Positions 1 to 32,000 of a stretch of 32,000 nt of DNA are shown in pieces. The translations under genes and the position numbers were made by a program. The notes beneath the pieces were generated by a model. It ran no database searches and was not told the origin of the DNA. It saw only the letters and a program-made list of their open reading frames with translations. Source of the stretch: an uncultured Chloroflexia bacterium (lineage in GTDB: Bacteria > Chloroflexota > Ktedonobacteria > Ktedonobacterales > JADMIN01); assembly GCA_963718915.1 (NCBI GenBank), contig CAVRAI010000007.1, positions 465,668 through 497,667 on the forward strand, written 5' to 3'. The stretch's first letter is position 1. Every line of letters starts with the position of its first letter.

Positions 1-1
1 G

Positions 2-1054
2 CTCGAAGCATTCTCCGCCGCGCTCGGGCGCTGGAGCGTCCCGCAGCACGATATGTGGTATGCGTATCCCGACAACATCCCGGCAGCACGCGCGGTGGTT
101 GCCGCGTCACTGCGCGAGCGACGCGGACAGCCGTTCGAGGATGACGATATCTTTCTGACGAACGGCGCGTTCGCGGGCCTGGCGGCGGCGCTTACGCTGG
201 TGGTCGATCCAGGCGATGAGGTCATTTTCCTCAGTCCGCCCTGGTTCTTCTACGAAGCGCTCATCACGGCGACTGGTGGCGTTCCGGTACGCGTCCGGGT
301 GGATCAGACGACATTCGGCCCTGACCTTAGCGCGCTAGATACCGCCATCACCAGCCGCACGCGCGCGATCATCGTCAACTCGCCCAACAACCCTACCGGC
401 AGAATCTATCCGCCCGCCACGCTCACGGCGCTGAGCCAACTGCTCGCCGATGCCAGCGCGCACAACGGGCGACCAATCTATCTGCTTTCGGACGAGGCGT
501 ATTGCCGTATCCTCTATGATAGCAACGACTATCACAGCCCATCGTCCTTTTATCCCAACACATTCGTCATCTACACCTATGGCAAGACACTGCTCACGCC
601 TGGGCAACGCATCGGCTACATCGCGCTGCCGCCGACTATGCCGGAGCGGGAAAGCATTCGTAGCGGCCTGTTCGTCGCGCAGTTGATGACTGGCTATGCG
701 TTTCCCAACGCGCTGCTTCAGCATGCGTTGCCCGATCTGGAAAAGCTTTCGATTGACATACCGCACCTCCAGCGCAAGCGCGATACGATGGTGGCGGCCC
801 TGCGTGAGATGGGCTACACCGTCCACGTGCCTGAGGGGACCTTTTACCTGCTGCCGCGCTCACCGCTTGCCGACGATCTTGCCTTCATCGAACTGCTCGC
901 CCAACACGATGTCTTCTGCCTGCCAGGCACAGTCGTCGAGATGCCCGGCTATTTCCGTATCTCGCTCACCGCCAGCGACGAGATGATTACGCGCGCGCTG
1001 CCCGGATTCGCCGCCGCGCTCCGGGAGGCCGCCGCTCACACTAGCGAGCACTAG
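2..1054 (+). CDS. Class I/II PLP-dependent aminotransferase (5' end outside window)
   Basis: ORF 53..1054 stays open upstream to base 2, so the N-terminus is off-window. Motifs NSPNNPTG and YGKTL..PGQRIGY (PLP-lysine region) are typical of fold-type I aminotransferases. Confidence 0.85.
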   Translation, partial: LEAFSAALGRWSVPQHDMWYAYPDNIPAARAVVAASLRERRGQPFEDDDIFLTNGAFAGLAAALTLVVDPGDEVIFLSPPWFFYEALITATGGVPVRVRVDQTTFGPDLSALDTAITSRTRAIIVNSPNNPTGRIYPPATLTALSQLLADASAHNGRPIYLLSDEAYCRILYDSNDYHSPSSFYPNTFVIYTYGKTLLTPGQRIGYIALPPTMPERESIRSGLFVAQLMTGYAFPNALLQHALPDLEKLSIDIPHLQRKRDTMVAALREMGYTVHVPEGTFYLLPRSPLADDLAFIELLAQHDVFCLPGTVVEMPGYFRISLTASDEMITRALPGFAAALREAAAHTSEH

Positions 1055-1074
1055 TGTGGAATGTGCGAACGGTG

Positions 1075-1257
1075 TGGCTGGCGGTTCATGGACTTTAAGA
1101 AATGCCTCTGTACAACGTGCCGGGTGAGCCAGCAGGAGCCTGCCAGCGACTGGGCTGGGGATGCGGGAAATTCGCCGTAGCGTTAACGCTACGGCCAGCT
1201 CGCCTCACCGCAATGCCCCTGTCCGTCGCGATTTCTAAAACGACATGAACCGCCAGC
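1075..1257. repeat. ~183-bp imperfect palindromic element between convergent gene ends
   Basis: Perfect 15-bp terminal inverted repeats GGCTGGCGGTTCATG (1075-1089) and CATGAACCGCCAGCC (1243-1257). Perfect 22-bp central palindrome GCCGTAGCGTTAACGCTACGGC (1173-1194). No convincing ORF. Confidence 0.6.
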
Positions 1258-1261
1258 CGTA

Positions 1262-2029
1262 TCACTGTTCGGTTCCAGCCATTGGCCGAGTTGCCTTCTG
1301 CAGCTTCTCGTCTGGGGTCGGATGTTCATGACCGGTGCGCTCCAGCCGTTGCCGCGCCTGTGTGAGGATACCCGACTCCACAATCTCCATCAGCTCATCC
1401 AGGTCATCGGTGATCGTCCAGATGGTCAGGTCATGGGCGGCGACGGTATGCAGGCCTTCGAGCATCACCGAGTGCATCCAGTTCGTGAGCGGCTCCCAGA
1501 AACTCTTGCCGAACAAAATGATGGGGACAGTATTATCCAGCTTACCCGTCTGCACCAGTGTGATGAGCTCGAAGAACTCGTCAAGTGTGCCAAAGCCGCC
1601 GGGGAAGAAGATATAGGCCTCGGCGGAGAAGTCCAGCATGACCTTGCGACTGAAGAAGTAGTGAAAGCTGATCGAGCGACGCACGTACGGATTGATGCGC
1701 TGTTCATGGGGAAGTTCAATATTGATGCCCACCGAATTGCCGCCAGCGTCCAATGCGCCGTGGTTGCCCGCCTGCATCACACCGGGGCCACCGCCCGTCA
1801 CGACGGTGTAGCCCTGCTGAGCCAGACGTCGCCCCAGTTCGTAGGCCTGCTGACAATACGGGCTATGTTGCGCCAACCGCGCCGAGCCAAAGATCGTGAC
1901 GCTACGCTCGATGTTGCCCAAAAAGGTAAAGCCACTGACGAACTCGCTCATAATACGAAAAATGCGCCAGCTTGGTGTTGTGTCGAACTCGGAATGATTT
2001 CCGCCTGCTGGATCTGATGAACGCCCCAT
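1262..2029 (-). CDS. LOG-family (TIGR00730-type) Rossmann-fold nucleotide-binding protein
   Basis: 255-aa ORF with the hallmark LOG motifs GGGPGVM and PGGFGTLDE. Confidence 0.85.
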   Translation of the reverse strand: MGRSSDPAGGNHSEFDTTPSWRIFRIMSEFVSGFTFLGNIERSVTIFGSARLAQHSPYCQQAYELGRRLAQQGYTVVTGGGPGVMQAGNHGALDAGGNSVGINIELPHEQRINPYVRRSISFHYFFSRKVMLDFSAEAYIFFPGGFGTLDEFFELITLVQTGKLDNTVPIILFGKSFWEPLTNWMHSVMLEGLHTVAAHDLTIWTITDDLDELMEIVESGILTQARQRLERTGHEHPTPDEKLQKATRPMAGTEQ

Positions 2030-2031
2030 GA

Positions 2032-2862
2032 TTAATCTTTCCTCTCTACAGGTGCTGGCGTTGCGGATGTGGTCTCTTCTCTACGCTGAGCATCGCCCGC
2101 GCGTTGCGGGTTCCGCGACCGTGACCGCAGCAGGCGGTCTGCCACCCAGGGAAGCGCCCGTTCGGCCCAGATCGCTGGACGATAGTAGCGCGGCGCCACT
2201 ACTTCCCTGCGCGGATGCGCCACCAGATCCCCTATGGCGCGTGCCACGATTTCTGGTCCCGGCAGCCCTCGCCGCGAGCCATCAGTCATATTGGAGCGGA
2301 TAAACCCTGGCGAGACAACCGAGACCGAGACTCCGCTGCCCGTGAGCTGGCGTCGCAGCGAGAGCGAGAAGCCGCGAACAGCGTATTTTGTCGCGGAATA
2401 GATCGGATCGACGGCGACATGCCCCGCCACTGATGCGACCGAGATGACCGCGCCGTGGCGGCGTTCGAGCATCCCTGGCAGCACGGCGTGGGTCAGCAGC
2501 GCCACGCCGCGCAGGTTCGTATCCAGCATCCGCTCGATATCCTCGCGCGACATCCTGGCAAACGAACGTATCGAGCCGATGCCCGCGTTGTTCACAAGAA
2601 TATCGATCCGCCCGTAATGCTCGATGGCGCGCGCCACTAGCGCATCAATCTGGGCTGTATCGGTGACATCGGTAGGAATCGCGATTGCCTCGCCCCCTGA
2701 CAGCGTGATCGCCTGGGCCTCGGCGTCCAGCAGGTCGGTTCGCCGCGCCGCCAGCACAATGCGTGCGCCACGCCGCGCCAACTCGCGTGCGGTGGCCGCG
2801 CCTATGCCCGAGCTGGACCCGGTCACCAGCGCAACCTGACCGGCCAGTGGTTTTCTCTCCAT
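2032..2862 (-). CDS. Short-chain dehydrogenase/reductase (SDR) family oxidoreductase
   Basis: TGSSSGIGAA (TGxxxGxG), NNAG and YSATK (YxxxK) motifs. GGAG-type RBS region just upstream of the start. Confidence 0.9.
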   Translation of the reverse strand: MERKPLAGQVALVTGSSSGIGAATARELARRGARIVLAARRTDLLDAEAQAITLSGGEAIAIPTDVTDTAQIDALVARAIEHYGRIDILVNNAGIGSIRSFARMSREDIERMLDTNLRGVALLTHAVLPGMLERRHGAVISVASVAGHVAVDPIYSATKYAVRGFSLSLRRQLTGSGVSVSVVSPGFIRSNMTDGSRRGLPGPEIVARAIGDLVAHPRREVVAPRYYRPAIWAERALPWVADRLLRSRSRNPQRAGDAQRREETTSATPAPVERKD

Positions 2863-3207
2863 GTGGTATCTCCCTCCAAGAGATTATGCCCCGCGGGTAT
2901 CGCCTCAGATGATGTGAAACGAGCATAGCACGGCAACCGAGCGCGCACAGCACACTGGTCATTCAGCATCAGAACCGGGCGGCGGAAACGTGACCGCCTG
3001 AACGCGCGGCGCGTCGTAACTGGCGTCGGGTAGCTTCATATGCTCTCATCGTACACTCATGTAACGCGAACCTGTGATGAAGAGATAGCGTTTTCGGAAC
3101 GGGCAGGGCGCGCACAACTTTCGATGCAACGAACCGTATGTTCTAGTGATGAGAGGCGAGTCCGGCGCGCACCTCCCGTGGTCAAGGATTTGTGGAGGAA
3201 GAGAACG

Positions 3208-3564
3208 ATGGGAAAACTGGCCTGGTTCACAGTCGGGGTCATTGCTGGTCTGAGTGCGGCGGCTATCGGACAGGAGCTTGCCCTTCACCCCAAAGAGCGC
3301 ACCTGGAAGGGTAAAGTCGCGGGTGTCCCTTACAACTTCCATGTGGCTGAGTGGGGCGAGGTTGCCAGGGGGTATTGGGATCCCGCGAACGAGCAGGTGC
3401 TGTCGTCGCGTGGCATTGGCCTCGGCTGGGGCCTGAACTTCGCCGCCGTCACACAGAAGGCGCAGGGGCTGGTGGAAAACGTACAGCATATGGTGCAACA
3501 GACAGGTGATTCAGCGGCACAATCGAATCACCATCAACAGATATCGGAGCCGGTTGAGAAGTAG
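3208..3564 (+). CDS. Small membrane protein, DUF5808-like (from memory, low certainty)
   Basis: ATG at 3208 follows GGAGGA (3193-3198). The ORF-track start at 3040 has no RBS. N-terminal TM helix, then a VPYNF...WDP...GIGLGWGLNF segment. Confidence 0.5.
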   Translation: MGKLAWFTVGVIAGLSAAAIGQELALHPKERTWKGKVAGVPYNFHVAEWGEVARGYWDPANEQVLSSRGIGLGWGLNFAAVTQKAQGLVENVQHMVQQTGDSAAQSNHHQQISEPVEK

Positions 3565-3665
3565 CGCATGGGCTGGTCGTGTTCGGAGCGCCTCTGGCTC
3601 CGCTCTCGTTCCCACGACCGGCAAGATGCGCTCATCACGGCTCCTCACCTCTGGAGGCGGTTGGC

Positions 3666-4481
3666 ATGCTTGCCACTGACCCATTATCCCTCGTGTTTAT
3701 CGGCTGCGCGGTATTCTCAGGCGCATTCCTGGTGATCTCAACGCTCCTGGGCGCCGGAGAGAGCCACTTTGGCCATCTCGGTGGACATGCCGATGGCCAC
3801 GACCTTCACGTTGGCCACGCCGATAGTGGTGGCGCGGGCCATGCGGCGCACGCAGCCGATGGCGGCCATGCCATGCACGGAGCGCACGCGCACGCGGACG
3901 GCGCGCACGCGGACGGCAGCTCCGCGCAGACGGTCGCCGCGCCCTCAGTGTGGGCCTCGATTTCGAATACCCTCCTCGGCGCTCTCAACCTCTACGGGCT
4001 GCTGATGTTCCTGCTCATTTTCGGGCTGGTGGGCTATGTGGCCCATGCAGTACTCGGCTGGGGTGTCCTGTTCGTCTTGCTGGTACCACTCCTCTTCGGC
4101 GTGGCGTGCGCCATCGGGGTGACAACGCTGCTCCATATCGTCTTTGCCACCAGCAAAGATACCGTGCTGACAGCAACTGACGCGCGGCTGGAGGGACACC
4201 TGGGGACCGTGACGATGACCATTCGCGCGGGCGGAACCGGCGAGATCGTCTTCACACGCAAAGCGGGCGGACGACAGAGTATAGGCGCGCGCAGCGCCAG
4301 TGGCGAGGCGATAGCGGCGGGATCCGAGGTGGTCATTCTGGATTACCAGGACGGTATCGCCAGCGTGCAGTCCTGGGACGATTTCATGGTCACCACGCGC
4401 GCTGGCGTCCTGCCAAAACTTGCGCCGATAGAGGCCGAACCGCCGACGTTGCCGACGCCCGATCAGCCCAAAGAGGGGTGA
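3666..4481 (+). CDS. NfeD/YqiJ-like membrane protein with His-rich insert (flotillin partner)
   Basis: ATG 3666 follows GGAGG (3652-3656). TM helices. The C-terminal segment GTVTMTIRAGGTGEIVF...GSEVVILDYQDGIASV resembles the NfeD OB-fold. Lies directly upstream of a flotillin gene, as in the yqiJ-yqiK and yuaF-floT pairs. Confidence 0.6.
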   Translation: MLATDPLSLVFIGCAVFSGAFLVISTLLGAGESHFGHLGGHADGHDLHVGHADSGGAGHAAHAADGGHAMHGAHAHADGAHADGSSAQTVAAPSVWASISNTLLGALNLYGLLMFLLIFGLVGYVAHAVLGWGVLFVLLVPLLFGVACAIGVTTLLHIVFATSKDTVLTATDARLEGHLGTVTMTIRAGGTGEIVFTRKAGGRQSIGARSASGEAIAAGSEVVILDYQDGIASVQSWDDFMVTTRAGVLPKLAPIEAEPPTLPTPDQPKEG

Positions 4482-4563
4482 TATACGCGCTCGATTGATC
4501 ACTAGATCACTATCCGCATGAATACTCGCATGGCCGTCATTCGGATGATGGGGAGGGACAGAC

Positions 4564-6288
4564 ATGGGTCCGTTGATCACAGTGGTTCTGGTAGTTATCC
4601 TGATAGTGGTAGCCGTACTGCTCGTACTCAACCTGTATGGGCGTATGTTCCGCAAGGTCGGTCCGAACCAGGCGCTGATTGTCTATGGCGCGGGCGGCCA
4701 GCGTATTCTGACGGGCGGCGGCACGCTGGTCATTCCACTGGTGCAGGAGTCGAAGCTCTTCTCACTGGAACTGATGTCATTCGACGTTGCGCCGCAGCAG
4801 AACCTCTATACGAATCAGGGCGTCTCGGTGAAGGTGGAGGCGGTCACGCAGCTCAAAGTGCGCTCGGATCGCGAGAGCATTCTGACTGCCGCCGAGCAGT
4901 TCCTGAGCAAGACGCCGCAGGATCGCGAGGCGATGATCCGGCTGGTGATGGAAGGCCACCTGCGCGGCATCGTCGGCCTATTGACCGTCGAGCAGATCGT
5001 CAAAGAGCCGGAGATGGTCAGCGAAAAGATGCGTTCGACAAGTTCCGCCGACCTGGCGAAGATGGGCCTGGAGGTTGTCTCGTTCACGATCAAAGAAGTG
5101 CGCGACGAGAACGAATACATCTCCAACATGGGCCGACCAGAGATCGAGCGTATCAAGAAAGAGGCGAATATCGCCGCCGCGCTGGCCGCCCGCGATACGC
5201 AGATTCAGCAGGCGTCAGCCGCCCGTGAATCTGCGGTGGCCAAGTCGAGCGCTGACCAGGCTCGTGTCGAGGCGGAGGCAGCTTCGCAGACGAAACAGGC
5301 GGAATTCCAGCGTGACCTGGCCCTCAAGCGCGCCGAGTATGACGCCGAGGTGAAGAAGCAGGAAGTCATCGCCGATAAAGCAACCGAATTGCAGGCGCAG
5401 GTCGTCCAGCAACAGATCGTGGCTGAGACGGCGAAGGCGCAGGAGATCGACCGCACCGCGCAGATCAAGGTACAAGAGGCCGAGGGACAGCGCCGCAAGA
5501 TGGAGCTTGAGGCGACGATTATCAAAGGAGCCGAGGCGGAAAGGCAGCGTGTCACCGCGTTGGCGGATGCAGAACGGCAGCGCATGTCATTGGAAGCCGA
5601 TGGGCGTGCTGCGGCGTTACGCGCTCAGGCATCGGCGGAAGCTGAGGCGGCGAAGGTACGCGGCGCAGCAGATGCTGAGGCAGCACGGCTACGCGGCATG
5701 GCCGAGGCGGATGTCATCCGGGCAAAGGGCGAGGCGGAGGCGGAGGCGATGCGCGTCAAGGCAGCCGCCTACAATGAGTACAATCAGGCCGCTGTGCTCG
5801 ATAAAATCATCACCAATCTTCCGGAGGTGGTGCGTGCGATTGCCGAGCCGCTAGCGAAGGTGGACAAGATCAGCATCGTCTCGACCGGCGGCGCGAACGG
5901 CAGCAACCTTGGCGCCAGCCGCATAACAGGCGATGTGGTGAACATGCTGGCCCAGATGCCAGTAATTCTGGAGGCGCTCACGGGCGTCAAGATGAGCGAC
6001 CTGATGGCGCGCGTTCCGGGCTTGCGTACGGTAGAAGGCTCGACCGGCGATGGGGCGCCTGGCGGCGTGGATGGCGCGGCGGGTGCGAACGGCGCCAATG
6101 GAGCGAATGGGACCAGCGAGACGCCAGCTACGCCGACGGTTCAGCGGGTGAAGGTGCCCGCGCCAGAGACGGACGATACGCCTGCCCCGAGCGTTCCGGT
6201 CAGCTCAGATCACCCTTCCACGAACAATTCGGCCAGTGGCGCACCCGACGGGCCAGCGACCGGACCTCGCAAGCAGCCAATGCGCTAA
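4564..6288 (+). CDS. Flotillin-family SPFH/band-7 protein (FloT/YqiK-like)
   Basis: 574 aa with an N-terminal TM, an SPFH domain and a long Ala/Glu-rich coiled-coil (EAEAA... repeats). Low-complexity GANGANGANG / Pro-rich tail. RBS GGGAGGG upstream. Confidence 0.85.
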   Translation: MGPLITVVLVVILIVVAVLLVLNLYGRMFRKVGPNQALIVYGAGGQRILTGGGTLVIPLVQESKLFSLELMSFDVAPQQNLYTNQGVSVKVEAVTQLKVRSDRESILTAAEQFLSKTPQDREAMIRLVMEGHLRGIVGLLTVEQIVKEPEMVSEKMRSTSSADLAKMGLEVVSFTIKEVRDENEYISNMGRPEIERIKKEANIAAALAARDTQIQQASAARESAVAKSSADQARVEAEAASQTKQAEFQRDLALKRAEYDAEVKKQEVIADKATELQAQVVQQQIVAETAKAQEIDRTAQIKVQEAEGQRRKMELEATIIKGAEAERQRVTALADAERQRMSLEADGRAAALRAQASAEAEAAKVRGAADAEAARLRGMAEADVIRAKGEAEAEAMRVKAAAYNEYNQAAVLDKIITNLPEVVRAIAEPLAKVDKISIVSTGGANGSNLGASRITGDVVNMLAQMPVILEALTGVKMSDLMARVPGLRTVEGSTGDGAPGGVDGAAGANGANGANGTSETPATPTVQRVKVPAPETDDTPAPSVPVSSDHPSTNNSASGAPDGPATGPRKQPMR

Positions 6289-6290
6289 CG

Positions 6291-6330
6291 ATCAGGCGTC
6301 AATCAGGCGTCAATCAGGCGTCAATCAGGG
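6291..6330. repeat. Tandem repeat, 11-bp unit ATCAGGCGTCA x ~3.6
   Basis: Read directly. Perfect copies at 6291-6301, 6302-6312 and 6313-6323, then a partial copy at 6324-6330. Begins 2 nt after the flotillin stop. Confidence 0.95.
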
Positions 6331-6358
6331 CTATTTCCTCAGGGAGATGGCCCTGATT
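6323..6358 (+). terminator. Candidate stem-loop terminator after the flotillin gene
   Basis: 9-bp stem AATCAGGGC (6323-6331) / GCCCTGATT (6350-6358), followed by CCTTTTCC. The 18-nt loop is long for an intrinsic terminator. Confidence 0.35.
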
Positions 6359-6370
6359 CCTTTTCCTAAC

Positions 6371-6399
6371 TTGACAAGTCGCCTGGTACTCGCTATCAT
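6371..6399 (+). promoter_or_regulatory. Sigma70-type promoter, TTGACA-17 bp-TATCAT
   Basis: -35 TTGACA at 6371-6376, exact 17-bp spacer, -10 TATCAT at 6394-6399. About 180 nt upstream of the 6583 start. Confidence 0.5.
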
Positions 6400-6582
6400 G
6401 GCTGAGATTGGGTTATCACTACGGTTTGCAGGCATCGTCCATCGGGAGCCATACGGGCGCTCTAAGTAACGAATGCGCCTGTTCCATGCGCCATGATGCG
6501 GCGCGCGCTTGTTCGTAGATCACGGGGCACGCGGGCAAAGGAGAGAATACGGCTCGCCAACGCTCATTTCGGAAGGGTAATC

Positions 6583-7566
6583 ATGACACCCAGGCAGCGG
6601 ATTGCTATTCGGTTCGCTTTCGCCCTCATCGCCATCTCCGGTGGATTGCTGGCTATCGCGCTCACGCATACCAACACTGAAGCCAGTTGCTCCACCTGCA
6701 ACGGCACGTACTACGGCGTGAATGAGACCCTGATGAATGAGGCAATCGGTGGCAACATTTGGCCCCAGGCGCTCAGCAACGCCTGCGCGGTGGCGGATGT
6801 TGTTGGGCTGGTCAACTACGACTACCTGAAGGCGGGCAAGTCGCTCAAATTCCCGAATGGCGCCTACCAGACGTCTGTGGAGGACTACAACCAGACATCT
6901 GGCAGCAGCCAGTGGGGATACGCAAAACCAACCAACCAGGTGGGCGGCATCACAAACATCGCCCCTGATTTTGGGAATGACCCGCGCTCTGCCGCCAATG
7001 ACGTGCAGCACTATGACGTCGGTGGCAGCGCGATCCACAATTATGTCTATCGCTGGCAGTTTGCCCACAGGATACAGCCCTCGTACTCTCAACAGGTGCA
7101 GGAGGCGACGACGCTTGTTGTGCGCGGATTGGAGAATACGCAGGAACCGGCCATAGTATTTATCAACGGCGGTCTGCACTCTGTGCTGGTGACGGGCGCA
7201 TGGTCCTCGAACAACCCCAATACACACTTCCCAGCAAATATTCAGGGACTGGTCTACCGCGATTCCGAGGGAAATTCATCGACCAGCAGACAGGAGATCC
7301 CGATAAGCACCTGGATTGGCGGCCATTTCTCCAACCAGTTCGGCGTCTACTCGCTCTGGTCGCTCTATTATGGCGACCGTTACAAGATAGGCGACATGCG
7401 CAACACGTTAGACCCTGAGCCGATAGTTGGCCCGTACAAGCCATCGGCCCGATTTCCGCATCACTGGTACCTGGGCTTCGCCTGGGTACAACATGACAGC
7501 ACCACCGCCTACAACGCGGATTGGGCTTTCAATGCGCTAACCGGTCGCGTCATGTTGACTCCATAG
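6583..7566 (+). CDS. Membrane-anchored hypothetical protein, candidate papain-fold (C39-like) cysteine peptidase
   Basis: ATG 6583 after GGAAGGG. N-terminal TM. Q-x5-C arrangement (WPQALSNAC), which is the papain Gln19/Cys25 spacing. Later GGLHSVLVTG (H-x-hydrophobic-x-G) and LVYRDS. Function is inferred by eye only. Confidence 0.55.
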   Translation: MTPRQRIAIRFAFALIAISGGLLAIALTHTNTEASCSTCNGTYYGVNETLMNEAIGGNIWPQALSNACAVADVVGLVNYDYLKAGKSLKFPNGAYQTSVEDYNQTSGSSQWGYAKPTNQVGGITNIAPDFGNDPRSAANDVQHYDVGGSAIHNYVYRWQFAHRIQPSYSQQVQEATTLVVRGLENTQEPAIVFINGGLHSVLVTGAWSSNNPNTHFPANIQGLVYRDSEGNSSTSRQEIPISTWIGGHFSNQFGVYSLWSLYYGDRYKIGDMRNTLDPEPIVGPYKPSARFPHHWYLGFAWVQHDSTTAYNADWAFNALTGRVMLTP

Positions 7567-7610
7567 AGCAACTGTGGTGTCATTGTCCAGCACGTGTGAG
7601 GTAGTGGAAA

Positions 7611-8396
7611 GTGAGCCAGCACAGGACGCTAGCGCGTCAACGGGGACGTAGAAGTAGAAAAGGCAGAGTCGAGCGCGTCGCGAAAGCGCTCGTGGGCAAT
7701 TTCGTCTATATCATTCTCGGCGGCGCGGCGCTTCTGTTCGCGGGCGTCCTGATTGCCGCCGCACAGCACACCCCCTCAAGCGCGGCAAGCGACACCAGCG
7801 CGACGACGAATTATAGCTCAGGATGGATCCCGCTGCCGTCGAATTCGTCAAGCGCCATCATCGCCGCAGCCCGCAAAAGCGCGCTCTTCAACGTGAATCG
7901 CAAGGGGAGTGGCGACTTCCTGAAAGACCTCTCGCACCTGGAGACTCCGGTTCTCGTGCGCGCGTTACAGGCGCCGGGAAGCGTTGTGATGCCCGACTAC
8001 TATGTGATCCCCATCGATAATGCGGCGGGGAAAATGGTCGGCGCGGCCGAGCTTGAATTGAATGCCTCGCGCACGTCCATACAGGTCACGTCAATCGTCA
8101 CCTATACGAGTCCGCACCCGCATGGTCAGGTGTCTCACGTCGCGATGTCGTCGGCGCTGACAGACCTCTCCAGCCAGCGACGGGTTACGCCGCGCAGTGG
8201 CGCGCAGCCACAACTCGTCTACATCCCCATTGATGCCGCGGCGCTAGAGACGGGGCAGGTCATCTGGAATGGTGGTGGTACCTCTCCCACCGATCCCGTC
8301 TGGTTGATTCCGGGCGCCGATGGCCAGAACCACATCGTCGGAGCCGATGGGCATGCCTACGATATGAGCAGTGTGCCGCTGATGAAACAGCCATGA
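7611..8396 (+). CDS. Membrane-anchored hypothetical protein, two PepSY-like halves (weak)
   Basis: GTG start 44 nt after the previous stop. Basic N-terminus plus a TM. Two similar halves containing YYVIPIDNAAGKMVG and LVYIPIDAAALETGQV. Coding call is moderate and the function call is weak. Confidence 0.5.
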   Translation: MSQHRTLARQRGRRSRKGRVERVAKALVGNFVYIILGGAALLFAGVLIAAAQHTPSSAASDTSATTNYSSGWIPLPSNSSSAIIAAARKSALFNVNRKGSGDFLKDLSHLETPVLVRALQAPGSVVMPDYYVIPIDNAAGKMVGAAELELNASRTSIQVTSIVTYTSPHPHGQVSHVAMSSALTDLSSQRRVTPRSGAQPQLVYIPIDAAALETGQVIWNGGGTSPTDPVWLIPGADGQNHIVGADGHAYDMSSVPLMKQP

Positions 8397-8501
8397 TGAG
8401 GCAGACGGCATTCCGGTAAGATTTCCGACAATTCACTGGGCGCACGGGTGCTACACTAGCCTCCGGCAGCCTTCTCTATTGCGTTGCCGGAAGGGATCAT
8501 C

Positions 8502-9641
8502 ATGTCTCCAGCACCAGCGGCCACCCCCAATCCACCTACGCCTGAATGGCTCACGCATGCGCTTCGCCTGGCGGGCGCGCTGACCTCTGGATACGTGACG
8601 GACGTCGATGATAGCGCTAACGACGCCTTCAACTCCACTGCCCTCCACCTGCGTCTCACCTATTCTCCTGATGCGCCGCCAGATATGCCATTGCGGCTGT
8701 TTTTTAAGCGCAATCTTCCGCAGGCATGGGCGATTCGCGCCGGGAAGCGAGAAGTCGCGTTCTATCAGATAGCAGCCACGATGGCAGACCGTCTGCCGAT
8801 GCTGGCGCCCTGTTATGGATCAGCGTACGACGACGCAAGTGGCGACTCCTGGCTGCTCTTGCGCGATGTCTCGGCGACACATACGCCGCCTGTCAACCGC
8901 GAGCAATTGATTGCGTGCAGCGGCGTCCCGCCCGATGAGCAACTCGCGGCGATTGTCGAGGCGTTGGCCGGCCTCCACGCCGCCTGGTGGGAGCATCCGG
9001 CGCTGGGAACAGACGCACTGCTCGTCAGCGAATGGTATCGCGACCGGGCTAGCTTCGAGGCGACGTTAGACCAGTTCACCGAGACCTGGGACGCATTTCA
9101 GCAGGCAGATGGCGAGACACCGTCTGCCTCAACAAGGGCGCTCTGCAACGAGGCATTGGCGGCCCTGCCGCACCTGTGGGAGCAGCGGCTGGCGGAGCGC
9201 ATAGCCGCGCGGCGGCAACTCACCATCAGCCATGGGGACTGCTATCTGAGCCAGTTCCTCTGTCCGCTTCCCGGCTCATCGGACGCCGCAACGTATCTCA
9301 TCGACTTTCAGGGCGCATGTGGTGACCTCCCCGCGATGGATCTCGTCTTCCTCTTCGCGACGTTCTGGACACCCCAGCAGCGCCACGAGGACCAGCGCGA
9401 GCAACGACTGCTGCGCGCCTATCACAACGCGCTTACGCGGTATGGCATCCCCGGCTATACCTGGGATGACCTGGTGAGCGACTATCGTATCGCGTTGGCC
9501 TTCATGCTCTTCTATCCGGTCTGGGATGCGTGCAACGGCTCCAGCGGGGACTACTGGGAGCCAAAGCTCCGCTGCCTCGCGAGAGCGGCGGATGACTGGC
9601 AGTGTCGCGCGCTCTTCGCCGACGTGATGTCGCACGCCTAA
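8502..9641 (+). CDS. Phosphotransferase-family kinase (APH / ecdysteroid-kinase-like)
   Basis: ATG 8502 after GGAAGGGA. Catalytic-loop-like [10 protein letters not shown] and metal-binding IDFQG...DL motifs. The usual Asn of HGDxxxxN is Gln here. Confidence 0.75.
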
Positions 9642-10081
9642 GCGTCGTCGCCCGCGCCGACAATCGCCTCGGCCTCGATCTCCACCAGCAGCGCCGAATC
9701 GATCAGGCGGCTCACCTCGATCATCGTCGACGCGGGCCGAATCTCGCGGAAGAATTCGCCGTGCGCCCTGCCGATGGCTTCCCAGTTAGCGATGTTGGTC
9801 ACATAGATGCGCGTGCGCACGACATCGCGCATACTCGCGCCCAACTCCGTCAGAGCGGCCTCGATGATGCGCAGCGCCTGTGTCGCCTGGGCAGCGGCGT
9901 CCCCTGGCCCGACGACCGCGCCACTGACGTCAACCCCGGTCGTACCCGCTACATGGATAACCTGACCGACCCGCACCGCGCGCGAGTACCCAACAATCTC
10001 CTCCCAGGGTCGCCCCGAACTGACGTTTTGTCGTGGCATATTTCCAGCGTCCCTTTCTGAGCTATTTGCGCTTCCGCTCAC
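9638..10081 (-). CDS. RidA/YjgF/L-PSP family protein
   Basis: Typical family C-terminus ...[48 protein letters not shown]. An alternative start is ATG 10039. The stop overlaps the convergent kinase stop. Confidence 0.85.
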
Positions 10082-10232
10082 CTATCATCCTATCATCTAT
10101 TGTCATCCGTCGTGACCATCCCGACTCTGCGGAGTACTGGTAAAAATCAGGCTGGAGAGCCTCAGAAGCAGCCTTTCACTCGCGTTGTGAGGCAATCAGG
10201 CAGGAATTTGCTCAAAAATTCGCCTGAAAGGC

Positions 10233-10261
10233 TTGTATCCCCTGAATCATCATGGTATACT
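10233..10261 (+). promoter_or_regulatory. Strong sigma70-type promoter with extended -10
   Basis: -35 TTGTAT (10233-10238), 17-bp spacer, TGg-TATACT (-10 at 10256-10261). Confidence 0.55.
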
Positions 10262-10262
10262 T

Positions 10263-10296
10263 GCGCGCGAAAGCATCCTGTATGTCTTTCGCGCGC
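10263..10296. promoter_or_regulatory. 11-bp perfect inverted repeat overlapping the predicted transcription start (operator or 5' stem-loop)
   Basis: GCGCGCGAAAG (10263-10273) / CTTTCGCGCGC (10286-10296) with a 12-nt spacer, immediately after the -10 element. Confidence 0.5.
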
Positions 10297-10479
10297 GGTC
10301 GTTTTCCGCGCGTGCGTCAGCGAACGCTAGCGATGGCCTGGCATGCATCGGCCTCTTTTCGGGACGATACCCGCGGCTTCTCTACAGCGTTTCCCCAGTA
10401 TTGGGTCTGCCCCATTGATATGGGGCCGTGTTGGTCCGGACGCTAGAGGCGTGGCCGGACCGGAAAGAGGGTTAGAATT

Positions 10480-10821
10480 TTGGCCACCGATCAGACACTC
10501 CGATGCCGCGACTGCGGTCGTGACTTCGTGTTCACGGCGGGCGAGCAGGAGTTTTATGCCAGCAAAGGGCTGACACACACTCCCGCGCGTTGCCCGGAGT
10601 GCCGCACGGCGCGTAAATCGTCCATGTCCGGCGGATATGGCGGCGAGCGTGCTCCCCGTCAGATGTACACTGCCGTCTGCTCGAATTGCGGCGGTGAGGC
10701 GCGCGTGCCCTTCCAGCCGCGCGGCGACAAGCCGGTTTATTGCAGCGATTGTTACGCCCAGATGGGCGGGGGCGCCCGTGGGGGCGCGCGCAGCGGCGGT
10801 GGCTACAGCACCGGCTGGTAG
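10480..10821 (+). CDS. CxxC-x17-CxxC zinc-ribbon protein with Gly-rich tail
   Basis: TTG start after GAAAGAGGG. Two units, CRDCG..x17..CPEC and CSNCG..x17..CSDC. A clean intrinsic terminator follows. Confidence 0.8.
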   Translation: MATDQTLRCRDCGRDFVFTAGEQEFYASKGLTHTPARCPECRTARKSSMSGGYGGERAPRQMYTAVCSNCGGEARVPFQPRGDKPVYCSDCYAQMGGGARGGARSGGGYSTGW

Positions 10822-10850
10822 TTCATCGCATCACTCGCACAACGCTGGAG

Positions 10851-10881
10851 GCGCTCGATTTTCAGATCGGGCGCTTTTTTT
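10851..10881 (+). terminator. Rho-independent terminator
   Basis: Stem GCGCTCGAT (10851-10859) / ATCGGGCGC (10866-10874) with one G-U pair, 6-nt loop, then TTTTTTT (10875-10881). Confidence 0.75.
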
Positions 10882-10934
10882 CTCGTATATCGCATTTCGT
10901 CCTCATCGGACATGCACTGGTCACTGGAATTTTC

Positions 10935-11789
10935 ATGCTCTCTTCAGCGATTCCTTTCTCCGAACGCTATCGGCTGGTCGTCGTAGATGTGGATGGCACC
11001 CTGCTTGATACCCAGCATCAGCTTCCACAGCGTGTCGCCGCCGCTATCCACGCAACGCGGCAACATGGCCTCGCTGTGGCGCTGGCCACGGGTAAGATGC
11101 TCCGCTCGGTTCGCCCATTGATCGAAGCAATGGACCTGCGCGGGCCACAGATTACGCTCAACGGCGCGGCGCTCGTGCTCGCCGAGACGGGCGAGCCGCT
11201 GGTCTATCATCCGCTACGTCAGGAAGATCGGCGTGTCGCGATTGAGCTGACACGCGCATCTGCCCCGGACGTGCTCATCACGCACTTTATGCTGGATACC
11301 ATCTTGGTCGATCAGCCGGATCATCCGCTGCTGCCGGTCTTGCTCTCGTATGGCGAGAAGCAGATTACGGCCGTCCCCTCGCTGCTGGCCGACGATCTGC
11401 CACCCGCCGCCAAGATTCTGCTTGTAGGCACGCATGAACAACTCGGCAACCTGCGGCGCGTCGTCACACCAGTGCTGGAGCCGCGCGTCATCGTCACCAC
11501 CACCGCGCCTGATTTTCTTGAGTTCTTCGACCCGGCGGCGGGCAAAGGCAACGGACTGGCGGCGCTACTCGACGTCTTGAAGCTGCCGCATGATGCCGTC
11601 ATTGCCATCGGCGATGGCGAGAACGATTTGCCACTGTTTGCGCAGGCCGGGCTGTCCGTCGCGATGGGCAACGCCAGCGCATCTGTTCAGCAGGCGGCCG
11701 ACCTAGTGATCGGCAGCAACGATGCAGCGGGTGTCGCCGACTTTCTGGACGACCTGCTACAAGCGCGCATGACGCACGCAGGCGACTGA
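10935..11789 (+). CDS. Cof-type HAD-IIB family hydrolase (sugar-phosphatase-like)
   Basis: VVDVDGTLLD (motif I) and GDGENDLPLF (motif IV). The ORF-track start at 10740 overlaps the zinc-ribbon gene and terminator, so ATG 10935 is preferred. Confidence 0.85.
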   Translation: MLSSAIPFSERYRLVVVDVDGTLLDTQHQLPQRVAAAIHATRQHGLAVALATGKMLRSVRPLIEAMDLRGPQITLNGAALVLAETGEPLVYHPLRQEDRRVAIELTRASAPDVLITHFMLDTILVDQPDHPLLPVLLSYGEKQITAVPSLLADDLPPAAKILLVGTHEQLGNLRRVVTPVLEPRVIVTTTAPDFLEFFDPAAGKGNGLAALLDVLKLPHDAVIAIGDGENDLPLFAQAGLSVAMGNASASVQQAADLVIGSNDAAGVADFLDDLLQARMTHAGD

Positions 11790-11828
11790 GGGATTTTCCC
11801 GCTTCGGGCGGCGGCCCTCTCCCCGTAA

Positions 11829-11852
11829 CCTCCTCCCTTTTAGGGGAGGGGG
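11829..11852. repeat. G/C hairpin repeat (CCTCC..GGAGG type)
   Basis: CCTCCTCCC-TTTTAG-GGGAGGGGG. Related to the perfect hairpin at 22323-22343. Confidence 0.7.
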
Positions 11853-11868
11853 AATCAGACACAGATCC

Positions 11869-11915
11869 CTCTGGCTCCCCCCTCTCCTCGTAGGAGAGGG
11901 GCTGGGGGTGAGGTC
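11869..11915 (-). repeat. Hairpin repeat family copy A (inverted orientation)
   Basis: The reverse complement reads GACCTCACCCCCAGCCCCTCTCCTACGAGGAGAGGGGGGAGCCAGAG. It matches the copies at 22248, 22380 and 23883. Core hairpin is CCCCTCTCC/GGAGAGGGG. Confidence 0.85.
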
Positions 11916-11933
11916 AGCCCCTCGCCACCTTCG

Positions 11934-13547
11934 TCAGTCCGCGACGGGAATCGATGGCTCGGCGCCCGACTCTTCGGTTGCTTCGAGCCGCGATGTGCGG
12001 CCCTCCCATTTGAACGGCCAGCCAGGAAGCAGCGCCCCCAGCGCCATCGCCAGCAGGGCGAAGTAGAAAGTCAGCTTATAGGCGTTTTCGTAGCCTTTGA
12101 TACTCTGCTGGCAGGCCTCCTGAAGCAGCGCCGCCAACTGCCGCGGAGATGGGCCGCCAGGAGCGCCCGTCGTCGGCGGCGTTGTCGGTATCGAAGCGGG
12201 CAGCGGCTGGCAGAGCGCGATGGGTGTTGCGCCGGAGCTTCGTGGCTGATCGAGGACAGTATTCTGATACTGCCTGATCTCTGATGACAACGCGGTCGCC
12301 AGGATCGTGGCCAGCACCGCGACGCCGATAGACTGCACCACCTGTCGCGTCGCGTTCGAGAGGGAAGACGCCCGTGAATACTCGCGCTTCGTCACGACCG
12401 AGAGCGCCGCGACGACCGTCGTCTGTACCGTCAGCCCGAGCGCGAGACCCCGAATCGCCAGCAGCGCGAGAATCCAGCCAATGGAGGTATCCGCCGTGAG
12501 CTGCGAGAACTGCCAGGTGTTGAGCGCCAGCAAGCCAAAGCCGACCACCATCAGTGGGCGCGCGCCGACTTTGTCATAGAGCTTGCCAGCCAGCGGCACG
12601 ACGACACCGGAAGCGAGGGCCAGCGGCAACAGGATCACGCCAGTTTCAAGCGCGCTCTTGCCGCGCAGGGTCTGCAAATAGAGCGGCAGCAGGAACTCCG
12701 CGCCAAAGAGCGCCACCACCGAGACATAGCCGACGACAGTCGCATTCAGGAAGACGGGGCGCTTGAAGAGCCGCAGATCGAGCAGCGGATCGCGCGCGAC
12801 GAACAGCTCGATCAGAGTGAAGATAAGCAGCCCCACGCCCCCAATGGCGAAGAATACCAGCACTTTGGTGGATGTCCAGCCATCGTCGGCGGCAATCGAG
12901 GCGGCATAGAGGACTGAGCCAAAGCCAATTGTGGAGAAGATCAGGCCGAGCCAGTCGAAGACGGGGACGCGCTCGCTTCGCTGCTCCCGCAGAATCCGCG
13001 ACGCCAGGACGATGCCAAGTAATCCAATTGGCACATTGATAAAGAAGATGAAACGCCACAGATCCTGGTCAACCAGCCAGCCGCCCAGAATCGGGCCTAA
13101 TGCGGGCGCGACCACCAGGGCGATCCCGAAGATGCCATAGGCAAGCCCCTGTTCCTCCGGCTTGAACGCCCCGAAGAGCAGCGCCGTGCCCAAAGGGAGA
13201 CTGAAACCGCCGCCTATACCTTGCACCGCGCGCGCCGCGATCAGGATGAAGATGTTTGAGGTAGGCGCGAACCCGCAGGCGAGCGAGCCCAGCACGAACA
13301 GGATCAGACCCAGCACATAGATGCGCTTGAGTCCGAAGCGGTCGCCCAGAAATCCCGCCAGCGGCGTACTGATGCCCAGCGCCATGGTATAGAGGCTGAT
13401 GATCCATTGCGTGTCGCTCAGGCTGGTCTGGAATTCCTCGCGAATGGTCGCCAGCGCGACATTGACAACGGTTGAGTCGAGAATGACCATGAAGATGCCA
13501 AAGATGACCGAGATCAGGACACCCCATTTGTAGTCGAGTCGCCGCAT
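11934..13547 (-). CDS. MFS transporter, DHA2 (EmrB/QacA-like, 14-TMS) family
   Basis: 537 aa with many TM segments. N-terminal LDSTVVNVALATIREEF signature. RBS GGAGGGAGGAG. Confidence 0.9.
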   Translation of the reverse strand: MRRLDYKWGVLISVIFGIFMVILDSTVVNVALATIREEFQTSLSDTQWIISLYTMALGISTPLAGFLGDRFGLKRIYVLGLILFVLGSLACGFAPTSNIFILIAARAVQGIGGGFSLPLGTALLFGAFKPEEQGLAYGIFGIALVVAPALGPILGGWLVDQDLWRFIFFINVPIGLLGIVLASRILREQRSERVPVFDWLGLIFSTIGFGSVLYAASIAADDGWTSTKVLVFFAIGGVGLLIFTLIELFVARDPLLDLRLFKRPVFLNATVVGYVSVVALFGAEFLLPLYLQTLRGKSALETGVILLPLALASGVVVPLAGKLYDKVGARPLMVVGFGLLALNTWQFSQLTADTSIGWILALLAIRGLALGLTVQTTVVAALSVVTKREYSRASSLSNATRQVVQSIGVAVLATILATALSSEIRQYQNTVLDQPRSSGATPIALCQPLPASIPTTPPTTGAPGGPSPRQLAALLQEACQQSIKGYENAYKLTFYFALLAMALGALLPGWPFKWEGRTSRLEATEESGAEPSIPVAD

Positions 13548-13596
13548 AGCAGGTTGCTCCTCCCTCCAGCGGGCATGACGAATCTAGTTCGGCAAT

Positions 13597-13626
13597 AATA
13601 TACCGTTCGGTATACGAATCTGACAA
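13597..13626 (-). promoter_or_regulatory. Promoter of the MFS gene with embedded inverted repeat (candidate operator)
   Basis: Minus strand reads TTGTCA-18 bp-TATATT. The inverted repeat TATACCG-TT-CGGTATA (13599-13614) lies in the spacer and -10 region. Confidence 0.45.
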
Positions 13627-13667
13627 GACCTGCTGGAAGGCACATTGCTTGTCGCGTGCAGCAGGCG

Positions 13668-15152
13668 TCAGTCGCCAGCAGCCGGGGTGGTTGCATTCGG
13701 CAGTGCGGGGCGGCGCGTATGCCACGAGGTCACTCGCTGGTAGGCGTGGCCGAGCCGGAGGATGGGCGCCTCGCCGAAGCGTGATCCAATGATCTGCAAG
13801 CCGATGGGCAACCCATTGCTGGTGAAGCCGCAGGGCAGCGAGAGGGCAGGCTGGCCGCTCAAGTTGAAGGGGAAAGTGCAGCGGAGATTACCCTCCGGCA
13901 CGATCTCGCCCCCGGCGCGCAGCGGCGTATCCGACTCATCGGCCAGCGGCGCGGGCAGAGCCATCGTCGGCGTCAGCAAGACGTCCACCTGCTCCATCAG
14001 CGCCAGCATCTCCGCAGTGAATGCGCGGCGCGCCTGCTGGGCATGGATGTAGTCTCTGGCGGAAATCTCGGCGCCCGCCTCGATGTTCGCCCGCACCGTC
14101 GGCGCGTAGCGGTCGGCGCGCGTGGTGAGCCAGCCCATGTCGCTATGCCAGGTGTAGGCCTCGGGCCGCTGCACGCCGCGATAGACGCCGAAGAAGTCAT
14201 CCATCGCCGCGGGCATTGCCAGCTCGACGACTGACGCTCCCAGCGAGACGAAGACCTCGATGGCGGCGCGCACGGCAGCCTCAACCTCAGGATCGATTGG
14301 GCGGAAGAAATAGCTCGTGGGAACGCCGATTCGTGCGCCGCGGATGGCGGCTTCGGGCGTACGCGCATCGCTGAGCGCGGCGGTAAAGTTGAGTAGCGGC
14401 ACATCAACGCTATCGGGATCGCTGGGATCGTAGCCCGCCAGCACATCCAGCAACAGCGCGCAGTCCGCCACCGTGCGCGCCATCGGCCCGACGACATCGA
14501 GCGACCAGCTTAGTGGCACGATGCCCGTCCGGCTGACAAGGCCGTAGGTCGGCTTGAGGCCGGTGACGCCACAACACGCGGCGGGGATGCGGATGGAGCC
14601 GCCAGTATCGGTGCCGAGTGCGCCGGGGCAGTCTCCCACAGCCAGCGCCGCCGCCGAGCCGCCGCTGCTGCCGCCGGGGATGTGCGCCGTGTTCCAGGGG
14701 TTGCGCGTCGGTGGGGTGTAGGTGCCGAACGCGAACTCATGGGTATTGGTCTTACAGAGGGCAATGGCGCCTGCCTGTGTGAGCCGGGTGACGACCGTAG
14801 CGTCCACATCGGGAATCCAGTCATCCAGCACGCGCGAGCCCGCAGTGGTCAGGACGCCACGGGTCGCGATCAGATCCTTGAGGGCAATGGGCAATCCGTG
14901 CAGCGGACCAACCCGCGCCTTCGCCCGTATAGCGGCATCGGCCTCGCGTGCATGGGCGAGCGCGGCGTCAGCCATCACCGTGACGCAGGCGTGGAGCGCC
15001 GGTTCGGTCTCGGCGATGCGTCTCAGGCAGGCGGTCACCAGCTCCTCGCTGGTCAGCACGCCCGTGCGTATGGCGTCGCGCGCCTCGGTCAGCGTCATGG
15101 TTTCTGGGGTTTCTGGCGCGGGAGATTGGCTTGTCATGGCTCTTCCCATCAC
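13668..15152 (-). CDS. Amidase-signature family amidase (GatA-like)
   Basis: GGSSGGSAAALA signature within a Gly/Ser-rich AS core. 494 aa. The start could be any of M1, M2 or M6 (15152, 15149 or 15137). Confidence 0.9.
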   Translation of the reverse strand: MMGRAMTSQSPAPETPETMTLTEARDAIRTGVLTSEELVTACLRRIAETEPALHACVTVMADAALAHAREADAAIRAKARVGPLHGLPIALKDLIATRGVLTTAGSRVLDDWIPDVDATVVTRLTQAGAIALCKTNTHEFAFGTYTPPTRNPWNTAHIPGGSSGGSAAALAVGDCPGALGTDTGGSIRIPAACCGVTGLKPTYGLVSRTGIVPLSWSLDVVGPMARTVADCALLLDVLAGYDPSDPDSVDVPLLNFTAALSDARTPEAAIRGARIGVPTSYFFRPIDPEVEAAVRAAIEVFVSLGASVVELAMPAAMDDFFGVYRGVQRPEAYTWHSDMGWLTTRADRYAPTVRANIEAGAEISARDYIHAQQARRAFTAEMLALMEQVDVLLTPTMALPAPLADESDTPLRAGGEIVPEGNLRCTFPFNLSGQPALSLPCGFTSNGLPIGLQIIGSRFGEAPILRLGHAYQRVTSWHTRRPALPNATTPAAGD

Positions 15153-15228
15153 TGCTCACAAACGGCTCTTGCTCTCTCCTCAGCAGTATAGCCGATGTCC
15201 GCCACAGCAGTACATTACGCCCTTACCG

Positions 15229-15256
15229 TTTGACAGCATTCGGACGCTGAGTATAC
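15229..15256 (+). promoter_or_regulatory. Sigma70-type promoter, TTGACA-16 bp-TATACT
   Basis: -35 at 15229-15234 and -10 at 15251-15256. Drives the small ORF at 15380. Confidence 0.5.
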
Positions 15257-15379
15257 TGGTGCGCAGGATTTCTGTTTACGACTATTCCCGCTATTCCGGG
15301 CGGCGTTTCGTCTGTAGCGCGGTGTTCGTAGTTCCTGGCTGCTATTGAGCCTGTGTCGGTTCATTCCAGGGAGCAAGAC

Positions 15380-15556
15380 ATGCCACAAATCTTCGCTGCC
15401 GCAATTCCCTCGCCATCGTCATCTTCATCGGCAGACCGACGCGCGCGGGCGTTGAAGATCCATGGACGCCGGGTATTGCTGGCTATCCTCATCCTGCTAG
15501 CGATTCTGCTGGCGCTGGCGTTTCTGCCTGACCTTGCGCAGGCGGCAAACCTCTGA
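15380..15556 (+). CDS. Candidate small (58-aa) single-TM protein
   Basis: ATG 15380 lies 6 nt after AGGGAG. Ser-rich and basic N-terminus, then the hydrophobic helix VLLAILILLAILLALAFL. A near-consensus promoter lies 120 nt upstream. No homology recognised. Confidence 0.4.
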   Translation: MPQIFAAAIPSPSSSSSADRRARALKIHGRRVLLAILILLAILLALAFLPDLAQAANL

Positions 15557-15591
15557 GTTCCATCGTGACGGCAACCGCCACAAAGTTGCCT

Positions 15592-16929
15592 TTAGATATC
15601 GGCCAGCCGAATGCGAAACAATCCCGGCGGCGTAGCGTCTGTGGCGCCCTCCCAGAAGCGCGAGACGTAGAGGTACGTCGCGCCATCCCGACTGCCTGCC
15701 GCCTGCCCCTGCCAGCATAACCCACAGCTTTCACGGGCAGTCACATCCAGTGGCGACGCCGCTGCCTTCCAGGTGCGGGCAACCGGATCCCAGACCCATA
15801 ACCAGAACTTCGACATTGACGTGGAGGCCGCATTACTCACTGGCGGCAGCCCAATTTGCGGATCAGTTCCCCACACCGCCAGCCGTCCATCTGGTAGCAC
15901 GTCGAGCGCCTGCAGGATGCCCGCCCGTAGGTCGCTCGCGCCAGCGACCGGCAGCGGCGGCAAGAGCGTCCAGCTATGCCCATCGGCGCTCATCACAACA
16001 CGTTCGCGATAGAGAGATGAGGGAAGTTGCTCATGTTCGAGCGCATAGAAGGGGCGGTTCGCTGTCGGCCACGCGCTTCCCTGAGGTGGCGACGCGAGCA
16101 GGAATGTTCCCACACCATCGGGCAGCGTGCTTGTCTGATGCCAGGCGCCGCCCGCATCGGTCGAGGTCAAGAGTCCCGTGCTGGTTGTGTCAGGATAATG
16201 CAGTACGGTCATGGCCAGTGTATCGCCTGGGCCAATAGCTGGCATGAAGAAGAGCGTGTTCTCGCCCAGCCCGCGATCTGCCCGCACCCAGCTAGCCCCG
16301 TCGTCGTCGCTGCGTTCGAGCAGGCTGACCTGGGGCGTCTGTCCAGATAACTCATAGCTATAGGCAAGGTACAGATGACGCCGTGTCACGTGAAGGTCGC
16401 ACCAGCCAAAAGTGGCGCTTGTGGGCACAATCGAGATGTGCGCCGGAAGCTGCCGCCATGTCACACCCTCATCATTGCTGAGGTAGAAGACATCGCGCGC
16501 GCAGAATGGCCCATCCTGCGCCGATGGATGCACCTGAAATGTGACGCGCTGCGGATCATCAGGAGCGATAGAGAAGGAACATTGATCTTGTGGGCCAAGC
16601 GTGAGGGGATAGCGTGCCCAGTGGGCGCCAGCGTCGGTGGAACGCCAGAATGCCATCGGTTGCGCGCTACACGCAAAGAGCAGCGCGGCGTCCGTTGGCG
16701 CGGCGGCAAACCCGCGCATGTCAGCAGCCTCCGCTGGCAGCGCCACCTGCTCCCATGCGTTCGCGGTCAGACGTTGCGGCGCGTGCAGGCTCACCGACGA
16801 CGTAGCTGCCAGCGACGATGTGGATGGTTCGCATGCCACACTGCCCAGCGCTACGATGAGCAGCAGAACCACGCACCCAGCCCAGCGCGCCGACAGCCAA
16901 AAGGGTTTTGCGCGCAACCGTACATGCAT
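15592..16929 (-). CDS. Secreted BNR/Asp-box repeat beta-propeller protein (Ycf48/sialidase-like fold)
   Basis: Asp-box motifs STDAGAHW, SNDEGVTW, SDDDGASW, STDAGGAW and SADGHSW. ATG 16929 (after GGGAGGGAG) gives a signal/lipoprotein-like N-terminus ending ..ALGSVAC. The ORF-track start at 17073 seems too long. Confidence 0.75.
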   Translation of the reverse strand: MHVRLRAKPFWLSARWAGCVVLLLIVALGSVACEPSTSSLAATSSVSLHAPQRLTANAWEQVALPAEAADMRGFAAAPTDAALLFACSAQPMAFWRSTDAGAHWARYPLTLGPQDQCSFSIAPDDPQRVTFQVHPSAQDGPFCARDVFYLSNDEGVTWRQLPAHISIVPTSATFGWCDLHVTRRHLYLAYSYELSGQTPQVSLLERSDDDGASWVRADRGLGENTLFFMPAIGPGDTLAMTVLHYPDTTSTGLLTSTDAGGAWHQTSTLPDGVGTFLLASPPQGSAWPTANRPFYALEHEQLPSSLYRERVVMSADGHSWTLLPPLPVAGASDLRAGILQALDVLPDGRLAVWGTDPQIGLPPVSNAASTSMSKFWLWVWDPVARTWKAAASPLDVTARESCGLCWQGQAAGSRDGATYLYVSRFWEGATDATPPGLFRIRLADI

Positions 16930-17098
16930 GAGGAATGTGCTCCCTCCCGCCAGCGTAACAGAGACGACGACAATGCCGTCCGTTCGCCATTGTACCAAGT
17001 ATACGCGGCAGGCTGGGCGGACGCATCCGGTAAACACCGTACTCTCGTCTGCGGCAAATACCTTAGTGCGCACGGTCGAACGAGTCGGCGGGCGAACG

Positions 17099-18328
17099 CT
17101 ACTTCGCGACGCCGAGCGGCGCTATCGGCGCTATCGCGGATGGCGGGGAGGTGTGCCAGCGCCAGCACTCAGCGCCAGTGCGCCTATCGAGCGCGTAGAG
17201 CACACCCTTCCCCCGCTTATCGCTGCGCACCAGGTAGACCGCGCCATCGAGGACGACCGATGTCTCAAACGAAAATGTGCCGTCGGGATTGCTCACCAGG
17301 GGCTGGCGCCAGAGAACCACTCCATCCTCGCTCCGGAGCGCATAGACGCCATCGGCCATGATATTGATGTAGAGGACGTTATCGGCAATGGTGGCTGGGT
17401 AGTGTCCAGGGGCGGCGAACTGATGGCGCCAGCGCATCCTGCCGGTCTTCGTCTCCAGGGCAGAGAGGGAGCGATCCCCTGAGCTGACGTAAATGCTCGC
17501 TTTATGGGCCACCGCGCCGATATAGTGGCCCATAGGATAGCGCAAGACCTCCGCGCCGGTCCTGGCATCCAGGGCAAAGAAATAGCTCTTCCGCGGGTAA
17601 GCGACCGAGCCACTTGTGCCCGCATAGAGCAGATGGTCGGCGACAACCGGTGGCCCGCTTACAATGGTCTCGTCATCGGATTGATAGAGCCAGCGGATCC
17701 GCCCATCCTGTGCGTTGATCGCATAGATCCCCCCTTGGGTCGTGGCATAGATCGTCTCGTCTACGAGCGCATGGAGCGACAGCGTTCCCTCCGCATCCGT
17801 GTCAATGGCTGTCCGCCAGAGCACGCTGCCATCCTGCGCGTTCAGGGCATAGGTTCCGCTATACACGATGCGATCTTTGCTATCGCTCACCAGTGGAGCA
17901 GCCCAATCCATGAACGGCATGGAGGCGACTCTGCCATCGGTCGGGGTATGCCAGCGCAGCGAGCCATCGTCGGCATTGAACGCGCAGGTATAATTGTACT
18001 CGCCAAAGCTCCCAACGCAGACATAGACAACGCCATTGACCACTCGCGGCGTCGCGAACCCCACCCGTGGCGGCGGCGGAACACTCACCATGGGGGGATA
18101 TATCACCTCCCTGACACTCACCAGCTTCACCTGCTGACACCAGCGCGTCGTACCGTCCGCGGCATTAAGGGCATACAGGCAAGCTCCTGTGGAAAGGTAG
18201 AGGGACTGGTCCGCTCGCGCCGGAGCAACCGTCGTCACGACAGGAACCGGTGGCGGAGCAAGACACCGGTTCAGAATTACCTCATACGATGAAGGCGTTT
18301 GATTCAGGCGCATAGCTGTAGCCTTCAC
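17099..18328 (-). CDS. PQQ-like (BamB-type) beta-propeller repeat protein
   Basis: Eight repeats of the type (V/L)YA(L/I)(N/D)xxDGxxxW. Confidence 0.85.
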   Translation of the reverse strand: MKATAMRLNQTPSSYEVILNRCLAPPPVPVVTTVAPARADQSLYLSTGACLYALNAADGTTRWCQQVKLVSVREVIYPPMVSVPPPPRVGFATPRVVNGVVYVCVGSFGEYNYTCAFNADDGSLRWHTPTDGRVASMPFMDWAAPLVSDSKDRIVYSGTYALNAQDGSVLWRTAIDTDAEGTLSLHALVDETIYATTQGGIYAINAQDGRIRWLYQSDDETIVSGPPVVADHLLYAGTSGSVAYPRKSYFFALDARTGAEVLRYPMGHYIGAVAHKASIYVSSGDRSLSALETKTGRMRWRHQFAAPGHYPATIADNVLYINIMADGVYALRSEDGVVLWRQPLVSNPDGTFSFETSVVLDGAVYLVRSDKRGKGVLYALDRRTGAECWRWHTSPPSAIAPIAPLGVAK

Positions 18329-18395
18329 TTCCGCAACGGAGCGGGTACCGCATGCTCGCTTGCCACACTGCGCATCGTTGTTCGTGACCCAGATT

Positions 18396-19121
18396 CTAGT
18401 TCATCTTCATCCGCGAGGCCAGCAGCGACTCGGCGCGTATGATGTCGTCAGGGGTCGTTATCTTGAGGTTGGTGGGCGGACCAAACACGACGCGCGCCTG
18501 CCCACCCGCGCGCTCGAACGATGCTGCCGTATCGCTCCCCTCGAAGCCGTCGGCGCGGGCGGTATCGTACGCGGCCAGCAATCGGCGCGCGTCGAACGCC
18601 TGGGGTGTCTGCGCCAGCGCCAGCTCATCGGGCGGCCATGTCCGCAAGACCTTGCCTTCACCATCCAGTTGGAAGAGCGGCTCATCCGGGGCGGTGGCCA
18701 GCAGCGCGCCACCCGTCGCCGCGGTCGCCGCAGTGAGTTCGTCAATCTCGTCGGGGGTGATGAGCGGACGCGCGCCATCGTGGATCAACAGCAGCGCGAT
18801 TCCGCCCGCCTCGATGCGATGCCGCAGCCACGCCAGCGCCTGATCCTCCGACTGGTGGCGCGTCGCGCCGCCCGCGATCACCGCCGCGACCTTCGCCAGA
18901 CCATGCTCGGCCACTAGTTCCCGGCACATCTCCACTTCATCTGGGTGCGCCACCAGCAGCGTTTCAGTGACTCGCGGCGTCTGCTCGAAGGCGGCGAGCG
19001 CGTGGACGAGAATCGGCTTGCCTCGCAGCGTCAGCAGCACCTTGTTACGTCCCGCGCCCATGCGCGTGCCCTGCCCCGCGCCCAATACCACCGCGACAAC
19101 CGCGCCGCCACTCTCGCCCAT
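18396..19121 (-). CDS. ispD: 2-C-methyl-D-erythritol 4-phosphate cytidylyltransferase
   Basis: VVLGAGQGTRMG, IHDGARP and QTPQAF motifs. The start lies 2 nt after the response-regulator stop, with its RBS (GGAGGAG) inside the regulator's last codons. Confidence 0.9.
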   Translation of the reverse strand: MGESGGAVVAVVLGAGQGTRMGAGRNKVLLTLRGKPILVHALAAFEQTPRVTETLLVAHPDEVEMCRELVAEHGLAKVAAVIAGGATRHQSEDQALAWLRHRIEAGGIALLLIHDGARPLITPDEIDELTAATAATGGALLATAPDEPLFQLDGEGKVLRTWPPDELALAQTPQAFDARRLLAAYDTARADGFEGSDTAASFERAGGQARVVFGPPTNLKITTPDDIIRAESLLASRMKMN

Positions 19122-19123
19122 CG

Positions 19124-19843
19124 CTACGACTCCTCCGACTGGAGCAGCCCCACCCGCAGCGCATAGCGCACGAGATCCGAACGATGGTGGAGGTTCAACT
19201 TGCGCATGACGCGGGTGCGGTAGGTCTCGACAGTCTTGGCGCTCAGCGCGAGCCGGTCGCCAATCTCCTGGCTGCTGTAGCCCTGCGCTGTCAGCGAGAG
19301 CACCTCGCGTTCGCGGTCGCTCAGGCCATCGGGCTGGCTGCCATCGGCGGTCTCCTCCAGCGCGCGTTTCTGCTCGCGATAGCGCGAGAGCAGCAGCATC
19401 GTCGCCGATGGATAGAGGAAAATATCGCCAGCCGCGACGGTGCGAATCGCGGTGAAGAGATCGGTATCCACCCCCTGCTTGAGCACATAGCCGTAGCCGC
19501 CGGACTCAAGCACCTGAAACAGGTACTCGTTCTCGGCATGCATCGTCAGCACCAGCACCCGCCCCGGCACATTGTCCGTCTGCATACGCCGCAGGGCCTC
19601 CAACCCGTCCACATCGGGCATGCTGATATCGAGCAGGATGATATCGGGGCGCAGTTCATTGGCGCGGGTGATAGCCTCGGCCCCGTTGCCCGCCTCGCCG
19701 ACGACCCGCACATCCGGCTGGCTTTCCAGCAAAGCGCGCAGCCCCGCGCGGAAGATCGGATGGTCGTCCACCAATAGAATGCGGATAGGGGTAGCAGGGG
19801 TCTGGTGGTCGCCAGACGACTCGGCGCTATACTCCATGGTCAT
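19124..19843 (-). CDS. NarL/FixJ-family response regulator (REC + LuxR HTH)
   Basis: ILLVDDHP, DIILLDISMPDVDG and the LuxR HTH LSDREREVL..EIGDRLALSAKTVETYRTRVMRKL. Start chosen at ATG 19843, which overlaps the kinase end. 19867 and 19837 are also possible. Confidence 0.9.
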   Translation of the reverse strand: MTMEYSAESSGDHQTPATPIRILLVDDHPIFRAGLRALLESQPDVRVVGEAGNGAEAITRANELRPDIILLDISMPDVDGLEALRRMQTDNVPGRVLVLTMHAENEYLFQVLESGGYGYVLKQGVDTDLFTAIRTVAAGDIFLYPSATMLLLSRYREQKRALEETADGSQPDGLSDREREVLSLTAQGYSSQEIGDRLALSAKTVETYRTRVMRKLNLHHRSDLVRYALRVGLLQSEES

Positions 19844-21014
19844 CCGTCTCCGCATCCAGCGCCGCATCCAGCGGCACCCGTAACGTTACCGAGGCTCCGC
19901 GTCCGGGCGCCGATTGGAGCGCGAGCGAGCCTCCGGCCAGACGGGCGCGTTCTTCCATACCGAAGAGGCCAACGCCCGCGCCGCCCATTGGCTGACGATG
20001 CCGCCCGGCAAACGTCTCCGGGGTATAGCCGCGGCCATCATCGCGGATCGTCGCCACCAGCCAGTCGCCCTCACGCCGCACGACGACGCTGATATGCTGC
20101 GCGCCCGCGTGTTTCGCCGAATTGGTGAGGGCTTCCTGCACGACGCGATACACCGCCAGCGTGCGCTCGCGCGCCAGGTCGATTGGTTCACGGGGCAACT
20201 CGATGGTCACGTGCAGCCCGGTGCTTTCGGTAAAGGTGGCGACGAGTGAGCGGAGCGCCGGGAGCAGGCCAAGCTGGTCAATCGTCGGCGGACGCAGATT
20301 AAGCGCGAGGCGACGCACCTGGTCGATGGCGCTGGCAATCAGCCCCCGCAGTTCTTCGATTTGTGGCTGAATCACCTCGGCGCCCGGCAGCGATTCCAGC
20401 AGCTTCAGGCGGATCAGCAGCAGCGTGAGCACCTGGCCGGTATCATCATGCAGCTCGCGGGCGATGCGCTGGCGTTCGTCCTCCTGTGCGCGAATCAGCG
20501 CGCCCGAGAGGTTACGCACCTGGCTTTCGTAGCTTTGCACGTTATCGAGCATCACATTGAGCGTATCGGCGATGCGCGCAATCTCGACATCGGCCAGCGG
20601 CGTCGGCTGCGCCCGTACCGAGAGATCACCCTCGCCGACCCGACGCACGACATCCTGCAAGCGACTGAGCGGACCGAGGGCGGCGCGCAACACCAGCGCG
20701 TTGAGCAGAATCGAGAGCGCCAGCCCGGCGGCGAGAAATGTCACCGTCAGCGGCAGATAGATGCCAGCCTCACTCGGCGAGCGTAACGTGGCGACACGCA
20801 GCGTAATCGCTGTGCCCGCCAGCGCGCCCAGCACGATGAGCGCCGAGTTGGCAATCAGTACTTTATAGAAGAGGGATATGCCGAAGAGCCGCTGTGCCAG
20901 TCGCGTCACCGGGCGTTGCGGTTCGTGCGCGGCGGGCGCATTCGTCGGAGGTGCGCCACTGGCGTCCGCTGCCACTGGCGCGGCTTCGGCTGGCCGTCCG
21001 AGGTGAAGTGTCAT
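19827..21014 (-). CDS. Sensor histidine kinase (HAMP + HisKA_3 + HATPase, NarX/DegS type)
   Basis: Two TM segments, H-box RELHDDTGQ, and ATPase motifs DDGRGY and GVGLFGMEERA. Confidence 0.9.
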   Translation of the reverse strand: MTLHLGRPAEAAPVAADASGAPPTNAPAAHEPQRPVTRLAQRLFGISLFYKVLIANSALIVLGALAGTAITLRVATLRSPSEAGIYLPLTVTFLAAGLALSILLNALVLRAALGPLSRLQDVVRRVGEGDLSVRAQPTPLADVEIARIADTLNVMLDNVQSYESQVRNLSGALIRAQEDERQRIARELHDDTGQVLTLLLIRLKLLESLPGAEVIQPQIEELRGLIASAIDQVRRLALNLRPPTIDQLGLLPALRSLVATFTESTGLHVTIELPREPIDLARERTLAVYRVVQEALTNSAKHAGAQHISVVVRREGDWLVATIRDDGRGYTPETFAGRHRQPMGGAGVGLFGMEERARLAGGSLALQSAPGRGASVTLRVPLDAALDAETDDHGV

Positions 21015-21113
21015 GCTGCCATCCTGATCGAGTCTGTCGCGAGAAATTCCTCACACCTATTGTACGTTGCCGCTGCGCGGAAAGTCATGACTCAGCCGCG
21101 ATTCAGCGACGGC

Positions 21114-21635
21114 TCAAGCGGGGCGGGACATCGCGAGAAACTCGCATTGATCGCCATTGAAACGACGGGTGAATGTATCGAGGGGGCGGAATCCAGCGCG
21201 CTCATAGACGCGCTGGGCGCGCACGTTGAACGTTGCGACATCCAGCGTGAATCGCGTCGGCGCGTAGCGGTCGCGGGCGAAATCCAGCCCCGCCTCGACG
21301 AACGATAACCCCAGCCCCCTGCCGGTCATATCAGGTCGCATTGCCAGCCCGATTTCAATAACGCCGCCGCGCTGGATGAAGGTGAAGACACCGATCCGCT
21401 CGTTGGCCTCGTCGAAATCAGCGAAGACGACGAACGCCTCCAGGCCAAGCATACGGAGCGGCGCTCGAAAAAGCGCCAGCGAGAGCATCGGCAGGGTGTC
21501 TTGATCGTAGAACGCATAGACGCCATCGTAACGCCAGCGGCTGATAGCACGCGCGTCACTCCAGCGCAGCGACTCGAATCGGTATGGCGTGGGTGGCACG
21601 GATGGCACGGATGGCATGGATGACATGGATGACAT
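21114..21635 (-). CDS. GNAT-family N-acetyltransferase
   Basis: GNAT core with MTGRGLGLSFVEA. Start is ambiguous. Five in-frame ATG/GTG codons lie within a 9-bp tandem repeat. The ORF-track start 21719 overlaps the upstream gene by 32 nt. Confidence 0.8.
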   Translation of the reverse strand: MSSMSSMPSVPSVPPTPYRFESLRWSDARAISRWRYDGVYAFYDQDTLPMLSLALFRAPLRMLGLEAFVVFADFDEANERIGVFTFIQRGGVIEIGLAMRPDMTGRGLGLSFVEAGLDFARDRYAPTRFTLDVATFNVRAQRVYERAGFRPLDTFTRRFNGDQCEFLAMSRPA

Positions 21636-21637
21636 GG
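21595..21637. repeat. Tandem repeat, 9-bp unit GGCACGGAT x ~4.8, within the GNAT 5' end
   Basis: Units at 21595, 21604, 21613, 21622 and 21631 (GGCACGGAT, GGCACGGAT, GGCATGGAT, GACATGGAT, GACATGG). Encodes MSS-MSS-MPS-VPS-VP on the minus strand. Confidence 0.95.
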
Positions 21638-21687
21638 TCTCAACCCTGCGGACTGGATGGTCGTATGGCGTGCGGCTTTGCCGCTCC

Positions 21688-22233
21688 TTAGTGTACTGAA
21701 ACGGATGGCGCGGCGGCAAGGTGTCGCAGCCAGCGGCGCGTCTGGCGCGGGGAACGCAGGCGAATGAGGCGCAGGTGGCTAAAATCGGGCTGCGCGAATT
21801 GCTGGCGATAGCGATGGCGGTTCTTGCCCCAGGTCGTCAGCGACCACAGGATGATCGAGTCGCGCGAGAAAACGCTGCGCAGGCGCTCGCGATTGCCGTT
21901 CCAAAGCTCCGTTCGCGTGATGAGGCGACGCGCGGTGCGCCTGGTAATGCGGCTGATGACGAGCGGGAGCGCATAGTCGAGCCAGATCACCGTATCAGCG
22001 CGCGCCCAGGTAACATCATGAAGCGAGCTATAATTACCGTCCACGACCCAGGAATCGCCCGAAAGCGCCTCGGCGACACGCGCCAGCAGGAGAGGTGTTT
22101 CGGTTGATGTCCAGCCGGGCTGCCAATGCAGAGCATCCAGCTCGACATGCGGGATGTTCAGCCGCTCGGCAAGCAGGCGGGCGAGCGTCGTCTTGCCGGA
22201 GCCGCTCGTGCCGACGATGCAGATGCGGCGCAT
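21688..22233 (-). CDS. P-loop NTPase, adenylate-kinase-like (topology-modulation/FlaR-type AAA family)
   Basis: N-terminal Walker A in ICIVGTSGSGKTTLARLLAERL and a small ~180-aa kinase-like fold. Confidence 0.8.
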   Translation of the reverse strand: MRRICIVGTSGSGKTTLARLLAERLNIPHVELDALHWQPGWTSTETPLLLARVAEALSGDSWVVDGNYSSLHDVTWARADTVIWLDYALPLVISRITRRTARRLITRTELWNGNRERLRSVFSRDSIILWSLTTWGKNRHRYRQQFAQPDFSHLRLIRLRSPRQTRRWLRHLAAAPSVSVH

Positions 22234-22247
22234 GATGTTCCTCCAGA

Positions 22248-22286
22248 GACCTCACCCCCAGCCCCTCTCCTAGGAGGAGAGGGGAG
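22248..22286 (+). repeat. Hairpin repeat family copy B1
   Basis: GACCTCACCCCCAGCCCCTCTCCTAGGAGGAGAGGGGAG. Confidence 0.85.
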
Positions 22287-22322
22287 TACGCTCGTTGCCA
22301 CCTGGCACGATGCTCACCTAGT

Positions 22323-22343
22323 CCCTCCCCTTGTAGGGGAGGG
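22323..22343. repeat. Perfect G/C hairpin CCCTCCCC-TTGTA-GGGGAGGG
   Basis: 8-bp perfect stem between copies B1 and B2. Related to 11829-11852. Confidence 0.8.
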
Positions 22344-22379
22344 TGGCCGAAGGCCGGGAGAGGTCCGTCGCCAGCCAGA

Positions 22380-22424
22380 GACCTCACCCCCAGCCCCCTC
22401 TCCTACGAGGAAAGGGGAGCCAGA
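22380..22424 (+). repeat. Hairpin repeat family copy B2
   Basis: GACCTCACCCCCAGCCCCCTCTCCTACGAGGAAAGGGGAGCCAGA. Confidence 0.85.
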
Positions 22425-22445
22425 AATGTACGGCCCCATATGGTA

Positions 22446-22940
22446 TCAGCGGTAGCGCGCCATCAGATATTCGTCGTGAAGCTCGCCTTCGGAGATGACG
22501 CTCATCTTGCGCAACCCCTCGACGACGAAACCATGCCGCTCGTACAGCGCTTTGGCGCGGGCATTCTCAGCGAAGACGGTCAGTTCGACACGACGGAGCA
22601 TCAGCCAGTTGTCGGCGACATCGAGCAGCGCTTCGAGCAGCCGCGCGCCGATGCCCTGGCCCTGAAACTCGCGGGCGACGAAGAGAAAGACTTTGCCACT
22701 ATGGCGCAGCCGTCCACTGCCGACGTGCAGTCCCGCCAGGCCGACCACCTCACCCGCGACCTCAGCGACGAACCAGTGATCGTCACGGGTCAGCCCTTGG
22801 AGCGTCTCGATACGCTGCTGGAGGCGGTCGCTCGGCAGCGCCAGAATGGTCTCGATGACCCCCAGCTGGCGGGTAATATTCCAGACGGCGGGGGCGTCGT
22901 TCTCGTGGACAGGCCGTACGACAACTGCGGTATCGGCCAT
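22446..22940 (-). CDS. GNAT-family N-acetyltransferase
   Basis: 164 aa with motif A QGQGIGARLLEALL. RBS GAAGGAG. Confidence 0.9.
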   Translation of the reverse strand: MADTAVVVRPVHENDAPAVWNITRQLGVIETILALPSDRLQQRIETLQGLTRDDHWFVAEVAGEVVGLAGLHVGSGRLRHSGKVFLFVAREFQGQGIGARLLEALLDVADNWLMLRRVELTVFAENARAKALYERHGFVVEGLRKMSVISEGELHDEYLMARYR

Positions 22941-22973
22941 GATTGGCTCCTTCTACGCACAAACCAGCGGTTT

Positions 22974-23002
22974 ACTATAATTCGCGTAGGCCAGCGTCGT
23001 CA
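22974..23002 (-). promoter_or_regulatory. Candidate promoter for the GNAT gene, TTGACG-18 bp-TATAGT
   Basis: Read on the minus strand. -35 at 22997-23002 and -10 at 22974-22979. Confidence 0.4.
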
Positions 23003-23065
23003 AGACATCGACAGCGCCGTCCCTGGACAGATATCAACCGAATGGCGTACCATTGCCTGACAACG

Positions 23066-23074
23066 TGGTACAAT
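23066..23074 (+). promoter_or_regulatory. Candidate extended -10 promoter (TGgTACAAT) for the PRTase gene
   Basis: TGG-TACAAT at 23066-23074 with no good -35. About 135 nt upstream of ATG 23211. Confidence 0.35.
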
Positions 23075-23210
23075 GCGGGCGGAAAATTCTCCTGGCGCTC
23101 GCTGTACTCCACTCGACGATGCCGTCGGACAGTGCTGTGCATTGCCGCATGCGCATGGGTGTTCGCTTGCCAGCGCGGATGAAATGGACAGGATTTCCGG
23201 AGGGTTGAGC

Positions 23211-23876
23211 ATGAACAGAAATCAGGCGCTGGATAACCTGTGGCTGGCACGCGCATTGTACGACCTTGGCGCTGTCTCGTTCGGCGATTTCACCCTGGGC
23301 GACAGCACCACTAACTCACCCGTCTTTATCAATCCCAAGCTGCTGATTAGCAATCCGATGGCGCTTCGGGTCGCGGTCAAACTGATGCACCAGGAGGTCA
23401 CGCTGGCGCAATCGTTGCGGCGCGCGCGGGTACATCCCTACGATGTCGTCGCTGGTGTGCCGGTCGGTGGCTTGCTGCTCGCTACGGCGTTCTCGCTGGA
23501 ATCATCGGTTCCACTGATTTATCCGCGTCTCAAGCCCGAAGGCACCGGCCCGCGCGGCATCGAGGGGCGCTTCCAGCCGGGAGCGCGCGCGCTGCTGATT
23601 GACGACCTGATTACCGGCGGCAGGAATATTCTGGAGACAGCGCAATTTCTTCAAGAACACGATATTGTCGTCCACGACGCGCTGGTGCTGATCGACCGCG
23701 ACATGGGCGCTCATGCGCGACTGAAGGCGCAGGGCATCAATCTCATCAGCATCCTCAAGCTGGAGGTGATGATGAAATTCTACTCCTCACAGGGGCTGAT
23801 CGACCCAGACGACTACCAGCGCTACGTCGACTACGCGCAACTCAACGCCCCCTCGCGCGCGCCGAGTGCTGAGTAG
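23211..23876 (+). CDS. Type I phosphoribosyltransferase, orotate-PRTase-like
   Basis: ATG 23211 after GGAGGG. N-terminal FGDFTLGD....SPVFINPK resembles PyrE. PRPP loop ALLIDDLITGG. Confidence 0.75.
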   Translation: MNRNQALDNLWLARALYDLGAVSFGDFTLGDSTTNSPVFINPKLLISNPMALRVAVKLMHQEVTLAQSLRRARVHPYDVVAGVPVGGLLLATAFSLESSVPLIYPRLKPEGTGPRGIEGRFQPGARALLIDDLITGGRNILETAQFLQEHDIVVHDALVLIDRDMGAHARLKAQGINLISILKLEVMMKFYSSQGLIDPDDYQRYVDYAQLNAPSRAPSAE

Positions 23877-23882
23877 GAGACT

Positions 23883-23930
23883 GACCTCATTCCCAGCCCC
23901 CCTCTCCGCGAAGGAGAAGGGGAACCAGAG
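23883..23930 (+). repeat. Hairpin repeat family copy C (diverged)
   Basis: GACCTCATTCCCAGCCCCCCTCTCCGCGAAGGAGAAGGGGAACCAGAG, between convergent gene ends. Confidence 0.75.
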
Positions 23931-23953
23931 TCGCCTGTGTCGCCGACCCTCAC

Positions 23954-24883
23954 TTACTGCTGAATATCAGGATCGAGGGTGCGCGGCGCCTGAGGCAGCG
24001 GCGTGGTTGGTGGCTGCGGTTGCCCAAACGGCTCGGAGATCGCCGGTGGCGGCGTGCCCGAAGTCGGTGCGGAAGCTGGTTTCGCTGGAGGATTGCCGTT
24101 GGGTGCGATCCGATGGGATGCCGCCGTTAGTAACTCGCGTAGCGGCTCGATGAGATCAATGGGCAGGGGGAAAATAACCGTTGAATTCTTTTCCGCCGCA
24201 ATCTCCGTCAGCGTCTGCAGATAGCGCAACTGGAGCGCCGCTGGCTCGGTAGAGATCAGATGGGCCGCATCGGCGAGCGTCTGCGCCGCCTGGTATTCGC
24301 CTTGCGCCAGCAGCACCTTGGCCCGCTTCTCGCGCTCGGCCTCCGCCTGTTTCGCCATTGCGCGCTGCATCGTCTGTGGCAGCTCGACGTCTTTGATCTC
24401 AACCGTGGTCACTTTGATTCCCCAGCGCTCCGTATGCTCATCAATGATCTGCTGCACGCGTGATTGATTTCTTCGCGCTTGGCCAGAAGTTCATCCAGTT
24501 CTGACTGGCCCATAACGTTGCGCAGCGTCGTCTGGGCAATCTGCACGGTCGCGCGGTAGTAGTCCAGCACATTGTTGACGGCCTCGTTGGGAGTTGACCA
24601 CATAGAAGTACACGACCGCACTGACCTTCACCGTCACATTATCGCGCGTGACGCCTTCTTGCGGCGGTAACTCAATGGTGACGATACGCAGGTCGATCTT
24701 GCGCATTGTACTGATAAACGGCGGGACCCAGAAGACGCCTGGACCTTTCGCTCCACGCAGCCGGCCAAGCACAAAGATGACACCGCGCTCGTACTGATTC
24801 ACCACTCGCAGCCCCGCCAGAAGGAACAGCAGGAGCAAAACCACAATGATAGCGCCCGCTACACTTAATGTAACTGGATCCAC
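23954..24883 (-). pseudogene. Stomatin/slipin-type SPFH (band-7) protein, interrupted by 2 frameshifts
   Basis: Three pieces in three frames join into one SPFH protein: 24883-~24595 (GTG start, TM, ...[10 protein letters not shown]), ~24590-~24460 ([43 protein letters not shown]) and ~24457-23954 ([15 protein letters not shown]...[11 protein letters not shown]...LQLRYLQTL...). Confidence 0.8.
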
Positions 24884-24916
24884 CTCGTCCCCTCGTTTCT
24901 GTTATCACGTCCGCCG

Positions 24917-26317
24917 TTACTTATGACGACGTGACACTCCCACCACATCCGAAGTTGGCTCAACCAGGGCTTTTAGTCCCTCCACGCGCACCACCCGAAC
25001 CGACGCGCCCGCCTCGATGGGCGGCGCATCAACCTGCGTCAGACGAGCGCTCCAATCCCTCCCATGACACGCACGCGGCCCTCTGGCGCCAGCGATGTTA
25101 GCACCGTCGCCTGCTGGCCAACCAGTCCCGCGCTGCCAGTGCGCACCGGCCAGCGCTGCGAGCGGATCACGAATTGCAGCACGATGAGCGCGATCAGGCC
25201 GACGCCAATTACCACCCCGCCGATGATCACTGGACTGAGTGGTTGCGTGCCCCGGTCCACACCAGTGTCAAAGAAGATAAACGAGCCGAGCGCCAGGCTG
25301 ACCAGCGCCCCCACCGAGAGAACGCCATGCGTCGGCACGCGCACGTCTATCCCCAGCAGCACAATCGCCAGCAGCATCAGCGCCAGCCCCGCCCAGTTGG
25401 GGTCAGCGTCCCCGCGCCCAGCAGGAAGAGCACCAGCGCAATCGCGCCGATGGTTCCGGGCACAATGGCTCCGGGGTGTGCCAGTTCGAGGTAGATACAG
25501 ACCGCCGCGACGATGAACACCAGGAAGAGGACGGTGGGATCGAGGAAAAATCCTGCACCTGATCGGCGAACGTCGGTTCCAGCACCGTCACCGGCAGCCC
25601 CGCGACCTGCAGCAAGACAGTCTTGCCGCTGAACATCACCACCGATGTGTCGTCGAGCTGGTTGAGCAGATCATCGCGGGAGGTGGCGCGGAGGTTGATC
25701 AGGCCGTTATCGAGCGCCTCCTCGTCGGTGAAAGAGGCGGCATTAGTCACCGTCTGCTCCGCCGGGGCTATCGTGCGATGATATGCCTTCTGCACCGAAC
25801 GAACCATCGCCAGCAGGTCATTCTTGACCTTGGCATCCAGCGTTGAGGGCAGGTTATCGCCCGCGCTATCCACCGGGCTGGCCGCGCCAATACGGGTGCC
25901 GGGCGCCATCGCGATAATCGGTGCGGAGTAGGCGATCAGCGCGCCAGCCGAGGCCGCTCTCCCGCCCGCGGGGGTAACATAGACGGCGACAGGTACCGGA
26001 CTGGCCAGAATCGCCTGTGAAATAGCCTTCATGGAGTCAAGATCGCCGCCGGGCGTATCCATCTCGATGATGAGCAGCGCCGCCCCATCGTCATGCGCCG
26101 TCTGTATCGCGCCAGTCAGGAAGCGCGCCGACGCGGTATCTACCTCCTGATCGAAGGCGACCACATCGACGTGAGGGCCATTGGCGAGCGCCGTGGGCGC
26201 GCCACCAACCAGCGCCGCCACCGCCAGCGCCACAGCGCAGACGCAAATCAGCGTCAGGGACAGCGCGATGCCGCCAACGATCCATCCGCTTCGCGCAGGG
26301 AAGGATGCCACGCGCAT
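24917..26317 (-). pseudogene. NfeD-family membrane-bound ClpP-class serine protease, interrupted by 3 frameshifts
   Basis: ATG 26317 after a perfect AAGGAGG. The protease domain (..LIIEMDTPGGDL..GGRAASAGALI..) is in frame 1. TM block FLDPTVLFLVFIV...LFLLGAG is in frame 2. TM block DPNWAGLALMLLAIV...RVRVMGGI is in frame 0. The OB-fold tail WSARLTQVDAPPIEAGASVRVVRVEGLKALV is back in frame 1 and ends at 24917. Confidence 0.8.
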
Positions 26318-26399
26318 AGTAAGCCTCCTTACCCAAAACCAGCCGCTCTGCCTTCTTCGCCACATTCCATAACACAGCTCTGCTGATGGCGCTAGCCTG

Positions 26400-26428
26400 A
26401 ATATAGACCTACAGCTACATGCCGTCAA
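26400..26428 (-). promoter_or_regulatory. Near-consensus promoter of the NfeD-SPFH operon, TTGACG-17 bp-TATATT
   Basis: Read on the minus strand. -35 at 26423-26428 and -10 at 26400-26405. About 75 nt upstream of ATG 26317. Confidence 0.5.
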
Positions 26429-26720
26429 GCGGCGAAACATTCGGCCTCAATGCGAGTACCACGAGCATGTACACGACAATTGTTGCCGGGTTCATAATCT
26501 CGGCGCTTATCACTTCCTTATATGTTGAATCCAGCAACCAGCAAAGATTCCCATAGGTATCGCCTGGAGTAACCAGTCTCATAAGCAAGGACGCTTCTCA
26601 GATGCGCAAATTACTGGTCGTGTGCATGACATGCGTCGTGATGCCGAACTCTTCGAGACGCTCGCCGAAAAATGGAACAGCCAGAACCGCACGGCCCCTC
26701 GCTGTTGAGCCAGATCCCGT

Positions 26721-28523
26721 TCAGCAAGTCGTGTCGATATCCAGCGCATTGGCATCGCTGGCGGACTGCTCTACGCTCAAGCGCTTGTAGCGGTTGAAAT
26801 CGGCGATGATCCGCTCGGCGATGTCGCGGCTCTGGTGAAACCCTGGGCGAATCTGGACGGTGTAGGGCTTGCTCGACCCGATCCCGCTATTGGCAAGCGT
26901 GACGCCGCTGAAGGCGTCAGACGCCGTGATCGTCACCGTGCTCAGGGACTCGTAGGGATGCTCCGAGAGGCGCGCGGAATTGAAAAAGGTGATATAGCCT
27001 TCCGGCACGGTGATGATAGTGTCTGGATAGCGTAACCGGCGGCGCATAAAGAGCAGGTTCGGCACGCCAATCCCAAACAGCAGCACGCCGGCGATGAACA
27101 GGGGATAGAGATTCCCAATCGCCAGCGCAAACAGGATGCCAAACGCCGCAACGATCAGCAGAATAAGCGTCGAATAGATGAAACGCGCTGGCAGACTTGC
27201 CCGGTAGACCGTGCCATCGGGCGGAGTAATCCCACGAAGCGCCTGCGCCATCACCAGCGTGGAGCTTCGCGGCAGACGTCCGCCGGGCAGCGCGCCGAAC
27301 ATCGCCGCCGGATGCGCGCCCGCCTGATCGAGCGCCTCGGCCAGGTTCAGGACGCCAAGCAAGAGGTTGTCGCGGAGGTCGCTGCGCGGGCACTGGCGAA
27401 GCTCGGATGGAGGCTGGCGGGTCGTGCGAATCGCGGCGACGAGTACCGGCTTGCCAGCTTTCAGGGCATGCTGATATTCGTTCCTGACGGCTGCCGACCG
27501 GAGCGCGGCTGGCGAGAGCGCGACGACCAGCGCGGCGCATTGATCTATCGCCTGGCCCACCTGCGCCGACCAGGCCTGCCCGGCCCGCAGATTGCTTCGA
27601 TCCACCCAGACGTTGTACCCCGCCTGCTGCAGGCTCAGCTCAAGCCGGTCAATGATGCTGGCGTCTTTGCGCGAGTAGCTGATAAAGAGCAGGGGAGCCG
27701 CCGCAACCGTGGGCGCCAGGCCTGGTTCTCCAGACAGATAGCGCGCGACGTATGCCTGGTATTGCGCGAGCGCCTGCTGCCCCAGAATCCCCTCGCCCGG
27801 AAACTTGCTCAGCGTCATTGCAACGAATGGTCGCCCGTTTCTGGGGTCCACCTTCAGATGAACGTCACTCGTGCGCGCCTGCGCAATCGGGATGTCTGTG
27901 GTCGCGTCGCGGAACGCCGCCGAGACTGCCCCGCCCGTTTTGGTCGTCACGATAAAGCCATCCGGCGTCAATATCACCATCGGACTGTTCTTCAGCGAAC
28001 GGAGCGCGGTGGGGCTGTATTTGATATAGAGCTGATAGATGATGTACAGGGCTGGCGCCACGACGAGCAAATTTCGGCCTGTGGCAAAGTACGTCAGAAT
28101 GGTAAGCACGACGGTGATCGTCGCCCCATAGATCGTCCAGCGCGAAAGCCGCCGACCGGCGCGAACCGGAAGCCGACTCACATACCATGCCGGAGGCGTG
28201 ATGCCGGAACGCGCGCGCGCCAGCACAACCTCGGCATCAAGATCAGGTGGCGTCGCAATGGGGTAACGGGCGATACCGAGCGTATCGAGCGCGATCAGCA
28301 GCGCCGCCCAGCCCGCCTGCTCGCCCGCGGAAAAGTCAATCGCCTGGAGATGGCTCACATCGGCAGGCAGATCGTTGGCCGACGAGACGATCACTGGAAT
28401 GACCTGCTGGTTGTGGGCCAGCGCATACTGATAATCCGCCGTCACCTCGGCGGAGCGCATGCTGGCGCGTGAAACGACGACAAGGACGACCTGGCAGGCA
28501 GTCGATATCGCGCTGTCTTTCAT
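26721..28523 (-). CDS. TIR-domain membrane protein, main ORF: (rest of TIR1)-2TM-PH-like-TIR2-2TM-PH-like
   Basis: TIR2 has LLFISYSRKDASIIDRL...NVWVDRSNLRAGQ...ALVVALSPAALRSAAVRNEYQHAL (about 27426-27695). Two hydrophobic hairpins are each followed by a bPH/YdbS-like segment (ILTPDGFIVT... and ITVPEGYITF...). The two halves share ARSGITPPAWYVSRLPVR versus ALRGITPPDGTVYRASLPAR. Confidence 0.8.
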   Translation of the reverse strand: MKDSAISTACQVVLVVVSRASMRSAEVTADYQYALAHNQQVIPVIVSSANDLPADVSHLQAIDFSAGEQAGWAALLIALDTLGIARYPIATPPDLDAEVVLARARSGITPPAWYVSRLPVRAGRRLSRWTIYGATITVVLTILTYFATGRNLLVVAPALYIIYQLYIKYSPTALRSLKNSPMVILTPDGFIVTTKTGGAVSAAFRDATTDIPIAQARTSDVHLKVDPRNGRPFVAMTLSKFPGEGILGQQALAQYQAYVARYLSGEPGLAPTVAAAPLLFISYSRKDASIIDRLELSLQQAGYNVWVDRSNLRAGQAWSAQVGQAIDQCAALVVALSPAALRSAAVRNEYQHALKAGKPVLVAAIRTTRQPPSELRQCPRSDLRDNLLLGVLNLAEALDQAGAHPAAMFGALPGGRLPRSSTLVMAQALRGITPPDGTVYRASLPARFIYSTLILLIVAAFGILFALAIGNLYPLFIAGVLLFGIGVPNLLFMRRRLRYPDTIITVPEGYITFFNSARLSEHPYESLSTVTITASDAFSGVTLANSGIGSSKPYTVQIRPGFHQSRDIAERIIADFNRYKRLSVEQSASDANALDIDTTC

Positions 28524-28542
28524 CGCGCGTCGCTGGCCCGCT

Positions 28543-28662
28543 CAGATCGCCGCCTTCGTGGATCGCCAAACCGCGTGATCGCAGGCGCTCGCACAGACTA
28601 TCGACAAACGGGCGATCCTGGCCCGAAGCGCTCAGATAGAGTTGCGGTGGACTGTTCAGCAT
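28543..28662 (-). other. N-terminal part of TIR1, in a different frame from the 26721..28523 ORF (frameshift near 28541-28545)
   Basis: ATG 28662, 8 nt after AAGGA, encodes MLNSPPQLYLSASGQDRPFVDSLCERLRSRGLAIHEGGDL. After a 1-nt shift it continues as (S)AGQRRAMKDSAISTACQVVLVVVS. This aligns with TIR2 DRSNLRAGQAWSAQVGQAIDQCAALVVALS. Confidence 0.7.
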
Positions 28663-28974
28663 CGGTGGCATCCTTTTTAACACCTGATGGCGAGACGACG
28701 GCAAAGGCCCGGCGATTATCTCTATTGTAACCGATAGCTACCAGGCGTGCCCCACATGACCGTGGGATCGTTGCGCTGGATTGCATCATGGCGCGGTTGA
28801 TTCGCCTGAAATGACGCTGGCGGATCGGATGGGCTTAAGTCGCGTAGGCAGCGCCGCGTGGCCCGCTGTATACTGTTGTAGGCGTGAACTGTCTGCAACA
28901 GCGTGGCCCGCGGAGACCACCGCTCACTGGCGAGCGGGGCTGAGGCTGCGCTTGAATAGTCCGAGGAGGACGGC

Positions 28975-30404
28975 GTGGCTACAGGACAAACAGAGTTCGA
29001 CGTGCTGGTGATCGGCACGGGCGTCGGCGGCTATCCGGCGGCGATTCGCGCGGCGCAACTGGGCGCGCGCGTGGGCATCGTCGAGAAGCAGTACATCGGC
29101 GGCACCTGCCTCAACGTCGGCTGCATCCCATCGAAGGCGCTGCTACACGTCGCCCATCTCTACGCGACCTTCGACGAGATGGGTCAGATGGGCATCGTGG
29201 CGAGCAAACCCACAATCGACATGGGCGTTGCGGTCGCCTATAAAGAGAAGGTTGTCAAGCAGTTGACTGGTGGCGTTGGCCAACTGCTCAAGGCCAACGG
29301 CGTCACCATCTTCGAGGGGACGGCTGAGATGCAGTCGCCGACGCAGGTGCGTGTCACCCTCAAGGATGGCTCAGTCCAGGATCTGCGCACCAGCAAGCTC
29401 ATTCTGGCCAACGGCTCGAAGGTGGCCCGCCCGCCGTTCCCCGGCATCGACGGGCGCAATGTCATCTTCAGCGATGATGCGTTGACCCTGTCGTCGGTGC
29501 CATCCAGCCTTGTTTGCATCGGCGGGGGTGTCATCGCCGTCGAGCTGGCGTGCATGCTCAACGCCTTTGGTACCGAGGTGACCATCGTCGAGATGCTGCC
29601 CGCGATCATCGCCAACGAAGACGAGGAGACCAGGAATGCGCTGGCCCGGTCGCTGACGAAGCGCGGGGTGAAGATCGTCACGGGCGCGAAGGTCGAGTCT
29701 ATCGAGGACGCGGATGGCAAGAAGCGCGTGACGGCGACGACGAGCGACGGCAAGGCGACCTTCGACGGCGAGTATGTGCTGGTGGCGGTGGGCCGCCAGG
29801 CGAATCCGGTTGGGCTGGATGCGCTGGTGAAGGCTGGCCTGAAGATGGAGCGCGGCTGCGTCGTGGCCAACAAGAAGATGGAGACGAATCTGCCGGGCGT
29901 CTATGCCGTCGGCGATCTGGTCGGGCGAACCTGGCTGGCGCACGTGGCGGAGACCGAGGGCGAGGTCGCGGTGAGAACGCCACCGGCCATGAGGCGCAGA
30001 TGGACTACAACGTCATCCCGCGCCCAATCTTCACCTTCCCGGAGATTGCCTCGGTCGGCCTGACGGAGCAGCAGGCGCGCGAGCGCAACGCCAACATCAA
30101 GGTGGGCAAGTTCCCGTGGGCGGCCAATGGCAAGGCGCTGGCGTCGAACGAGGCCGAGGGCTTCACCAAGGTCATCATCGGCGAGTATGGCGAGATTCTG
30201 GGCGCGACCATCTTCGGGCCGGACGCCACCAATCTGATTACGGAATACTCGCTGGCGATGCGCGCTGAACTGACAGTCGACGAGATCATGGCGACCGTCC
30301 ATCCGCACCCGACCTACAGCGAGGCGCTCCGCGAAGCAGTGCTCGCCGCAGAGGGCCGCCCGATCCACATCTACCAGCGGTCGGCTGCCGCCGCGCGCCG
30401 GTAA
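28975..30404 (+). pseudogene. lpdA: Dihydrolipoyl dehydrogenase (E3), single frameshift near 29968-29975 (or sequencing error)
   Basis: GTG 28975 after GAGGAGGA. FAD motif VIGTGVGGY and redox centre GGTCLNVGCIPSK. The frame changes after ..AETEGEVAV. The C-terminal dimerisation domain (ENATGHEAQMDYNVIPRPIFTFPEIASVGLTE...HPHPTYSEAL) continues in the 29514..30404 frame. GTGAG looks like GTGGAG minus one G. Confidence 0.85.
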
Positions 30405-30555
30405 GAAGGAAGGCGGCTACTCGACCGTGAAAGGCCGGATACCATTACGGAGAAGGGCTTGAAAGCCGCCAGGGTCTGCATATGTAGTTGACGTTACTCC
30501 GACCGCGCGTTGTGGCGGCCAGAGGCAGACGTAGCATAAATGCTACGGCGTTTCC

Positions 30556-31355
30556 TCAACCACAGCTACGGCTCCGGCGAATGGGCGTACGTCGTAAGGC
30601 GCGGTGGGGAGCCTCACTCCGTTCGGCTGCCAAGGCCTCCGATACGGCCGCCCAGACCCAGAACTCTAATCTGGAGCCTGCGAAGGCAAACTTCGCGGCG
30701 GAGCGGAGCGAGGCCCCTACTCCCGCGTTCACGAGCCAAGAATCTGCCCGTATTCTCGTGAAGAACGTAGCAGCGTCGGTCTGGGCGCGCTCCATGTTCT
30801 GCCACTCGTGATCGAGGATGGCATAGTGGAGCATGTCCCACCAGCCATCTCCCGCCCACTCGACCTCGCGCAGGCGGCCTTCATATGTCATGCCCAGCCG
30901 CTCCATCACCCGCGCGGAGGCGGTATTCGCGGGATGGCACTCGGCGAAGATGCGGTGGAGGCGCAGCCTGGTAAAGCCCAGCCGTAGCAGGGCCGCGCCC
31001 GCCTCGGTGGCATAGCCCTGACCCCACCAGGCGCGGTGCAGCGTGTAGCCCAGTTCCGCCTGCCAGCGTTTCTGATCCCCGCCCAATACAGGCCGCCAAA
31101 ACCGATCAACTCGTTCCGGGTGGTATGGACGAATGCGAATGGCCGGGCGCGTGGGGGGCGCTCCTGCTCCCAATCGCGCAGCATCTCGATCAGGTCGCGG
31201 GTCTCCTGCTCGGAGAGCGGCGCGCCTGAGATGTAACGCTGCACGTCGGCGTCGCTGGTGAAGGCATGAATCGCGGGCCAGTCCGCCGGATCCAGTGGGC
31301 GTAATGTGAGACGTGGCGTTATGAGCGGCGCCATTGGTAGAAACATGCCCCACAT
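30556..31355 (-). pseudogene. RimJ/RimL-type GNAT acetyltransferase, single frameshift near 31078-31092 and an aberrant long C-terminal read-through
   Basis: N-terminus (ITPRLTLRPLDPADWPAIHAFTSD...NELIGFGGLY) is in the 30906..31355 frame. The core (QAELGYTLHRAWWGQGYATEA...ECHPANTASARVMERLGMTYEG) is in the 30556..31392 frame. About 75 extra residues after ..DHEW are translated from repeat-like DNA. Confidence 0.7.
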
Positions 31356-31510
31356 TCCTCCCTGCCAGCCAGCGATAGTAGCTGCTTCTCAAGAGCCCCT
31401 CATAACATACCCTATCATACAGGCTGTGGCTTATGGCGTATAATGCTATGCCGGACTCGTCGTTGTCTCAACAAAGAGTCGGCGTGTGTATCCGTGATTC
31501 ATGAACAGGT

Positions 31511-32000
31511 ATGGCCCGCATGTATGTTCGCACAACTTTGCCAAATGGCTTGCGTCTGGTAACCGCCCCCATTTCCCACGTACGCTCGGTAAGCATCGCG
31601 TTTTTCTTTGGCGTCGGTTCGCGCTACGAGCCGGATGAAATCGCTGGCGTCTCGCACTTCATCGAGCATATGGTCTTCAAGGGGTCGAAGCGTTATCCCT
31701 CCGCTCAGCTCATCTCCGAGACCATCGAGGGCGTCGGCGGCATGCTCAACGCCGCCACTGACCGCGAGACCACCATCTACACCGCGCGGATTGCCAGCCG
31801 CTACTTCGAGCAGGCGATGGATATGCTGGCCGATATGGTGCGCCAGCCACTCTTCGCGCGGGACGAGATCGGACGCGAGCGCCGCGTGATTTCCGAAGAG
31901 ATCGGCATGTATATGGACGATCCAGGCTCGTGGGTAAGCGTGTTGGCTAACGAGCAGTTCTGGCTGAATACGCCGCTGGGACGCGAAATCGCGGGCACGC
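31511..32000 (+). CDS. M16 (pitrilysin/insulinase) family zinc peptidase, 3' end outside window
   Basis: Frame is open from ATG 31511 (or 31520) to the window end. LPNGLRLV..., zinc motif HFIEHMVFKGS (HxxEH) and the downstream ER.VI.EE segment. Not in the ORF track because it has no stop. Confidence 0.85.
   Translation, partial: MARMYVRTTLPNGLRLVTAPISHVRSVSIAFFFGVGSRYEPDEIAGVSHFIEHMVFKGSKRYPSAQLISETIEGVGGMLNAATDRETTIYTARIASRYFEQAMDMLADMVRQPLFARDEIGRERRVISEEIGMYMDDPGSWVSVLANEQFWLNTPLGREIAGT

Follow-up and report, generated by a model that had tools for sequence, protein, structure and literature searches.

A tandemly duplicated TIR-2TM-PH-like membrane protein encoded in a Ktedonobacteria genome

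Locus and reading frame

The window, a stretch of DNA of 32,000 nucleotides from a Ktedonobacterales (Chloroflexota) bacterium of soil, carries on its minus strand a gene at positions 26721-28662 that encodes a 646-aa protein once one base is removed at position 28500. It lies among lpdA, NfeD, an SPFH gene and genes of metabolism. As sequenced, the gene is split on the minus strand between a 600-aa open reading frame (26721-28523) and an upstream 122-aa open reading frame in another frame (28336-28704). The repaired product contains, in order, TIR1, a linker, two TM helices, a PH-like domain, TIR2, a second linker, two further TM helices and a second PH-like domain. The features are as follows.

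26721-28662, minus strand: whole gene; stop codon 26721-26723, start ATG 28660-28662, product begins MLNSPP
28500, minus strand: single extra base, T on the coding strand and A on the plus strand; breaks the frame inside TIR1
28278-28647, minus strand: TIR1, degenerate, residues 6-128; Asp76 (28434-28436) at the catalytic-Glu position
28149-28247, minus strand: linker 1, residues 139-171; helix 143-152, GITPPAWYVSR motif, short strands, Arg-rich end before TM1
28017-28148, minus strand: TM hairpin 1, residues 172-215; AF2 helices 174-193 and 198-215, loop TGRN
27726-28016, minus strand: PH-like domain 1, residues 216-312; strands from MVILTPDGF, C-terminal helix 292-309 (AF2)
27321-27704, minus strand: TIR2, canonical, residues 320-447; FISYSRKD, WVDRSNLRAGQAW, Glu395 (27477-27479)
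27192-27275, minus strand: linker 2, residues 463-490; helix, GITPPDGTVYRASL motif, short strand; aligns with linker 1
27039-27191, minus strand: TM hairpin 2, residues 491-541; AF2 helices 492-515 and 519-544, loop IGN, then RRRLRYPD
26724-27038, minus strand: PH-like domain 2, residues 542-646; six strands, long C-terminal helix, disordered after about residue 636

All sequence strings quoted in the initial annotation were found in the product: the linkers GITPPAWYVSRL and GITPPDGTVYRASLPA, the PH starts VILTPDGFIV and TIITVPEGYI, FISYSRKD and VRNEY in TIR2, and YLSASGQD and VTADY in TIR1. The length that it gave, about 647 aa, was corrected to 646 aa, with the start MLNSPP at 28662.

The lesion was located using homologues, of which 27 were found at full or near-full length. 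Intact homologues read ...GPATRDERQRDID-A-CQVVL..., and the lesion is therefore one extra base at 28500, about 40 bases away from the correction near 28541-28545 proposed initially. The frame switch was located by tblastn at 28499/28498. Around 28500 the window reads ATCGAC-T-GCCTGCC and the related locus L001 reads ATCGAT-GCCTGCC. This is the codon of Asp54, of which both wobble alleles (GAC/GAT) appear to have been retained. Deleting a G from the GGG near 28540 also gives an open frame, of 649 aa; this repair was rejected, as its residues 45-57 conflict with every homologue. The repaired protein was aligned with the intact 646-aa protein P0001, and is gap-free and colinear with it at 97% identity (18 differences).

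The extra base is very probably a consensus or assembly artefact and not a property of the gene. Six frame switches were found across four genes (GNAT, LpdA, the TIR gene and NfeD) between 24.9 and 31.3 kb, and Band_7 is disrupted too. An assembly error is assigned because five consecutive genes thus carry similar indels and the homologues are intact: the L001 copies of all five are unbroken, and the frame is uninterrupted in homologues of the TIR gene. It is quite improbable that the copy is a genuine pseudogene made by a 1-base insertion, perhaps through selection against a toxic TIR gene; the given sequence does have a broken frame, and two further MAG assemblies likewise carry disrupted orthologues (an in-frame TGA, from GGA, in L009 and a frameshift in L005), which could reflect recurrent inactivation instead of sequencing error, but there is one lesion only in a gene that otherwise encodes a gap-free match to an intact protein and is under purifying selection, four adjoining genes including the housekeeping lpdA are also broken (three by frame switches, plus Band_7), which indicates an error-prone consensus, and an insertion that preserves both synonymous alleles is typical of consensus error at a polymorphic site.

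Internal duplication and selection

When the repaired protein is split in two and the halves are compared, they match along 246 residues that take in the TIR, the linker and the TM helices, at 26% identity (BLASTP E=9e-11). This similarity is far beyond chance. The initial reading of two consecutive TIR, 2TM, PH-like modules in one chain holds. The AF2 model of the full chain had a pLDDT of 81.9 and a pTM of 0.77. dN/dS was calculated between the window and L001, yielding 0.17 overall, 0.24 for TIR1, 0.13 for module 1, 0.10 for TIR2 and 0.20 for module 2. TIR2 has the lowest value of the parts, and TIR1, although degenerate, is also under purifying selection. Values against L002, L088, L090 and L092 were discarded due to saturated or near-saturated dS. 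The gene is real and intact in relatives, and its 646-aa product is the result of tandem duplication of one unit.

The two TIR domains

Both TIR copies were matched, in isolation, by Pfam TIR_2 (PF13676; gathering score 28), TIR1 with 60.3 bits (E=3.3e-16) and TIR2 with 77.2 bits (E=1.9e-21). On the whole protein the same model matched two stretches (E=2.7e-35). A Pfam ThsB_TIR match of 28.9 bits reflects general TIR similarity only. In the AF2 secondary structure both copies have a flavodoxin-like alternating beta-alpha fold, with a pLDDT of about 87-93 for TIR1. Profiles and structure thus agree on the two TIR domains first read from the sequence. Foldseek matches in the PDB included SPARTA TIR-APAZ and SARM1 TIR (E about 1e-5), MyD88 and a B. 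cereus TIR, with target-normalised TM-scores up to 0.75 against isolated TIR chains; these matches are not assigned to either copy. The best structural matches of the model were the SPARTA TIR-APAZ and SARM1 structures (8spo, 8qlp, 7anw and others).

TIR2 was initially described as canonical, with a Glu at the catalytic position, and TIR1 as diverged, with an Asp there. Both descriptions hold. Glu395 of TIR2 is invariant (22/22 close relatives). In the divergent doubles the Glu is kept in the canonical TIR of all, and this TIR is TIR2 except in one double with the order reversed. TIR1 has YLSASGQD instead of FISYSRKD and lacks WVDR; its catalytic position is Asp in this clade and E, Q, A, K or H elsewhere, and the FISY and WVDR motifs are lost. 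The pattern of one active and one degenerate TIR extends, with the one reversed case, across about 18 divergent clusters at 50% identity. Single TIR-module relatives mostly keep the Glu, and always do so where the TIR is canonical; P0077 is degenerate. Many NADase TIRs have a Trp four residues upstream of the catalytic Glu. TIR2 has Ala/Val at this position, not Trp.

Linkers, membrane hairpins and PH-like domains

A G..PP.W.V.R motif is common to both linkers and to a family of stand-alone modules. The Kyte-Doolittle maximum over 19 residues was 2.2-2.8 (strong) for hairpin 2 and about 1.6 (weak) for hairpin 1, and the four-TM topology is not certain because the helices of module 1 are weakly hydrophobic. 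Both hairpins are Arg/Lys-rich on both flanks. Judged from the positive-inside rule only, both would enter and leave the membrane from the cytoplasm, placing both TIRs and both PH-like domains on the cytoplasmic side; because the TM loops are 4-5 residues long, all globular parts are predicted to be cytoplasmic.

PH-like domains 1 and 2 align within one profile (A3). A model of the linker-2TM-PH module (pLDDT 85.4) contained six strands and a terminal helix. Foldseek ranked two bacterial PH domains, 3dcx and 3hsa, highest among its PDB matches (a modest E of about 3e-3; probability 1.0), and the matches listed below these were almost all PH, PTB, FERM-C or FACT PH-like folds. The third-ranked BFVD match was a phage 'Bacterial PH domain protein'. 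Pfam bPH models matched neither the whole protein nor, with E-values of up to 10 allowed, the PH segments taken singly, and PH-like domain 1 has no Pfam match. Across module segments the best bPH model, bPH_7, was non-significant (E=0.024, 2/30), and there was no bPH match among 35 stand-alone modules. Of the resemblance to YdbS/YdbT-type (bPH_2) proteins noted initially, the predicted PH fold and the 2TM-then-PH layout agree, and membership of that family at the level of sequence is not supported. Designating these domains as 'sensor' modules is an assumption.

A module profile search of PDB sequences gave no match. Two candidate families were rejected. SLATT_3 was non-significant (E=0.25, 1/30 module segments), and what follows the TM helices consists mainly of beta strands and not of helices. 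The STM3941 family (NCBIfam NF041635) reached 13.8 bits over residues 500-566 (E=0.042), below its cut-off of 40.

Distribution and novelty

The module occurs in about 83 clusters at 50% identity and the doubled order in about 18. It is found alone (about 35 clusters), doubled (mod-mod), following one TIR, and as part of a giant TIR-NB-ARC-TPR protein. The last case, P0067, is a STAND protein, and this fusion links the module to proteins of the conflict or cell-death type. All named members belong to Ktedonobacteria. When genome contigs were scanned with the full-length alignment, only three of the loci returned were true family members, and 77 others matched through the TIR alone and lacked the module.

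Neither the architecture nor its module is represented by a model in Pfam, NCBIfam or PADLOC, and stand-alone modules have no Pfam or NCBIfam family. Literature searches on TIR with bPH, bacterial tandem TIRs and Ktedonobacteria TIRs returned nothing relevant to bacteria. In line with the initial annotation, which did not recognise the protein as a described system, the doubled TIR-2TM-PH-like combination is undescribed in these databases and in the literature searched. ThsA and ThsB models gave nothing above cut-off (NCBIfam ThcB4 34.8 bits against 220; PADLOC ThsB E=0.025). A PADLOC run on 10 other ORFs of the window gave no match.

Genomic context

Relatives with identities as low as about 68% share the order lpdA, TIR gene, NfeD, Band_7. 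Members with 50% identity or less no longer have the NfeD/SPFH neighbourhood, and the neighbours of divergent members differ completely. No partner gene is conserved across them, which agrees with the initial view of a self-contained protein. There is no defence-island or mobile-element context at this locus, and no defence island is conserved among members. The NfeD/SPFH link looks like synteny, not function, because the neighbourhood is lost at this divergence, and a functional link was set aside. The synteny of close relatives fits a vertically inherited housekeeping gene as well.

Functional interpretation

Enzymatic TIRs require head-to-tail pairing, in which the BB loop of one TIR inserts into the other and completes a composite site (PMC10899771). 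A covalent pair of one degenerate and one active TIR could copy this arrangement. The reading we favour, at somewhat less than an even chance, is a TIR NADase that is self-contained and tethered to the membrane, with TIR1 as the non-catalytic partner of TIR2; its mechanism is inferred. The protein would be a stand-alone enzyme that consumes NAD+, and TIR1 would be a built-in counterpart of the second TIR in the head-to-tail composite site of SPARTA and SARM1. The role of the hairpins and PH-like domains would be either to keep the TIR pair in an inactive geometry or to make it oligomerise. Families that join 2TM to an intracellular PHb domain are known, and PHb domains form rings (PMC2817789). 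The TIRs would adopt the active arrangement once something changed at the membrane or in the PH-like domains, and NAD+ depletion or a nucleotide signal would lead to growth arrest or cell death. This outcome could serve defence, or the regulated cell death that is common in multicellular bacteria.

The glutamate of TIR2 is shared with SPARTA and SARM1. In contrast to these systems, both TIRs are here in one chain, a membrane hairpin and a PH-like domain lie between them, one TIR is permanently degenerate, and no Argonaute, ARM/SAM or other sensor domain is present. With a dead TIR and a live one fused, the protein would represent the asymmetric pair in a minimal form that is fixed genetically. 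Each TIR is pinned to the membrane by its own module, and the protein could therefore reveal how tethering controls TIR activation. Tethering has a parallel in Dictyostelium TirC, a membrane-anchored TIR NADase: deletion of its N-terminal TM helix causes toxicity in the amoeba, and the tether restrains toxic auto-activation in the native host (PMC13142454). TirC differs in being eukaryotic, with one N-terminal helix and one TIR, and without a PH-like domain or duplication.

A Thoeris-like single chain, in which TIR2 would make an ADP-ribose-derived signal, the PH-like domains would bind it and PH-oligomerised hairpins would open a pore, is unlikely on present evidence. Thoeris systems with TM effectors (such as type II 2TM-Macro, type V ThsF and type VII SLATT) likewise combine a TIR with a small membrane module bearing a cytoplasmic globular domain, and the effectors are often small TM proteins that breach the membrane and bind nucleotides produced by the TIR (bioRxiv 10.64898/2025.12.03.692087). 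The independence of the 2TM-PH module, alone or as mod-mod, is as expected of an effector, and its fusion to a TIR suggests a functional link. For 2TM-PHb proteins, Xu et al. suggested a role as pores or transporters that oligomerise through PHb rings (PMC2817789). However, Thoeris is an operon of two or more genes in defence islands, and the gene here is single and has no conserved neighbour. The stand-alone module examined (P0055) has no TIR gene nearby, the module matches neither SLATT nor any known Thoeris effector model, and the ligand-binding pocket is putative. A degenerate TIR1 would be superfluous in the scheme, and placing sensor and effector in one chain leaves the upstream trigger of TIR2 unexplained.

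A non-enzymatic membrane scaffold was also considered, with both TIRs as interaction domains in a lineage-specific housekeeping or developmental role, maybe tied to NfeD/SPFH microdomain genes. The gene order shared by close relatives, the vertical-looking inheritance in a core-like region without defence genes and the lack of a Trp before the Glu of TIR2 are consistent with it, and scaffolding TIRs exist (PMC10899771). Against this, the neighbourhood does not persist in divergent members, and purifying selection is strongest on TIR2. Every double strictly keeps the Glu and the full motif set in one of its TIRs, as do most relatives with a single TIR, and this argues for catalysis. A scaffold is distinctly unlikely.

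A bolder reading is also conceivable. The unit of helix, PPxW strand, 2TM and PH-like domain might be a Ktedonobacteria-specific monitor of membrane state that gates the pseudo-TIR/TIR pair, forming a one-gene immune or cell-death switch. This reading is speculative, and we give it a low probability. If such a membrane-surveillance switch were true, an obligatory asymmetry between TIRs would be hard-wired by gene duplication. Ktedonobacteria develop into complex multicellular forms, and experimental genetics hardly exists for them; for now, the protein is an architectural curiosity of uncultured bacteria.

Tandem TIRs are found in eukaryotes, in mollusc Tolls (PMC4929906) and Dictyostelium TirE (PMC13142454), with two TIRs per polypeptide, one of them diverged. 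There they are directly adjacent in receptor or RCC1-repeat proteins, whereas the protein described here is bacterial and each TIR has its own membrane module. The YdbS/YdbT-type bPH_2/DUF304, DUF1200 and DUF2244 families (PMC2817789) share with the module the layout of 2TM followed by a PH-like domain that is cytoplasmic (predicted here). Compared with these families, the module adds a conserved N-terminal helix, the G..PP.W.V.R strand and the TIR fusion, and has no significant profile match. It is defined here as an unannotated membrane module of Ktedonobacteria that occurs by itself, in two copies, together with TIR, and attached to a STAND NTPase.

Reading frame of the TIR gene

In the window the TIR gene is divided between two open reading frames:

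26721-28662, minus strand: TIR gene, after repair at a single base
26721-28523, minus strand: open reading frame of 600 aa
28336-28704, upstream and in a different frame: second open reading frame of 122 aa, its product starting ...MLNSPPQLYLSASGQDRPFVDSLCERLRSRGLAIHEGGDLSGPATRDERQRDID

Deletion of one base at 28500 (coding strand GAC-T-GCC) gave a 646-aa protein with an ATG start at 28660-28662, colinear and gap-free with the intact 646-aa homologue P0001 (18 substitutions). The initial annotation had placed the repair at 28541-28545, which also results in an open frame. That site was ruled out by homologue sequences around the junction: all 27 full-length or near-full-length homologues in the protein database read ...GPATRDERQRDID-A/T-CQVVLVVVS, so the junction lies 40 bases beyond it. 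At the lesion the window reads ATCGAC-T-GCC and a relative reads ATCGAT-GCC; two synonymous alleles of one Asp codon appear to have been retained together.

Frameshifts were checked using tblastn of the window against the unbroken genes of L001, a related MAG from Ktedonobacterales. Within 24.9-31.3 kb, one frame switch each was found in the GNAT, lpdA and TIR genes and three in NfeD; the Band_7 gene was likewise disrupted, and the genes at 18.4-23.9 kb were free of frame switches. No further lesion was present in the TIR gene, which had a dN/dS of 0.17 against L001, indicating purifying selection. Because neighbouring genes are broken too, other lesions are absent and selection is purifying, the frameshift very probably reflects an assembly or consensus error and not a pseudogene. 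Two further MAG assemblies (ENA/NCBI records) also have a broken orthologous TIR gene: L009 (MFD05502.bin) carries an in-frame TGA at 9588-9590 (GGA in relatives, LLF*IGVP, TM4), and L005 carries a frameshift in its gene at 9841-11795, with lpdA split as well. A small probability is therefore kept for recurrent inactivation of a possibly toxic TIR gene.

Five consecutive genes at 24023-31346 (Band_7, NfeD, TIR gene, lpdA and GNAT) were broken relative to intact orthologues, a pattern suggestive of poor consensus quality in this stretch, which long reads across a polymorphic region might have caused.

Domain architecture and structural models

Residues 1-323 and 324-649 (numbered on the 649-aa product of the repair at 28541-28545) were aligned by BLASTP (E=9e-11) over 246 positions with 26% identity; the alignment spans TIR, linker and TM helices and bears out the two consecutive module copies proposed for this gene. 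The linkers GITPPAWYVSRL and GITPPDGTVYRASLPA and the PH starts VILTPDGFIV and TIITVPEGYI quoted in the initial annotation were all present. Pfam TIR_2 matched each copy separately (TIR1 60.3 bits, TIR2 77.2 bits, cut-off 28), confirming two TIR domains.

A full-chain AlphaFold2 model was built from a 22-sequence family alignment (mean pLDDT 81.9, pTM 0.77). In the PDB it matched the NADase TIRs of SPARTA (TIR-APAZ) and SARM1 best, with isolated TIR domains next. Invariant positions of TIR2 in the alignment were F326, S328, Y329, R331, D333, W352-V353-D354-R355, G361-Q362, W364, R388-S389 and E395-Y396; the Glu position of TIR1 was an almost invariant Asp. In divergent doubled proteins one TIR always retained F[ILV]S[YH]..., WVDR and VRxEY, and the other was without these motifs, with D, E, Q, A, K or H at the Glu position. 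The reading of TIR2 as canonical and TIR1 as diverged, with Asp for Glu, fits the 22-sequence alignment, and an active-plus-degenerate pair recurs in the divergent doubles. P0053 (690 aa) was the sole doubled member with reversed order, having a canonical N-terminal TIR (FISHARVN, WIDR, VQREY) and a degenerate second one. Single TIR-module relatives mostly retained the Glu, P0077 being degenerate. TIR1 was still constrained (dN/dS 0.24, versus 0.10 for TIR2); since its motifs are lost yet it remains under constraint, its sequence pattern is that expected of a partner domain that is functional without being catalytic.

The module (residues 460-630) was modelled in a separate run, using an alignment combining both module types (pLDDT 85.4), and showed, in order, one helix, one short strand, a pair of long helices, six strands and a helix at the end. 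The top PDB matches were the bacterial PH domains 3dcx and 3hsa (E about 3e-3, probability 1.0), and nearly all lower-ranked matches listed were PH, PTB, FERM-C or FACT-type PH-like folds; in a viral structure library a phage 'Bacterial PH domain protein' ranked third. With such folds leading the matches, a PH-like fold is supported at the level of the predicted model, with modest scores. No significant sequence match to Pfam bPH, SLATT or NCBIfam models was found. Of the resemblance to YdbS/YdbT-type (bPH_2) proteins noted initially, the fold and the 2TM-PH layout agree and the sequence profiles do not; the initial structural interpretation was sound.

Four membrane helices were predicted from hydropathy and AF2 helices. 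Each hairpin has a connecting loop of 4-5 residues and is Arg/Lys-rich on both flanks, so the positive-inside rule predicts a cytoplasmic location for every globular domain. The second hairpin has a Kyte-Doolittle value of 2.2-2.8. The first (28017-28148) is Tyr/Thr-rich and marginally hydrophobic (about 1.6), and might be conditionally inserted or re-entrant.

Family census

The module profile was run exhaustively with HMMER against 1.84 billion representative proteins. Only 83 reached E of 1e-3 or better, and these were sorted by re-scanning with family-derived TIR and module profiles.

Architectures among the 83 proteins (mod, module)
TIR-mod-TIR-mod (doubled order): about 18 clusters
Single TIR-mod: P0062, P0077, P0079, P0096
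Module alone, 190-210 aa: about 35 clusters
mod-mod: about six clusters
mod-TIR: one protein
TIR, NB-ARC, TPR repeats and three modules (P0067, 2214 aa): one protein

P0067, from a Ktedonobacteraceae MAG, carries an N-terminal TIR_2, NB-ARC, DUF7779, about 17 TPR repeats and three C-terminal 2TM-PH-like modules, and would be a membrane-anchored STAND NTPase. The stand-alone proteins were homologous across the entire module, N-terminal helix and G..PP.W.V.R strand included (hhalign probability 99.6%, E=2e-23), and within P0052-P0108 shared the motifs G..PP.W.V.R, LVLxPxGF and DxRFG. No Pfam or NCBIfam model was found for stand-alone or mod-mod proteins. All members with an organism name belonged to Ktedonobacterales or Ktedonobacteraceae, except one MAG labelled 'uncultured Chloroflexia'. 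Judged by these profiles, the module is an unmodelled, lineage-restricted family.

Comparison with known systems and proposed mechanism

As initially proposed, the TIR-mod-TIR-mod architecture was undescribed within Pfam, NCBIfam, PADLOC and the searched literature. The protein failed sequence-profile membership of all bPH families, SLATT, STM3941 and Thoeris components, and shares its module layout with YdbS/YdbT-type 2TM-bPH proteins. Thoeris is defined by an operon structure that this gene does not have. The protein is best classed as a novel combination of known kinds, in which a TIR effector is joined to a membrane module of the 2TM-PH-like type.

Direct evidence covers architecture, conservation pattern and selection. 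Enzymatic TIRs are activated by head-to-tail contacts: the BB loop of one enters its neighbour, and together the two make up a composite NAD+ site (PMC10899771). Some bacterial families combine two TM helices with an intracellular PHb domain, and the rings formed by PHb domains led to the proposal that 2TM-PHb proteins oligomerise at the membrane (PMC2817789). In Dictyostelium, the TIR NADase TirC is held in check by its membrane tether in the native host: the protein becomes toxic to the amoeba once its N-terminal TM helix is deleted (PMC13142454).

By analogy, TIR2 may be an NAD+-consuming enzyme and TIR1 a non-catalytic partner built into the same chain. The geometry of the TIRs would be held or released by the hairpin/PH-like modules, or these would drive oligomerisation; activation would lower NAD+ or make a signal, leading to growth arrest or death. 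This mechanism, put forward tentatively as the likeliest of the readings, would resemble that of SPARTA and SARM1, whose TIRs are also similar in modelled fold. A single-chain Thoeris-like design, with PH-like domains binding the TIR product and hairpins forming a pore, is unlikely. A non-enzymatic scaffold is judged somewhat less likely again, and a true pseudogene is improbable. 'Sensor' and defence roles are speculative. A pseudo-TIR/TIR pair hard-wired in one chain, each TIR with a membrane anchor of its own, is an unusual arrangement that lends itself to testing.

Genomic context

Relatives as distant as about 68% identity keep the gene order lpdA, TIR gene, NfeD, Band_7. In members with 50% identity or less the gene has unrelated neighbours, among them alcohol dehydrogenase/ETF, histidine phosphatase, glutamine synthetase, proline dehydrogenase/MFS and glycosyltransferases. 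The remaining window genes encode metabolic and membrane proteins (aminotransferase, SDR, flotillin, kinase, HAD hydrolase, MFS, amidase), and no PADLOC defence models were found among 10 other window ORFs tested. Because neighbours are not conserved and defence models are absent there, the TIR gene is self-contained, as first suggested, and lies outside any defence island. The stand-alone module gene P0055 (L093, 8001-8630) adjoins a divergently transcribed MerR-family regulator, with no TIR gene found nearby.

The only defence-type domain seen across neighbourhoods was in a fragment of a GmrSD_C gene (type IV restriction-like) at the contig end of L001 (20496-20724), which lies about 8.6 kb from the TIR gene on its downstream side. 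The window also encodes, at 4564-6288 and 20 kb from the NfeD/Band_7 pair, a second SPFH protein of 574 aa that is flotillin-like, with Band_7 and Flot domains; a 236-aa ORF at 4518-5228 overlaps it, which suggests that the start of the flotillin-like gene is uncertain.
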